A stretch of DNA of 60,006 nucleotides from Verrucomicrobiia bacterium. Its GTDB lineage: Bacteria; Verrucomicrobiota; Verrucomicrobiia; Palsa-1439. The DNA lies in the NCBI GenBank assembly GCA_049511095.1, contig JBEKYJ010000003.1, positions 1 to 60,006 of the forward strand. Direction: 5' to 3'. Below are positions 1 through 60,006 of this stretch, in pieces. How positions within the stretch are numbered: position 1 is the stretch's first letter; every line of letters starts with the position of its first letter. The translations under genes were made by a program, and so were the position numbers. The notes under the pieces were generated by a model. The model saw only the letters and a program-made list of their open reading frames with translations, was not told the origin of the DNA and did no database searches.

Positions 1-217
1 GCTTACCGCTGAACGAACTGACACCCCAACAGATGAACCTTGATCTGGACAGCCGCTTTCGAAAATGTGTCAATCACTGAGGAAAATCAAAAATCTTCCG
101 CCGCATTTCGTAACACCCTCTACTATGTAAAAACTCCTACCCCTCAAATTGGCGAGAGCTTCGTGTTTTGGATCAAAGCATCCGTGCCAACCCACGACAA
201 TCCGGGACAAACTGAGA

Positions 218-403
218 CTAAATCTTGTGAGCGCCGGTGTGAGCGGTCATTTTGGAGGGTTGAAACTTGGCAGATCTGGCGGCAGGCACTGTGACGGCTT
301 GCCCGCATTCAGTACAGTGGATAGTTCCCCCAGCCCTCGCATGTTCCATCACCAAGTGCTTGGAGCACCTCGGACAATCACGCACAAATCTGATGGCAAA
401 CAT
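218..403 (-). CDS. hypothetical small zinc-ribbon protein
   Basis: 61-aa ORF with two CxxC pairs (CPRC ... CTEC). It lies downstream of the TetR gene on the same strand. No family recognised and no clear Shine-Dalgarno. Confidence 0.3.
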   Translation of the reverse strand: MFAIRFVRDCPRCSKHLVMEHARAGGTIHCTECGQAVTVPAARSAKFQPSKMTAHTGAHKI

Positions 404-486
404 CGCTCAGGTCATCGTTGATGAACGGCGGGGGCGAAACGTCTGAATCCCAACATGTTGGTGTCGGATCGTCCTGCTAATCTTTT

Positions 487-1053
487 TCATGTGGGATGCG
501 CGCGCATCCCCTCCACCCAAATGTCCGCCAACATCTCGCTGACTTTGCAGATCCCGGACTTCTGATGCCGGGCCGCGCAGAATAGCTTCTGCTCGAGGAG
601 ATAAGAAAAAACCATCCCTAGGAAACTCTGTGCCGCCACCGTCGCATCCACGGGCCGGAATACCTGGGCCCGGATCCGCTTTCGGATGTACTCCGCCAGC
701 AAATCGCAAAAACTGGTCACATAAGCCTGCACCAACCGCGCCGTCAATTCATGTTCCTCCAGCGTCCCGAATAAGAGCAAGCGCATCAGTGTGGTGTCCG
801 CCATGTTCTGTTCGAGGAGCGCCGCTGCCACCTCGGTGAATATCGTCTTCTCGTCCTCTGCCAGCGCCAGTTGCGCAGCCAGTAGTTTCCGGGCGGGCGT
901 CTCCCGGCATTTCTCGTCGATCACGGGCCAGTACAAGCTTGCCTTGTGCGGGAAGTGACGGAACAGGATCGCCTCGTTGATTCCTGCCCGCTCGGCGATC
1001 TGCCGCGTCGTTGTCTTGTGAAACCCTTGGTGAGCGAACAACTCCGCAGCCAC
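487..1053 (-). CDS. TetR/AcrR-family transcriptional regulator; the conserved N-terminus continues upstream to ATG 1104 but is cut by an in-frame TAA at 1063-1065
   Basis: HTH signature AAELFAHQGFHKTTTRQIAERAGINEAILFRHFPHK. The same frame upstream reads MNKRRIPAVQRHQ-TAA-ILAVAAELF, which is the usual TetR helix 1. The ORF as called starts at GTG 1053. Confidence 0.8.
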   Translation of the reverse strand: MAAELFAHQGFHKTTTRQIAERAGINEAILFRHFPHKASLYWPVIDEKCRETPARKLLAAQLALAEDEKTIFTEVAAALLEQNMADTTLMRLLLFGTLEEHELTARLVQAYVTSFCDLLAEYIRKRIRAQVFRPVDATVAAQSFLGMVFSYLLEQKLFCAARHQKSGICKVSEMLADIWVEGMRAHPT

Positions 1054-1369
1054 CGCCAGGATTTACTGATGGCGTTGCACGGCTGGGATTCGCCGTTTGT
1101 TCATTCTCGACCACCTTTTCTTGAGTTACTATCGACTCAGCTAGAGTTTCGTTCGTGTTACGAGCCGGTTGGCCCATTTCTCCACTACAGCAGGGATCTG
1201 CCAGTGCCATAGGATGGCACTTCCCCGATTGACAGCCGAACCTTGCGGGGCCAGTTGCCCGGCGCGGGATGGCCCACCGCAAGAAGCATCCGCGGCCCGT
1301 AGCAATCGGAGATTTGAAATCCGCGTTTCAGGCCATGGTGTCCTCTCTTTCCCATTCCCGGTTGTTGTT

Positions 1370-4300
1370 TCAGCGTCCGCCCTGTTTGGGGACCGGTTGT
1401 TTCTCGATTTCCCAGCCGCCGCCCAACGCCTTATAGACCGCCACGAGCGCGGTGGCGGTGCGGGTTTCGCTCTGCGCCAGTTGGTCTTGGATTTCCAACA
1501 GCGTCCGCTGTGCGTCCAGCACGGTGAGGAAATCCTCAACGCCGCTGTTGTACCGCTGCACGGCCAGTTTCTCGGCGCGTTCGGCGGCGGCGGCAGAGGC
1601 TCTTAAATAATCGCGCCGCTTTTGGGCGCGGCCAAACTCCACCAAGGCGCCTTCGGTTTCTTCCAAGGCCAGTAGAACGGTTCTTTCGTAGTTGGCCAGT
1701 TCGGCCTCCGTCCGGGCGTCGGCCGCTTTGATGCGAGCGCGGACGCGGCCCAGGTCGAGCGCGGCCCAAGTAATGCGCGGTCCAAACGAGTAAGTGTCGG
1801 CACCGCCGCCGGAGAGGGCGGAGAAACTCTCTGCTGACACTCCGAGGTTACCGATGAACGTGACGCGGGGGAACAGGTCGGCGGTGGCGACGCCGATGCG
1901 GGCCGTGGCGGCCGCCAAGGCGCGTTCGGCTGCGCGGATGTCCGGGCGGCGGCGCAGGAGTTGTTCCGGACTGCCCACGCTGACCAGCGCGGGTAGCGCA
2001 GGCTGCGGCACAGGGGCGGACAATTTGGAGTCCAGGGCGGTGGGTTGCTGGCCGGTCAGAACGCTGAGCCGATAGGCGGTTTGTTTCATGCCAGCCTCCA
2101 GCGGGGGGATGGTGGCGAGGGTGGCGTTCAGTTGTGTCTCGGCGCGGGCCACGTCAAGGTCGGTGGCACGGCCGGCGTTGAGTTTGGCGCGCGTGATGTC
2201 GAGGGTTTCGCGCTGGTTCTCGGCGTTCTGGCGGGCGACGTCCAACTGGTGTTGGGCGCCGCGCAGTTCAAAGTAATTGCGCGCGACTTCCGAAGTGAGC
2301 GTGACGAGCACATCCCGCCGCGAAGCCTCCAGCGCGGCGACATCGGCGGTGCTGGCCTGGATGGAACGGCGGACGCGACCGAAGATGTCCACTTCCCAAA
2401 TGGCGTCGAAGCCAGCGTCGTACAGCGCGTTCTTGCGCTGATCGCGGGTGAGCGGCGTCGGATTGGAGTCGAAGCTGGACAGTGATCGGGTGTAGCCGCT
2501 GTCGACCGTGACGGTGGGCGCCAAGTCCAAGACCACTGTGGTGCGGAGCGCGCGGGCTTCGCGGACGCGGGCGGTGGCGATGCGCAGATCATGGTTGGCG
2601 GCGACGGCTTGCTCGGTGAGCCGGTTGAGGGTGTCATCGGTGAATCCCCGCCACCACTCAATCACGACGGGGTCGGTAGTGAGGTTGGTCGGGCTGCTGT
2701 TGGCGAACGCGGCATCAACCTTGGTTTGTGGTTGCCGGTAGTTCGGTCCGGCGGCACACCCACTGAGGAACATCACTGAGGTCAAGCCCAGCAGCAGCAC
2801 GACGGTGGTGACGGCCGACGCCGCGGACCCGGGCGAGGCTTGGGCCCCGGCTCTTTTCTGCTTGCGTTCGAGAACCTGGCGGATGACCAAATAGAAGACC
2901 GGCGTCAGGAGCAGGCCGAAGAAGGTCACGCCCAACATGCCCCAGAACACGGCGGTGCCGATGGCCACGCGCATTTCCGCGCCCGCGCCCCTGGCCACCA
3001 TCAGGGGCAGCACGCCAAACGCGAACGCAAACGAGGTCATAAGAATCGGGCGCAACCGCAACCGGCTGGCCTCAATGACGGCTTCCAGTCGGTTTTGGCC
3101 GGCGTCCTGCAACTGCCGCGCGAATTCGACGATCAGAATGGCGTTCTTGCACGCCAGACCGATCAGCACCACCAAGCCGATTTGCGTGAAGAGGTTGTTG
3201 TCCAAGCCGCGCGCCCACACCCCGAGGACGGCGAAGAGCAGGCTCAAGGGGACGACGAGGATGATGGCCAGCGGCAGTGACCAGCTTTCGTATTGAGCCG
3301 CCAGCACCAGAAACACCATCAATACGCACAGCGGCAGGATGAAAATCGCCGTGTTGCCCGCCTGGATTTGCAGCAGGGTCAATTCGGTCCATTCAATGGC
3401 CATGCCCGGGGGGAGGACTTTTCCGGCTAGGTCATTGATGAGCTCGATCGCCTCGCCCGAACTGGCGCCCGGCGCGAGGCTGCCAGTGATTTCTGCTGTG
3501 GGATACATATTGAAATGCCCGACCAGCACCGGTGCCCTGATGTCGCGCATTGTCGCCAGCGTGCCCAACGGGACCATCTCCCCGTTGACATTGCGGGTCT
3601 TGAGATTTGGCACATCCTCGGGTTTGGCCCGGAACGGCGCGTCCGCCTGCAACGTGACGTGGTACGGGCGGCCGAGGTAGGTGAAGTCGTTGACGTAGAG
3701 CGAGCCGAGATAAATCTGCAACGTGTCCCAGACATTGTTCAACGGCACGCCCATGGATTCGGCCTTCGCGCGATCCACATCCAGATACACCTGCGGCACA
3801 TGAGCGCGAAAGGTCGTGAGCGCGCCGCTGATACGCCGGTCCTGCATGGCGGCAGCGGCGAGTTTGGTGGTGGCCTCCTGTAGCGCGGCAAAACCGAGGT
3901 TGGCGCGGTCTTCCACTTGCAGTTTGAACCCGCCCAGGGTGCCCAACCCGTCCACGGGTGGGGCGCCAAAGACGCCGACAAACGCATCCTGAATGTTGGC
4001 TTGCGCGATCCTGGCGCGCAACTGGCGCATGATGACGTCGGCGGTCAGGCCCTCCTTGCTCCGTTCCTCGAAGGGGGCCAAGCGGACGAACAGGGTGCTG
4101 GCATTGGCGCTGTTACCGAGATTCACGAGCGACAGTCCCTGGAATTCCTGGACCGCACCGATGCCGGGAGTCTCACGCACCAACTTGGCCACGCGCTGGC
4201 TGACCGCCGCCGTGCGTTGCAGGGAGGCGCCGTCGGGAAGCTGCATGTAACAAAAGATGTTGCCCTTGTCCTGCGACGGAATGAAGCCACCGGGCACCTG

Positions 4301-6067
4301 GCGGAAACCCAGCCAGGTCAGGCCAATAAACCCCACGTAGAACAATAAGCTGATGCCGCAATGGCGGAGCACGATGTGGCGCAGCGCCGCGACGTAGCCT
4401 CGCCGGCCGGATTCAAACACGTAGTTGAAACCTTGGAACAACCAGCCGACCGAATAGTGAATCAGTCGACCGATGAAATCCTTCTCCTCATGGTGCGGTT
4501 TCAACAGCAACGCCGCCAGCGCCGGGCTGAGCGTCAGCGAGTTGAACGCCGAGATCAGCGTGGAGACGGCCACCGTCAACGCGAACTGCTGATAGAACTT
4601 GCCCGTGATGCCGGCGATGAACGCGGTAGGAATGAACACCGCGCTCAAGACCAGGGCAATGGCGACGACGGCCCCGCTGACCTCGTTCATGGCCGTCTTG
4701 GCCGCCTCCACCGGGGCGAGGCCCTCCGCGAGATGGCGCTCCACGTTCTCCACGACGACGATGGCGTCGTCCACCACGATGCCAATGGCCAGCACCAGTC
4801 CGAACAGTGTCAGGTTGTTGAGCGAGAAGCCCATCGCGGCCATCGCCGCGAACGTGCCGACCAGCGAGACCGGCACCGCCAACAGCGGGATGAGCGACGC
4901 TCGCCAATTCTGGAGGAACAGCACGACAACGAGGACGACGAGAATCATCGCTTCGATGAGCGTTTTGATGACCTCGCGGATGGACTCGCGGATGAACGCC
5001 GAGGTGTCAAAGGCGACGCGGTAGTCCAGCCCTTCGGGGAATTGTTTCTTGAGCTCCTCCATCGCGTGGCGGATGGCGTCGGCCGTCTCGATCGCATTGG
5101 AGCCGGGTTGTTGGAAGATGGCGATAGCGCCGGCCGGCCGGTCGTCCAGTAGGGTGTTGATGCTGTAATCGGCGCCGCCCAGTTCGATGCGGGCCACGTC
5201 CTGCAAGCGGGTGAGTTGGCCAGCGGCGTCGGCCTTCAGGATGATCTCACCGAATTCCTCGGGTGTGATCAGACGTCCATGGGTCTGGGCGGTCAGTTGA
5301 AACAGGTTGTCGGGCGGTTGGGGGGCTTGCCCCAACACGCCGGCGGCAACCTCGACGTTCTGCCGGCGGATCGCCTCCGCAATGTCACCAGCTGTCAGGC
5401 CGCGCGCCGAGGCTTTGTTCGGATCCACCCAGATCCGCATGCTGTAGTCGCGCGCGCCAAAGATGATCGTGTCACCGACGCCGGGCAGCCGGGACAGCAC
5501 GTCGCGTACGTGCAGGTAGGCGTAATTGCTCAAATACAGGCGATCGTACTTGCCGGTGGGCGAGGTCAGGCTGACGATCATGGCGATGGATGGTGAGCGT
5601 TTGCGGACGGTCACGCCCAGCCGGCGAACCTCCTCCGGCAACTTCGGCTCGGCCACGCCCACGCGGTTTTGGACCAGCACCTGCGCCATGTTCGGATCGG
5701 TGCCCACCTTGAAAGTCACGGCCAGACGCAGTTGGCCGTCGCTGCTGCACTGGGCGGACATGTAGAGCATGTTTTCGACGCCGTTGATTTCCTGCTCCAG
5801 CGGCGTGGCCACGGTGTCCGCCACGCTCTTGGCGCTGGCGCCGGGATAGTTGGCCAACACAAAAATGGTCGGCGGCGTGATTTCGGGATACTGGGCAATG
5901 GGCAGCTTGAACAAGGCGATCAGACCCAACAACACGAAGAAAATCGACAGCACCATCGCGAAGATGGGCCGGTGGATGAAGAAATGGGAAAATCTCACAG
6001 GCGCTCCAGGTTGAGGTTTGCCGGATGCATCATTGCCTCGTGGACGACTGGCTGGCCGGCGGGGCAC
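1370..6067 (-). CDS. RND efflux permease (AcrB/MexB-like) fused in frame to an OprM/NodT-like outer-membrane factor lipoprotein
   Basis: N-terminus FFIHRPIFAMVLSIFFVLLGLIALFKLPIAQYPEI and an AcrB-like body run to about aa 1065. Next come KQKR, a hydrophobic stretch and a lipobox FLSGC (Cys codon 2756-2758). A 462-aa OMF follows, ending ALGGGWE, with no stop in between. ATG 6067 overlaps the adaptor gene by 38 nt. GTG 5998 (VRFSHFFIHRP) is a plausible alternative start. Confidence 0.85.
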   Translation of the reverse strand: MPRRPASRPRGNDASGKPQPGAPVRFSHFFIHRPIFAMVLSIFFVLLGLIALFKLPIAQYPEITPPTIFVLANYPGASAKSVADTVATPLEQEINGVENMLYMSAQCSSDGQLRLAVTFKVGTDPNMAQVLVQNRVGVAEPKLPEEVRRLGVTVRKRSPSIAMIVSLTSPTGKYDRLYLSNYAYLHVRDVLSRLPGVGDTIIFGARDYSMRIWVDPNKASARGLTAGDIAEAIRRQNVEVAAGVLGQAPQPPDNLFQLTAQTHGRLITPEEFGEIILKADAAGQLTRLQDVARIELGGADYSINTLLDDRPAGAIAIFQQPGSNAIETADAIRHAMEELKKQFPEGLDYRVAFDTSAFIRESIREVIKTLIEAMILVVLVVVLFLQNWRASLIPLLAVPVSLVGTFAAMAAMGFSLNNLTLFGLVLAIGIVVDDAIVVVENVERHLAEGLAPVEAAKTAMNEVSGAVVAIALVLSAVFIPTAFIAGITGKFYQQFALTVAVSTLISAFNSLTLSPALAALLLKPHHEEKDFIGRLIHYSVGWLFQGFNYVFESGRRGYVAALRHIVLRHCGISLLFYVGFIGLTWLGFRQVPGGFIPSQDKGNIFCYMQLPDGASLQRTAAVSQRVAKLVRETPGIGAVQEFQGLSLVNLGNSANASTLFVRLAPFEERSKEGLTADVIMRQLRARIAQANIQDAFVGVFGAPPVDGLGTLGGFKLQVEDRANLGFAALQEATTKLAAAAMQDRRISGALTTFRAHVPQVYLDVDRAKAESMGVPLNNVWDTLQIYLGSLYVNDFTYLGRPYHVTLQADAPFRAKPEDVPNLKTRNVNGEMVPLGTLATMRDIRAPVLVGHFNMYPTAEITGSLAPGASSGEAIELINDLAGKVLPPGMAIEWTELTLLQIQAGNTAIFILPLCVLMVFLVLAAQYESWSLPLAIILVVPLSLLFAVLGVWARGLDNNLFTQIGLVVLIGLACKNAILIVEFARQLQDAGQNRLEAVIEASRLRLRPILMTSFAFAFGVLPLMVARGAGAEMRVAIGTAVFWGMLGVTFFGLLLTPVFYLVIRQVLERKQKRAGAQASPGSAASAVTTVVLLLGLTSVMFLSGCAAGPNYRQPQTKVDAAFANSSPTNLTTDPVVIEWWRGFTDDTLNRLTEQAVAANHDLRIATARVREARALRTTVVLDLAPTVTVDSGYTRSLSSFDSNPTPLTRDQRKNALYDAGFDAIWEVDIFGRVRRSIQASTADVAALEASRRDVLVTLTSEVARNYFELRGAQHQLDVARQNAENQRETLDITRAKLNAGRATDLDVARAETQLNATLATIPPLEAGMKQTAYRLSVLTGQQPTALDSKLSAPVPQPALPALVSVGSPEQLLRRRPDIRAAERALAAATARIGVATADLFPRVTFIGNLGVSAESFSALSGGGADTYSFGPRITWAALDLGRVRARIKAADARTEAELANYERTVLLALEETEGALVEFGRAQKRRDYLRASAAAAERAEKLAVQRYNSGVEDFLTVLDAQRTLLEIQDQLAQSETRTATALVAVYKALGGGWEIEKQPVPKQGGR

Positions 6068-7154
6068 CCGTTGCCGAGCCTTCCTGCGCTTCCACCTTTG
6101 CGCCCGCGCGCACCGCCATCAGGCCGTTGACAACCACCCGGTCCTGCGGCGTCAACCCTTTCAACACCGCACGTAGCGGGCCATGGGATTGGCCGGTTTC
6201 GATGACGCGGGTTTCGACGACGTTGGTCGGGTTGACGACATAGACGAACTTGTAGTTCTGGTCGAAGCCCACGGCCACGTCGGGAATCAGCAACGCCTGC
6301 TCGGGCGGGCCGGCCGGGATGCGGATCTTGGCGAACATGCCGGGCACCAAAGCGCGGTCGGCGTTCTCGAGGACACACCGCACGCGGATCGTGCCGGTCC
6401 TGGCATCCACCTGATTGTCGAAGAAATCCACGCGGCCTTTGTGCGGGAAACCTTCCTCGCCCACCAAGGCCAACTCGCAGGCCAGCGGACTGTTCGTTTG
6501 TCCCGCACTACTCGGGTCGCTGGTATTGATGCGGTATCTCAAAAAAGCCTCTTCGGCGACATCGAAGTAGCCGTAAATGGGGTCCATTGTGACGATCGTT
6601 GTCAGCGTGCTGGCCGCGCCAGCCCCGCCCACGACCAGATTGCCCGCCGTCACCAAGCGGCGCCCAATCTTGCCGTTGATCGCGGCCGTGATGCGGGTGT
6701 ACTCCAGGTTGAGCCGCGCGGCGTCCAAGGCCGCTTTCGCCTCGCGGGCGGCCTTGCTGCGACTGTCATATTCCTCCTCGGAAATCGCCTTGGTGCCGCG
6801 CAACGCCTCGGCGCGCTGGAGGTCGTTCTCGGCCAGTTCAAACCTTGCTTGGTCGCGATCCAGTTCGGCCTGGTACGGTCGCGGGTCAATCACAAACAGC
6901 AGATCGCCCGCCTTCACTTCTGCCCCGTCGGTGAAGTGGATAGAGTCGATGTAGCCGGAAACGCGCGGCCGGATTTCCACCATCTCCACCGCCTCCAGGT
7001 GGCCGGGATACTCGTCCCAGTTGGTCACCGTCATGACCTGCGGGCGGGCGATAGTGACATTGGGCGGACGCGGCACCGGCGGCTTGGGCCGGGAACAGGA
7101 CTGCAGCGCGACCGACGCAACGAGTATCAACAGACATCGGATGGAGGTATTCAT
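6030..7154 (-). CDS. RND efflux periplasmic adaptor (membrane fusion protein), lipoprotein
   Basis: Signal peptide with lipobox LQSCS. HlyD/AcrA-like hairpin and beta-barrel motifs (AGDLLFVIDPRPYQAELD, LEYTRITAAINGKIG). Directly upstream of the RND gene. Confidence 0.9.
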   Translation of the reverse strand: MNTSIRCLLILVASVALQSCSRPKPPVPRPPNVTIARPQVMTVTNWDEYPGHLEAVEMVEIRPRVSGYIDSIHFTDGAEVKAGDLLFVIDPRPYQAELDRDQARFELAENDLQRAEALRGTKAISEEEYDSRSKAAREAKAALDAARLNLEYTRITAAINGKIGRRLVTAGNLVVGGAGAASTLTTIVTMDPIYGYFDVAEEAFLRYRINTSDPSSAGQTNSPLACELALVGEEGFPHKGRVDFFDNQVDARTGTIRVRCVLENADRALVPGMFAKIRIPAGPPEQALLIPDVAVGFDQNYKFVYVVNPTNVVETRVIETGQSHGPLRAVLKGLTPQDRVVVNGLMAVRAGAKVEAQEGSATGAPPASQSSTRQ

Positions 7155-7182
7155 GTTAGTGGCAGACGGGATTCAGAATTGG

Positions 7183-7647
7183 TTATTCTTGCGTTGGTTT
7201 GTACAGCGCGGAAAGGTCTTCGAGCAGCGTTTCCTCGGCAACCACGGGTTGCTCAGGGATACGAATCTCCATGTATCTCGGATGCGCCACGATCAGCGTC
7301 TGGCCGGCCCGGTGGAATTCACAGTGATGCCGCGGTTCGCTGCCCGGCAGGATTTTGACGTCGGGCGGTTCGCTGATTTCCAGCCCATACTTGCGGGCAA
7401 TGGAAGCGGCGGCCGCTTCCTTTTCTGGGCAGGGCCAGCCCTTTTGCCGGTACCATTTCGACCGGTCCTGCGACGGAGTGGCAAACACGGCAAAGCCATC
7501 GGACAACCGCAAAAACCTGAAGCCATGCTCGATCAGTTCGCCTCCCTCCAGATGGATCAAATCGCTCAGGGCATCCTCTTTCAGACGCGACCCGACGTCG
7601 TTCATAACGGCTCGGATCATCAGCAATACACTTGGTTTTGTTGTCAT
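7183..7647 (-). CDS. hypothetical protein (154 aa), likely co-transcribed with the upstream TetR gene
   Basis: ATG 7647 is preceded by AAGGACAAGGACC. The longer ORF up to 7854 overlaps the TetR gene and looks non-coding. No family recognised. Confidence 0.55.
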   Translation of the reverse strand: MTTKPSVLLMIRAVMNDVGSRLKEDALSDLIHLEGGELIEHGFRFLRLSDGFAVFATPSQDRSKWYRQKGWPCPEKEAAAASIARKYGLEISEPPDVKILPGSEPRHHCEFHRAGQTLIVAHPRYMEIRIPEQPVVAEETLLEDLSALYKPTQE

Positions 7648-7687
7648 GGTCCTTGTCCTTTTAGGTTTCCCGGCAGGCAGTCGGGGT

Positions 7688-8287
7688 TCATCGGCGCCGC
7701 ACCGTCCCATCTGCCATACGCAGCAAGTGTTCGACGATCGACTTCCTCTGGCGTGCGCTGAAACAGGACAGGCCGAGCAGTTCCTGCATGTACAATCCGT
7801 CCGCTGCCAGTAACAAGAGCACCGCCAGATTAAAATCCAGTCCCGATTCCACAAGCGCCTGATGTACCTGACAAATGTGTGCCCGCACCGGCTCCAATAA
7901 CTGCGGCTGATTCGCCGCGACGGCCAACACTGCGCTGCTGACCCGGCGCGACCGTTCGTCAGCGTGCAGCTTGGCCAGCAATCGCGCCTTCAGTTTGCTG
8001 GCGGGTGAATTCGGAAGCTCATGCGCCGCCTGTTCGTAGCGTTCCTTCCAAGCGGCCAGCAACTGCACCACCATCGCCTGCAACAGTGCGTCCTTGGTTG
8101 GAAAGTTATGGATCAGCCCGCCTTTGCTGACCCCAGCTTTGCGGGCCACGGCATCCAATGTCAGATGCGCCGCTCCCACCTCCATCACCACCTGCTCGGC
8201 AGCGTGGAGCAGCTTCGCCCGTGAATTCGTATAGGTCCTCATCCGTACCGACTGGTCGGTGTAGTTCAAACTATGGACTCTCGTCAA
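7688..8287 (-). CDS. TetR/AcrR-family transcriptional regulator
   Basis: RAKLLHAAEQVVMEVGAAHLTLDAVARKAGVSKGGLIHNFPTKDALL is the TetR HTH. The start may be the internal ATG at 8242 (MRTYTNS). Confidence 0.85.
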   Translation of the reverse strand: MTRVHSLNYTDQSVRMRTYTNSRAKLLHAAEQVVMEVGAAHLTLDAVARKAGVSKGGLIHNFPTKDALLQAMVVQLLAAWKERYEQAAHELPNSPASKLKARLLAKLHADERSRRVSSAVLAVAANQPQLLEPVRAHICQVHQALVESGLDFNLAVLLLLAADGLYMQELLGLSCFSARQRKSIVEHLLRMADGTVRRR

Positions 8288-8396
8288 CTCGTTTCTGGAA
8301 ATTGACCTGACCCCAAAAACGAGTCCAGAGGCGGCTGCTCCCTGGTTTTGCTGGCGCGGAAATCATGGCCTCCTCCGACCACCCGTTGAATGGGGT

Positions 8397-8543
8397 TTAC
8401 TTTTCCCAGCCGCCGCCGAGCACTGCGTAAAGCCTCACGTGGCTCGTGAGCTTTGCCAGGCGCAGGGAGACGAGTCCCTGCTGCCCTGCGTAGAGGGACC
8501 GTTGTGCATCAAGGACGCTCAGGTAGCTGTCGATCCCGTGAGG
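8397..8543 (-). pseudogene. 3-prime relic (about 48 codons) of an outer-membrane factor (OprM/TolC-family) gene
   Basis: Minus-strand translation reads [48 protein letters not shown]-stop. This matches the conserved OMF C-terminus; compare FLTVLDAQRTLL...LVAVYKALGGGWE at the end of the 1370-6067 ORF. It is preceded by an in-frame TGA and has no upstream OMF body. Confidence 0.65.
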
Positions 8544-9343
8544 TCAACATACTCATCTGACGTCGGTGCTCGAGATTCGACCAGCCACACCAAAACGACT
8601 GGCACGAAACGCCGTTTCGGTTCGGCAATGTCGTCAGGGGCATCGAGGCCGGTGTGACGAGACACGAACCGCCGTAACCGCGATATAACTGACGGATCAC
8701 ACAGCCGCACCTTAAACTTCGGCAGGCGGCCTGGCGGTGGTAGAAGTTCAGCAGCCCACCCCAACCACTCCGCCTTCTCGATCCTCCCCTCCCGCGCCTC
8801 CAGCCGTCGGTCGGGAAACGGAATCACATTCTTAATCCCCTGATGGTTACGTTCGGCGTGATAGTGCGCCAAGTACTCGCGGATCACGTGGCGCAGGGAT
8901 TCCTCGCCGAACAGGACGAACTGCTCCAAGCATTCTGTTTTGATGGTCTTCACGAATCGTTCCGCAAACGCGTTCAGATTCGGGGATTGCGGTGGCAGCC
9001 GTATAACCGCTGTGCCGGCGGCCTTCAGAATCTGGTCGAAGGACTGGGTGTACTTCGCATCGCGGTCATGGATCAAATAACGGGCTCCCACCAGCGGCCC
9101 ATCCGAGCTGGTTACATTCCGCGCGGTCTGCTTCATCCACCCCTCGTTCGGATTCTGACTCATTTCCCCCAGCACGATCCGACGACTTCGCACGTGGATA
9201 AAGAACAGCACATAGTAGGTCGCCAGTCCCCAGCGTGTCCCAATCTCGGTGGTGAAGAAATCCGTCGCCCACAGCACGTCCCGGTGCTGGCGAATGAAAC
9301 TCGCCCACGTGGTGTTCCTCCGTCGCTCGACCAACCTGAACAA
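8519..9343 (-). mobile_element. N-terminally truncated DDE (rve/integrase-core) transposase remnant
   Basis: Integrase-core motifs are present: WATDFFT, IHDRDAKYT, NAFAERFVKTIKTECL, YLAHYHAERNHQGI. The N-terminal HTH region is absent. The tail after about 8740 looks like read-through into flanking DNA. No terminal inverted repeats found by eye. Confidence 0.8.
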
Positions 9344-9391
9344 CGTCTCCCTTGCGCTTGCCTCGGTCGACGCTCCGATTGGTGTTTCTGG

Positions 9392-12133
9392 CTATGGGTA
9401 CGTGATTTGGAGGCGATAGAACTTGTTTGTCTGCGTCGCGCCTAGGTCGGTGATGGTCACTTGATTGGCATTCGTCACCGGGACGCTGATACCTGTGAGA
9501 GTGGCCCATGCCCCGCTGGTCAGGTTCGTGCTGAACTGGGGCGTGTAGGTGCGTCCGGACGCAATCGGATTGTAGATCAGGTTCTTCTGGGTGGACACAC
9601 CGGAGACGTTGGCGATCTTTAGCACGAACACCGAGGTTGGGTTGGTCGGGTTGAGACCGGCGACGTACTTGAACAGGTTGTTTTGGCCAGTACCATCAGC
9701 ATCGCAGGTGGCACAGGACTGGCCGTTGGTTGTGTTGCTGGGGATGCTGGGGAAGTACTCTGCACGCCAAGAATCCGGGATGCCGTCGCCGACGCTGTCT
9801 TGCACTACGATGTTGGTGATGATGTTGTAGATGTTGACCCTGTAAAACTTGAAGGGGACAGCCGCGTTCGGATCCGTTACCGTCACCTGGGTGCCGTTGG
9901 TCAAGGGCGCTGAAACAGCTTGCGGACTCCACACGCCTGCCACTAGGTTAGTGACCGATTGCACCACATATGTGTGACCACTGGCGATGGGTTGATAAAT
10001 CAGATTCTTCTGTGTCGGTTGGCCAGGCACATTCTGGATTTGCAGCACGAACACCGAGGCCGGGTTGGTCGGGTCGAGTCCGGCCATGTACTTGAACAGG
10101 TTGTTCTGGCCGGTGCCGTCGGCGTCGCAGGTAGCACAGGATAGGGAGTTGGTGGTTGCGCCGTTGTCGCCGAAGTACTGTGCCCGCCACCAATCGGGAA
10201 TCGTGTCGCCCACGGAGTCCTTGGTGATGGCGACTTGCACATCGACGTACTCGTGAGGCGTGGTACCACCCTCGGCCGTCGGCTGAATGGTGATACTGGC
10301 AGCAGAGTCCGTGAAAGTCGTGCCCACAGCAAGTGCGGCATCTTGGTCACTGTTGCCCGGGGTGGTCATATCGAGAAGATCGCTATGGGTGTTGCCGTTA
10401 TAACCCCAGATGATGTAAGCACCGTTTTGCATGGACGCATTGTCGGTGAAGTTGCGACGGCAACTGATCCAATAGTTGTGCGTGCTGTCCTTGCCTATCT
10501 TCAAAGAGAACGTGCCTGTGGATGCGCTGTTGTCAAAACGATAGATGCGATACGTACCGTTGCTCGTCACCGTCAACACCTGGGTGTCCGATATCCAACC
10601 AAGCGTGTTCTTGAACCATGGGTTGAAATCGGTGCGAGTGTCGTTGGCGAAGTTGGCGCCCATCGTGTCGAAATCATCCCCATATTCCGTACTGGAGCCG
10701 TTTGGGCTAACCGGGTTGCCATCGCTGACCTGCCAAAGATTGGCATGCCAAAGACCGTAAGTATGACCTAGTTCGTGAGCTACGACGCGGAAATCGAACT
10801 CGCCGTTGGCCCATACATCTGGCCCGCCAACTTGGGCCAGGCCGCCGTAGGTGATCCCTGAGCCGGAGATGCTGCCGAGCCAAGAGAACAGGACGATAAT
10901 CCTGTCGTAGTTGCTCAACGTGTAGTTCGCGGCGGCAGCTGTTTCTGCGTCCGAATGCAGTTGGCTGTTAGCATTGTTGACCGCATAGTACGCAGCGGTC
11001 TGCGGCATGCGATAAACCTGAGTGGTGACGGTGTTCGTCAAGCTTGTGAGCGCGTAGGAACTTTGCAGGTAGTAGGGACTAATCTGCGTGTCAGCCAGGT
11101 TTTGAACGTAGGCCGCGGTGTATGTGGTGCCTCCATATATAAACTGGGGGTCGCCGGGCAAATCGGAGAAGTCGACCCGGATGATCAGAATCTTCTTGCC
11201 GCCGGTCGTCCAAGCAGATGGTGCGGCGGCCGTGGTCTCTTCGATTTGGGGTTGTGCGCTTGTCTCCAATAGCGCCGTTGCCTTCAACGTCCGGGGACCG
11301 ATCCCTTCCTCGGCTGCTTCCAGACGGGCTTCTGCTTCCCGCAACTGTTCGGGAGAGGCGAAGCGGTAAATCTTCCCGCTCATCTCAGCGAGTATTGGTG
11401 TCGCCTCGGAGATCGCCCGCTCCGCGGGGATCCTTAGATCAATGATCGGCTTGGTCGCGCCCGGGGCTTCACCGGGTTCGAGTTCACGCAAAACACTCTC
11501 ATGTAGGTCCAGATTATCGTCGAGAGCCACCCCGTGCAGAGGAATACCAAGTTTTGTGGTCTGGCTGGTTCGCCGTCCGTATACATGTGCCCGGTACGTA
11601 CGGCCATTTAGACACACCAACCTTTGAAGCGGCTCAACAGTTGGCCCACCCCGTGCAGGTAGAACACCCAGAACGGAAAGATCACCTATGCCAGAGACGC
11701 GGACTTCCAATTGGCTAACAATCTCAGCGGGCAACTGCTGACGGATCGACGCGGGAACCGCTGAATAGATCGCTCTTGCGGGATCGGACGTGATAAGCGC
11801 AGCAAAGGCGGCGCGGCGCTGCTTTGCCAGACTAAGACCATCAGAGAGCATCGCGGCCCTAGCCGTTCTATCTGATGTGGCTGTGAATCGTGAGGCCCAT
11901 GCATCGAAGTGTGCGAAGACAGGGATAGATTCACTGCGACTCCACCCTTCTGCATAAGTTAAGCTTTGCGCTTTTACCTCCGGCGGTGGAGAACCTTTGG
12001 TGACCGTTTGCGCTTGTGAAAGTTGGGTGAAGAAGAGAAACATGAGGGGGCAGCGGAGAAGGCCGCACCTGCAACTGCTGCTTGGGATTTTCAGAATGGC
12101 GGGGACCAGAGACGTACACTTTTTCGTATTCAT
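9392..12133 (-). CDS. secreted metzincin-type zinc metallopeptidase with two C-terminal repeat modules
   Basis: HELGHTYGLWH matches HExxHxxGxxH. ATG 12133 gives a signal-like N-terminus (MNTKKCTSLVPA...FFTQLSQAQT). The ORF extension to 12511 has no coding character. GC looks lower than in neighbouring genes. Confidence 0.75.
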   Translation of the reverse strand: MNTKKCTSLVPAILKIPSSSCRCGLLRCPLMFLFFTQLSQAQTVTKGSPPPEVKAQSLTYAEGWSRSESIPVFAHFDAWASRFTATSDRTARAAMLSDGLSLAKQRRAAFAALITSDPARAIYSAVPASIRQQLPAEIVSQLEVRVSGIGDLSVLGVLPARGGPTVEPLQRLVCLNGRTYRAHVYGRRTSQTTKLGIPLHGVALDDNLDLHESVLRELEPGEAPGATKPIIDLRIPAERAISEATPILAEMSGKIYRFASPEQLREAEARLEAAEEGIGPRTLKATALLETSAQPQIEETTAAAPSAWTTGGKKILIIRVDFSDLPGDPQFIYGGTTYTAAYVQNLADTQISPYYLQSSYALTSLTNTVTTQVYRMPQTAAYYAVNNANSQLHSDAETAAAANYTLSNYDRIIVLFSWLGSISGSGITYGGLAQVGGPDVWANGEFDFRVVAHELGHTYGLWHANLWQVSDGNPVSPNGSSTEYGDDFDTMGANFANDTRTDFNPWFKNTLGWISDTQVLTVTSNGTYRIYRFDNSASTGTFSLKIGKDSTHNYWISCRRNFTDNASMQNGAYIIWGYNGNTHSDLLDMTTPGNSDQDAALAVGTTFTDSAASITIQPTAEGGTTPHEYVDVQVAITKDSVGDTIPDWWRAQYFGDNGATTNSLSCATCDADGTGQNNLFKYMAGLDPTNPASVFVLQIQNVPGQPTQKNLIYQPIASGHTYVVQSVTNLVAGVWSPQAVSAPLTNGTQVTVTDPNAAVPFKFYRVNIYNIITNIVVQDSVGDGIPDSWRAEYFPSIPSNTTNGQSCATCDADGTGQNNLFKYVAGLNPTNPTSVFVLKIANVSGVSTQKNLIYNPIASGRTYTPQFSTNLTSGAWATLTGISVPVTNANQVTITDLGATQTNKFYRLQITYP
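9395..10219 (-). repeat. tandem duplication of a 135-140-aa module inside the metallopeptidase gene (copies 9800-10219 and 9395-9799)
   Basis: Both copies read DSVGD.IPD.WRA.YF...CATCDADGTGQNNLFKY.AGL.PTNP.SVFVL.I.NV...QKNLIY.PIASG.TY...FYR. Nucleotide similarity is obvious, for example 9600-9720 versus 10020-10150. Confidence 0.85.
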
Positions 12134-12991
12134 CCTGCGTCTCCTCACACGGTCATTTCGGTTGCAGCGTTCACAGGTCACTCGCAACAAAACTCCGTTA
12201 CCTGCTCCTAGCCTCACGCAGACGGGACGCGTTGGGGTTGAGAGGCGGCCCCAGAAACGGGGTGATGCTTGCCTCATACGCCTGTGGGTAGAGGAGAAGC
12301 AAGACATTAATTCTCGTATGGGCCAATCCTCAGTGGCAAAGTTTGCACATACGTTCCAAGGCGACCAGCCCGCGTCTATCGCGGTTTCCTCGCTGGCGAC
12401 GATTGCGGGCCGTGGTGAATAATTACGAGGCTGCGCGAGATGGGCAACTCCGTCGCCGCTCTCCGCGTGCCGCAGGACGGCCAACTGCGTTTTACGCCGC
12501 GTGACCAACAACTACCACACCGAACCATTCAGACCGCCCCCCCAACCCAACGCTCCGCCTGCCGCATTTCGCCCATGCCGACCACCTGCGCTGTACGCCC
12601 GGGTGCACTGCCACAACCACCGCACCGCTGCTCGCTTCCTTCACTCCGCTTACGGCAGATTCTTGGGCAAAGCTCTTCTGGTTTTTCTTTATGGTGACAT
12701 GCTATCGTCGGCTCGATGGCAAGACGGAAGCCGGTCGATGACACTCCGCGCCAAGGGACGGCGGTGCCGGGGGCGTGGCTGGCCGCGGGCATCTTTGCGC
12801 TTCACCCGGTGAGCGTGGAGTCCGTGGCGATGGATCGCGAATACTTGGCGCAGGCCGAGGCCCAGTTGAAGGAAGCGATTCGGGATGGCCGTCGGCGCTG
12901 CGAAATAGCGGTAGCATCAATCCACCGCAGGCGATGGCCAGGAAGCACGATGACTAGCATCCGGTTGTGGCGAAGGGAAAACTGCAATTTT

Positions 12992-14731
12992 TCAACCTGG
13001 AGGTTTGGAGCTTGCGTCCGATTTGCGATGGAAAATCAGAAAAGTTTGGTCGCCCTCAAGATAAGGCCTACCCGGTAGCCAGCCGAGATTGCGAATTTTT
13101 TCCGAGGCATCAAACACCTGAACCTGGTCGTAGTTTTCCTGTAGTGGGCCAGGCTGAACGAGGCTTTTGTGCTCAATGTCCCACGGGCGCAGCACCAGCC
13201 AATCCGGTTTGAGTTCGAGGGAGACTTGATTGTGCCTGTAAGGGCCAAGCCGCTTGCGGACCTCGACCATTTCTTTCGAGGCCAGGCCGAGACCATCGAG
13301 CATCTTCAATCCTGAAAAATAGCCGATGTAACCCAGCGGTTCGAGCATCACGGTGTCGTGCGGCGTTCGCGCGTGGACCCGCAGCCAGAGACCAATCTGG
13401 CGACGCTGTCCATTCTCAATGAGTTGCTGTTGCACCCGCATTTGACGCGCCACGCATACCGTGATGAACAACTGACCTGCAACCAGCAAAAGGGCCAGCA
13501 CACAAAGCGTGCCTCGGAGCAGGCGGCACCAATCACGCCGCCGGCCGGCCAGACCGAGCGCTTGGTCGAACAGAAGGCCGATGGTCAGATAACCGAACAC
13601 TGCGACAGTCGGAAAATACCACGGGTACGGATTTATCAATACGGAGGTCAAAAAAAAGTTCCCCAGAAAAAAGGCCAGCGAAAACAGGCGCAGTTGGGGA
13701 GGCAATGGCGGGAATGGCCAGGCCAGGGCGGCCACAATCCCCAGCGCCGTGCAGAGCGGGAAAATGGACCCAGGCCATCCGCCGAACCACGCGTAGGCCG
13801 GTGCGAATACCCAGCGCAGGCTGGTCACGTCGGTCAACAATGTCCACGGGAACACAAGCAGATTGAACAATTGCGCGCCAATGGAAAACGGAGGCAAAGT
13901 CGTTCCCTTGGCCACGACGGGATACGGCACCGGCGACCCATAGTAACTCCACGCCCACACGAACCAGGGCAAGTAAAGCACGGTGCAAACCAAACCGGCC
14001 GCCAGAAGAACTTTCCACAAGCCCTTTCGTGACTGTCCGGCCGTCCGGTTGGGCGAAAAGAGCAGCGCGCCGATTCCCAGCGCGGCAATATACACGCAAC
14101 TGTCCGGGCGCGTCCACATCAAGCCCGCCCAGCCGGCCCCGATACGCAACATCTGACGCGGACCAGTCACCACCAAACCGTGTATCGCCAGTGCCAGAAA
14201 GAAAAAGAGTAGTCCCGTTTCCATGCCGTTGATGCTGAAATCCACCAGCTTTGCATCCAGCCCAAGGAGTGCCAGGGTCAGCCAGGCGGCCAGGCGATGC
14301 TGTTGCAGTTTTTGCAGCAGGAGAAAAAGCAGGACCATGCCAGCCGCCAGTGCGGCGATGCTCGTCAGACGGAACAGCCACAATGCCAATTCGTCTGATT
14401 GATTACCCGTGAGCCAGCTAAATCCCGCGGGCAGTAAGACCCCTAGCGGCGAGGTGAACGTGTGCAACCGTTCGCCGGGAGTAAAAACGAGGCCGTGGCC
14501 CGTCGCCAGATTTCGACCGCAGCGAAACGTGATCCAATAGTCCTCCCAGACGTGTTGGGTGTAGATCGCAAACACCAAGCCAAAGAGGAACACCGCTCCC
14601 CCGACCATCACAGCAGGTCTGATTACCGCCGTTCGCATGGAGGAGGAAGATAGCCCGCCCGGTTGGCTGGTCAATGTCGGCATGGCCAGTTCGTTTCGGG
14701 GACGATAACACCGATTACGAATCGTTGACAA
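12992..14731 (-). CDS. polytopic membrane glycosyltransferase, GT-C fold (ArnT/PMT/arabinofuranosyltransferase-like); family tentative
   Basis: Many hydrophobic segments. N-terminal loop motif WEDYWITFRCGRNLATGHGLVFTPGERLHTFTSPL. The start may be an internal Met (14683 or 14638). Confidence 0.65.
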   Translation of the reverse strand: MSTIRNRCYRPRNELAMPTLTSQPGGLSSSSMRTAVIRPAVMVGGAVFLFGLVFAIYTQHVWEDYWITFRCGRNLATGHGLVFTPGERLHTFTSPLGVLLPAGFSWLTGNQSDELALWLFRLTSIAALAAGMVLLFLLLQKLQQHRLAAWLTLALLGLDAKLVDFSINGMETGLLFFFLALAIHGLVVTGPRQMLRIGAGWAGLMWTRPDSCVYIAALGIGALLFSPNRTAGQSRKGLWKVLLAAGLVCTVLYLPWFVWAWSYYGSPVPYPVVAKGTTLPPFSIGAQLFNLLVFPWTLLTDVTSLRWVFAPAYAWFGGWPGSIFPLCTALGIVAALAWPFPPLPPQLRLFSLAFFLGNFFLTSVLINPYPWYFPTVAVFGYLTIGLLFDQALGLAGRRRDWCRLLRGTLCVLALLLVAGQLFITVCVARQMRVQQQLIENGQRRQIGLWLRVHARTPHDTVMLEPLGYIGYFSGLKMLDGLGLASKEMVEVRKRLGPYRHNQVSLELKPDWLVLRPWDIEHKSLVQPGPLQENYDQVQVFDASEKIRNLGWLPGRPYLEGDQTFLIFHRKSDASSKPPG

Positions 14732-15147
14732 GCACGGGCATTGCCCGGCAATCCCCGTGCTCCAGGCCGCAATTGCCCTTCACGCCAGCAGCAAAATCGC
14801 CATCATCTTCGCAAAGCAATTCTCCGGGCGCAGAATCATAGAAGAAAAACACCGGGAGACGGGCGGCGAGTCAACGGTGGAAGTTCAGGGCGACAGGGAA
14901 CTCTTACCTTGACGCGCAGAACCGTCGCGCGGTGTTGGTAGAGCGCCACGGAAAATACACTCATGATCAAGTCGGAAGTCGATCGACCCCACCCCCACCT
15001 CTGGAGCGTGGGCCTCGACAGCCCACACCCTCAGCAGAGGTTCCCCAGGTTCTTTCGGTCTGGACGCACCAAGTCTTCAAGAGCAGAATTACAGTCAAAG
15101 CAGTCTTTCGACAGATACGTTGGGCAAACAGAAACAGCGAGATCGAT

Positions 15148-15648
15148 ATGAGCGTCAATCGAAATGCAAGGAATCCAGAGAAATACGCGCCCATCGTGGA
15201 CAGGGTCTGGACTTGCCCAAGTTGCGGCGGCACAAATCCCGACGTTTACGTCATATGTCGGGATTGCGGTCAGCGTGCGCAACACGAAAACGACACCGAA
15301 CCGGACTCCGGCCAGTTGGAGACACGCTCCGAGCGGAAGGGTTCCGTTTCACAGTCGGAGGCACTCCCCACGAAGGATCAACTGATGGCATTTTGGGCTT
15401 CCGGCCTTTCAAAAATTGGAGGCCCCATTACTACGCTAATCGTCATTGGCTTGGTTCTGGACCACAACCCATCTCCTGGACACTTGCTTCCTTTGAGCTG
15501 GGACATCGGCATTCTGGTCGGCACAGTCGGTTGCATCATGGGTCTGTTTGGGATTGGTGCCCTCGTTGGTCATTCCATTTGGTTTCTCAAATACCGCAGC
15601 AAGGAATCGGAGACTGCGTCTCCCTCGACGGCACAAAACGAACGGTAG
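15148..15648 (+). CDS. hypothetical zinc-ribbon membrane protein
   Basis: From ATG 15148: CPSCGG...CRDCG zinc ribbon followed by two hydrophobic helices. The upstream part of the ORF (14932-15147) looks non-coding. Confidence 0.5.
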   Translation: MSVNRNARNPEKYAPIVDRVWTCPSCGGTNPDVYVICRDCGQRAQHENDTEPDSGQLETRSERKGSVSQSEALPTKDQLMAFWASGLSKIGGPITTLIVIGLVLDHNPSPGHLLPLSWDIGILVGTVGCIMGLFGIGALVGHSIWFLKYRSKESETASPSTAQNER

Positions 15649-15662
15649 ACTAGCGCACGATC

Positions 15663-16076
15663 TCACGTACTCCGTTTGACCGCCTTCTGCTTGGCAAACA
15701 TCAGCGCGACACGAGCACAATCCGCAGGCGGCAGCGGGCGATCTTCCAGCGGGTGAAAACCGCTAAGCTGCGTGGCGTCCCACGGGACATCTGCGAGGTC
15801 CAACCGGCTGACGCCAGCAGCCAGCGCATGTGCCCGTGTGGGATACTCCGAGATTGCCACTGTAGGGATCAGGTCTTTCAACTTGTACGCCCACCGCGGC
15901 CCAAATAGGCGCTTGAGGTCATCGGGACCGTTCACCGCGTATCCGTGAAAGCGAAAGCCCGCCGCGAGCAGCTCCAATTTCCGACGCCACACCCATCCCC
16001 CAGATGTCGCCCACCCGAACCGTGTTGACCACTCACGCCAGCCTTGCGAATAGCGCACGAAGCGGCGCACCACCAT
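15663..16076 (-). CDS. hypothetical protein (137 aa)
   Basis: Open frame downstream of the response regulator. ATG at 16076. The longer ORF to 16448 overlaps the receiver gene. No family recognised. Confidence 0.4.
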   Translation of the reverse strand: MVVRRFVRYSQGWREWSTRFGWATSGGWVWRRKLELLAAGFRFHGYAVNGPDDLKRLFGPRWAYKLKDLIPTVAISEYPTRAHALAAGVSRLDLADVPWDATQLSGFHPLEDRPLPPADCARVALMFAKQKAVKRST

Positions 16077-16138
16077 CCGCCTGCGCCGGGAAATCAAGGC
16101 TTGCAGAACGACACTCCGATCGTACCAACCACTGAACT

Positions 16139-16564
16139 CTAAAAAGATTGCGTTGCCAGCACGGGTAACATTTCGCGGATGGTTTGGAGCGCCTCCTGTA
16201 TCTGCAGCGGCTTGTGAATGCACGCATCGATCGGATAGCGGTCCATGATCTGCCGCAAGTCTGTTTCTTCCGCGCCGGAAAAAAGGATCACCTTGATCTC
16301 GGGATTGAGCTTGCGCAAGCGCTCGACCACCTCGCCGCCGTCCAAGAGCGGCATGAAGAAGTCGATAATCACCACATCGATGGAATCCTTTTCCCGCGCG
16401 TACTTTTCCAGCGCCTTGACGGGATTCGACGCAACTTGGACGAGGCATCCATTGCGTTCCAAAACGCTCTTGGCCGACATGGCGTTAATATTGTCGTCGT
16501 CGACAATGAGGATACGGATGGAATGCGTCCGCTCCGCTTCATTTGCTGGTTCGGTTATCGGCAT
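16139..16564 (-). CDS. stand-alone response regulator receiver (CheY-like)
   Basis: LIVDDD, phospho-acceptor context VVIIDFFMP, ILFSG, IHKPL. No output domain. Start ATG 16564 (MPITEP) preferred over 16648. Confidence 0.85.
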   Translation of the reverse strand: MPITEPANEAERTHSIRILIVDDDNINAMSAKSVLERNGCLVQVASNPVKALEKYAREKDSIDVVIIDFFMPLLDGGEVVERLRKLNPEIKVILFSGAEETDLRQIMDRYPIDACIHKPLQIQEALQTIREMLPVLATQSF

Positions 16565-16704
16565 AAGATGGCTTTTCGCTCCTATTTGCGGGCTCTCGTT
16601 TAAGCAAGTCATATGCCACCCAGGGCCTTGTGGTGCAGCATTATCCAATGTCGGTTTCCCCGACCCGAGGCGTGGAATACTCCCTGCTCTGGCGGTTACT
16701 CATC

Positions 16705-17097
16705 ATGATGGGGGCCACTGACATCGACAACCGTGACGGAATCCTCGCCATTGATGACGAACTGGAGCTGTTGGACGTCGTCAGGAAAAGCCTGGATCTC
16801 GCCGGTTTCAAGGTTCATACCGCATCGACCGCCCAGGACGGCATCGAATTGTACGAGAAGAACTGGAAGAATATCAAAGTGGTCCTGCTCGACTACGTGA
16901 TGCCGGAGATGACAGAAGACCTCATCTTCGAATGCCTGAAACGTCAAAACCCCGATGTCCGCGCCATCCTGCTGACCGGTTGCGAGGATCATGTCGCCAA
17001 CCCGATGTTTCAGGAAGGTCTCTTCGGCTACATGCACAAACCGTTCTTCGTGGAGGATCTCATCCACCAAGTGCAGCAGGCCATCGACTCGGTCTGA
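16705..17097 (+). CDS. stand-alone response regulator receiver (CheY-like)
   Basis: LAIDDE, VVLLDYVMP, LLTG, MHKPF. Start at the ATGATG 16705. Divergent from the other receiver gene. Confidence 0.85.
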   Translation: MMGATDIDNRDGILAIDDELELLDVVRKSLDLAGFKVHTASTAQDGIELYEKNWKNIKVVLLDYVMPEMTEDLIFECLKRQNPDVRAILLTGCEDHVANPMFQEGLFGYMHKPFFVEDLIHQVQQAIDSV

Positions 17098-17220
17098 ATG
17101 GCGCGCAGGACTCGCCGGTCGACACACCCCCAGCCAAACCGCGCGAGTTTGAGTTGAGGCCCCGAAACCTCTCCTTCCGTTGCATATCGCAGGTGGGTGG
17201 CGTAAGTTCACGCCACGGTC

Positions 17221-18753
17221 ATGCAGGATACAATCGCAGCCAATCCACTTCGGGAAGGCCTCAGCACGCAGCAAGCGCCGGAACCGTGCGCCTTGGTTAT
17301 CTTCGGCGCCACCGGCGACCTCACCCACCGCAAGCTCGTCCCGGCCCTCTATAACCTCGCGCACGAAGGACAGCTCCCGCAGTCGTTCGTTATCGTTGGT
17401 TTCGCGCGCCGGCCGAAGACCCATGACCAGTTTCGTGCCGAGTTGCGCGACGCCGTAGCGCAGTTCTCGCGCTTCCAGCCCATCAACCCCGCCGTGCGGG
17501 ATGCGCTGGCGCAGGCGATTTTCTACCACCAATCGGAGTTTGCGGACCCGAAAGGGTACCAGACGCTCGGCGAATTCCTGCAAAGACTTGACGCCGAGCG
17601 CGGCACCGCCGGCAATCGTCTCTTCTACCTCGCCACGTCGCCGACGGAGTTCATCGGCATCATCGAACAGCTTGGCGCGAGCGGCGTGGCCCGGACGCGC
17701 GGATCACCGCCGCGCATCATTGTCGAGAAACCATTCGGCCGCAGCCTCCCCACGGCCCACGAGTTGAACCACAAGTTGGCCGGTGTCTTCCCCGAGCGGC
17801 AGGTTTTCCGCATCGACCATTATCTCGGGAAGGAAACCGTCCAGAACATCGTGGCTCTTCGTTTCGGCAACGAAGTTTTCGAGCCGCTTTGGAACCAGAA
17901 ATACATCGACCACATCCAGATCACGGTTGCCGAATCCCTGGGTGTGGAAGACCGCGGCAGTTATTACGACAACTCCGGCGCATTGCGCGACATGGTACAG
18001 AACCATCTGATGCAATTGCTCTCATTGGTGGCAATGGAGCCGCCTCCCGTGCTGGAAGGCGAAGCCATTCACGACGAAAAAGTGAAGGTTCTGCGCGCCC
18101 TCCGTCCGATCACACCTGACCAGGTCCAGCAGCTCACCGTGCGCGGCCAGTACGCGCCCGGCTCAATGGCGGGCAACCCCGTTCCCGGCTATCGGGAGGA
18201 AAAGAACGTGGCCCGCGACTCGCGCACCGAAACCTTTGTGGCGCTGAAATTCTTCATCGACAATTGGCGCTGGGCCGGCGTCCCGTTTTACCTCCGCCAC
18301 GGCAAGCGACTGCCCAAAGGCGTGGCCGAGATCGCCATTCAATTCCAGGCGCCCCCCGCCGTGCTGTTTGCCGCCGAATCGCCCGTTCCGCTCCAGCCGA
18401 ATGTGCTGGTGCTCCGCATTCAGCCCGATGAAGGCATCGCCATCCGCATGAACGCAAAAGTCCCGGGCAACACGATCAACCTGCAACCGGTGAAGATGGA
18501 TTTCCGTTACGGCGGCAGCTTCGGCGCCCGCTCGCCGGAAGCGTATGAACGACTGCTTCATGATATCATCCTCGGCGACTCGACGTTGTTTACGCGCCAC
18601 GACGAGGTCGAGCGTTCATGGCAGATCATCGACGCGATCATCGACGGCTGGAACGCGTCCCCTGCCCCCTTGCCTTACGAGTCGGGTACGTGGGGTCCGA
18701 CGGAAGCAGACGAGTTCATCCAGCGTGACGGTCGGGAATGGAGACGCCCGTAA
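17221..18753 (+). CDS. zwf: glucose-6-phosphate 1-dehydrogenase
   Basis: ALVIFGATGDLTHRKLVPALYNL, RIDHYLGKE and full-length G6PD similarity. Stops with TAA. Confidence 0.95.
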   Translation: MQDTIAANPLREGLSTQQAPEPCALVIFGATGDLTHRKLVPALYNLAHEGQLPQSFVIVGFARRPKTHDQFRAELRDAVAQFSRFQPINPAVRDALAQAIFYHQSEFADPKGYQTLGEFLQRLDAERGTAGNRLFYLATSPTEFIGIIEQLGASGVARTRGSPPRIIVEKPFGRSLPTAHELNHKLAGVFPERQVFRIDHYLGKETVQNIVALRFGNEVFEPLWNQKYIDHIQITVAESLGVEDRGSYYDNSGALRDMVQNHLMQLLSLVAMEPPPVLEGEAIHDEKVKVLRALRPITPDQVQQLTVRGQYAPGSMAGNPVPGYREEKNVARDSRTETFVALKFFIDNWRWAGVPFYLRHGKRLPKGVAEIAIQFQAPPAVLFAAESPVPLQPNVLVLRIQPDEGIAIRMNAKVPGNTINLQPVKMDFRYGGSFGARSPEAYERLLHDIILGDSTLFTRHDEVERSWQIIDAIIDGWNASPAPLPYESGTWGPTEADEFIQRDGREWRRP

Positions 18754-19847
18754 TCATGCCCGACCGCGCACAATTGGAAACATTTACCGCCGGCACCGAA
18801 ACCGCCGTCGACGTGGCGCAGATCGAGCGCCAGCTCCACGAGTTGTGGCAACTGGCCGCGGAATCGGAGAAGGACCCGTCGCAACGTCAGATCACCCGCG
18901 ACTGCCTCTTCAACTTCATCGTCCTCTGTGAAACCGACGCGGGGGCCGCGCACGCCGGCGAGGTGATCAGCTCGCTCACGAGTCATCATCCGTGCCGGGC
19001 GATTGTGCTGTCGGCCGGGTTGGACTCCGCCCCAGCGGAACTGTCCGCCTCCATTTCCGCCCATTGTCACCTCGCCGGCACGGGACAAAAACAGGTTTGT
19101 TGCGAGCAGATCGCGATTCGTGCCGCCGGCCAAAGTGTGGCGCACCTCGGCTCAGCCGTACTTCCGCTGCTGGAGTCCGACCTGCCGACGATCGTCTGGT
19201 GGCAGGGCAACTTTCTGGAAAGAATCGATCTCTTTCGTCGATTGGTGGCGGCGGCGGACCGGGTCATTTACGACACGTCAGCCTGGACCCAAGCGCCATC
19301 GCAGCTCGCCGGTCTGGCCCGCGTCATCACCGAATATCCGCGCTGCAGTTTTGCCGACTTGAGCTGGACGCGGTCGGGCTTGTGGCGGCGACTCGCGGCG
19401 GAGTTTTTCGACGAGCCGCAGTGCCGCGCCGAACTCAAGCGCATCCGTACAGTGGACATCCTTCATGGCGGCGGGCCGGGGGCCGTCGTGCGCGCGTTGC
19501 TGTACGGTTCGTGGTTCGCCGCCCAACTCCACTGGCCTGTCCCCGAGGCGAAAACGAGGATTCATCTTTCCCGGCGCGATGATCCCGAAGCCGCGTCGGT
19601 GGGCATTTTGTCGGTCGCCATCAAGACCGACCGTGCCACGTTTTCGATTCGCAGCAACCGCGGTGAGAACACGGCGAGCGCGACCGTCGAGATGCCCCAT
19701 GCCTGTGGTCTGCCGCGTAAACGCGCGTTCTGGCGGTCGGATGATGCCTCCCTGCTGTCACAGGAACTCGACCATTCCGTACGGGATGCTGTCTATGAGA
19801 AGTCGCTGGCGATGACGGTCGCGTTGCTTGAGGAAAGCTCGCGCTGA
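18738..19847 (+). CDS. opcA: OpcA-like glucose-6-phosphate dehydrogenase assembly protein
   Basis: Immediately follows and overlaps zwf. The N-terminal VDVAQIERQLHELW and the NFIVLCE pattern are typical of OpcA. Alternative start ATG 18756 sits behind GGAG. Confidence 0.75.
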   Translation: METPVIMPDRAQLETFTAGTETAVDVAQIERQLHELWQLAAESEKDPSQRQITRDCLFNFIVLCETDAGAAHAGEVISSLTSHHPCRAIVLSAGLDSAPAELSASISAHCHLAGTGQKQVCCEQIAIRAAGQSVAHLGSAVLPLLESDLPTIVWWQGNFLERIDLFRRLVAAADRVIYDTSAWTQAPSQLAGLARVITEYPRCSFADLSWTRSGLWRRLAAEFFDEPQCRAELKRIRTVDILHGGGPGAVVRALLYGSWFAAQLHWPVPEAKTRIHLSRRDDPEAASVGILSVAIKTDRATFSIRSNRGENTASATVEMPHACGLPRKRAFWRSDDASLLSQELDHSVRDAVYEKSLAMTVALLEESSR

Positions 19848-19944
19848 GGCGCAAGAAGAACGCGGCGCTGTTTTTTCGATTGCCACTCCTTGGAAGGCGC
19901 GCTACACATGGTGGCGGGGAACTTCGCAACAAAAGGAGGAGGTA

Positions 19945-20673
19945 ATGAAACGGTCGTTTCTTGTTTGGGCCCTGTTTCTGGGCGCTTGGGTTGGTCAACC
20001 CGCCATTTCGCATGGGCTGGCTCCGTCACCAGTCGGCACATGGGAAGTCTCCATTCTCGGCTTCGATACGGGTACGTCGATCATGACATTCTCCAATGAC
20101 TTCACGGTCACCGGCTGCGGCATCATGCGGCATCAATTCGGATTCTTCACGCTCGCAGGCAACTGGAGCCTTGACGCCCATGGCGGCGTGATTGTCTCCT
20201 ACCTTCTGTCAACCAACGGTGTCGGCAGCGGCGGCGCCAGTTTCACCGCCCGCCTCTTACACTCAGGGAGGTTCCGCGGGAGCGGACACGACGATAACGG
20301 CAAACTGCTTCACTTCAAGGGCGAACAGCCGTCGAATCTTCCGGACCTGACCGGTTCATGGACGGCGGTCGTCAAACGTCGCGGCAAGACCCTCCTTGAA
20401 ACCTACGACATTACTGCATCGACCAATTTCCCGGCGGTCTTCGACGTCACTGGAAATGGGTCGAGCGAGACAGCAGGCTCGTACACTCTCACGGGCACCA
20501 TCATCGCCACGCCAAACAACAAGCTTAATGCGTCCATCGACCGCACATTCGGTGCCGAAACCCAGCACAGTTCGCTCGCCGGGAGAGTCAAGCACAAGGA
20601 TTCCGACATGCGACTGAAGGGTCGCGACGACACGAACGTGCATCTGTCGATCAAAGCGGTGAACGGTTCCTGA
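19945..20673 (+). CDS. secreted hypothetical protein with an internal two-fold repeat
   Basis: Strong SD AGGAGG before ATG 19945. Signal peptide MKRSFLVWALFLGAWVGQPAISHG. Two similar halves (GTWEVS...FTVTG... / GSWTAV...FDVTG...). Confidence 0.65.
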   Translation: MKRSFLVWALFLGAWVGQPAISHGLAPSPVGTWEVSILGFDTGTSIMTFSNDFTVTGCGIMRHQFGFFTLAGNWSLDAHGGVIVSYLLSTNGVGSGGASFTARLLHSGRFRGSGHDDNGKLLHFKGEQPSNLPDLTGSWTAVVKRRGKTLLETYDITASTNFPAVFDVTGNGSSETAGSYTLTGTIIATPNNKLNASIDRTFGAETQHSSLAGRVKHKDSDMRLKGRDDTNVHLSIKAVNGS

Positions 20674-20739
20674 CGGCGCCGGGGTTTCCGGGATTGACCG
20701 TTTTGGAAGCTTTCACCTAGAGTGGCGCCCGACCGCGCC

Positions 20740-22011
20740 ATGAACATCCTTGTCATCGGAAACGGCGGGCGCGAACACGCGCTTGTCTGGAAGATCGCCC
20801 AAAGCCAGCGCGTCCGAAAGCTCTTCTGCGCTCCGGGCAACGCCGGCATCGCCGAGTTGGCGGAATGCGCGCCGATCCCGGCCACGGACATCGACAAGCT
20901 CGCGGCGTTCGCTTCCGAGCAGAAGATCGATCTTACCATCGTCGGCCCCGAAACGCCCTTGTGCGCCGGCATCGTCGACGTGTTCAATGCCCAGGGGCTG
21001 CGTATTTTCGGCCCCAATAAACGCGCCGCCCGATTGGAAGGCAGCAAGGTTTTCGCGAAAGAGATCCTGCTGAAATACAATGTGCCGACGGCGTCTGCGG
21101 CCATTTTCAACAACGCGGGTGATGCCCGGGCCCACCTTCGAAAGGTCGGCGCGCCGATTGTGGTGAAAGCCGACGGGCTCGCGGCCGGCAAAGGCGTGAT
21201 TGTCGCGTCGTCCGTCGAAGAGGCCGAGCAGGCCGTCGCCGAAATCATGGAGCGAAAGGTCTTCGGCGCCGCGGGCGCGCAAGTGGTCATCGAGGAATGC
21301 CTGTGCGGCGAAGAACTGTCCGTCATGGCGCTCGTAGATGGCCAGTCCTTCCAGATGCTGGCGTCCGCGCAGGACCACAAGCGCGCACTCGATGGCGACC
21401 GCGGTCCGAACACGGGCGGCATGGGCGCGTATTCGCCGACGCCGTTGCTGGACGAGAAGCTCCACGAGCAGGTGGCCGGGATCTTCCGGCAGACGCTGGC
21501 CGGGTTGCGGGCGGAAGGCATCCAGTACCGCGGCGTGCTCTACGCCGGCTTGATGATCACCCCACGCGGTCCACAGGTGCTGGAGTTCAATTGCCGTTTT
21601 GGCGATCCCGAAACCCAGGCTGTGCTGCCGCGGATGGATTTCGATTTGGTGGAGGCAGCGGAAGCCACCCTCAACGGCTCGCTCGACCGCCTGGCGTTGA
21701 AATGGAAGAGCGAGGCGGCGGTCTGTGTGGTCATCGCGGCCGGCGGGTACCCGGGCCGATACCAACCCGGCCAGCCGATTGCAGGGTTGAAAGAGGCCGC
21801 CAAGTTGGGTAAGGTTTGCGTGTTTCATGCGGGCACGCGGCGGAACGCCGGCGGTCAAATCGTCACGGATGGCGGACGGGTCCTGGGTGTTACCGCGCTC
21901 GGTGAGAATATTGAGAAGGCGGCGCGGCGCGCCTACGAAGCTGTCCAGCAGATTCATTTTGACGGCGCCCACTTTCGCCGCGATATTGCCGCCCGTGCGA
22001 TACAGAAGTGA
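20740..22011 (+). CDS. purD: phosphoribosylamine--glycine ligase
   Basis: MNILVIGNGGREHALVWKIAQS, full-length PurD ATP-grasp. Confidence 0.95.
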   Translation: MNILVIGNGGREHALVWKIAQSQRVRKLFCAPGNAGIAELAECAPIPATDIDKLAAFASEQKIDLTIVGPETPLCAGIVDVFNAQGLRIFGPNKRAARLEGSKVFAKEILLKYNVPTASAAIFNNAGDARAHLRKVGAPIVVKADGLAAGKGVIVASSVEEAEQAVAEIMERKVFGAAGAQVVIEECLCGEELSVMALVDGQSFQMLASAQDHKRALDGDRGPNTGGMGAYSPTPLLDEKLHEQVAGIFRQTLAGLRAEGIQYRGVLYAGLMITPRGPQVLEFNCRFGDPETQAVLPRMDFDLVEAAEATLNGSLDRLALKWKSEAAVCVVIAAGGYPGRYQPGQPIAGLKEAAKLGKVCVFHAGTRRNAGGQIVTDGGRVLGVTALGENIEKAARRAYEAVQQIHFDGAHFRRDIAARAIQK

Positions 22012-22060
22012 AACTGGCGGAAGGACCCGCGGGAACAGAAATTTGATTTTGCGAGGTACG

Positions 22061-23188
22061 ATGAAAACAGTGGCCGTAACAATCAGCGCCGCGCTTGCGC
22101 TCCTGCTGGCGGGGGCAACGTCGTTTTGCCGTGCCGCCAACGTCGATCCGTCTTTGCGACAGACGATGGAGATCATCAGCGTTCTCAAATCGAATTACGT
22201 CGACCACGACAAACTCGACGAGAAACTGCTGAACGAAGCGACCGTAACCGGTATCCTGGGGGCGCTGGGCCGCGGGGCCGTGATCCTCGCGCCGGAGACG
22301 CCATCAACCAACGGCACCAAAGCCGTTGACAGCGAGCTGAAACCGGCGGGTCCCCTCGCCCGCGCAGAGGTCATCGATCCCCATATCGGCTACATCCGTC
22401 TGGCCGATGTGACGGAGGGGACCCCGGCCGCGCTCGATGCGGAACTGAAAGGATTCGCCGACGCAAAAGTGGCGGGCTACGTGCTTGACCTTCGTTTTGC
22501 CGATGGCACGAACTTTGCCGCCGCCGCCGCGGTGGCGGGTCGATTCCTGGACGACGGACAGGAAGTGTTCACGCTGAAGAGTTCGGATAAGGGCGCGCAG
22601 GTCTTTCGGGCGGGTTCGGACATCAAGTCCGCGTCGTCCAACGGGTCCGACCTGGCTTCCGCGCCACTGATGCTGCTGGTAAACGCGGAAACGCGAGGGA
22701 GCGCCGAGGCCCTAGCCGGTGCGTTGCGCGCGCAGGACCGTGGCATCATTATCGGTTCGCAAACCGCAGGCTCGGCGGCGGCCTGGGAAGATGTGAAATT
22801 GAGCGATGGCCGCACGTTGCGCATCGCCACGGCCAAGATCGTGTTGCCCCACCTCACTGGCGCGGGGCCGCAAATCGACATTTTTCCCAATGGAATTACG
22901 CCGGACGTGGCCGTCAAGATTGAAGTCCAGACGGAACGCGCGGTGGTGCTCGCGCAAACCAACGAGACGTTGACGGCGAGCCTGCAGTTGCGCGTGAACA
23001 AGAACAATTTGACGGAGGCGCAGTTGGTCAAGGCGTTCCGGGGAGAGGCCGTCAGTCGCTTTGACAAGCCATCGCCCGTCGACAAGGCGCACGAAGAGGA
23101 AGACGATATCCAAAACGTGCGCGACGTGGTGCTGCAACGGGCGGTGGATATTCTGAAGGGGATCCGCGTGCTGTTGTCCTGGCAATGA
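22061..23188 (+). CDS. S41 (C-terminal processing peptidase)-like secreted protein, possibly non-catalytic
   Basis: Signal peptide from ATG 22061. S41-like core GYVLDLRF...[33 protein letters not shown]. The usual TFGKG lysine position reads TAGSA. Confidence 0.65.
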
Positions 23189-23237
23189 GGCGCGGACGCG
23201 GCGCGATCCTCCCGTCGTCCGGACGCAAAAGGATTCG

Positions 23238-25460
23238 ATGAAGAAGATTCTGTTCATCTGCACAGGCAATGTTTGTCGCAGCCCGATGGCGGAGGGCCTG
23301 CTCCGGCACATGCTGCGCGGTCGCAACGACGTTCAGGTGGCCTCCGCGGGCCTCGCCGCGCTTGACAGCCTGCGGGCCACGGATGCCGCCATCAACGTCA
23401 TGGCCGAACTTGGCATGGACATTTCCTCGCACGTCAGCCAATCGTTGAACAGCGATCTGGCGCGGCAGGCGGATTTTATTTTTGTGATGACCCACCAGCA
23501 TCAGGACACGCTCCAGACGCTTATTCCGTCCGCCGCTGAGAAGACGTTTCTCGTGCGCGAGTTCGAGGAGTCCCGCGCCGGCGAGAACAAAGACATCGCC
23601 GATCCGATTGGCCAGTCCATCGATGTGTACCGCCGTACGCGCGACCAGATTCGCGACGCGTTGCCGAGCCTGATCGTGTTCATGGACCAGACCACGGCCG
23701 CGGCACGCAGGGTGACCCGGGAAGTCACGGCGCCGGCCACGAATGAAGAAGCCCGGCCGTTGCGCATCGCGCTGGCGGGCGATCACGGCGGCGTCGAGAT
23801 CAAGGCAGCGTTGAAGGATTGGCTGGCACAGCACGGTTATCCATTCTCCGATTTTGGCACACACACGACCGAGCCGGTGGATTACCCTGAGTACGCGTTT
23901 ATCGTCGCGCGAGAGTTGCTGGCCGGAAATTTTGACCGCGGGGTGCTGGTCTGCAAGAGCGGCATCGGCATGACCATTGCCGCCAACCGGTTTCCCGGCG
24001 TGCGCGCCGCCATGGTCAGTAACGAACAGTGGGCCCGCCTCAGCCGCGAGCACAACAACGCCAACGTCCTTGTGTTATCGGGCATCGAACTCAACGGGGA
24101 ACAAGCCAAGCAACTTTTGGACGTCTGGTTGCACACGGACTTCGGTGGCGGTCGCCACGCTCGCCGCGTCGACGAAATGGACCATCCACCTGTCATGAAC
24201 GTCACCTCGACACCCTCAAAAAAGACATCGGCGCTGGCAGTGGCTGACCCCGAGATTTTCAGCGCCGTCCAGCGTGAGAAGCAACGCCAGCAGGAAAACA
24301 TCGAGTTGATCGCCAGCGAAAATTTTGTCTCGCCCGCGATTCTCGAAGCGGCGGGCTCGGTGCTCACGAACAAGTACGCTGAAGGCTACCCCGGTAAGCG
24401 TTATTACGGCGGCTGTGAATACGTGGATATCGCCGAACAACTCGCGATCGACCGCGCCAAACAGCTTTTCGGCGCCGAACACGTGAACGTCCAGCCGCAT
24501 TCCGGTTCGCAGGCCAACATGGCGGTGTACTTCGCCACCATCCAGCATGGAGACACGATCTTGACAATGGAGCTGGCCCACGGCGGCCATCTCACCCACG
24601 GCTCGCCGCGCAATTTCTCGGGCCGCTTCTACAAGGTCGTGCACTACGGTGTGCGCCAGGACACCGAAAGGATCGACTACGATCAACTGGCCAAGCTCGC
24701 GCAGGATTGCCGCCCGAAGATGATCACCGCCGGCGCCAGCGCGTATCCGCGGATCATCGACTTTCAGAAGATGCGCGAGATTGCCGACAGCGTCGGCGCG
24801 CTGCTCTTTGTCGATATGGCGCACATCGCGGGCCTAGTTGCCGCCGGCATTCATCCCAGCCCCGTACCCTTGGCCGATTTCGTCACCACGACCACGCACA
24901 AAACGCTGCGCGGCCCGCGCGCCGGTTTGATTCTCTGCAAAGCGAAATACGCCAAGGACATCGACAGTTGGGTGCTGCCGGGTATTCAAGGCGGGCCGCT
25001 CATGCACATCATTGCCGCGAAAGCGGTCTGTTTCCTCGAAGCGATGAAGCCCGATTTCAAGGACTATCAACGACAGATCGTGAAAAACGCCAAGGCACTC
25101 GCCACCGCGTTGGCAGCGCACGGTTTCCGCATCGTCAGCGGCGGGACGGACAATCATTTGATGCTCGTCGATCTCCGCCCGAAGAAACTCACCGGCAAGA
25201 TTGCCCAGGAATCGCTCGACCGCGCCGGCATCACGACGAACAAGAATCTTATCCCGTACGATCCCGAGAAGCCGCTTGTCACCAGCGGCATCCGCCTCGG
25301 CACGCCTGCTGTCACCACCCGCGGCATGAAAGAAGCCGAGATGGACCAGGTCGCCGCGCTCATCACCGAAGTGCTGGCGAAGCCAGACGATACAGCCCTG
25401 CAAGCCAGCGTAAAGCAAAAGGTGCGCGCCCTGACCGCGAAATTCCCACTGTCGTATTAG
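23238..25460 (+). CDS. glyA: tri-domain fusion: LMW protein phosphatase (aa 1-150) + ribose-5-phosphate isomerase B (aa ~174-314) + serine hydroxymethyltransferase (aa ~330-740)
   Basis: Phosphatase motifs: CTGNVCRS P-loop and DIADPIG. RpiB motifs: [11 protein letters not shown] and [20 protein letters not shown] motifs: [34 protein letters not shown]. One continuous frame, ending in TAG. Confidence 0.9.
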
Positions 25461-25514
25461 GGTAAGTTCGAATCTCGAAGTTCGAAACAAGTCCGAATTC
25501 CCCAATCGGCAATC
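25350..25514 (+). repeat. direct repeat copy A: last 37 codons of glyA plus a TTCGAA-rich tail
   Basis: Aligns with 27733-27909 at roughly 85-90 percent identity by eye. Ends exactly at the stop codon of the convergent 25515-27581 gene. Confidence 0.9.
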
Positions 25515-27581
25515 TCACGCGCCGGCAGCTACCGTCTTTCGTGGTGGCAGAAACAGGACGACGTAAGACAGCGCGTAAAGCACCAAGGCAACCAACCAGA
25601 GCTCCCGGAAGCCGATGACGAGCGAACTGTACTCGATCAACCCTCCGATGACCGCGCCGAGCAAGTTCGAAGCAAAAGCCAGATCAACGTTCGGCGTGTG
25701 CTTGTATGAGCGCGCAAAGATGAAAGCGGCAAAAAAGATGGGCGAGGCCATCAGCATCATGGAAACAAGGAGGCGCACGATTAATCCTGTGCGTAACAGT
25801 ATGTGGATGGGGAACACAAAGTTAATCATGACAGCGGCAGCCAACAACCCGTAGAGCAGGTGGAGATTGAATGACTGAATACGGTTCATCCACAGATTGG
25901 CGAGCAACACGACGATCAAGATCGCGCTGAAGACGATCGAGTTGACCACCCAGGTCGAGCCGAACAGCATCGCGAAGCGTGTCACACTGACGGTTTCGAT
26001 GAGCAGGAAAGCAACGCCGAGGAAAAAGAAGTGCCCATTGACCGTTTGCATTTTGCCCTGCGACGCGAAAACGACGCACACCAGCGTGATGAGCGCCATG
26101 GCTTCAAGAGCCAGACGATACTCCGGCGGCACCTTGCGTCCTGCCAGATAGAAAAAAGGCCAGTCGTCCGTGGCCGGATTGACCATCGGAATGTCTGTGG
26201 TTTGCACGTTGTGGATGTATTTCTTTACACCCGGTCCGGCAAAAAAGCTGGGCGATCCCATTGGATCCGGGTCCTTCACGTACGGCTTCTCACCAAAAGC
26301 CTGGGTCAACATATGGAACATTCGGCGATTGAGATACATATTCCCCAGGGTGTGCTTGACGACAACGATGCCATCGTCCTTCAGAAGACTTCGAGCTTCC
26401 TGAAAACTTTCGACGGTGTAGAGAAAAGAATCGAGCCGCACTGACGACATGCCGGAGAAGAGCCGATGAGCATCGAGGAACCCGAAGATGATCATGTCGT
26501 ATTGGGAGTGGGTTTTGTTGAAGAACGAACGCGCATCATCGATGAACACATGCACGCGGGGATCGCTGTACGGTTGTTCGGCATGAGCGACCCGCCCCAA
26601 ATTGAGAATTCCGGGGTCGATCTCCACGGCGTCGACGTGACGCACGCCGTAGCGCAAGGCCGCGGCGACATCATTGCCCGTGCCGGTGCCAATGATCAAG
26701 ACATCGTTGTAGGGGAAGTCGGGGACGCTGAAAGGCGTGACGTAGAAGGTCACGATCTTGGTTATATTGGTGTGATCCTGTTGCACCCGGGGAGACAGAT
26801 CGATCGCTTGCTGGTAAAAGTCGCCGCTCAATTCCACGCGGAACCCCGGCGTGTTACGGAGGGCGGGCAGTTCCACCGGGCGAACCATTTCGTCTCGGGC
26901 CTGTAAGTCCCCGTTCCCGTTCCACTCGAGCGGATACACACCCAGCGTGTGGTACGGCGTCCAGAAATACATTTCTCCCGCCAACCAGACCACGAGCACG
27001 GTTGTCACAGCGATCAATGCGTTCAAGGCAAGCCAACTTTTATCGATGCGGACAAACCACAACAGACCCAGCATCACGATGCCGAACCACCACCAAGGAC
27101 CCGCGTTGAGAAACGACACGAGCGTGAATGCCAACACTCCGAGCAGGCTGCCCAAAATGTTGATCACATAACCTCGGAGTGGCGGGGATACCGCTTTGAG
27201 GCCTGCTCCAATTTGCTGCCCAAAAGGCACAAAGACCATGGCAACGAGAACGAAAAGAAGGCTCAAGCTCTCGGTCAGCGACAAAAACCACAGGACGTGA
27301 CGCTTGTACTCGGCATAATACACGTCATCGGGAATCGGGCCGGTCATACCGAATTGATTGAACATGATGCCGACAGCCACGAAGCCCAGTAGCGCCAAGG
27401 GTTGCCAGGCAAGCCAGCGTCGTCCTCGTCCCGTCAGCATCGCACCCAGTCCCAAGCCCAGGAATGCGCCGATCAGTATGAAATTCGTGAAATAGGCCAA
27501 CACGCGCTCGTAGGCGGGCACCCAACGGATCAACGCCAGCTCCACGAACAGCGCGAGAAAACTAGCGACGAATAGATCCAT
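25515..27581 (-). CDS. membrane-embedded spermidine-synthase-like protein (SAM-MTase fold flanked by multi-TM regions)
   Basis: VLIIGTGTGNDVAAALRYGVRHVDAVEIDPGILNLG...IFGFLDAH core, with many TM helices on both sides. Start ATG 27581 (MDLFVASFLALFVELALIRW) preferred. The ORF is open up to 27722. Confidence 0.8.
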   Translation of the reverse strand: MDLFVASFLALFVELALIRWVPAYERVLAYFTNFILIGAFLGLGLGAMLTGRGRRWLAWQPLALLGFVAVGIMFNQFGMTGPIPDDVYYAEYKRHVLWFLSLTESLSLLFVLVAMVFVPFGQQIGAGLKAVSPPLRGYVINILGSLLGVLAFTLVSFLNAGPWWWFGIVMLGLLWFVRIDKSWLALNALIAVTTVLVVWLAGEMYFWTPYHTLGVYPLEWNGNGDLQARDEMVRPVELPALRNTPGFRVELSGDFYQQAIDLSPRVQQDHTNITKIVTFYVTPFSVPDFPYNDVLIIGTGTGNDVAAALRYGVRHVDAVEIDPGILNLGRVAHAEQPYSDPRVHVFIDDARSFFNKTHSQYDMIIFGFLDAHRLFSGMSSVRLDSFLYTVESFQEARSLLKDDGIVVVKHTLGNMYLNRRMFHMLTQAFGEKPYVKDPDPMGSPSFFAGPGVKKYIHNVQTTDIPMVNPATDDWPFFYLAGRKVPPEYRLALEAMALITLVCVVFASQGKMQTVNGHFFFLGVAFLLIETVSVTRFAMLFGSTWVVNSIVFSAILIVVLLANLWMNRIQSFNLHLLYGLLAAAVMINFVFPIHILLRTGLIVRLLVSMMLMASPIFFAAFIFARSYKHTPNVDLAFASNLLGAVIGGLIEYSSLVIGFRELWLVALVLYALSYVVLFLPPRKTVAAGA

Positions 27582-27732
27582 TTGCACCGAGCCAGAGGAT
27601 GCGTCGGAGACGGGCCGCGGCGACGGCTCGGCGTGCGGTGTTACAGGCAAGTGTGACGTATCAGCTGACACGAATTGGGTATTTCTACCCGAACTGTGGC
27701 GAATCCGCAACACACCTTGCATCCCACGCGCA

Positions 27733-27909
27733 GATCGCCGCGCTTATCACGGAAGTGCTGGCGAAACCCGACGATGCAGCTCTGCAAGCCAGCGTGAAAC
27801 AGAAGGTGCGCGCCCTGACCGCGAAGTTTCCGTTGCCGTACTAGTAGGGATAAGTTCGAATCTCGAATTTCGAAACTCGAAACAAGTTCGAATTCTTCAA
27901 TCGGCAATC
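27733..27909 (+). repeat. direct repeat copy B: orphan relic of a glyA 3-prime end plus a TTCGAA-rich tail
   Basis: Encodes [39 protein letters not shown] with no upstream SHMT body. Differs from copy A mostly at synonymous positions. Confidence 0.9.
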
Positions 27910-28111
27910 AGGGCTTGTCGAGCAATCACATTTCTCGCTACACTCGGTCGCGATGCAGGCGAGCGCATACCAAGTCTGCGGCGGCTGTACCCAGAAGACC
28001 CTTGCGATAGCTTCCACCCGAAGACGATCTCAATTGGACCATGACCCCCGGCACCGGCGACTACGAGATCATCATCGACCGCAACAATTTTATCGATGAA
28101 AGGTTTGGAAT

Positions 28112-31100
28112 ATGGCTGCGATGAAACCTGAAGAGAGTTGGCTGCGCGCTGACGACAAGGTGCGGAAGAACCTGCCGCCGGGCGTGAAACTCGTGCGCAC
28201 GCTACGGGGACATACGGGCTACATCGGGCGCATCGCGTGGTCGCCGGACGGGCGAATGTTGGCCTCGCCGTCGGAGGACAAGACGATCCGGCTGTGGGAT
28301 GCCGAGACGGGCGAGTGCCTGCGCATGCTGGAAGGACACGAGGACCAAGTCTATAGCGTCGCCTTTGATCCGACGGGCCGCACGCTGGCCAGCGGGAGTG
28401 GCGACAAAACGGTCAAGCTGTGGGAGCCGGCCAGCGGCAAACTGCGCCGCACGCTGAAAGGGCACCAGTCCGCGATTTGGAGCGTCGGCTTCGATCCGGC
28501 GGGCCGCACCTTGGCCAGCGGCGGTTCTGACGGGACGGTCAATCTTTGGGATCTGGCCTCTGGAGAAGTTCATCGCACCCTAGGACCACACCCTTCGTAT
28601 GTATCAAGCGTGGCCTTTGACAGACAGGGTTCCTTCCTAGTATGCGCGGTCGGCTTCGGTAGCCCAATGGTCAAGCTGTGGGAGACATCCAGTGGCAAAG
28701 TCCTTCACACCCTCACTGGGCACGAAGGCCAAGTAAATTCTGTCGCTATCGACAACGAGGGACTATCTGTAGCAAGTAGTGCCGGCGATAAGACGATCAA
28801 GTTGTGGGCAGCGGACACTGGACAGCTCATTCGCACTTTAGAAGGACACACGAATGATGTGAATTGCGTCGCATTTATTCGAGATGGGCAACTGTTGGCG
28901 AGCAAAGGCTGTGGCGGCGACAACACTGTGCGCCTCTGGCACAGCAAGAACGGCGTTTGCGTCGCCAAGATCTCGGAGCCAGCTGTGGGGCGAATCGTGC
29001 CTGGTCTTGCCTTCCACCCGCGCCTGCCACTTCTCGCCACGGCCGGTTCAGATCCCGGCACGCCGAGAGAACAGTGTGACCGCGTCATCCACATCTGGGA
29101 GCTGGACCTTGCCGTCCTGCTCGGCCGGGTGGCAGAGCCAACCGCCCACTACGTCAACGCCAAGGTGGTGTTGGTGGGCGACACAGGCGTGGGCAAGACT
29201 GGTCTAAGCCTGGTGTTGAACAGCCAACCCTACAAGGAAACCGACTCGACGGCGGGGCGGCACGTGTGGACGTTCGGTTCACAGGAAGTGAGTGTCGGAA
29301 GCAACGTCACGCAGACCCGCGAGACGCTGTTGTGGGATTTGGCCGGCCAGCCGGGCTACCGCGTCATCCACCAGTTGCACCTCAACGAAGTGGCTGTCGC
29401 GCTCGTGGTGTTCGATGCGCGCAGCGAGACCGATCCGCTGGCCGGCGTCCGGCACTGGGAGCGTGCCTTGCGCCTAGCGCAACAGCGTCAGGGGACCGCA
29501 GGCGTGCCCATGAAGAAGTTTCTGGTGTCCGCCCGCAACGACCGCGGCGGCGTGTCCATCGGTGAGGACCGCGTGCAGAAGATCCTCGATGAATTCGGCT
29601 TCGACGGTTACTTCAAGACCAGCGCCAAGGAAGGCTGGCAGGTCAAAGAATTACGGGCAGCCATTGAGCAGGCGGTCGCTTGGGAAAAGCTGCCGGAGGT
29701 TTCGTCTTCGCAATTGTTCGCCGACATCAAGTCGTTCCTGCTGGAGGTGAAGAAGACGGGACGGTTGCTGGCTCCTGCGGGCCAGCTTTACGACGACTTC
29801 GCCCGCCAGAATCCCGACACGGTGGTGAAAGTGGCGAACCTCCGGGACCAGTTCGTTACGTGCATCGGCCGGCTGGAAAACCGTGACCTGATCCGCCGCC
29901 TGACCTTCGGCGGCTATGTGCTGCTCCAACCGGAACTGTTGGACGCCTATGCCTCCGCGATGGTTAACACGGCGAAAGAGGAACCGGACGGCCTCGGTTC
30001 GCTGGCGGAAGAAGTCGCGCTCGCCGGCAAGTTCTTCGTGCCAAAGGAGCAGAAGATCACGGACGCCGGCCAAGAGCAGTTGCTGTTACACGCGACGGTG
30101 GAAGAACTGGTCCGGCACGACCTGGCGCTGCGGGAAAACGCGGATGACGGGCGCTACCTGGTCTTTCCATCGCAGTTCAACCGCGATTACGAAGACGCGC
30201 CCGAACCGAAAGGCAAGGCGGTGGCGCTGACCTTCGACGGGCCGGTCCAGAGCCTTTACTCGACGCTGGCGGTGCGGCTAGGTCACAGCGGATTGTTCGC
30301 GACCCGGCGGGTGGAGATGTGGCGAAATGCGGCGGTGTTCACCGCCAAAGCGGGTGGCAAGTGTGGACTGTTCCTGCACGAGTTCGCCGAGGGGCGCGGC
30401 CGCTTGATCCTCTTCTACGACAAACAGGCCAGCATTGAGACGCGCTTCCACTTCGAGGAATTTGTCATAGCCCACGCCAATCAGCGCGCGCTGGATGACA
30501 CGGTCGAACTTGTGCGCTTCTTCGTGTGTCCCGATTGTGGCGACCCGGTGCCCGACAGTTATGTGAAGCGACTCAGGGAAAAAGGAACAATGGAGTTCAA
30601 TTGTCCTTGCGGCGGAACCGTGTCACTGGCCGAGCCGAAGGAGCGGATTCACTTCAAATCGAAAGTTGAGGCGATGGAGAAATCCGCCGACCGACAGCGG
30701 GACTTCGATGCGTTCGTCCTGTCGGCCAAGGGGGAGACGAGGACGAGGAGCTTCCAAGACTGGGCCGGAGGCGAGCGGGTCACGCTGGCGATTGTGTTCA
30801 CCGATGTCGTCGGCTCGACGGCCCTGGGAGAGGAAATCAGGGATGAGGCCATGGACGCAGTCCGGCGGGCGCACTTTGCCCAAAGCCGGAAGCTGATCGG
30901 CCAGTTCAAGGGCCGGGAAATCAAGACCATTGGCGACAGCTTCATGGCGGCGTTCAGATCCGTGGATGCCGCTCTGGACTACGCTTTGGCGTTGCATGGG
31001 AATACCGGCCATCCGCAGGTGCAGATTCGCGCCGGCATTCATATCGGGCCGATGCAGGTGGAGGAAGGCGATGTGTTCGGCGGCACCGTGAACTTCGCCG

Positions 31101-31273
31101 CCCGCGTGGTTGGCGCCATTCAGGGTGCGGAAATCTGGCTGAGCGAGCGGGCGAAAGAAGACATTGATCGGCTCGGTGCCGCACAGCACAAAGGGTTGGG
31201 ATGGAAACAGCACGAGCGGGTCACCATGAAGGGCTTCCCCGGCACCTTCACTCTTTGGTCGTTGCGGAAGTAA
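28112..31273 (+). CDS. WD40 (7 blades) - Roc/Ras-like GTPase - COR-like - zinc ribbon - class III adenylate/guanylate cyclase multidomain protein
   Basis: Seven GH...D-K-T-[IV]-[KR]-LW blades (aa 25-335). GTPase motifs G1 GDTGVGKT, G3 WDLAGQ and SARND (aa 349-520). Zinc ribbon CPDCG...CPCGG (aa 806-834). Cyclase motifs FTDVVGST, KTIGDSFMAAF and GGTVNFAARV (aa 888-1050). Confidence 0.9.
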   Translation: MAAMKPEESWLRADDKVRKNLPPGVKLVRTLRGHTGYIGRIAWSPDGRMLASPSEDKTIRLWDAETGECLRMLEGHEDQVYSVAFDPTGRTLASGSGDKTVKLWEPASGKLRRTLKGHQSAIWSVGFDPAGRTLASGGSDGTVNLWDLASGEVHRTLGPHPSYVSSVAFDRQGSFLVCAVGFGSPMVKLWETSSGKVLHTLTGHEGQVNSVAIDNEGLSVASSAGDKTIKLWAADTGQLIRTLEGHTNDVNCVAFIRDGQLLASKGCGGDNTVRLWHSKNGVCVAKISEPAVGRIVPGLAFHPRLPLLATAGSDPGTPREQCDRVIHIWELDLAVLLGRVAEPTAHYVNAKVVLVGDTGVGKTGLSLVLNSQPYKETDSTAGRHVWTFGSQEVSVGSNVTQTRETLLWDLAGQPGYRVIHQLHLNEVAVALVVFDARSETDPLAGVRHWERALRLAQQRQGTAGVPMKKFLVSARNDRGGVSIGEDRVQKILDEFGFDGYFKTSAKEGWQVKELRAAIEQAVAWEKLPEVSSSQLFADIKSFLLEVKKTGRLLAPAGQLYDDFARQNPDTVVKVANLRDQFVTCIGRLENRDLIRRLTFGGYVLLQPELLDAYASAMVNTAKEEPDGLGSLAEEVALAGKFFVPKEQKITDAGQEQLLLHATVEELVRHDLALRENADDGRYLVFPSQFNRDYEDAPEPKGKAVALTFDGPVQSLYSTLAVRLGHSGLFATRRVEMWRNAAVFTAKAGGKCGLFLHEFAEGRGRLILFYDKQASIETRFHFEEFVIAHANQRALDDTVELVRFFVCPDCGDPVPDSYVKRLREKGTMEFNCPCGGTVSLAEPKERIHFKSKVEAMEKSADRQRDFDAFVLSAKGETRTRSFQDWAGGERVTLAIVFTDVVGSTALGEEIRDEAMDAVRRAHFAQSRKLIGQFKGREIKTIGDSFMAAFRSVDAALDYALALHGNTGHPQVQIRAGIHIGPMQVEEGDVFGGTVNFAARVVGAIQGAEIWLSERAKEDIDRLGAAQHKGLGWKQHERVTMKGFPGTFTLWSLRK

Positions 31274-31300
31274 GAAGGGAACGACCAATCGGAGACGGCG

Positions 31301-31332
31301 CGGAGCGGACGCCTCGGAGAGGCGTCCCTACC
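31301..31332. repeat. REP-like hairpin element, copy 1 (identical 32-mer)
   Basis: The sequence is cggagcGGACGCCTCggaGAGGCGTCCctacc: a 9-bp stem, 3-nt loop and CTACC tail. It is identical to 31469-31500. Confidence 0.85.
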
Positions 31333-31468
31333 AACGACAGGCAAAGGCAACGGCGGCAGGGCGTGTCGTCAGGCTCCGCTATCGGGAATTGATATTATTG
31401 CTGGACGGGGTGGGCCGGGGGTGGTATGATGGCGACAGTTGTTTGACAAACGTGTTGGGAGGAAGAAA

Positions 31469-31500
31469 CGGAGCGGACGCCTCGGAGAGGCGTCCCTACC
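31469..31500. repeat. REP-like hairpin element, copy 2 (identical 32-mer)
   Basis: Same 32 nt as 31301-31332. The flanks are also similar (acg.c...aagg). Confidence 0.85.
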
Positions 31501-31668
31501 GACGGCGAAGGAATGATGGTTGGCAAGGGGGTTTGCACTCGCTCGCGCCCGCTCGGCTTCGCACGCTACAACGGCCACTCGGATGGGCTGGGGATTGCCG
31601 CAGGAAAGGAGTTGCGGCGTCTCGAGGACTCGGCTTCCCACGCTACACCAACTTGCCGGTGAACACAG

Positions 31669-31695
31669 CACGGCTCGCAGAGCCGTGGCTACACC
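31669..31695. repeat. REP-like hairpin with CTACACC tail
   Basis: CACGGCT-cgcag-AGCCGTG followed by gCTACACC. Confidence 0.6.
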
Positions 31696-31715
31696 GAACA
31701 CGCCACACCGGGGAC

Positions 31716-31742
31716 GGCGCGGTGGGGCCACCGCGCCCTACC
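31716..31742. repeat. REP-like hairpin with CTACC tail
   Basis: GGCGCGGTGG-gg-CCACCGCGCC followed by CTACC. Confidence 0.7.
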
Positions 31743-31791
31743 TAAAGAGGCGTTGGCTGGGGAACTCTTTATAAGAATACGCTTTTTTACC

Positions 31792-31866
31792 AAACGAACC
31801 CAACTGAAAAATGCGTAAGCGTCGTAGCATGAAATGGTTAGGGAAAAATTGGAGTTGGGTTCGTTT
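31792..31866. repeat. 13-bp perfect inverted repeat (AAACGAACCCAAC / GTTGGGTTCGTTT) with a 49-nt spacer in an AT-rich spacer upstream of fba
   Basis: Read directly: arms at 31792-31804 and 31854-31866. Related GAACCC/GGGTTC motifs occur at 31939-31946 and 31993-32003. Confidence 0.7.
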
Positions 31867-32061
31867 TGCAAAAAAGACCCAAAAATCGACGAGAAAAGCG
31901 GTAAAAGAAGCACCGGAAGGACGATTTTTGACCGAAATGAACCCAAAGAACACGGCCTGAACCGGACCAAAATGAAGTTTGACGCACTTCGGGGGGTTCG
32001 TTAGTGTCGCTGTTGCGAGGATGTGCCCAGGATCGCGTCGTTTAACGAGGAGAATTCAGAC

Positions 32062-33018
32062 ATGATTGTCACCACCGCACAACTGTTCAAGATCGCCTAC
32101 GGCAAATACGCCCTCGGCGCTTATAACATCAATAATCTGGAGCAAACCGTCGGCCTGTTCAAAGGCAACGTCCAGAGCAAGGCGCCGTTCATCATCCAGC
32201 TCAGCCGGGGCGCGCGCAAATATACGGACAAGCGTTATTTGGAGGCGATGATCCGCACGTCCGAACAGGTGTTCCCCGAGGCGATTTTTGCCGTCCATCT
32301 CGATCACGGCGATGAGCAGACGTGCTACGACTGCATCGATTCCGGGTTTTACAGTTCGGTGATGATCGATGCCAGCCATGAGCCCTTCGAGAAGAACGCC
32401 GAAATCACCAAGCGCGTTGTGGACAAGGCGCACGCCCGCGGCGTGTCCGTCGAGGCGGAACTCGGCATGCTCGGCGGCGTTGAGGAAGACGTCGTCGGCA
32501 CCGTTTGCCTGACGAATCCTGACGAAGCGAAGAGATTTGTTGCGCTGACGAAATGTGATTCTCTGGCGGTGGCCATCGGCACGAGTCACGGCGCGTACAA
32601 GTTCAAGGCGGAGCCGGGCAAGAAGTTCGGGTTGCACTTTGAAGTCATTGAGGCGATCCAGAAGCTGTTGCCGGGCTATCCGATGGTCATGCACGGCAGC
32701 TCGAGCGTGCCCAAGGATGAAGTGGATCGCATCAACAAGGCCGGCGGCAAGATGCTGCAGACCAGCGGCGTTCCCGAGGAGGATTTCCTGCCCGCCGCGA
32801 AGATGGGGGTGTGCAAGGTCAATATCGATACCGATGGCCGCCTGGTATGGACGCGCGTCCATCGCGAGTTTTTCCGCGATCACCCTGACAAGTTTGACCT
32901 GCGCGATCCCGGCAAGATTTATATCGACGAGTACGCCAAGATGATGGCGCACAAGAATCGGGCGCTCGGTTCTGCCGGCCAACTCGACGACGTCCGCGCC
33001 AGGGTCGGCAAGAAGTAA
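32062..33018 (+). CDS. fba: class II fructose-bisphosphate aldolase
   Basis: SD GAGGAG before ATG 32062. AYNINNLEQ, FIIQLSRGA, VHLDHGD and full-length class II aldolase similarity. Confidence 0.95.
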   Translation: MIVTTAQLFKIAYGKYALGAYNINNLEQTVGLFKGNVQSKAPFIIQLSRGARKYTDKRYLEAMIRTSEQVFPEAIFAVHLDHGDEQTCYDCIDSGFYSSVMIDASHEPFEKNAEITKRVVDKAHARGVSVEAELGMLGGVEEDVVGTVCLTNPDEAKRFVALTKCDSLAVAIGTSHGAYKFKAEPGKKFGLHFEVIEAIQKLLPGYPMVMHGSSSVPKDEVDRINKAGGKMLQTSGVPEEDFLPAAKMGVCKVNIDTDGRLVWTRVHREFFRDHPDKFDLRDPGKIYIDEYAKMMAHKNRALGSAGQLDDVRARVGKK

Positions 33019-33025
33019 CGTGCGC

Positions 33026-34135
33026 CTAGCGTTCTTGTGACGCAGGAACCACTGTCAGCCGTTGGCCTTGCGGCTGCGGGGCCGCTGTCTGCTGAATCGA
33101 CGACGGGTTGAACTCCTCTTCCGGGGGGCGGTTGCCAACGACGACCAGGAGCTTTTGCTCCTGTCCGTTCCGAAGCACCGTGAACTCCACGGCATCACCG
33201 ACGCGGTGATAGAACATCGTATTGATAACGTCCGCCGAACGATGCACGCCATTGCTCGTAATGCTCACGAGAACATCGCCGTTGCAGAAACCGGCGGCGG
33301 ATGCCGGCGCATTCGAGTAAATCTGCTGAATGAAGACCTGCCACTGATTGGACTGCGTGGCGTTGATGGCCAGTTGCCGTTCAGAAACGGCGAGGCCGAC
33401 CCAGGTGTGCTGGGGTTGGCCGAATTGCAGAATATCCGCGCTGATCTTGCGCGCGGCGTTGATCGGCAGCGCACAGCATTGGTCGTCCATGTGCGCCGCC
33501 ACGGCAATGCCGACGACTTCGCCGCGCACATTCAGCAACGGGCCGCCTCCCTGTCCGGGCTTAAGCCGGCATTCGGCGCGGATGTGACTGGGGGCGAGAA
33601 AATGCCCGCTGCGTTGAATGTCCAATCCGCCGATAAAGCCCACCACGGGCGTGCTGGGCAAATCGTAGGGAAACCCGATGGCGATCACCATCGACCCGAC
33701 GCGCAGTTCATCGGAATTGCCCTGTGGCAGGAACGGCGTCGCGGTTCCGGTCTCGGGTTCGATCTTCAGCAGGGCCAGATTGGTTTGCGGGTCACGCCCG
33801 AGGATGCGGGCACTGATTTGCCGGCCGTGCCAATCGATCCAACAAGTGTCCGCGTCTTCCACCACGGTGGCGGCAGTCAGGATGTGCCCGTCCCGGTCGA
33901 TAAAAAAGCCGGTTCCGATACGGTACGACGGAATGAGCGAGACCCCGCCGACGTGGAATTGGCGCTGGGCGTGAATTTTGACAATTGCGTCCCTGGATTT
34001 CTCGTAAATCGACGAGACTTCCTGATCGATGGTTTCGAGCAGCCCGGCAGCGAAGACCGCCGTCGGGGTCGTCGCCACAAAGAGCGCGACCCACAAGGTG
34101 GCGCGCCGCCTAGAACTGGACGTTTGGAACGTCAT
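33026..34135 (-). CDS. HtrA/DegP-like trypsin-fold + PDZ protein with all three catalytic residues substituted (pseudoprotease)
   Basis: The S1C scaffold GTGFFIDRDGHILTAATVV / GRDPQTNLALLKI / KPGQGGGPLLN aligns to DegP GSGVII..YVVTNNHVV / GKDPRSDIALIQI / RGNSGGALVN. A PDZ domain follows. Signal peptide from ATG 34135 (MTFQTSSSRRRATLWVALFVATTPTAVFAAG). Confidence 0.85.
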   Translation of the reverse strand: MTFQTSSSRRRATLWVALFVATTPTAVFAAGLLETIDQEVSSIYEKSRDAIVKIHAQRQFHVGGVSLIPSYRIGTGFFIDRDGHILTAATVVEDADTCWIDWHGRQISARILGRDPQTNLALLKIEPETGTATPFLPQGNSDELRVGSMVIAIGFPYDLPSTPVVGFIGGLDIQRSGHFLAPSHIRAECRLKPGQGGGPLLNVRGEVVGIAVAAHMDDQCCALPINAARKISADILQFGQPQHTWVGLAVSERQLAINATQSNQWQVFIQQIYSNAPASAAGFCNGDVLVSITSNGVHRSADVINTMFYHRVGDAVEFTVLRNGQEQKLLVVVGNRPPEEEFNPSSIQQTAAPQPQGQRLTVVPASQER

Positions 34136-34757
34136 AACTGGCAGAGGCGACCGAGATGCGATCCAACACATAGCGAGGAGACGGGGAGTCCGCGTGCGTG
34201 GGAGCCGGCGTCAAGACAGCGCTGTCCGCCGCCGCAGGCTCGTAATCCGCGGGGGTCACCTGCAACAAGCTGGGGAGTGACGCGGCAAACGTACTCGGCG
34301 TGGAAGACCCCGTCTCCGCAAAGATCAACGACGGATTGGTTCCGGCCATTTGGCCGGCGACACTGGCCGGGTCATCCATCTGACGCACGCCCATCCACAT
34401 CAACCCCACAACGACTGCCACCCCCATCGCGCTGGCAAAACGGTAACGCCATACCCGCACTGATTCGACCGCCAAAAGTTCCTCGATATGCCCCAACGCC
34501 TGTTCCCACCGTCCCGTTCGTTGTGCTTCTGCCAAAACTCGGTGATGAAATTCCGAAAGAAAATTGTTGAAATACTCCGGCGCAGGCCGTTCGTACCGTT
34601 TCAGCGCCAGGAGCCGTTGCAGGCGAGCCGTGCGTTGTTCCTGCACCCGGCAATCCGTGCAATCCACCAGGTGCTGGCGCACCTCCGCCGCCGTCTCCGG
34701 TGCGAGCCGCTCCCGCGAGAGATCGTCGAACAATTCTTGTGCTTTCCTGCAATTCAT
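34110..34757 (-). CDS. anti-sigma factor (zf-HC2 type) with one transmembrane helix
   Basis: MNCRKAQELFDDLSRERL...HLVDCTDCRV zinc-finger anti-sigma motif. TM helix FASAMGVAVVVGLMWMGV. Sits directly downstream of the ECF sigma gene. Confidence 0.8.
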   Translation of the reverse strand: MNCRKAQELFDDLSRERLAPETAAEVRQHLVDCTDCRVQEQRTARLQRLLALKRYERPAPEYFNNFLSEFHHRVLAEAQRTGRWEQALGHIEELLAVESVRVWRYRFASAMGVAVVVGLMWMGVRQMDDPASVAGQMAGTNPSLIFAETGSSTPSTFAASLPSLLQVTPADYEPAAADSAVLTPAPTHADSPSPRYVLDRISVASASYDVPNVQF

Positions 34758-34766
34758 AAATGTGAC

Positions 34767-35234
34767 TCACAGATAATCGCTGAGCAATCCCTGCAACTGC
34801 TGCCGGGCGTAGAACAGCCGCGACCGGACGGTGCCTTCCGAGCACTTGATGACCTTCGCGATGTCCGCGTGCGTCATTCCCTGGATGTCATGCATGGTCA
34901 CAACCGCTCTATGGGGTTCAGACAGTTTTTGCAGGGATTCGTTCAATTTTTCGTGAAGCTCGATCAGGGCCACCTCGCGCCGCGGCGTGATATGCGACAT
35001 CATCTCGACGAGATCCGGATCGGTCTGGATGGAGCTGTCCAGATCGTCGAGGCTGTATTGGTTGCGGTTCTTGCGGCGCTTGACGAAGTTGATGGTGCGA
35101 TTAACCGCGATGCGATAGACCCACGTATAGAAACTCGATTGACCGCGAAAGCTGTTGAGGCTCTTGAAGGCTTTAATGAATGTATCCTGCACGAGGTCAT
35201 TGGCGTCCTCGTGGTTGGCCGTCATATGGTACAC
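34767..35234 (-). CDS. ECF (sigma-70 group IV) sigma factor; the conserved N-terminus upstream is cut by an in-frame TAG at 35262-35264
   Basis: Regions 2 and 4 are present (DLVQDTFIKAFKSLNSFRGQSSFYTWVYRIAVN; MTHADIAKVIKCSEGTVRSRLFYARQQL). The same frame upstream reads DDEVLVRRTQRGDSAAFDVLV-TAG-RYKERLYATVYHMT. Confidence 0.8.
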   Translation of the reverse strand: MYHMTANHEDANDLVQDTFIKAFKSLNSFRGQSSFYTWVYRIAVNRTINFVKRRKNRNQYSLDDLDSSIQTDPDLVEMMSHITPRREVALIELHEKLNESLQKLSEPHRAVVTMHDIQGMTHADIAKVIKCSEGTVRSRLFYARQQLQGLLSDYL

Positions 35235-35475
35235 CGTCGCGTACAGCCGTTCCTTGTAACGCTACACCAGGACATCGAATGCGGCGCTGTCACCTCTTTG
35301 GGTGCGACGCACGAGCACTTCGTCGTCTTCGTGCTGCAGGTCAATCTCGCACTCAGTCGTGGGCACTGAGGGGGGCGTGGATGCTTTCGTCCCACCCAAC
35401 AGTCTGCCGCCCAGTTTCAATGTTTCCTTCAGTTTCACAATGATGACGACCGTTGTCCCTAGAGCCAGTGACGGG

Positions 35476-36522
35476 CTACGCCGCGACCGCTTCCTTAAGA
35501 AGCGACCGGCTTTGTTCCGAAAGATAATCTGTGAGCGCTCGGAGCGTTTTTACGTAAACGTTGGATGGCAACACCGCGAGATCAGCTCGAGCGCGAGCAA
35601 TGTACGTGTCAATTGCCGCCAACGACTCGCCAACGACGCCGTTGCCGAGGACGAGACGGAGCAAATGCTGTTGTTCCTGTTGATCATTTCGGAGAATCAT
35701 CGCGCCGAGTTCCTCTCGGGCTTCCGAATTGACGTGTTGCAGCAGCAACAGAAATGGCAGCGTCAGTTTTCCCTTCTTCATGTCTGTTCCAAGCGATTTA
35801 CCGGCCAGCCGTTCCTGACCAAAAATATCCACGCAATCGTCATAAATCTGGTACGCGATCCCCAAATTGGTGCCGTATTCATGTATTGATTTGACGATTG
35901 AGGCGGGCGCGCCGTTCAAAACAGCGCCCAATTCGCAACTGACTGCGAAAAGGGCGCCCGTCTTCATATTGATAATATCGAGGTATTGGTTAAGGCTCAG
36001 ATCAAGGTCGAAACGACGCTGTGTTTGGAGGATTTCTCCCGAGCAAACGGTATTGGTTGCCTCGCTGACTCTGCGGCAAACCTCTGTGGTTGGGTAGCTT
36101 GCAGCAAGTCGCAAAGCATGGGCAAACAGGCAATCCCCCAACAACACGCTTATCTCGTTGCCCCATCGTGAGTTAGATGTGGGAAGACGATGCCTCAGAT
36201 CAGCCTCATCCAGAACGTCGTCGTGTACCAAGGTGGCAACATGGATGAGTTCCACGATGACCGCGAGCGTGATATGTTCTTCTGCAATGCCGCCAGTGGC
36301 TCCGCCTGCCAGAAGCGCGAGGCTTGGACGCAGCCGCTTGCCTGTTCCACCCAAGATGTACTGGATATACTCGCCAAGACGCGGATCAAAACCGCCGACT
36401 TGGGTGGCCAGTGCCATCTCCACGCGAGGCAATTCAGCCGCAATCGGTTCCAGCAATTCCAAAAGGTCTCGCCCGGAACTCGATGTGTGGGAAGTGTGCC
36501 TGCTTACGACCGACCCTAGCAT
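35476..36522 (-). CDS. long-chain polyprenyl diphosphate synthase (IspB-like)
   Basis: Two aspartate-rich motifs, LVHDDVLDEADLRH and YQIYDDCVDIFG. Full-length trans-IPPS similarity. Confidence 0.9.
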   Translation of the reverse strand: MLGSVVSRHTSHTSSSGRDLLELLEPIAAELPRVEMALATQVGGFDPRLGEYIQYILGGTGKRLRPSLALLAGGATGGIAEEHITLAVIVELIHVATLVHDDVLDEADLRHRLPTSNSRWGNEISVLLGDCLFAHALRLAASYPTTEVCRRVSEATNTVCSGEILQTQRRFDLDLSLNQYLDIINMKTGALFAVSCELGAVLNGAPASIVKSIHEYGTNLGIAYQIYDDCVDIFGQERLAGKSLGTDMKKGKLTLPFLLLLQHVNSEAREELGAMILRNDQQEQQHLLRLVLGNGVVGESLAAIDTYIARARADLAVLPSNVYVKTLRALTDYLSEQSRSLLKEAVAA

Positions 36523-36688
36523 AGTAGAGCTACTCTACGGGCCGCTGGAAGGGGTGTCAACCCATAAGCCCGTAGTTCCGCCGCAGCAGTTCACTCTTGA
36601 CCACTTGACGACCACGGACAAAAATGGAGAACGTCAGGTCTACGAGTTGCACCTGCCATGTTGCAGTACGCTGATCCGTACACTCGTT

Positions 36689-37600
36689 ATGCTGCGTCTG
36701 ATTCCAGTCCTGATCGTCCTGTTGTTCGCCGGCTGCGCGCGGAGCCCCGAGCGCGCTGCCCTCAGCAAGGCCAACGCTTTGTTGGACGAAGGCCGCGTCC
36801 AAGCTGCGTTGGACACGGTCCAGGATTATCTTCGGCAACATCCCGATTCCGCACCTCTCTTGCGAATGCGCGTCGTGGTTTTGCTCCGCCAGGAACAAAC
36901 TGATCTGGCGGCGCTCGCGTTGCAGAAACTCCCCGGCGGTGATCCTGTCCTTGCGGAGATGCTGCGTCATCGCGACCGCATCGTCCGCGAGAATGCCGCC
37001 AAGCTCATTGCGGTTCAGCCCAACGCGGGCAATTTCCATGAGATCGTCCGCGCTCTGGATGACCAGGACCCCGCGGTGCGACGATACTGCGCGCGCGCCC
37101 TGGGCCGGCTCGGCAACCCCTCGGCCCTCAAGCCGCTGTTCCAGTTGCTCTCCGACGACAACTGGTTCGTGCGCGCAGAGGCCGCCACCGCACTCGGCAG
37201 GATCGGTGATGATCGCGCGGTGGGTTGGCTGGTTCAGTTGCTGTCGGATCAGGACGGTTACGTGCGCTACAGTGCAACCAGCGCTCTCCACGACCTCGCC
37301 AAGGAGTCGTCCCGTTCCTTGTTGCTGCGCACCCTGGAATCGGCAGGATCAGCAGATCAATTCTGGATTGCGGTCGCGTTGGCCAAGCTCCATGACCCCG
37401 CAGTCTTGACTCCACTGGCAAACGTTGTCCAAAGCAAAGACGTCGATGTCCGGCGCCTCGCCGCCGAAGCACTCGGCGAATGCGGTTTGGCGGCGGGCAC
37501 AAATGCGCTCGCGGTCTTGATTCAGGACCCGGACCGGTCCGTAAGAGAACAGGCGCAGGCAGCCATGGGACAGATTGCAGCAAGCAGCAAAAAACGGTGA
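36689..37600 (+). CDS. HEAT-repeat (PBS-lyase-like) lipoprotein
   Basis: ATG 36689. Signal peptide with lipobox LLFAGC. Repeated D..P.VR..AA.ALG units. The ORF upstream of 36689 is antisense to ispB. Confidence 0.8.
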   Translation: MLRLIPVLIVLLFAGCARSPERAALSKANALLDEGRVQAALDTVQDYLRQHPDSAPLLRMRVVVLLRQEQTDLAALALQKLPGGDPVLAEMLRHRDRIVRENAAKLIAVQPNAGNFHEIVRALDDQDPAVRRYCARALGRLGNPSALKPLFQLLSDDNWFVRAEAATALGRIGDDRAVGWLVQLLSDQDGYVRYSATSALHDLAKESSRSLLLRTLESAGSADQFWIAVALAKLHDPAVLTPLANVVQSKDVDVRRLAAEALGECGLAAGTNALAVLIQDPDRSVREQAQAAMGQIAASSKKR

Positions 37601-37661
37601 GACTCGGAGGCATCCTCGCCGCAGAGCATCCATCCCGGCTCTCTCTGTTGGAGCCCGAAGT

Positions 37662-37919
37662 CTACGTCTTTGGGGTGAGAGTCTTGCTGAACTTGATGAT
37701 CTCGTTCAACTGATCGCGGAACTCTTCGATTCCTGTCAGGGGGATGATGATGGCATCACGGCGACCATTAACCTCCTCGATGATTCGCAAGAAACGGCCC
37801 CGCGGGTTCTCTCGCAGGTCGAACGTGAAATGCTTGCGCTCGACTCTGAGACTAAGATTCTGCAACTGCGTGTCCACTCCCGACGCGCTTCCCGACCATG
37901 GCTGTGCCAATGTTCGCAT
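37662..37919 (-). CDS. PUR-alpha-like nucleic-acid-binding protein (DUF3276 type)
   Basis: VERKHFTFDLRENPRGRFLRIIEEVNGRRDAIIIPLTGIEEF is the characteristic bacterial PUR repeat. Confidence 0.8.
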   Translation of the reverse strand: MRTLAQPWSGSASGVDTQLQNLSLRVERKHFTFDLRENPRGRFLRIIEEVNGRRDAIIIPLTGIEEFRDQLNEIIKFSKTLTPKT

Positions 37920-38002
37920 AGGTTCGTTACCTGAACATTCTCCTTGGGCCTCCCACTAATCGACAGGCTTGTAACACAGATATCGGAATAACGTCAACAC
38001 AT

Positions 38003-39421
38003 TCAATCTTTTAGGTGAAAGACCACCATCTTTAGCTCGGTCATCTCCTCCACCGCGTATCGTGGCCCCTCCTTCCCGAAACCGCTGTCTTTCAGGCCGC
38101 CGTAGGGCATCAGGTCGCCCCGCCATTGGGGTCCCCAATTGATGTGAATATTGCCCGTTTCAAGTCTGCGGGCAAACTTCATCGCCGTGTCGAGGCTTTC
38201 GGTAAACACCCCCGCCGCCAGGCCGAACCGGCTATCGTTGGCCAGGGTCAGCACCTCCTCCACGTCGTCGAAGGGCGTGAAGGCCACCACCGGACCAAAC
38301 AACTCCTCACAGGATATACGCATCCCGGGCTTCACGTCGGCGACGACCGTCGGCGCATACATCGCCCCGCGGCGCGAGCCACCCGTCACAACGCGTCCCC
38401 CGCCCTTCACCGCTTCCTGCACCCATTGCTCGACACGGATCGCCTCCTGCTCGCGAATCATCGGTCCAACCTTCGTCTTCTCATCCAACGGATTGCCTGT
38501 CGTCAGCCCTTCGACCTTCGGTTTTGCCGCGGCCAGCACATCCTCATAAACCTTCCGCTGCGCGATCACGCGCTGCGTCGAGATGCAAACCTGTCCGGCG
38601 TTCGCATAACCCGTCGCCGCGATCACTTCCGCAACCTTGTTCACATCCGCGTCGGGCATCACAATGATCGGCGAATTGCTGCCCAGTTCCATCGTGACCC
38701 TCTTGATCCCGGCCATTTGGCAGATTCGTTCACCGACCGGCACGCTGCCGGTGAAGGTGATCTTGCGCACGCGCTTGTCCCGGCAAAGCGCATCACCCAG
38801 TTCGCCACCCGGTCCCGTCACACACGAAATCGCCTCGGCCGGCATCCCGCACTCCAGCAACAACTCCGTCAGCTTGAGTGCCGACAGCGGCGTGTTCGAC
38901 GGCGGTTTTATGATGACCGCATTGCCCGCCGCGATGGCCGGTGCCGCCTTGTGGACAACCAGATTCAGCGGAAAGTTGAACGGAGTGATCGCGACCACCA
39001 CGCCGCACGGCACGCGCAAGGTGAAGCCCATTTTCCCAGCCCCGCCCGGCGACGCGTCCAGCGGCACTGTCTCACCGTGAATTCGCCGCGCTTCCTCCGC
39101 CGAGAGCATCAGCGTCTGCACCGAGCGGCCGACCTCAACCCGCGCCTCGGCAGTGACCTTACCTTCCTCCAGCGTGATCGTGTGCGCGAATTCCTCCGTG
39201 CGCGCCTCCAGCTTCTCGGCGGCTTTCCTCAAAATCTGGTAGCGATCCCACGCCGTAAGCTTCGCCATGAGTTTCGCCCCGCGCACTGCTGCCGCCAGCG
39301 CCGCATCAACGTCGGCCGTGCCGGCGCGTGGCACGGTGTCGACAACCGAATTGTCGTAGGGGTGCAGCACCTCGATTTTTTCGCCCGTCTCGATCCACTT
39401 GCCGCCCACGCACATTTTCAT
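38003..39421 (-). CDS. NAD(P)-dependent aldehyde dehydrogenase (paralogue 1)
   Basis: MELGSNSP and GQVCISTQR catalytic motifs. ATGA overlap with the upstream gene. Confidence 0.9.
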   Translation of the reverse strand: MKMCVGGKWIETGEKIEVLHPYDNSVVDTVPRAGTADVDAALAAAVRGAKLMAKLTAWDRYQILRKAAEKLEARTEEFAHTITLEEGKVTAEARVEVGRSVQTLMLSAEEARRIHGETVPLDASPGGAGKMGFTLRVPCGVVVAITPFNFPLNLVVHKAAPAIAAGNAVIIKPPSNTPLSALKLTELLLECGMPAEAISCVTGPGGELGDALCRDKRVRKITFTGSVPVGERICQMAGIKRVTMELGSNSPIIVMPDADVNKVAEVIAATGYANAGQVCISTQRVIAQRKVYEDVLAAAKPKVEGLTTGNPLDEKTKVGPMIREQEAIRVEQWVQEAVKGGGRVVTGGSRRGAMYAPTVVADVKPGMRISCEELFGPVVAFTPFDDVEEVLTLANDSRFGLAAGVFTESLDTAMKFARRLETGNIHINWGPQWRGDLMPYGGLKDSGFGKEGPRYAVEEMTELKMVVFHLKD

Positions 39422-40542
39422 GACTGGTTCTCCTTCATGACGACCTTCATCCCGCGTTTGCGCAGTTCCCGAAAGAACGGCTCGACGGGCACCGCGACCT
39501 CGGGCGCCAAAACGCCACGCTGCTCAATCAGCCCCGTCGCGATCATTTGCGCGAGTATCGACGGCGGGCAACCCGTGTCGATGTCGCCCGCGCTCGCGTG
39601 CCAGCGACGATTGGCCTTGGCGTGGCAGTCCACGGTGATCGTTTTCCTGTCTCCCCGAACCGTCACCCGCGAAATCTCGTAATCATTCACCTTGCCGCGC
39701 GGCGCCGGCAGCTTCATGAAATCCCGCACGGTCCAGCCGTCTTTCAGTCGTTGAATCACCTCGCGCACGAATCTCCGGTCAAAACCCACCTTGAAATCGC
39801 AGAAGGTTAACCCACGCCGGCCAAACGAGAGCGGAATCGTGGCTACTTCGCTGTGTCGTGTGCACACGGCCCACTGGACGCCAACGGGCCGCGGGAACTT
39901 GACCCGTTCCCAGCCTGTGCGCGGTTTCACCTCGCGAAACGTCCCGCGCGCGAACACCCACGGCGTCAGCGTGAATTCCTCAACAATGGTCTTTGCGGAG
40001 TACGGAAAGAAGAAACCGGCGGGCCTGACGGTGAGATCCCGTCCGCCAACCCGAATCCGCACCGACTTGACGCAGCAAAGTTTGTCGACCGCGGCGCGCG
40101 TCATCACGTTGGTGATGCCGGGCGAGCACCCGCCCCCGAGGATTGCCGTGAGACCGGCGCGTCGGAACCGTCCGTTCAGCTTCAGTTGCTTTCGCGTCCA
40201 GCTAAACAGCCCGCCCAGATCGACGTAGTGCGCCCTCGCCGCCAACGCGGCCCGCATGACGTTCAGATTGAAACCGTGCTGTGCGCAGTTGATGACCACC
40301 GCCCGGCCTCGGAACACCTTCGCCAGTTGCCCGGGGTTGCGGGCATCTGCCACCGCCGCGTTCACGCGTCGACTGCGAAACGTGCGCGCATACGCGCGCG
40401 CGCCCGCCTCGTTATAGTCGGCGATCAGGATGCGGTTGCGCGGATGCGATTCGAACAGGTCGCGCACCACCACCCGCCCGATGGCCCCCACCCCGCCCAG
40501 GACCACAAAGTTGCGGTCGCGTTTCATGACGCTGCCGCTCAT
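39418..40542 (-). CDS. saccharopine-dehydrogenase-family NAD(P)-binding oxidoreductase
   Basis: Rossmann motif VVLGGVGAIGRVV and YVDLGG...GLTAILGGGCSPGITN, typical of the Sacchrp_dh N- and C-domains. Start ATG 40542 or 40527. The ORF extension to 40800 overlaps gabT. Confidence 0.75.
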   Translation of the reverse strand: MSGSVMKRDRNFVVLGGVGAIGRVVVRDLFESHPRNRILIADYNEAGARAYARTFRSRRVNAAVADARNPGQLAKVFRGRAVVINCAQHGFNLNVMRAALAARAHYVDLGGLFSWTRKQLKLNGRFRRAGLTAILGGGCSPGITNVMTRAAVDKLCCVKSVRIRVGGRDLTVRPAGFFFPYSAKTIVEEFTLTPWVFARGTFREVKPRTGWERVKFPRPVGVQWAVCTRHSEVATIPLSFGRRGLTFCDFKVGFDRRFVREVIQRLKDGWTVRDFMKLPAPRGKVNDYEISRVTVRGDRKTITVDCHAKANRRWHASAGDIDTGCPPSILAQMIATGLIEQRGVLAPEVAVPVEPFFRELRKRGMKVVMKENQS

Positions 40543-40556
40543 GCAAACAACTGCTT

Positions 40557-41846
40557 CTAGATCACGTCGAGCCCCTCGTCGAGTTGCCCGTCGCTGATCA
40601 CGAGCGGGACGAGATAACGCAGGACGTTGCTGTGTGTGCCGGCGTAGATTAGGATCACGCCGTTCTCGACGCAGCGTTTGACGAGATTCACGGTGAATTC
40701 CTTCGCGGGCTCCTTGGTCTTTCGATCTTTGACGAACTCGATGGCCACCATCGCCCCCAAGCCGCGCACGTCGCCGATCATCGGATGTTTTTTCTGCCAT
40801 TCGAGCGCGCGGTCACGCAGCTTATCGCCAATCTTCCCTGCGCGAGCGGGAAGCTTCATCCGCTCTATTTCCGCAATCGTGGCCAGCGCCGCCGCGCAGG
40901 CAAGGGGATTGCCGCCGTACGTGCCACCCAATCCACCAACGTGGACGCTGTCCATCATGTTCGCGCGGCCCGTGACCGCCGCAATCGGCATCCCGCCCCC
41001 CAGCGACTTCGCCGTGGTAATCAAGTCCGGCTCGAAGCCGTAGTGTTCGGTCGCGAACATCCTGCCCGTGCGGGCAAAGCCCGACTGGATTTCGTCGGCG
41101 ATGAAAACAATGCCGTTGTCCTTGCAGAATTTCGCCAAGGCTTGGACGTACTTCTTCGGCGCGACCACAAAGCCGCCCTCGCCCAGCACCAATTCCATGA
41201 AGACGCAGGCGACCTGCCGCGGATCGACGTGCGCGTGGAAGAACTCGTGCATCTGCTCGATCAGGCCGTCTTCGTCGAGTTCGCTGCGGTAGGTGTAGGG
41301 ATACGGCAGCCGATACACCTCGGGCGCGAACGGCCCGAACCCGAACTTGTACGGCATCACCTTGCTCGTGAGCGTCATCGCCAGCAGGGTGCGTCCCGCA
41401 AAGCCGTGTTCGAAACCGACGACCGCAGGCCGCTTGGTAAAGTAGCGGGCGATCTTGACCGCGTTCTCGACGGCCTCCGCCCCGCTGTTCACCAGCAACG
41501 TCTTCTTCGTGAACTTGCCCGGTGCGATCGCGTTCAGCTTCTCCGCCAACGCGACGTACGGCTCGTACTGCGCGATGTGGAAACAAGTGTGCAGAAACTT
41601 TTTTGCCTGCGCCGTGACCGCCTCGACAACTTTCGGGTTCGCGTGTCCCGCGTTCAGTGAACCCAGCCCGCCCGAGAAATCCAGCAGGACGTTGCCGTCG
41701 ACATCCGTGATGGTTGCGCCTTCGCCGCGCTCCACAAAGATCGGCGAGATATTGAACGGGCCCTGCGGCACCGCTGCTGTCCGTCGCGCCAGCAACGCCT
41801 TGCTTTTCGGGCCGGGGATTGACGTCTTCAACGAAATCGCGCGCAT
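40557..41846 (-). CDS. gabT: 4-aminobutyrate aminotransferase (class III PLP aminotransferase)
   Basis: IPGPKSKALLARR, DVDGNVLLDFSGGLGSLNAGHANPKVV, IADEIQSGFARTG, TTAKSLGGG. Confidence 0.88.
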   Translation of the reverse strand: MRAISLKTSIPGPKSKALLARRTAAVPQGPFNISPIFVERGEGATITDVDGNVLLDFSGGLGSLNAGHANPKVVEAVTAQAKKFLHTCFHIAQYEPYVALAEKLNAIAPGKFTKKTLLVNSGAEAVENAVKIARYFTKRPAVVGFEHGFAGRTLLAMTLTSKVMPYKFGFGPFAPEVYRLPYPYTYRSELDEDGLIEQMHEFFHAHVDPRQVACVFMELVLGEGGFVVAPKKYVQALAKFCKDNGIVFIADEIQSGFARTGRMFATEHYGFEPDLITTAKSLGGGMPIAAVTGRANMMDSVHVGGLGGTYGGNPLACAAALATIAEIERMKLPARAGKIGDKLRDRALEWQKKHPMIGDVRGLGAMVAIEFVKDRKTKEPAKEFTVNLVKRCVENGVILIYAGTHSNVLRYLVPLVISDGQLDEGLDVI

Positions 41847-41850
41847 GATC

Positions 41851-43305
41851 TCAATACCAGCCGATGGGTGCTTCGTTGAGGTTGATGTGGACCTGTTTCG
41901 TCTCCAGAAACTCTTCGATGCCCTGAAGGGACATCTCGCGGCCCTGGCCGCTGGCTTTGTAGCCGCCCCACGGGGACTCGACGTAGCACGGTTGCATGGT
42001 GTTGACCCACACGATGCCGGCGCGCAGATTCTTGACGACGCGCAGGCACTTGAATATGTCGCGCGACCACACCGCCGCAGCGAGGCCGTAGGGCGTGTCG
42101 TTAGCGATCTTCAACGCCTCGGCTTCGTCCTTGAACGGGATGCAAGCGACGACGGGGCCGAAGATTTCTTCCTGGGCGATTCGCGTGGTGTTATCAGTCT
42201 CGAAGATCGTGGGTTCGACGTAGTAGCCTGGGCCCTTGGGTTGGCCGCCGCCCATGAGGAGCTTCGCTTCCTTCCGGCCGAGGTCAATGTAGCTGAGAAC
42301 CTTTTGCTGATGTTCCTTGGTGACGAGCGGTCCCATCTTGGTTTCGCGCTTGAGCGGGTCGCCAAGCTTGACGCGTTTGGTCTTCTCCTTCATGCGGTCC
42401 ATGAACTTCTTGAAGATGTCCTGTTGCACGAGCACGCGCGAGCCAGCGGTGCAGACTTCGCCCTGGTTGACGAACACGCCGAACAGCGCGCCGTCGGTGG
42501 CGGCTTCGAGATCGGCGTCGGCGAAGAAAATGTTGGGCGATTTGCCGCCGAGTTCGAACGTGATCTTCTTGATATGCGAGCTGCCGATGCTCCGTAGAAT
42601 GGCCTTGCCGGTGTCGGTGCCGCCCGTGAGCGAGATCTTGTCCACGGCGGGCGACTCGGCGAGCGCGCGGCCGATGATCCCGCCGTCACCGGTGACGACG
42701 TTGAGCACGCCCGGCGGGAGTTCGGGAATTTCCTTCTGCACGAGCTTGCAGAACTCGAGCATGGTCAGCGGTGTTTGCGTGGCGGGCTTGACAATTACCG
42801 TGCAACCGGCGGCGAGGGCCGGGGCGAGTTTCCACGCGGTGAGCAGCAGCGGGTAGTTCCAGGGAATGATGAGGCCGCAGACGCCGACCGCCTCCTTCAG
42901 CGTGAAGTTGAGCGCGTTGTCGGGCACGTTGACCGTCTCGCCGTGATACTTCGTCGCCAGTCCGCCGTTGTACTCGAAGCAGGTGGCGGTGTCGTTCATG
43001 TCGAATTCGCTTTCGACGATCGGCTTGCCGCAGTTCATGGTCTCCAATTCAGCGAGCCTGGCCAGGTGCTTGCGGACGAGCGCGGCCATCTTGAAGAGGA
43101 TGCGCCCGCGCATTTGGGCCTTGGAGCCATCGCGCCAGTCCGTGTTGTCGAATGTCGCGCGCGCGACGCCAATGGCGCGCTCGATGTCCTGTCGGCTCGC
43201 TACGGGGACAACGGCAATTGGTTGAGCCGTGGCGGGGTTGACGATTTCTCGGGTATCGGCGGCGCCAACCCATTCGTTGTTGACGTAATTCTTATAGGTT
43301 TTCAT
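41851..43305 (-). CDS. NAD(P)-dependent aldehyde dehydrogenase (paralogue 2; aminobutyraldehyde/betaine-aldehyde-DH-like)
   Basis: FELGGKSPNIFF and NQGEVCTAGSR. 4-nt gap to gabT. Confidence 0.9.
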   Translation of the reverse strand: MKTYKNYVNNEWVGAADTREIVNPATAQPIAVVPVASRQDIERAIGVARATFDNTDWRDGSKAQMRGRILFKMAALVRKHLARLAELETMNCGKPIVESEFDMNDTATCFEYNGGLATKYHGETVNVPDNALNFTLKEAVGVCGLIIPWNYPLLLTAWKLAPALAAGCTVIVKPATQTPLTMLEFCKLVQKEIPELPPGVLNVVTGDGGIIGRALAESPAVDKISLTGGTDTGKAILRSIGSSHIKKITFELGGKSPNIFFADADLEAATDGALFGVFVNQGEVCTAGSRVLVQQDIFKKFMDRMKEKTKRVKLGDPLKRETKMGPLVTKEHQQKVLSYIDLGRKEAKLLMGGGQPKGPGYYVEPTIFETDNTTRIAQEEIFGPVVACIPFKDEAEALKIANDTPYGLAAAVWSRDIFKCLRVVKNLRAGIVWVNTMQPCYVESPWGGYKASGQGREMSLQGIEEFLETKQVHINLNEAPIGWY

Positions 43306-43469
43306 CTCACTGTCCTCCCGTTGGATAATGCAACGTCAACCGACAAAGACTTGTACCGAAGCTACATATATCAGGTTTTCGACCGTGGATTAGCAAGGCT
43401 GAAAAGATTGTGTTGGTGACCAACGCGGCAAGGGTACGGGGGGCTGAGAGGTGTCGTGTTGGACGCGAA

Positions 43470-44276
43470 CTATTGTGTCACGGTGAGGAGCGTGGACTTG
43501 TCGGCCAGGTCTGATGGAGTGGCGTGGATCGCCGCCACCTCATCCGCGCCCTGCTCGCGCCAGTACACCAACTCCAATCGTCCATCGAGATGTTCGACCA
43601 GCGCGGTGCTGCTCTCCACCCAATCGCCGGTATTGTAGTAGTTCACCCCGCGGATCTGCCGCACCGCCGGCGTGTGAATGTGCCCGCACACGATGCCCCC
43701 GACATCATGCAACTCGGCGTAGTGGGCGACAGCCTCTTCAAACCGGCTGATCGAACTGACGACCTTCTTCACATTTTGCTTCACGTAGGCGCTCAACGAC
43801 CAAAAACCCAGCCCGAACAGACGGCGCACCAGGTTCAGCGGACGATTCAGCCGCAACAGCATCGTGTAGCCCGCGTCGCCGAGATAGGCCATCCACTTGG
43901 CGTGGATCGTGACCGAGTCGAACTCGTGTCCGTGCAGCACCAGCAACCGTTCGCCGTCCGCCGTCGTGTATACGTCGCGTTCCTTGACGACGATGTTGCC
44001 GTAGATGCCGAGGAAATTGAGGCAAAACTCGTCGTGATTGCCGGGGATAACGATGATGTGAGTCCCCTTGCGCGCCTTGCGAAGGATTTTCTGGATCACG
44101 TCGTTGTGTGTCTGCGGCCAGTACCGTTCCTTGCGCAATCGCCAGATATCGATTACGTCACCGACCAGATACAGCCGCTCGAACTCGTTGTGCTTGAAAA
44201 AAACCAGCACGCCCGCCGCATTGCTGCCGCGAGTGCCGAGGTGCAAATCGGACATCCAGACGGTGCGATACAACAT
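43470..44276 (-). CDS. LpxH-like metallophosphoesterase (UDP-2,3-diacylglucosamine diphosphatase family)
   Basis: WMSDLHLG, LYLVGDVIDIW, IPGNHDEF, VLHGHEFD, VCGHIHTP. Confidence 0.8.
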   Translation of the reverse strand: MLYRTVWMSDLHLGTRGSNAAGVLVFFKHNEFERLYLVGDVIDIWRLRKERYWPQTHNDVIQKILRKARKGTHIIVIPGNHDEFCLNFLGIYGNIVVKERDVYTTADGERLLVLHGHEFDSVTIHAKWMAYLGDAGYTMLLRLNRPLNLVRRLFGLGFWSLSAYVKQNVKKVVSSISRFEEAVAHYAELHDVGGIVCGHIHTPAVRQIRGVNYYNTGDWVESSTALVEHLDGRLELVYWREQGADEVAAIHATPSDLADKSTLLTVTQ

Positions 44277-44377
44277 TCCAGTGTATCTTCGCCCACACTG
44301 ATGGCGAACACGTCACTGGGCCGTTACGGATGGGAAAAGGCTGTAAGCACTTGGCGTGGCCAGACTTGTCTGACGAT

Positions 44378-44710
44378 TCAGAGCGAGCGACGCGGCGAAG
44401 CTGCGTTCGCTCCACTGGATGGTTTGGCACTCATGTATGTCTCAACTGCTTCAACGTCATGGCAAGCACCGGTAGGAGGGCAAGAGTAAGAATCAACTGC
44501 CACGCCTGCGACAAATTTGCCTCGACGCCAATGCCTCCCCCCCCCCCCCCAGAAGAACCACCACACCAGATACGCCAGAAGAAGCTGCAACGCACATGCT
44601 GCAACGCTCAGAGCGAACATTCTGCGCGGCAACATCAAGACAATTGCTGTCGTCCATACCGGCGAGGCCGCAATCACAACGACCACGAATTGTCCGATAA
44701 TCCGGTTCAT
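44378..44710 (-). CDS. small hypothetical membrane protein containing a G14 homopolymer tract
   Basis: From ATG 44710 there are two hydrophobic helices, then WFFWGGGG encoded by the run 44537-44550. The reading frame after the tract is uncertain (see findings). Confidence 0.4.
   Translation of the reverse strand: MNRIIGQFVVVVIAASPVWTTAIVLMLPRRMFALSVAACALQLLLAYLVWWFFWGGGGRHWRRGKFVAGVAVDSYSCPPTGACHDVEAVETYMSAKPSSGANAASPRRSL
44537..44550. repeat. homopolymer C14 (+ strand) / G14 (coding strand)
   Basis: Counted directly in the sequence. Confidence 0.95.
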
Positions 44711-44738
44711 CGTTGTTCCGTCGAACGTATAGTAAATC

Positions 44739-46220
44739 TCACCCACCCGTCAGCTTGTTGTACTTCGAATACGGGTACCAGTACGGCTTGATCTCTTGTT
44801 TGTAATCGAGGTGGACGTGCTTGGTTTCGCGGAATTCGTCGAGGCCTTCCTCGCCGAGTTCGCGGCTGTGGCCGGTCTGGCGCATCCCGCCGAACGGTCC
44901 GGCATCGTTGTCGCTGAGCGGGTCGTTGATCCAGAACGTGCCGGCGGTGATCTGCTCCATCGCCTTCATCGCCCATTCCATGTTGTTGGTGTAGAGGTTC
45001 GCGCCGAGGCCATAGTTGCTATCGTTGGCCAACTCGATGGCGTGATCGATGTCTTTGACGCGCATGATCGGCAGAATCGGGCCGAACGTCTCGGTGTGGA
45101 CGAGCCGCATCTTCTGTTTCACGTTCACCACCACGGTCGGCTCGTAGAAGAAACCTTTTTTGAACTTTGGTGAACGCCGTCCGCCGCACAGGATCTTCGC
45201 GCCGTCGCGCACCGCCTCCTTCACGCGTGACTGAACGTCCTCCAACTGCTTGAGATTGATCATCGGGCCGATGTCGGTGTTCGGATCGAGCCCGTTGCCG
45301 AGCTTGAGGGATTTCGTGAACTTCACGACACGCTGGGTAAACTCCTCGGCGATCCCGTCGAAGACGTAGATGCGCTTGGCGCTGGTGCACACCTGGCCCG
45401 CGTTGAGAAACGCGGCCCAACAGCACGCGCGGCTGGCGATGTCCAGATCGGCGTCGCTGCAGACGATAAACGGGTCGTTGCCGCCGAGTTCGCCGTGGAA
45501 TTTCTTCACTTGCGCCGCGCATAGTTGGCCGATGCGCTGGCCGGTTTCGGTCGAGCCGGTCAGTGCGATCAAATCCGTGCCGGGATGCTTCACCAACGCC
45601 TCGCCGATTTCTTTGCCGGAGCCTGTCACGATGTTGACGACGCCCGCGGGCAGGTGCGCACCAAAGATGTCCGCGAGATCAAGCGTCGAGAGCGGCGTTT
45701 CATAGCTCGGCTTGAGGATGACGGTGTTGCCAGCCATCAGCGCGGGCGCGACCTTCCACACCATCAACAGCAGCGGATAATTCCACGGGATGATGCCGAC
45801 GACAACGCCGTACGGTTCCTTGATGGTGAAATTGACCTGATGATGAAATGTTGGCGGCAGCGAAGCGCCGCGCGAGTTGCGGCCGATCTCGGCATAGTAA
45901 TCAAAACACGCGGCGACCCACTCGACTTCGTCACGATTCTCGCAGAAGGGCTTGCCTCCTTCCTGCGTCATGACCGTGGCGAGTTCCTTCTGGCGGGCGC
46001 GCAGGTCGCGGGCAATCGCATGGAGCATCTGCGCCTTTTCGACGGCGGGCACCCAACGCCAGGATTTGAAGGCCTCGCGCGCGGCGTGCACGGCGCGGTC
46101 GGCATCCGCGGCGGTGCCCCGCGTCACGTGGTCGATGATTTCTTCGGTGGCGGGATTGATGACAGCGATTCGGTCGCGGTTGGATTTGAGCCACTGGCCT
46201 CCGACCCAATGGTATCTCAT
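44739..46220 (-). CDS. NAD(P)-dependent aldehyde dehydrogenase (paralogue 3)
   Basis: HGELGGNDPFIV and NAGQVCTSAKR. Confidence 0.9.
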   Translation of the reverse strand: MRYHWVGGQWLKSNRDRIAVINPATEEIIDHVTRGTAADADRAVHAAREAFKSWRWVPAVEKAQMLHAIARDLRARQKELATVMTQEGGKPFCENRDEVEWVAACFDYYAEIGRNSRGASLPPTFHHQVNFTIKEPYGVVVGIIPWNYPLLLMVWKVAPALMAGNTVILKPSYETPLSTLDLADIFGAHLPAGVVNIVTGSGKEIGEALVKHPGTDLIALTGSTETGQRIGQLCAAQVKKFHGELGGNDPFIVCSDADLDIASRACCWAAFLNAGQVCTSAKRIYVFDGIAEEFTQRVVKFTKSLKLGNGLDPNTDIGPMINLKQLEDVQSRVKEAVRDGAKILCGGRRSPKFKKGFFYEPTVVVNVKQKMRLVHTETFGPILPIMRVKDIDHAIELANDSNYGLGANLYTNNMEWAMKAMEQITAGTFWINDPLSDNDAGPFGGMRQTGHSRELGEEGLDEFRETKHVHLDYKQEIKPYWYPYSKYNKLTGG

Positions 46221-46223
46221 CGG

Positions 46224-47710
46224 CTAAGCTCCTTTGCCGTCCTTCGCGTCTTTGGCTTCCTTGGCGTCCTTCGCGTCCTTTGTATCTTTTGCTTCCTTGG
46301 CGTCTTTCGCGTCTTTGTCTTTGGCTTCCCGCTCCTTGGAGGCCTTTTCCCTGGCTTCCTTGTCGAGCTGCTTTTCAATCTGCTTCAGCGCGTCCCCCAA
46401 CTTATCGAGCATCTCGTCGAGCAGTTCGTAACTGATATTCAGCGCGGGTTCGATGCGGATTGTGCGGGCGCTGAGAAGCGTGCCCGCGACGAGCACCCCG
46501 CGCTTGAACAAGGCCGCTGCCACGCGATAGCCGAGGAAGCGGTCGGTGAATTCGAGACCGATGAGCAATCCTTTGCCGCGAACCTGCTTGAGGAGGTCGG
46601 GGTACAACGCTTGCAGCGAGCCAAGCCGCTTCATGAGATACGGAGAAATGGATTGTCCTCGAGCACCTTCCAAATCTTCGGAGTACTCATGAACGCGCTG
46701 AGCGGCATCACGCCACCGCCGAGCGCTTTGCCGAGACAAAGGATATCGGGCACGACATTCCAGTGCTGGCACGCGAACACCTTGCCGGTGCGGCCCATGC
46801 CCGTCTGCACCTCATCCAAGATCAGCAACACGCCGTATTCGTCACAGAGCTGGCGCACCCGCGGCAGGTAATCATCCGGTGGCACCACGGCACCCGCCTC
46901 GCCCTGCACCGGTTCCAGAATGATCGCCGCAATGTCCTCGCCGAGATCCATGAGCTTCTTGAGTTCGCGCTCGAGGTCCTTGATGTCGCCGTAATCGACA
47001 AAATAGACGTCCGACAGCAATGGTTGGAACGGTTTGCGGTACACGGCGCGGCCCATCACGGAGAGTGAGCCCATCGACTTGCCATGGAACCCGCCTGTGG
47101 TGGAGATGAAACCAGTTTTCTTGGTGTAGAGCCGCGCCAGTTTCAACGCGCCCTCTACGGCATCGGTCCCGTTGCTGATGAAAAAACATTCCTGCAAGTC
47201 GCCCGGCGCGAGCTCGCCTAGCAATTCCGCGAGAAAACCACGCAACGGGTCGAGCAGTTCCTGCGAGGAAAGTGGCATCCGATCAAGCTGGGCCTTGACC
47301 GCCGCGATGATCTTCGGGTGGCGGATGCCCATGTTGTAGACACCAAAACCGCCCAGGCAATCGATGAACTTGCGCCCCATGATGTCCTCGATGATCGAGC
47401 CTTCGCCCGTCCATTCGATCGCCGCGAAGTCCTCGGCTTCCGCAACGGACTTGCGATAGTGGAGGAAGCCACGGTTGAAGTAGTCGTCGAAATTCTCCAG
47501 CGTGTGGGTGATGATGCGGTTCTTGTCTTCCGGATCGAGCTTCTTCCCCGCGCTGACGGTTTCCAGGTAGTCCGCGGACTTGCGGCGAATTTCCTCAATG
47601 CTGCTGAGTTTCGTCACCTCGCGAACACCTTGAGCAGAACTCACCGTCTCGACTGCCGAGGCGTCTTCAGCTTTCGCGGTTTCTTGAACTTTCTCATCCA
47701 TAACATTCAT
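46224..47710 (-). pseudogene. PatA/YgjG-like putrescine aminotransferase disrupted by an internal deletion plus frameshift near 46641-46645
   Basis: ORF 46631-47710 ends ...VLEDNPFL-RIS-stop. ORF 46224-46772, in another frame, resumes at YLMKRLGSLQALYPDLLKQVRGKG. The [10 protein letters not shown]...block expected between them is absent. Confidence 0.8.
46227..46364 (-). repeat. low-complexity K/D/A/E repeat tail (AKDAKE-like units) at the 3-prime end of the aminotransferase frame
   Basis: DKEAREKASKEREAKDKDAKDAKEAKDTKDAKDAKEAKDAKDGKGA. The nucleotide periodicity is visible at 46230-46330. Confidence 0.8.
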
Positions 47711-47802
47711 CTTCCGTCGGCCACTTTACCATATCACAATCGACAGCCAACAGCCAGAGAAATGTGTAAGTAATTTATATGCAGCATTTTACACGCAACG
47801 TA

Positions 47803-47844
47803 TGCAAAACAAAACAGCCATGGCCGCACTGCTGCGACCATGGC
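47803..47844 (-). terminator. putative intrinsic terminator of the porin gene
   Basis: On the minus strand a hairpin runs 47844-47817 (GCCATGGTCGC / GCGGCCATGGC arms; 10 bp with one mismatch, 6-nt loop). It is followed by TGTTTTGTTTTG. It lies about 30 nt after the porin stop. Confidence 0.55.
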
Positions 47845-47874
47845 GCCAAAGCCCTCTCGATCTAGCCGTTCTGG

Positions 47875-49179
47875 CTAAAAGCTGTAAACTGCGCCCATCC
47901 CGATGGTGACTTGCGAGTCGTGACCGTCAAAAGCCGTATTGAGCGACGAGTGATCCCAACGAAGCTCGGGGGCAAGTTTCATCCCATCGACGGGCTTGAA
48001 GTTCACCGTAAGTGTCAGACTGGTAAGCTCTTGGCCGTTGTTTGCGGGGAACGGCGCCAGCGATGGTGCGAGGGATGTCCGAACACCATCCTGATCCTTG
48101 AAGTAGTCGGCTCGCCCTGCCACGTTCCATTTTGTGTCAAACGTGTAGACCAGCCAACCGCCGAGGCCATACCATTCAGCCTTCTTGCCGTTAAGGTCAG
48201 CCCCATCCTCAGCGCCATAGTCCAACTGGACAACCCCTTCCACTTTGGGCGTAAATTTTTGGTCGTACCAGAAGTCGACACCCTTGCGCCAGTTGGCGCT
48301 GCTGCCATCCTGTTCGGGGCCACCGAAGCCGGTCAATGCCATACTGATCTTGTCGTTCATCGTATAGGTGGCTGTGCCCATGAACGACTTGGCATTGTTA
48401 TTGTCAATGACAACGTCCCAACCATTCATGACCATCGCTTTCAACTCCAATTCAGTTGTTAGCTGATACGACAGCATCACACCGGTGTGGGTGAATGGCT
48501 CGGCAAAGGCCCATAGATTGCCTCCCGACCAGTTAAAGTTCTCTTCCGTGAACGTGGACTCATAGCCCATGGTCGTGCCGCATTTGCCAAACATCACTTT
48601 CAGACCACTGCCCACGGGCACATTCACGGTCACATTCGCCTCAAACAGATCTCCCTGATTCCCCAAGCTCAACCCCGCGGCCTGCGTGAACTCCGCATCC
48701 TGCCCGAAAATCAATTTGGCCGTGTAGCCTGCCTTCCAGTCAAATGCGTTGTAGTCAACGGGTTTGTCGATGCGCACCACCAGCTTGTTGGCCATGAACT
48801 GGTCCGCCCGCGCGTCGAAGCCGCGCCCCGTGTTCTCATTATTGTCGGGCCTGTTGAAATTATAGAAATACGAGGAGGAAACGTAGCCGTTAATCTCGGT
48901 CTGCTTCAGAAAGCTCACAGTGGCATCGGGCATGTCGCTCTTCGCCAGATACACGTCCTGTGTGCTTTTCAGTTCCAGCAAGGATAGCCGGCGCTCCAAC
49001 GCGGTATTGTGCTCCTTCTCCTCGTCGTACTGCTGTTTTTGTTGTTCGTACAACTTCTTCCAGTCCGGCTCAGTTGTGGAACTTGTGGGGGTGGAACTCG
49101 GCGCATCGGCAAGTACGAACAACGGGGTGCTCACGGACAACACAGACATCAGACACACGACCGCCATGGCTCTTTTCAT
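47875..49179 (-). CDS. outer-membrane beta-barrel porin-like protein
   Basis: Signal peptide. N-terminal coiled-coil (KKLYEQQKQQYDEEKEH). Alternating amphipathic beta-strand pattern. C-terminal ...GMGAVYSF with terminal Phe. Confidence 0.7.
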   Translation of the reverse strand: MKRAMAVVCLMSVLSVSTPLFVLADAPSSTPTSSTTEPDWKKLYEQQKQQYDEEKEHNTALERRLSLLELKSTQDVYLAKSDMPDATVSFLKQTEINGYVSSSYFYNFNRPDNNENTGRGFDARADQFMANKLVVRIDKPVDYNAFDWKAGYTAKLIFGQDAEFTQAAGLSLGNQGDLFEANVTVNVPVGSGLKVMFGKCGTTMGYESTFTEENFNWSGGNLWAFAEPFTHTGVMLSYQLTTELELKAMVMNGWDVVIDNNNAKSFMGTATYTMNDKISMALTGFGGPEQDGSSANWRKGVDFWYDQKFTPKVEGVVQLDYGAEDGADLNGKKAEWYGLGGWLVYTFDTKWNVAGRADYFKDQDGVRTSLAPSLAPFPANNGQELTSLTLTVNFKPVDGMKLAPELRWDHSSLNTAFDGHDSQVTIGMGAVYSF

Positions 49180-49324
49180 GCGCTCCTCCTGATCGTTTGG
49201 CTGCTATCGTCGAGCTTCTAATTCCGCGTGACTTTTGTCAAGCCCGCAAAACTAGGAAATTTTTTATCGCCTTGTCGCCCTCTTCTGCTATGGTTAAGCG
49301 ACGCTGCAACTCGGTGAAGTGAGC

Positions 49325-50419
49325 ATGGCGAACGACACCGCAGCAATCGAAGTCGAGAATCTGGTGAGGCGATTCGGCGACGTGGAGGCTCTTTCCCATG
49401 TCAGTGTCACGATTCGCAAAGGAGAGTTTTTTTCATTGCTCGGCCCCTCGGGTTGCGGCAAGACCACACTGCTGCGCATCGTCGGCGGCCTCGATGTGGC
49501 CGATGAAGGCCTCGTTCGTATCGACGGCGTCGATGCCGCGGAAATTCCCGCGCACAAGCGCCCGGTCAACACCGTCTTCCAATCCTACGCCCTCTTCCCT
49601 CACCTGACCGTGTACGACAACATCGCGTTCGGCTTGCGCATGAAGAAAGTGTCCAAACCTGAAATCGTCGACCGCGTGAAAAAAGTCATGGACCTCGTCG
49701 AAATCGCCGTCTTGGCCAGCCGCAAGCCCTCCCAGCTTTCCGGCGGACAGAAACAACGCGTCGCGCTCGCTCGCGCCATCGTCAACGAGCCGCAAGTGCT
49801 GTTGCTCGACGAACCACTGGGCGCGCTCGACCTGAAGCTGCGCAAGCAATTGCAGGTGGAATTGCTCAACCTCCAGCGCCGGCTCGGCATCACCTTCATC
49901 TACGTCACCCACGACCAGGAAGAGGCCCTCGTCATGAGCGATCGCATTGCGGTCATGCGCATGGGCAAGATCGAACAAATGGGTGAGTCCGAGTCGCTCT
50001 ACGAACGTCCGCGCACGCGCTACGTAAGCCAGTTTCTCGGCTCCTGCAACCTGATCGATGCCACCGTCAAACGCCGCGGCCAAAACGACGCCATCGTGGA
50101 TTCTCCCGTCGGCGAATTGCACGTCGAGTTCGGCAAACTGCCGACCGAAACTTCGAAGCGCGACAAGTTTACTCTGGCGATCCGCCCGGAGAAGGTGACG
50201 CTCAGCCCCCCCACCGAGAGCCAGGGTGAGAATCGCGTCAAGGTGCGCGTCGAACAACTCATCTATGTCGGCTCGGAAACGCATTACATCCTTCACGCCG
50301 GGCCACAGACGCTTTCCGCGGAGGCGATGAACGTGAAGGTCGGCTCGCAGGGGTTCGATATCGGTCAGGAAGCCGTGGCGTACCTGCCGGCTGGCGGACT
50401 GTTGGTGCTCGATGACTGA
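49325..50419 (+). CDS. potA: spermidine/putrescine ABC transporter ATP-binding protein
   Basis: Walker A GPSGCGKTT, signature LSGGQKQR, Walker B LLLDEPLGALD, plus a C-terminal TOBE-like domain. Confidence 0.93.
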   Translation: MANDTAAIEVENLVRRFGDVEALSHVSVTIRKGEFFSLLGPSGCGKTTLLRIVGGLDVADEGLVRIDGVDAAEIPAHKRPVNTVFQSYALFPHLTVYDNIAFGLRMKKVSKPEIVDRVKKVMDLVEIAVLASRKPSQLSGGQKQRVALARAIVNEPQVLLLDEPLGALDLKLRKQLQVELLNLQRRLGITFIYVTHDQEEALVMSDRIAVMRMGKIEQMGESESLYERPRTRYVSQFLGSCNLIDATVKRRGQNDAIVDSPVGELHVEFGKLPTETSKRDKFTLAIRPEKVTLSPPTESQGENRVKVRVEQLIYVGSETHYILHAGPQTLSAEAMNVKVGSQGFDIGQEAVAYLPAGGLLVLDD

Positions 50420-50500
50420 GGCCCTGATATGAGGCCACCGAAATGCCGGGCGGCTTCCCCCACGGCATCGCGGAGGTAGGGAAACCCCAATAGACAGCGC

Positions 50501-51421
50501 ATGCCAAACAACTCCAAAGGCGAGATCAAATTCGGCGAAAGCCTGACGATGCGGGGGCAACTCGTCCGCTCCGCCTTCACCAGCGGACCGGGGATCTGGT
50601 GGGTCACGGGCTTCCTGCTGCTACCACTCATCTTCATCCTCGTGCTCAGCTTCATGACCCGCGGCGAGTACGGCGGTCAGGGACTGCCGTTCACCGGCGA
50701 GAACTACAAGCGCTTCTTGGGCTTTGGGTTCTTCGGGTTCGACATGCTCTACCCGCAAATCATCGTGCGCAGCCTCCTGCTCGGGGCGGGCACCACGCTG
50801 CTCTGCATGCTGGCTGGAACGCCGCTGGCGTTCTTCATCGGTGCCATGCCCCAACGCTACCGCAACATGGCCCTGACCCTTGTGCTGATCCCGTTCTGGA
50901 CGAATCTGTTGATCCGCACCTACGCCTGGGAGATCATGTTCGCTCCCGAAAGCTGGCTCACCCGGGCGTTCGCCCTACTCGGATTCGTCCCGCCGGGGCA
51001 ACCGTTGTATCCCAGCGCGTTCGCCATCTACGTCGGTATGGTGTGCGATTACCTGCCGTTTCTCGTGCTCCCCCTCTATGCGTCGGTCGAGAAAATCGAT
51101 TGGAGCATCGCCGAGGCGGCCATGGATCTGGGCGCGGATGGCCGCCGCGTCTTCTGGCACGCTGTTCTGCCGCAGGTGGTTCCCGGCTTGGTGGCCGGCA
51201 TCATCTTCGTCCTGATTCCCGCCACCGGGCAATTCGTCATCCCCGATCTGCTCGGCGGCGCCAAAACGGTCATGCTCGGCAATGCCATCCAGCAACAATT
51301 CCTCCAAAGCCGCGACTGGCCGTTTGGCTCGGCCATCACCGTCTTCGGAATGGGCGCGGTCATGATCGGGCTGTGGGTATATGCCCGCATCGCCGGCGAG
51401 AAAGGCGGTGACATCCTGTGA
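50501..51421 (+). CDS. potB: spermidine/putrescine ABC transporter permease
   Basis: Six-TM BPD-type permease with an EAA loop (AEAAMDLGADGRRVFWHAVLP). Confidence 0.9.
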   Translation: MPNNSKGEIKFGESLTMRGQLVRSAFTSGPGIWWVTGFLLLPLIFILVLSFMTRGEYGGQGLPFTGENYKRFLGFGFFGFDMLYPQIIVRSLLLGAGTTLLCMLAGTPLAFFIGAMPQRYRNMALTLVLIPFWTNLLIRTYAWEIMFAPESWLTRAFALLGFVPPGQPLYPSAFAIYVGMVCDYLPFLVLPLYASVEKIDWSIAEAAMDLGADGRRVFWHAVLPQVVPGLVAGIIFVLIPATGQFVIPDLLGGAKTVMLGNAIQQQFLQSRDWPFGSAITVFGMGAVMIGLWVYARIAGEKGGDIL

Positions 51422-52218
51422 GACGATTGTCCCTGCCGCTGTGGCTGATCTCGGCGTCTCTCTACATATTCATGTACGCGCCCATCGTGGTCGTGATCAT
51501 CTTTTCCTTCAACGTGGCCAAACACGGTGGGCCTTGGATGGGATTCACGACGGAATGGTACGGCAAATTGCTCGACAGCCCCGATAAGATCGACGCCGCC
51601 AAGAACACGGCCGTTCTCGGCGTGATCAGCACGATCATCGCCACCATACTGGGGACCATGCTCGGTTACGGGCTGAGCCGGTACTGGTTTCCCGGCAAGA
51701 AACTGTTTTCCTGGCTCATGTACGTCCCGGTCGTGATCCCCGACATCGTGATGGCTGTGGCGATGCTGGCATTTTTCAAGCAACTCGGCATGGCGATCTC
51801 CTTTTTCACGATGGGCATGACGACCATGATCATCGCCCACATCACGTTTCAGATCCCGTTTGTGGCGATTGTCGTGCGGTCGCGGCTCGCGGGAATGGAC
51901 CCCGCCATCGAGGAGGCGGCGCACGATTTGGGCGCCAGCACGTGGCAGACGTTTTGGAACGTCACCTTCCCCTTGATGGTGCCGGGCGTGCTGGCGGGTG
52001 GGATGCTCGCTTTTACATTGAGCTTGGACGACTTTGTGGTTAGCTTCTTCACCACAGGACCAGGGGCAACCACATTGCCAATATTGATTTACTCGTCGGT
52101 CAAGCGCGGCATCACGCCGGACATCAACGCGTTGTCCACGTTGATTGTGCTGGCGTCGGTCATCGGAACCGTCGGGGTCACGATGTTTCAGCGACCCCGC
52201 CAACCATCAGGAGGCTAA
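51418..52218 (+). CDS. potC: spermidine/putrescine ABC transporter permease
   Basis: GTGA overlap with potB. EAA loop EEAAHDLGASTWQTFWNVTFP. Confidence 0.9.
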   Translation: MRRLSLPLWLISASLYIFMYAPIVVVIIFSFNVAKHGGPWMGFTTEWYGKLLDSPDKIDAAKNTAVLGVISTIIATILGTMLGYGLSRYWFPGKKLFSWLMYVPVVIPDIVMAVAMLAFFKQLGMAISFFTMGMTTMIIAHITFQIPFVAIVVRSRLAGMDPAIEEAAHDLGASTWQTFWNVTFPLMVPGVLAGGMLAFTLSLDDFVVSFFTTGPGATTLPILIYSSVKRGITPDINALSTLIVLASVIGTVGVTMFQRPRQPSGG

Positions 52219-52220
52219 CC

Positions 52221-53273
52221 ATGTTCAAGCGTCTCATGCTTATCGCGATTTCGCTGCTGCTCACGGCTTCGGCGTGGGCGCAGAAGAACAAAATGAATCT
52301 CTACATCTGGAGCGAGTACATCGACCCGAAGATCATCCAGAATTTCGAGAAGGAGTTCGACTGCAAGGTCACCGTTGACCTCTACGAGGACAACGAAAGC
52401 ATGATGGCCAAACTGGAGGGGGGCGGCGATTCGCTCTACGACGTCTGCGTCCCGTCCGATTACATCATCCCGGCGTTGATCAAGAATGGACTGTTGGCGC
52501 CGTTGCGGAAAGAAAATATCCCCAACATGAAGAACATGGATCCGAAATTCGCCAACCGTGAGTATGATCCCGGCAACAAGTTCACCGCGCCTTACCAGTG
52601 GGGCACCGTCGGCCTCTACGTTCACCGGAAACCCGGCGAAACCATCGACGAGACTTGGGGACTCATCTTCGATCCCAAGAAACAAATCGGCTCGTTCCTG
52701 ATGATCGATGACAGCCGCAGCGCGATCGGCGCCGCGCTCAAGTACAAAGGCGTTTCCCTGGGGACAACCTACAGCCTGAACACGACGGACAAGAAACAAA
52801 TGAAAGAGGCCCGCGACCTCCTGATCGAAGCCAAGAAACGCTCAATGGGTTTCGAAGGTGGCGTCGGCATCAAGAATAAAGTCCTCGCCAAGGTCTGCAA
52901 AGTCGGCATGGTCTACAATGGCGACGCCGTTCGGGGCATGAAGGAAGATCCCTCGACCTATTTCTTCGTCCCGCGTGAAGGCACCGAAATCTGGCTCGAT
53001 AACATGGCCATCCCCGCCAAGGCTCCGCATCGCGACATGGCCGAGAAATTCCTCAATTACATTCTCGACGCCAAGGTCGGCGCGCAGCTCTCGAACTTCA
53101 ACCAGTACGCCACGCCCAACCTTGCGGCGAGGGAGTTCATCACCCCGGCCGACCTGAAGAACGTCGCCATCTATCCGTCAGAGGACCAGATGAAGGTGCT
53201 TGAACCCGTAAAAGACCTCGGCTCCAAGACGGGTTGGTACGACGAACTCTGGACCGGCATCAAGTCGAAGTAG
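52221..53273 (+). CDS. potD: polyamine ABC transporter periplasmic substrate-binding protein (PotD/PotF family)
   Basis: Signal peptide. LYIWSEYIDP, YDVCVPSDY, YQWGTVG motifs. Confidence 0.9.
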   Translation: MFKRLMLIAISLLLTASAWAQKNKMNLYIWSEYIDPKIIQNFEKEFDCKVTVDLYEDNESMMAKLEGGGDSLYDVCVPSDYIIPALIKNGLLAPLRKENIPNMKNMDPKFANREYDPGNKFTAPYQWGTVGLYVHRKPGETIDETWGLIFDPKKQIGSFLMIDDSRSAIGAALKYKGVSLGTTYSLNTTDKKQMKEARDLLIEAKKRSMGFEGGVGIKNKVLAKVCKVGMVYNGDAVRGMKEDPSTYFFVPREGTEIWLDNMAIPAKAPHRDMAEKFLNYILDAKVGAQLSNFNQYATPNLAAREFITPADLKNVAIYPSEDQMKVLEPVKDLGSKTGWYDELWTGIKSK

Positions 53274-53296
53274 CCGCGGCCTCGTGGCCGGACGCG

Positions 53297-54439
53297 CTAC
53301 TGGTTGACATGGATGACCTTGGCCGGAGGGAATCCGTTGAAGTACGTTGACGAGGCGTGGCTGTAGGCGCCGATGTTTTCGCTGTAAAGCAGGTCGCCAA
53401 GTTCGAGGTTGTCGGGCAGTTCCTCGGCCATCGACACCACGTCCAACGCATCGCAGGTCGGACCGAACACCGAAGAAATCTGTGTCGGCCCTTTCTTGAA
53501 CGCGTTCAAGTGGTAATGGCAATGATCAAAGATGACGCCGGAGAATGTGTGATACACGCCGTCGTCAATGTAGTAGCAGAGCTTTCCGTCACGCACGGCT
53601 TTGCCGATGATCTTCGAAACCGCGATGCCCGCTGCCGCCACCATGAACCGTCCCGGCTCGGCGAGAATCTGAACGTCTTTGGGAAACAGCCGATCCAATT
53701 CGCGGTTGATGATTCTTGCCAATTCCCGGAACGGCTTGACCGTGGCATCGTACGGAGCCGGGAAGCCCCCGCCGATGTCGAGCAGGTTCATCTTTTTGTA
53801 TCCGCGATCCCGGGCTTCCTTGAAAATATTGGCGCTGAGGTTGATGGCTTGAACGTAGTTCTTGAAATTGGTCGTCTGGCTGCCCACGTGGAAACTCAAC
53901 CCCTCGACGACCAAGCCGGCCTTGTCGGCTTCGAGAATCAGATCCACTGCCTCCCCGGGCGCGGCGCCGAATTTCGAGGAGAGTTCGACCATCGCGCCGG
54001 TGTTCGCCACCTTCAGCCGTAGGGCCAAACCGGCATGAGGCGCGTACTTTCGGATTTTCCGGACTTCCTCGGCATTGTCGTAGGTTACCAAGGGATTGTA
54101 GTGGTCGAGTTCGGCCAGCGTCTCGTTGGCTTTGATCGGGTTGGCGTAGATGATCTTGTCCCAAATCCACTGCTGTCGTTTCTTGGCCGGCAGGTCTTTG
54201 ATGTTCTCACAAACGACGCGCAACTCCGGCAACGATGCCACATCGAAGCTGGCGCCCACTTTGAATAACGTGCGGACAATCTCGGGATCGGGGTTGGCTT
54301 TGACCGCGTAGTAGGCCTGCACACGCGGCAGGTACTCCTTGAATGTCGCGTAGCTGCGCCGCAATTCGTCGTGGTCGACCACGAACAGCGGGGTGCCGTG
54401 TTCGTTCGCGAGTTTCTTCAGCCTGCTGAGCGCAACCAT
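53297..54439 (-). CDS. PLP-dependent group IV decarboxylase, ornithine-decarboxylase-like
   Basis: GTPLFVVD, PLP-lysine context YYAVKANP, GGGFP, GPTCDALD. Confidence 0.88.
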   Translation of the reverse strand: MVALSRLKKLANEHGTPLFVVDHDELRRSYATFKEYLPRVQAYYAVKANPDPEIVRTLFKVGASFDVASLPELRVVCENIKDLPAKKRQQWIWDKIIYANPIKANETLAELDHYNPLVTYDNAEEVRKIRKYAPHAGLALRLKVANTGAMVELSSKFGAAPGEAVDLILEADKAGLVVEGLSFHVGSQTTNFKNYVQAINLSANIFKEARDRGYKKMNLLDIGGGFPAPYDATVKPFRELARIINRELDRLFPKDVQILAEPGRFMVAAAGIAVSKIIGKAVRDGKLCYYIDDGVYHTFSGVIFDHCHYHLNAFKKGPTQISSVFGPTCDALDVVSMAEELPDNLELGDLLYSENIGAYSHASSTYFNGFPPAKVIHVNQ

Positions 54440-54441
54440 CT

Positions 54442-55899
54442 CTAGCCGCCGTCCGTAATCAGGAAGTTCTTAAACTGCCAAGGATCATCCCAGTCCACCG
54501 CCGGATTGTTATGCCCGTGAAACGCGTTGCTGTAGTGCTTCAACGGCGTCCAATCCGCGGGTTTGGAGATCCACTTGCCGAGATACGGCTTGGCGATTTT
54601 CAGGATGTAATCGTGCGGCAGGTCGTCGGGCACGCAGACACCTTGGGCCGGATTCTCAACCATCCACATGACCGCCGCGACGACCGAGACGGCGACCTGC
54701 ATGGTGGTGGCATTCTGGTGCGGCACCAACCGACGAGATTCCTCGATGCTCAGGTCACTGCCGACCCACCACGACTGGTACGCGTGCCCCATCAACAGCG
54801 CGCCGAGAATGTCCGAGCCACTCGTGATCTCGTCGTTCATGATCCGTTGCTTTTCCTGCAGCCGGTAATCGTAACCGCGCAGTTCGTTAAGCGACGCGAT
54901 CGCGCTGTCGCAAGGGCAATACGCATAGTGCACCGTGGGTCGGTAGACCATCTGGCCGTTTTCCCGCACGGTCAGCCGGTCGGAAATGGTGAAGGCCTCG
55001 CCGTGACGCACGACCATGCCGTGGATGCAGTAGTTCGGCACCCACGACGACACCCACGTGTTGATACCCATTCGCGCCAAGCAAATCTGGTTGCGCGGTC
55101 CTTCCGTGTGCTCGTAGGCCAGCGACGGCAATTCTTTCTCGTGCGTGCCCCAACCCATTTCCGCCGTGGTCGTGCCCTCCTCGCGGAAGCCTTCCACGCT
55201 CCACGTGTTCACAAACTCGTTCACCAGCTTCGGCTCGTCGGTAATCTGCGTGTCGCGCTCGCTGCAGTGGATGACCTTCACGCCGAGCTTCATCGCCAGC
55301 CGGTTGAACGTCCGGTCCGTGATCAACTGCCGGATTTTCTCCGCGTCGGCGCCGGTGACCTTCTTATCGGCGATGAGCCGCCGGCCAATATCGATCAAAC
55401 CCTGTTTCGTGAAATGCGAGATGAGGCCGGGGTTCGCGCCGTGCTCGAGTACAGCGGTCGGGCCCGGCTCGCTCCACTTCGCGGTCATGCGCCGGACGTT
55501 CATGTGTCGCCAGTAAAGAGTCATTTTCTGGGGCGAGGCGTCTTGGGCGTTCTCGTACGGGTCCCACAACTCCACGGACGTGTTGACGTACAACACGCCG
55601 TTGTCGTGGCACCACTGCAAGATCTCGCAACAGTCAATGTTCCACGCCAGATCGACGAGCACATCACCCGCGCCGAGATACTTGCCCAGCAGGGTGCCGA
55701 CATTGTCGCGCGTCACGCGTTTGCGGACAAACCGCACGCCGCGTTTCACCCATGGCTGCAGCAACTCCCGCCGATCCTCGAAGTCCATGACCGTGATGTT
55801 CTTGCACGGCACATCGAGGTGTTTCGCCAGAATCGGCAACGTGCACTGCGCTACGGCACCATAGCCAACAAACAAAAGACGATTCCTGAATTCGATCAT
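54442..55899 (-). CDS. hss: homospermidine synthase
   Basis: Rossmann motif LLFVGYGAVAQCTLPIL. Bacterial HSS-length (485 aa) and characteristic blocks (DLAWNIDC, GANPGLISHF, WSVEGF). Confidence 0.85.
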   Translation of the reverse strand: MIEFRNRLLFVGYGAVAQCTLPILAKHLDVPCKNITVMDFEDRRELLQPWVKRGVRFVRKRVTRDNVGTLLGKYLGAGDVLVDLAWNIDCCEILQWCHDNGVLYVNTSVELWDPYENAQDASPQKMTLYWRHMNVRRMTAKWSEPGPTAVLEHGANPGLISHFTKQGLIDIGRRLIADKKVTGADAEKIRQLITDRTFNRLAMKLGVKVIHCSERDTQITDEPKLVNEFVNTWSVEGFREEGTTTAEMGWGTHEKELPSLAYEHTEGPRNQICLARMGINTWVSSWVPNYCIHGMVVRHGEAFTISDRLTVRENGQMVYRPTVHYAYCPCDSAIASLNELRGYDYRLQEKQRIMNDEITSGSDILGALLMGHAYQSWWVGSDLSIEESRRLVPHQNATTMQVAVSVVAAVMWMVENPAQGVCVPDDLPHDYILKIAKPYLGKWISKPADWTPLKHYSNAFHGHNNPAVDWDDPWQFKNFLITDGG

Positions 55900-56172
55900 G
55901 GGCCTCCTCTAAGACTCGCGGGTTCTCACTCTGTCTGAAATTGGATTCCATGACAAGTGTTTAGTTGGGATGACCGGGCGGGCGGGTGGAATCGTTTGCC
56001 GGGGTATGATAAAGACCGTCTGCCACATGCGCCCGGGATTTTTCATCACCGAATGGAATGCTGCCACATCGTGCTGCTCGCCACTCCCTTTGCTGCCCGG
56101 CTTCAACATGATATACTTCATTGAAACGGATATTATGATCGTACAAGAGTCAGACAGCCGCAGCCGCACGCC

Positions 56173-56352
56173 ATGAACGGGTTCCTCACCATCACCTGTC
56201 CGCATTGTGGCGAAGACTTTGAAGCCGCCTTCGATCCGAGCGAAGGCGGCGCGCAATTCGTCGTCGACTGCGAAGTCTGCTGCCGTCCGATATCTGTCAC
56301 TGTCCGCGTACGCAGCGGACAAATCGATGACGTGCAAGTCGCCGCCAGTTGA
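56173..56352 (+). CDS. CPXCG-motif cysteine-rich small protein (59 aa)
   Basis: Not in the ORF track because it is below the 60-aa cut-off. Hand translation: MNGFLTITCPHCGEDFEAAFDPSEGGAQFVVDCEVCCRPISVTVRVRSGQIDDVQVAAS. Confidence 0.7.
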   Translation: MNGFLTITCPHCGEDFEAAFDPSEGGAQFVVDCEVCCRPISVTVRVRSGQIDDVQVAAS

Positions 56353-56357
56353 AAGAC

Positions 56358-57701
56358 ATGCGTCCGCCCATCGAGAGCGCCAGCTTCTGGCTCGCGACCC
56401 GCCGCGATCACAATCCCCATCCACGACTTGAGGGAAACCGTGAAGCCGACATCGCCATTATCGGCGCGGGATTTACCGGGCTGTGGACGGCGCATTTCCT
56501 TAGACAGCTTGAGCCGAAGCACGAAATCGTCGTCCTCGAGCAAGGCGTCGCGGGCTATGGCGGTAGCGGGCGTAACGGCGGCATCGTCAGCGCCAGCATC
56601 GACCATTCCCATGCACTGGCCATCGCGCACTTTGGCCGCACCGAAGCCGAGAGACTCGCCCGGTTGGGCCTGCAGAACGTCAACGAACTCGCTGTGTTCG
56701 CCTCGGACTGCGACTTCGAGCGCACGGGACAATTACTGGTCGCACTGACGCCGACACAGGTTGACGAATGCCGGCACTCTGTCGCGATCGCGTGCGACCT
56801 CGGGCTCGAGGGTCACCGCTTCCTCTCCGTCGACGAGATGTGCGCCGAAATCAACTCGCCGCTGTATCGTGGCGCATCGTTTGCACCGGGCGGCGGCGTC
56901 ATCGATCCGATCAAGCTCGTCGATAAACTCACGCGGGGCGTGCGTTTGTTTGAGCGAACAAAGGTGCGGGGCGCTGGCGGCGGCGTGGTGCAGGTGGAGG
57001 GTGGCACGGTTACCGCGCGCAAGGTCGTGCTCGCCACCAACGCCTACTCGCACCTCCTGTTTCCCCAACTGGCGCGGAGATTCATTCCGTTGTACGATTA
57101 TATCCTCGTCAGCGAGCCGTTGACAGAGGCGCAACGCCTGGCGATCGGTTGGCGAAACCGACAAGGCGTGACGGATGGACGGACATTCTTCAATTACTAC
57201 CGCCTCACCGCCGACGGACGGATTCTCTGGGGCACCAGTGAGGCGATGTACTATCCGCCCAATCGCGTGGACGAATCGTGCGATCACTCGGAGCCGCACT
57301 ACGCCATGCTGCGGGAAAGTTTCCGCCGGCATTTTCCCCAACTGGCAGACCTCGCGTTTCCATTCGCTTGGGGCGGGCCGATCGCCTCAACGACGCGGTT
57401 GACACCATTTTTCGGTTCGCTGAAACGGGGGCGCGTCTTGTACGGCCTCGGGTACACGGGTCACGGCATCGGCAGCACACGCATCGCGGGAAAAATCCTC
57501 GCACATATGGCCCTCGCCCGTTCCCACGAACTACGGGACTTGGCGATGGTTCAGCGCCAACCGTTCCCCTATCCACCCGAACCGCTGCGCCGGCTCGCCG
57601 TCAACACCGTGACGAATGCGCTCCGCCGTGTGGACGCGGGCCGGAAACCAAGTATGTTGCTGCGAGTACTCGATGCACTGGGCATCGGGTTTTCGAGCTG
57701 A
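56358..57701 (+). CDS. FAD-dependent oxidoreductase (DAO family, PuuB-like)
   Basis: Dinucleotide-binding motif DIAIIGAGFTGLWTA and GGSGRNGG. The ORF is open from TTG 56349. Confidence 0.85.
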   Translation: MRPPIESASFWLATRRDHNPHPRLEGNREADIAIIGAGFTGLWTAHFLRQLEPKHEIVVLEQGVAGYGGSGRNGGIVSASIDHSHALAIAHFGRTEAERLARLGLQNVNELAVFASDCDFERTGQLLVALTPTQVDECRHSVAIACDLGLEGHRFLSVDEMCAEINSPLYRGASFAPGGGVIDPIKLVDKLTRGVRLFERTKVRGAGGGVVQVEGGTVTARKVVLATNAYSHLLFPQLARRFIPLYDYILVSEPLTEAQRLAIGWRNRQGVTDGRTFFNYYRLTADGRILWGTSEAMYYPPNRVDESCDHSEPHYAMLRESFRRHFPQLADLAFPFAWGGPIASTTRLTPFFGSLKRGRVLYGLGYTGHGIGSTRIAGKILAHMALARSHELRDLAMVQRQPFPYPPEPLRRLAVNTVTNALRRVDAGRKPSMLLRVLDALGIGFSS

Positions 57702-57702
57702 C

Positions 57703-58755
57703 ATGCCACCACATAACATCCATGGGCGCGGGTCAACGGAGAATCCGCCGAACCGTTTCGAGCACACCGCCTACGAGCGGGACCTCGAGTGGAATGAACC
57801 CGACGATCCCGCGCCAAGAACGCAGTTTTACCGGGACGCCAGCGCCTCGATCATCACGCGGAACGACAGCCCCGACGTTGGTTTTGAAGCAAGCGTCAAC
57901 CCCTATCGCGGTTGCGAGCACGGCTGCATCTATTGTTATGCCCGGCCGTACCACGAATACCTGGGTTTTTCGGCGGGACTCGATTTCGAGACCAAGATCG
58001 TGGTCAAGGAGAACGCGCCGGAGTTGCTGCGCTGCGAATTGTCATCGCCGAAGTGGAAGCCGCAACCGCTGGCCATGAGCGGCGTGACCGATCCGTACCA
58101 GCCGATCGAACGACGGCTGCAACTGACCCGCCAGTGCCTGCAGGTGCTCGTCGAATTCCGCAATCCCGTCGTCATCATTACAAAAAATCTCCTTGTCACC
58201 CGCGACATCGATCTGCTTGCCGACCTCGCGCGGGACAATGCCGCGGCCGTGCTTCTCTCCGTCACCACCCTCGACGCCGATCTGGCCCGCATCATGGAAC
58301 CGCGCACGGCACAACCCGCGGCGCGTTTGCGGGCGATCAAGGAATTGACGAACGCGGGCGTGCCCGTGGGCGTGATGGCGGCGCCGGTGATTCCCGGCCT
58401 CACCGACCACGAGTTGCCCGCCATCGTGAAGGCCGCAGCGGATGCGGGCGCACGATTTGCTGGAATGGTCCCCGTCCGTCTCCCGTATGCCGTGGCGGAC
58501 TTGTTTCAACAATGGTTGGAGCGCCATCTGCCCGAGCGCAAACACAAGGTGCTCGCGCAAATCCGAGCCATCCGCAACGGGAAACTGGACGATTCTGATC
58601 TTGGCTCACGCATGACGGGACATGGGGTGTTTGCCCGGCAAATGGCGAAGATGTTCGCGGTGGCGTGTCGCCGAGCCGGCTTCCCGGAGCGCGGGCCGCA
58701 TCTTTCGACCGCTGCCTTCCGTCGTCCTTCGAGCGCGCAGATGGAATTGCTCTAG
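57703..58755 (+). CDS. PA0069-family radical SAM protein
   Basis: GRGSTENPPNRFE N-terminus and CEHGCIYCY CxxxCxxC cluster. ATG 57703. Confidence 0.85.
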   Translation: MPPHNIHGRGSTENPPNRFEHTAYERDLEWNEPDDPAPRTQFYRDASASIITRNDSPDVGFEASVNPYRGCEHGCIYCYARPYHEYLGFSAGLDFETKIVVKENAPELLRCELSSPKWKPQPLAMSGVTDPYQPIERRLQLTRQCLQVLVEFRNPVVIITKNLLVTRDIDLLADLARDNAAAVLLSVTTLDADLARIMEPRTAQPAARLRAIKELTNAGVPVGVMAAPVIPGLTDHELPAIVKAAADAGARFAGMVPVRLPYAVADLFQQWLERHLPERKHKVLAQIRAIRNGKLDDSDLGSRMTGHGVFARQMAKMFAVACRRAGFPERGPHLSTAAFRRPSSAQMELL

Positions 58756-58811
58756 TCCTCAGTCCTGCTTTGGTACAACCAAAATGGAGCCCCGGTGTTA
58801 TAGTAGGTAAC

Positions 58812-60006
58812 ATGAGAACGGGTCGCATCTCGCAACATGTGACTGGCCTCTTCGCTGCCTCACTCTCAGTCTTCGTCGCGACGCTGCTTCTTAACATGCC
58901 CGCACAGGCAGACGACCAACCCCTCACGGACCGCCAGAGAATCATCCATGTCCTCAATCGCCTCGGCTACGGTCCGCGCCCGGGCGACGTGGAGCGCGTC
59001 GGGAAAATGGGACTCCAGAACTATCTCCAGCAGCAGTTGCATCCGGAGAGAATCGACGATTCCGCGCTCCGGGCGGACTTGGCTAAATACGATATCCTCA
59101 CGATGGATGCGTCCGAACTCACCAGGACCTTCCGCGAAGAGCAGGAGGCGCAAAGGCAGCGCCAGCGCGAGCAGGCAGAGGCCGAGAAGAAGATCGGGAT
59201 GAACGGCACTCCAGGCGGTTCATCCACCAATATGGACCAGCGTCCGCCCTCCGCGAATCGCCGCCCGAACGGGGATAGTCCCCGCCGCTCATTCATCGCC
59301 GTGGCGGAACTGCAAGACGCCAAGATCATCAGCGCCATCGAATCGCCGCGCCAGATCTACGAAGTGCTGGTCGATTTCTGGAGCAACCATTTCAACATCG
59401 ATGTCCGCAAGGGCCCCTGCCGTGTCCTGAAAGTCGTCGATGAACGCGAGGTTATCCGACCGCATGTGCTCGGCAAGTTCCGCGATCTGCTCGAAGCCTC
59501 TGCGAAAAGCCCCGCCATGTTGCATTATCTGGATAACTTCCAGAATTCCGTGTCGCGCGAGATGTCTCCCAACGAACAGCGCCTCCGTCAGCGAGTCCTG
59601 CCGCAAACTCCCAACGCACCGGTACAACCGGCCGATAACAAGCCTCGCACGGTGGGTGGCATCAATGAGAATTACGCGCGCGAGATCATGGAGCTTCATA
59701 CGCTGGGTGTGGATGGCGGCTACACCCAGAAGGACGTGCAGGAAGTGGCGCGCTGTTTCACGGGCTGGACGGTGAACCAATCGACCGGCGAATTTGCCTT
59801 TGCGCCCCGTCGCCACGACGATGGCCCGAAGACGGTGCTCGGCCACGCCATCCCGCCCAATGGCGGCATCAAGGACGGTGAGATGGTGCTCGATATTCTG
59901 GCATCGCATCCCTCCGCCGCAAAGTTCATTGCCACTAAACTGTGTCGCCGCCTGGTTTCCGACGACCCGCCGCTCGCGCTGGTGGATCACATCGCCAGCG
60001 TGTTTC
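58812..60006 (+). CDS. DUF1800 domain-containing protein (3-prime partial, runs off the window)
   Basis: Not in the ORF track because no stop falls inside the window. Hand translation gives a signal peptide, then LNRLGYGPRPGD, FWSNHFN, NENYAREIMELHTLGVDGGYTQKDV, FTGWT. Confidence 0.8.
   Translation, partial: MRTGRISQHVTGLFAASLSVFVATLLLNMPAQADDQPLTDRQRIIHVLNRLGYGPRPGDVERVGKMGLQNYLQQQLHPERIDDSALRADLAKYDILTMDASELTRTFREEQEAQRQRQREQAEAEKKIGMNGTPGGSSTNMDQRPPSANRRPNGDSPRRSFIAVAELQDAKIISAIESPRQIYEVLVDFWSNHFNIDVRKGPCRVLKVVDEREVIRPHVLGKFRDLLEASAKSPAMLHYLDNFQNSVSREMSPNEQRLRQRVLPQTPNAPVQPADNKPRTVGGINENYAREIMELHTLGVDGGYTQKDVQEVARCFTGWTVNQSTGEFAFAPRRHDDGPKTVLGHAIPPNGGIKDGEMVLDILASHPSAAKFIATKLCRRLVSDDPPLALVDHIASVF

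Follow-up and report, generated by a model that had tools for sequence, protein, structure and literature searches.

A conserved, catalytically dead HtrA-family protein encoded beside an ECF sigma factor and a Phe-tailed membrane anti-sigma factor in Verrucomicrobiota

Why would an operon for an ECF sigma factor and its anti-sigma factor end in a member of the HtrA protease family that has lost its whole catalytic triad? Bacteria report envelope damage mainly through ECF sigma/anti-sigma systems, and in the best-understood example, that of E. coli, the response is driven by the cut that DegS, the site-1 protease, makes in the anti-sigma factor. To our knowledge, almost nothing is known about envelope-stress sensing in the Verrucomicrobiota, a phylum that includes abundant bacteria of soil, freshwater and gut. 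The locus described here lies on the minus strand of a stretch of 60,006 nucleotides from a Verrucomicrobiia bacterium, hereafter called the window.

A sigma, anti-sigma and HtrA operon

The gene order sigma, anti-sigma, HtrA that had been read from this DNA is present as described, in the form of three minus-strand ORFs (Table 1). The anti-sigma gene begins 7 nt past the sigma stop, and the 26-nt overlap originally claimed between the anti-sigma and HtrA genes agrees with an anti-sigma stop that ends at 34110 and an HtrA ATG at 34135. On sibling contigs, gene calling likewise begins the protein (369 aa) at this ATG, and in 16/16 window-clade loci it is embedded in the anti-sigma Tyr-Asp/Glu codons (TATGA), with an overlap of 26 or 29 nt, which bears out the translational coupling that had been proposed for the two genes. 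The polyprenyl diphosphate synthase gene upstream of the sigma gene is possibly co-transcribed with the operon; its adjacency is kept in the window clade, in most of the loci L022-L099, and in L180 and L182, and is not conserved in the Chthoniobacterales loci. We looked upstream of the sigma gene for a conserved promoter of the ECF type and found no clear motif, since the intergenic space there is just 10-50 nt and the sequence further upstream is coding.

Table 1. Features of the sigma/anti-sigma/HtrA locus, with positions in the window
Feature	Position	Strand	Basis or remark
Polyprenyl diphosphate synthase gene	35476..36522	-	Pfam polyprenyl_synt; directly upstream, 37 nt from sigma start
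RpoE-like ECF sigma gene, 223 codons, GTG start	34767..35438	-	Pfam; interrupted by in-frame stop
In-frame TAG, sigma codon 59	35262..35264	-	Orthologues have Glu, Gly, Gln, Asp or Arg there
Single-pass anti-sigma factor, 215 aa	34110..34757	-	Pfam zf-HC2
HxxxCxxC zinc motif HLVDCTDC, anti-sigma domain	34650..34673	-	Pfam and sequence
Predicted transmembrane helix FASAMGVAVVVGLMWMGV	34386..34439	-	Highest Kyte-Doolittle window of the anti-sigma factor
Conserved periplasmic tail PRYVLDRISVASASYDVPNVQF-COOH	34113..34178	-	Proposed PDZ or cleft ligand
Overlap of anti-sigma 3' end and dead-HtrA start, 26 nt	34110..34135	-	ATG within Tyr-Asp codons (TATGA)
Catalytically dead HtrA-family protein, 369 aa	33026..34135	-	Pfam Trypsin_2 and PDZ_2
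Predicted signal peptide MTFQTSSSRRRATLWVALFVATTPTAVFA/A	34046..34135	-	Sequence only: basic n-region (SRRR), hydrophobic core, AxA-type site (VFA/A)
Chymotrypsin-fold (Trypsin_2) domain	33506..33916	-	Remodelled, conserved cleft: GTGFF, GxD..F, THIR, PGQxGGP
Thr (ACC), T102, at catalytic His site	33866..33868	-	phmmer and MAFFT alignments
Asn (AAT), N131, at catalytic Asp site	33779..33781	-	phmmer and MAFFT alignments
Gly (GGA), G208, at catalytic Ser site	33548..33550	-	phmmer and MAFFT alignments
WVGL, PDZ start, aligned to DegS YIGI carboxylate-binding loop	33392..33403	-	Alignment
PDZ domain	33143..33355	-	PDZ_2, 46.5 bits

Within the sigma gene, the ORF 34767-35234 matches Sigma70_r2 and r4_2 in Pfam, and Sigma70_ECF is also matched. 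The protein has regions 2 and 4 only, as expected of an ECF (group 4) factor. TIGR02937 is matched at 114.9 bits (cut-off 42.9), and the best NCBIfam match is RpoE (TIGR02939) at 155 bits, below its cut-off of 236. Over its whole length the frame aligns with 15 intact orthologues, and the gene has a dN/dS of 0.07-0.13. In the window itself, this frame is interrupted by an in-frame TAG, a stop codon that is absent from the original prediction. The Logan contig SRR7027834_46979, from a sibling assembly, is identical to 31806-37135 of the window (5.3 kb) but for one base, which gives GAG and not TAG, and the sigma frame is intact there. Both truncated sigma products were looked up in a protein collection and neither was found there, so that the TAG allele is without an independent sighting. 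The nonsense codon marks either a loss-of-function allele of very recent origin or an error in the assembly.

An HtrA fold with the catalytic triad replaced

The last protein of the operon belongs to the HtrA/S1C family by its chymotrypsin-fold domain and its PDZ domain, with the His-Asp-Ser triad absent. In Pfam, the ORF 33026-34171 matches Trypsin_2 (87.7 bits) and PDZ_2 (46.5 bits), both above their cut-offs, and phmmer matches to solved HtrA structures reach down to E = 3e-38. When the mature protein was modelled in AlphaFold2 as a fusion with the last 62 anti-sigma residues, its HtrA part reached a pLDDT above 95, and Foldseek gave the model TM-scores of 0.65-0.87 to DegP, DegQ, DegS, AlgW and MucD. 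The fold and the PDZ domain are thereby retained, as had been claimed, and so is a signal peptide as far as its sequence can tell, with similar N-termini also found in orthologues. We considered a Tat signal and rejected it, as SRRR is a weak match only and is missing in other clades.

What has not been retained is the triad. Alignment by phmmer with the structures of DegP, MucD and HhoA pairs ILTAATVV with ILTNNHVV, DPQTNLALL with DPRSDVAVL, and KPGQGGGPL with NPGNSGGPL, and the same three columns are returned when MAFFT aligns the protein with DegP and DegS of E. coli. The replacements of His by Thr, Asp by Asn and Ser by Gly are found at exactly the codons that the original prediction had named, and neither profile nor pairwise alignments place His, Asp or Ser elsewhere in the protein. 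Judged from this sequence, activation of proteolysis by peptide binding to the PDZ domain, in the manner of DegS, is excluded by the missing triad.

Could the protein still cleave through non-canonical residues, for instance with the His of THIR and the glycine-rich oxyanion loop? Such an enzyme would agree with the strong conservation of the PGQxGGP loop and of family-specific His and Arg residues near the cleft. The nucleophile site, however, is conserved as no nucleophile, carrying Gly, Ala, Ile, Val and rarely Ser across the family, no replacement triad is evident, and the scores against curated NCBIfam models for HtrA proteases stay far below their cut-offs (TIGR02037, 169 of 416 bits; DegS TIGR02038, 116 of 423; DegP NF008189, 102 of 720), all of which makes residual cleavage very improbable in our view. 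The protein probably works by binding, not cutting. Its conserved surfaces are the PGQxGGP L1 loop, the loop-L3 region (GxD..F, THIR), the W-x-G carboxylate-binding loop and a stretch around D314 and F320. Among 163 family members, W257 is conserved in 99% and G259 in 100%, and these residues align with Y258 and G260 of DegS; D314 and F320 are invariant, family-specific residues within a predicted helix stretch of the PDZ domain.

The dead state of the triad is a property of the whole family. His or Asp occurs at the triad sites in none of 120 close homologues and in none of 163 genome-derived family members (0/283 together), and Ser at the nucleophile site in 6 and 4 of these, respectively. 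The nearest ~60 cluster representatives at 50% identity are all dead, live H-D-S HtrAs appearing only lower in the ranking, and the dead state extends to every relative down to about 28% identity. Furthermore, the gene is under purifying selection, with a dN/dS of 0.19-0.29, and the trio of a sigma factor, a small membrane protein and a dead HtrA is found at about 165 Verrucomicrobiota loci, with the gene for the membrane protein sitting between the other two. These comprise 15/15 complete window-clade loci, about 70 loci in Methylacidiphilales, subdivision 6 and Verrucomicrobiales, 76/80 loci in Chthoniobacterales, and three still more distant members. For a decaying pseudogene of a live htrA speak the three substitutions themselves and nothing further; we reject this explanation, as the frame is intact, dN/dS is ~0.2, the dead triad is shared by all relatives and the synteny is phylum-wide. 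The survey found no orthologue with an intact triad, and this is therefore not merely a decaying copy: the protein is, as had been proposed, a conserved, secreted, PDZ-bearing pseudoprotease next to a membrane anti-sigma factor. Presumably the triad was lost in the common ancestor of the family, which was then kept as a binding protein. The labels that these proteins currently carry, 'serine protease Do' or 'S1C family serine protease', are misleading, and the module provides a clean sequence marker for Verrucomicrobiota.

The anti-sigma tail and what may hold it

The anti-sigma factor matches zf-HC2 in Pfam at 23.2 bits against a cut-off of 22.2, and some of its homologues (n=120) are named zf-HC2 or anti-sigma YlaD in their sources. 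With an N-terminal HxxxCxxC domain and a gene directly downstream of the sigma gene, it is of the zinc-binding (ZAS-type, class I) kind. Proteins of the window clade and of L180 carry this motif, and it is missing from the shorter partners in other clades; as the zinc-finger domain is missing in most clades, anti-sigma function there is assigned from position and a conserved cytoplasmic motif only. The protein has one hydrophobic span, read from its sequence at residues 107-124, and the flanking Arg residues suggest its membrane topology. Beyond the membrane, a hypervariable and apparently disordered periplasmic linker leads to 18-22 conserved residues at the very end.

This tail has the consensus PRYVLD..SY[DE]..Φ-x-F-COOH, or in fuller form P-R-Y-V-L-D ... 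S-Y-[D/E]-x3-4-Φ-x-Phe-COOH. Phe is the C-terminal residue in 118 of the 120 homologues and in 146 of 147 unique tails taken from about 165 loci. Among the latter, position -2 is hydrophobic in 140, position -6 is Tyr in 113 and position -5 is Asp or Glu in 118, while the spacing from the RYVL box to the C-terminus is 17 residues in 110/144 tails. PEP-CTERM or another sorting signal as the meaning of the Phe tail was rejected, since the tail lacks the motif architecture of such signals. DegS and AlgW have PDZ domains that bind C-termini of the types Y-x-F and W-V-F. Titles of PDB entries among the Foldseek matches name DegS with the peptides YQF, YRF and DNRLGLVYQF, and for AlgW the binding of its PDZ domain to the C-terminal W-V-F of MucE has been described (PMC8545111). 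As such, the Φ-x-Phe tail is a plausible PDZ ligand. Its occurrence on a partner membrane protein is a new observation, phylum-wide; our literature search found no paper on a dead HtrA beside an anti-sigma factor, nor on the module in Verrucomicrobia, which also goes unmentioned in the main text of the paper that re-classified the ECF factors.

So what could the dead HtrA do with this tail? We consider it about as probable as not (roughly 0.5) that it holds the anti-sigma tail and gates the anti-sigma factor's destruction within a three-gene envelope-signalling module; the data above show the anatomy, the lost triad, the purifying selection and the conserved trio and tail, and from these we infer the physical contact, which way the regulation runs and what the signal is. 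Its PDZ domain would bind the terminal Φ-x-Phe, much as DegS and AlgW use theirs to bind outer-membrane proteins and MucE by the C-terminus, and the PRYVLD box upstream might lie in the remodelled, non-cleaving cleft. The bound protein, probably a trimer, would shield the anti-sigma factor from the proteases that destroy it, in a role resembling that of RseB/MucB. Envelope stress would then free the tail, the simplest signal being unassembled outer-membrane proteins whose free Φ-x-Phe ends compete for the PDZ domain, and release of the tail would lead to degradation of the anti-sigma factor and to a free sigma factor.

The conservation of the tail and of the PDZ loop speaks for this contact. 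In the AlphaFold2 fusion, the tail is an undocked coil with a pLDDT of 31-40, in a monomer and with no alignment depth for the tail; built with alignment depth for HtrA only, this is a negative but weak test. A single-sequence run of the same fusion, at a mean pLDDT of 34.5, gave no usable model. Mutual information between the last 12 tail positions and the HtrA columns shows no enrichment of the PDZ domain (16/50 top pairs against 105/302 columns), and the top pair joins tail position -1 to H322, within the PDZ domain.

Both results are compatible with a dead HtrA that never touches the anti-sigma factor and is an effector of the sigma regulon only, a periplasmic holdase or a sponge for the C-termini of unfolded outer-membrane proteins, comparable to a protease-dead DegP or to the negative feedback by MucD. 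Some other protein would then be the reader of the Phe tail, for instance a C-terminal processing protease, RseP with its PDZ domains, or the BAM machinery. Genes of the htrA type are commonly effectors in ECF operons, as in algU-mucABCD and mycobacterial sigE-rseA-htrA, plain regulon membership would also explain the co-location, and a conserved cleft and PDZ domain suit general client binding equally well. However, the trio is strictly syntenic at about 165 loci, the genes of the anti-sigma factor and the dead HtrA are translationally coupled, and the partner tail fits the ligand class of HtrA PDZ domains. Moreover, a chaperone role does not need complete loss of the triad, and the antiquity of that loss suggests a dedicated binding function. 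We regard the effector role as possible, though clearly less probable than a hold on the tail.

The conservation of cleft, PDZ domain and tail would be the same if the dead HtrA were an adaptor or regulatory subunit that catches the tail in its PDZ domain and presents it to a live protease, either in a mixed HtrA oligomer or of the Ctp/Prc type, and thus a positive regulator of sigma release. The fixed spacing between PRYVLD and the C-terminus recalls the distance from PDZ domain to active site in DegP, which Krojer and co-workers are said to have found in 2008 to set the lengths of its products. Plants are known to have mixed HtrA oligomers whose subunits differ in function, Deg5/Deg8 being one case (PMC3640471). 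Against this, no linked live HtrA or Ctp gene was found in any locus examined, and we think an adaptor unlikely.

Returning to a dead HtrA that holds the tail, a more specific version may be proposed, tentatively and with considerable doubt, in which the module would sense outer-membrane-protein assembly in one step, by competitive displacement. Here the anti-sigma C-terminus would mimic an unassembled outer-membrane protein in its Φ-x-Phe end and would be parked in the PDZ domain of a pseudo-DegS, possibly also in its dead cleft. A bulky dead-HtrA oligomer on a short disordered tail could block the intramembrane protease until accumulating outer-membrane proteins compete the tail off, after which the naked short stub would be cut directly by the site-2 protease. 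A site-1 protease would be unneeded, and an ancestral DegS-like protease would have been turned from a cutter into a lock.

The module among known systems

Verrucomicrobiota appear to use a DegS relative that is unable to cut, paired with an anti-sigma factor bearing the kind of C-terminal signal that DegS reads on other proteins. Should the proposed contact be true, it would show how evolution can turn a signalling protease into a receptor or a lock, and envelope-stress sensing in this phylum would gain a testable handle in the form of a 20-residue peptide, one PDZ domain and one terminal Phe.

The closest parallel is the rpoE-rseA-rseB/DegS system of E. coli, which likewise has an RpoE-like ECF sigma factor, a single-pass anti-sigma factor and, right after it, a gene for a periplasmic accessory protein (rseB), while DegS shares the HtrA fold and a single PDZ domain of the type that recognises Φ-x-Phe C-termini. 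Unlike RseB, the accessory protein here is an HtrA homologue for which canonical cleavage is impossible, and it has no MucB_RseB match in Pfam or NCBIfam, so that its likeness to RseB is one of gene position and proposed role only. The anti-sigma factor is of the zinc-finger type without homology to RseA, and it carries the Φ-x-Phe end itself, such ends not being confined here to outer-membrane proteins. In mycobacteria, sigE-rseA-htrA (pepD) encodes an ECF sigma factor, a zinc-type anti-sigma factor and an HtrA homologue, in the same order as here, but the mycobacterial HtrA/PepD proteins are active serine proteases, and we know of no conserved Phe tail in mycobacterial RseA. PepD has been treated in its own right (PMC3062566).

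In Pseudomonas, an HtrA homologue also closes the operon algU-mucA-mucB-mucC-mucD, and MucD is among the best matches of the dead HtrA in both sequence and fold; the W-V-F end of MucE bound by the AlgW PDZ domain (PMC8545111) offers a further likeness. Yet both MucD and AlgW are active proteases whose triads are intact, there are two PDZ domains in MucD, and the Verrucomicrobiota module is without MucB or MucC and has its Phe tail on the anti-sigma factor. Lastly, MamO of magnetotactic bacteria (PMC4794232) differs in that it binds transition metals, is fused to a TauE-like membrane domain and has no link to a sigma/anti-sigma pair, and its sequence relationship to the dead HtrA is at the general HtrA level only (a weak NCBIfam match of 38 bits). 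The two are alike in having an HtrA/trypsin fold, a degenerate triad and a non-proteolytic function, which for the dead HtrA is the probable one, and if the contact with the anti-sigma tail is true, this family would be, after MamO, a second case of an HtrA put to new use in bacteria.

Catalytic triad of the HtrA-like protein

Four co-directional genes occupy positions 33026-36522 on the minus strand, and one of them encodes an HtrA-like protein for which the original prediction had read Thr, Asn and Gly at the catalytic His, Asp and Ser positions. In a phmmer search against solved structures the best match was a DegP-like protease (E = 2.9e-38), followed by MucD, HhoA, AlgW, DegQ, DegP and DegS. 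The query reads ILTAATVV opposite ILTNNHVV at the His site, DPQTNLALL opposite DPRSDVAVL at the Asp site, and KPGQGGGPL opposite NPGNSGGPL at the Ser site, and aligning it to E. coli DegP and DegS in MAFFT gave the identical three columns. Given these two alignments and the exact codon positions (see table), all three substitutions are confirmed, and the observation was therefore right at every coordinate. Public annotations of relatives of this protein, here called the dead HtrA, read ‘serine protease Do’, ‘S1-C subfamily serine protease’ or ‘S1C family serine protease’, misleading labels for proteins without the catalytic triad.

The dead state is not confined to the window. In its 120 closest homologues, at 53-95% identity, T, A or S stands in the His column, N, R or K in the Asp column, and G, A, S or C in the Ser column; a His at the His site or an Asp at the Asp site was found in none of the 120. 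When 1.84 billion cluster representatives were searched exhaustively, the roughly 60 best full-length matches all proved dead (28-51% identical, 320-400 aa, one PDZ domain), with triads as varied as TNG, SNG, SNS, AGI, SGG, SGA, EGL and others, and intact H-D-S HtrAs rank only below them. Translation of genome loci gave 163 family members, in which His, Asp and Ser occupy their respective positions 0, 0 and 4 times. None of the curated NCBIfam HtrA models comes near its cut-off; TIGR02037, for example, reaches 169 bits against 416. The fold itself is well predicted: the HtrA part of the AlphaFold2 model has a pLDDT mostly above 95 and a pTM of 0.77, and superposes on DegP, DegQ, DegS, AlgW and MucD with target-normalised TM-scores of up to 0.87. 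Within the HtrA family these dead proteins form a branch of their own, and an old one. A merely decaying copy, which the original prediction had allowed for and proposed to settle by surveying orthologues, is refuted by the conservation of the dead triad in relatives and by a dN/dS of 0.19-0.29 (pairwise against four orthologues).

What is near-invariant across the 163 members is the structural core, the glycine-rich L1 loop P-G-Q-x-G-G-P, which is the oxyanion-hole loop and in which the nucleophile position itself varies, and a family-specific G-x-D...F plus T-x-H-I-R in the region where live HtrAs have loop L3 and the QTDA motif. The same holds in the PDZ domain for W257-x-G259, aligned with the carboxylate-binding loop Y258-I-G260 of DegS, and for the family-specific D314 and F320, which fall in a helix of the model. 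We read this pattern as one in which the peptide-binding surfaces were probably kept and the chemistry lost; non-canonical catalysis by the dead HtrA seems very improbable to us. The protein's own Pro-rich C-terminal tail, of low confidence in the AlphaFold2 model, is variable and followed by a semi-conserved end, ..TVVPASQE in the closest relatives of the window locus (the window clade) and ..PVKG[ST] elsewhere.

Gene order, spread and the interrupted sigma gene

Features of the dead HtrA locus and its surroundings
Feature	Position	Strand	Details
WD40/Roc multidomain protein	28112-31273	plus	1053 aa
36-nt element, first copy	31301-31336
36-nt element, second copy	31469-31504
Class II fructose-bisphosphate aldolase gene	32023-33018		convergent to HtrA-like gene
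HtrA-like protein	33026-34135	minus	Pfam Trypsin_2 + PDZ_2
Semi-conserved C-terminus of dead HtrA	33029-33060
Ser-site codon	33548-33550	minus	GGA
Asp-site codon	33779-33781	minus	AAT
His-site codon	33866-33868	minus	ACC
Anti-sigma	34110-34757	minus	215 aa; N-terminal zf-HC2 motif HLVDCTDC + one hydrophobic span
LLxLKR... motif of anti-sigma	34527-34622		residues 46-77, after zinc finger
ECF sigma factor gene	34767-35438	minus	GTG start
In-frame TAG	35262-35264	minus	within sigma gene
Polyprenyl diphosphate synthase gene	35476-36522	minus
HEAT-repeat protein	36674-37597	plus	HEAT_2 165 bits; divergent from polyprenyl synthase gene

The order polyprenyl synthase, sigma, anti-sigma, dead HtrA and convergent aldolase recurs in every complete locus of the window clade (15 of 15). 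The genome loci closest to that of the window are all MAGs of Verrucomicrobiia, which puts the source of the sequence in, or close to, an uncultured member of this class. A scan with ten dead representatives of the ‘xGI’ type yielded 78 loci of unchanged gene order, nearly all labelled Verrucomicrobiota (Methylacidiphilales, subdivision 6, Verrucomicrobiales and others). The ‘SGG/SGA’ type gave 80 loci of Chthoniobacterales, Spartobacteria and Udaeobacter, with a sigma gene just upstream in 76 and the locus cut by contig ends in the remaining four. In three more distant members, retrieved by exact-protein look-up, the dead HtrA again lies behind a Sigma70_ECF gene and a small membrane protein. 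The module of sigma factor, membrane protein and dead HtrA is phylum-wide in Verrucomicrobiota. Its most conserved gene is that of the sigma factor, at 45-60% identity across the phylum with a dN/dS of 0.07-0.13; the best curated match is RpoE, under the cut-off.

The sigma gene of the window is itself interrupted, its translation running ...AFDVLV*RYKERLY.... All 15 sigma orthologues are intact and carry Glu, Gly, Gln, Asp or Arg at this site. The 12.7-kb Logan contig SRR7027834_46979, an independent assembly, equals window positions 31806-37135 over 5330 nt apart from one base, having GAG (Glu) for TAG. In a collection of 15 billion proteins the intact sigma protein occurs on two contigs, and neither truncated product was found. 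Either the source assembly contains a base error at the TAG or the nonsense allele arose very recently; the family-level conclusions are unaffected. If the TAG is real, it would leave an organism without full-length sigma factor, as a product re-initiated at the GTG at 35234 would lack the start of region 2.

The surroundings hold further features. The likely N-terminus of the HEAT-repeat protein, MLRLIPVLIVLLFAGC, resembles a lipoprotein signal with a lipobox. The 1053-aa protein has a WD40 propeller at its N-terminus, a Roc-type GTPase domain and a C-terminal stretch, FTDVVGST...GDSFMAAF, that reads like a class III nucleotide cyclase, which would be a signalling architecture unusual in bacteria. 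Between its gene and that of the aldolase, a stretch of about 750 nt without convincing ORFs includes both copies (97% identical) of a 36-nt element with the hairpin GGACGCCTC-GGA-GAGGCGTCC; no further copies were found in the window, nor any Rfam match or tRNA.

The partner tail and a candidate contact with the dead HtrA

Anti-sigma orthologues align through a hypervariable, Ser/Thr/Pro/Ala-rich periplasmic linker into a sharply conserved end, PRYVLDRIsvTPASY[DE]Vp.v.F, with PRYVLDRISVASASYDVPNVQF as the C-terminal 22-mer in the window. The terminal Phe is present in 118 of 120 database homologues, both exceptions being truncated. In other clades the product of the middle gene is shorter (135-205 aa) and without zinc finger. 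It shares the conserved cytoplasmic motif LLxLKRxExPxxxYFxxFxxEFHxRQR, has a single membrane span and a variable linker, and ends alike, e.g. in PRYVLDRLPVSYEPSFNF or PLYVNGHGAVAYDSRLAF. Over 147 unique tails, position 0 is Phe in 146 (Tyr once), position -2 is Phe, Leu, Val, Ile or Met in 140, position -5 is Asp or Glu in 118 and position -6 is Tyr in 113; the RYVL box lies 17 residues from the C-terminus in 110 of 144 tails. The cytoplasmic motif stands at the N-terminus of the partner in most Verrucomicrobiota clades (related loci L022-L179), where the zinc-finger anti-sigma domain is absent, and recurs behind the zinc finger of the window anti-sigma. This motif may be the actual sigma-binding element, as in class II anti-sigma factors.

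The overlap between the anti-sigma and HtrA genes, which had been taken to indicate translational coupling, is real. The HtrA start codon is the ATG at 34135, 26 nt within the anti-sigma gene, and is made by the Tyr-Asp/Glu codons of the tail (TATGA) in 16 of 16 window-clade loci, with an overlap of 26 or 29 nt. This start is also the one in gene calls on sibling contigs, which give 369 aa; a longer ORF from 34171 receives no support from orthologues. Dual coding alone does not explain the Tyr-Asp/Glu pair, since clades lacking the overlap conserve it as well.

PDZ domains of HtrA proteins take free Φ-x-Phe carboxy-termini as their class of ligand. Fold matches of the dead HtrA model include DegS crystal structures with YQF, YRF and ...VYQF peptides, and AlgW reads the WVF end of MucE (PMC8545111). 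The main argument for a direct contact is that a non-cutting PDZ protein always adjoins the gene for a membrane protein that always ends in Φ-x-Phe; from this conservation and the known behaviour of HtrA PDZ domains, we infer that the dead HtrA would bind the tail. In an AlphaFold2 fusion the HtrA was confident and the appended 62-residue anti-sigma tail remained a coil (pLDDT 31-40; monomer, with alignment depth for HtrA only). This undocked tail is weak evidence against the contact, because the tail had no alignment and the model was a monomer of a protein family that acts as trimers. Mutual information over 154 pairs (about 70 effective sequences) was highest between tail position -1 and H322, which belongs to the PDZ domain; the PDZ domain was not enriched overall. 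That the dead HtrA is a pure regulon effector, serving as chaperone or sponge, is a possible but doubtful alternative.

Proposed role and comparison with known systems

We favour, at a probability of roughly one half, a periplasmic partner that holds the anti-sigma tail and controls its proteolytic fate. In the simplest version the dead HtrA would shield the tail, and unassembled outer-membrane proteins with competing Φ-x-Phe ends would displace it. Such a shield would by analogy be RseB-like in its role and DegS-like in its recognition. An adaptor that instead presents the tail to a live protease is unlikely.

A full-text literature search found no description of a sigma / anti-sigma / dead HtrA module, and the main text of the ECF re-classification paper does not mention it, while the supplement of that paper may already list such an ECF group. 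The only bacterial HtrA pseudoprotease known to us is MamO. It binds metal (PMC4794232), and its context is unrelated to the module described here, which is of clear interest for envelope-stress signalling and pseudoenzyme research. The logic of the module resembles that of rpoE-rseA-rseB with DegS, and of algU-mucA-mucB-mucD with AlgW and MucE, and its gene order that of mycobacterial sigE-rseA-htrA. Two features set it apart from all of these: a dead HtrA homologue, and an anti-sigma that itself carries the Phe-terminated signal.
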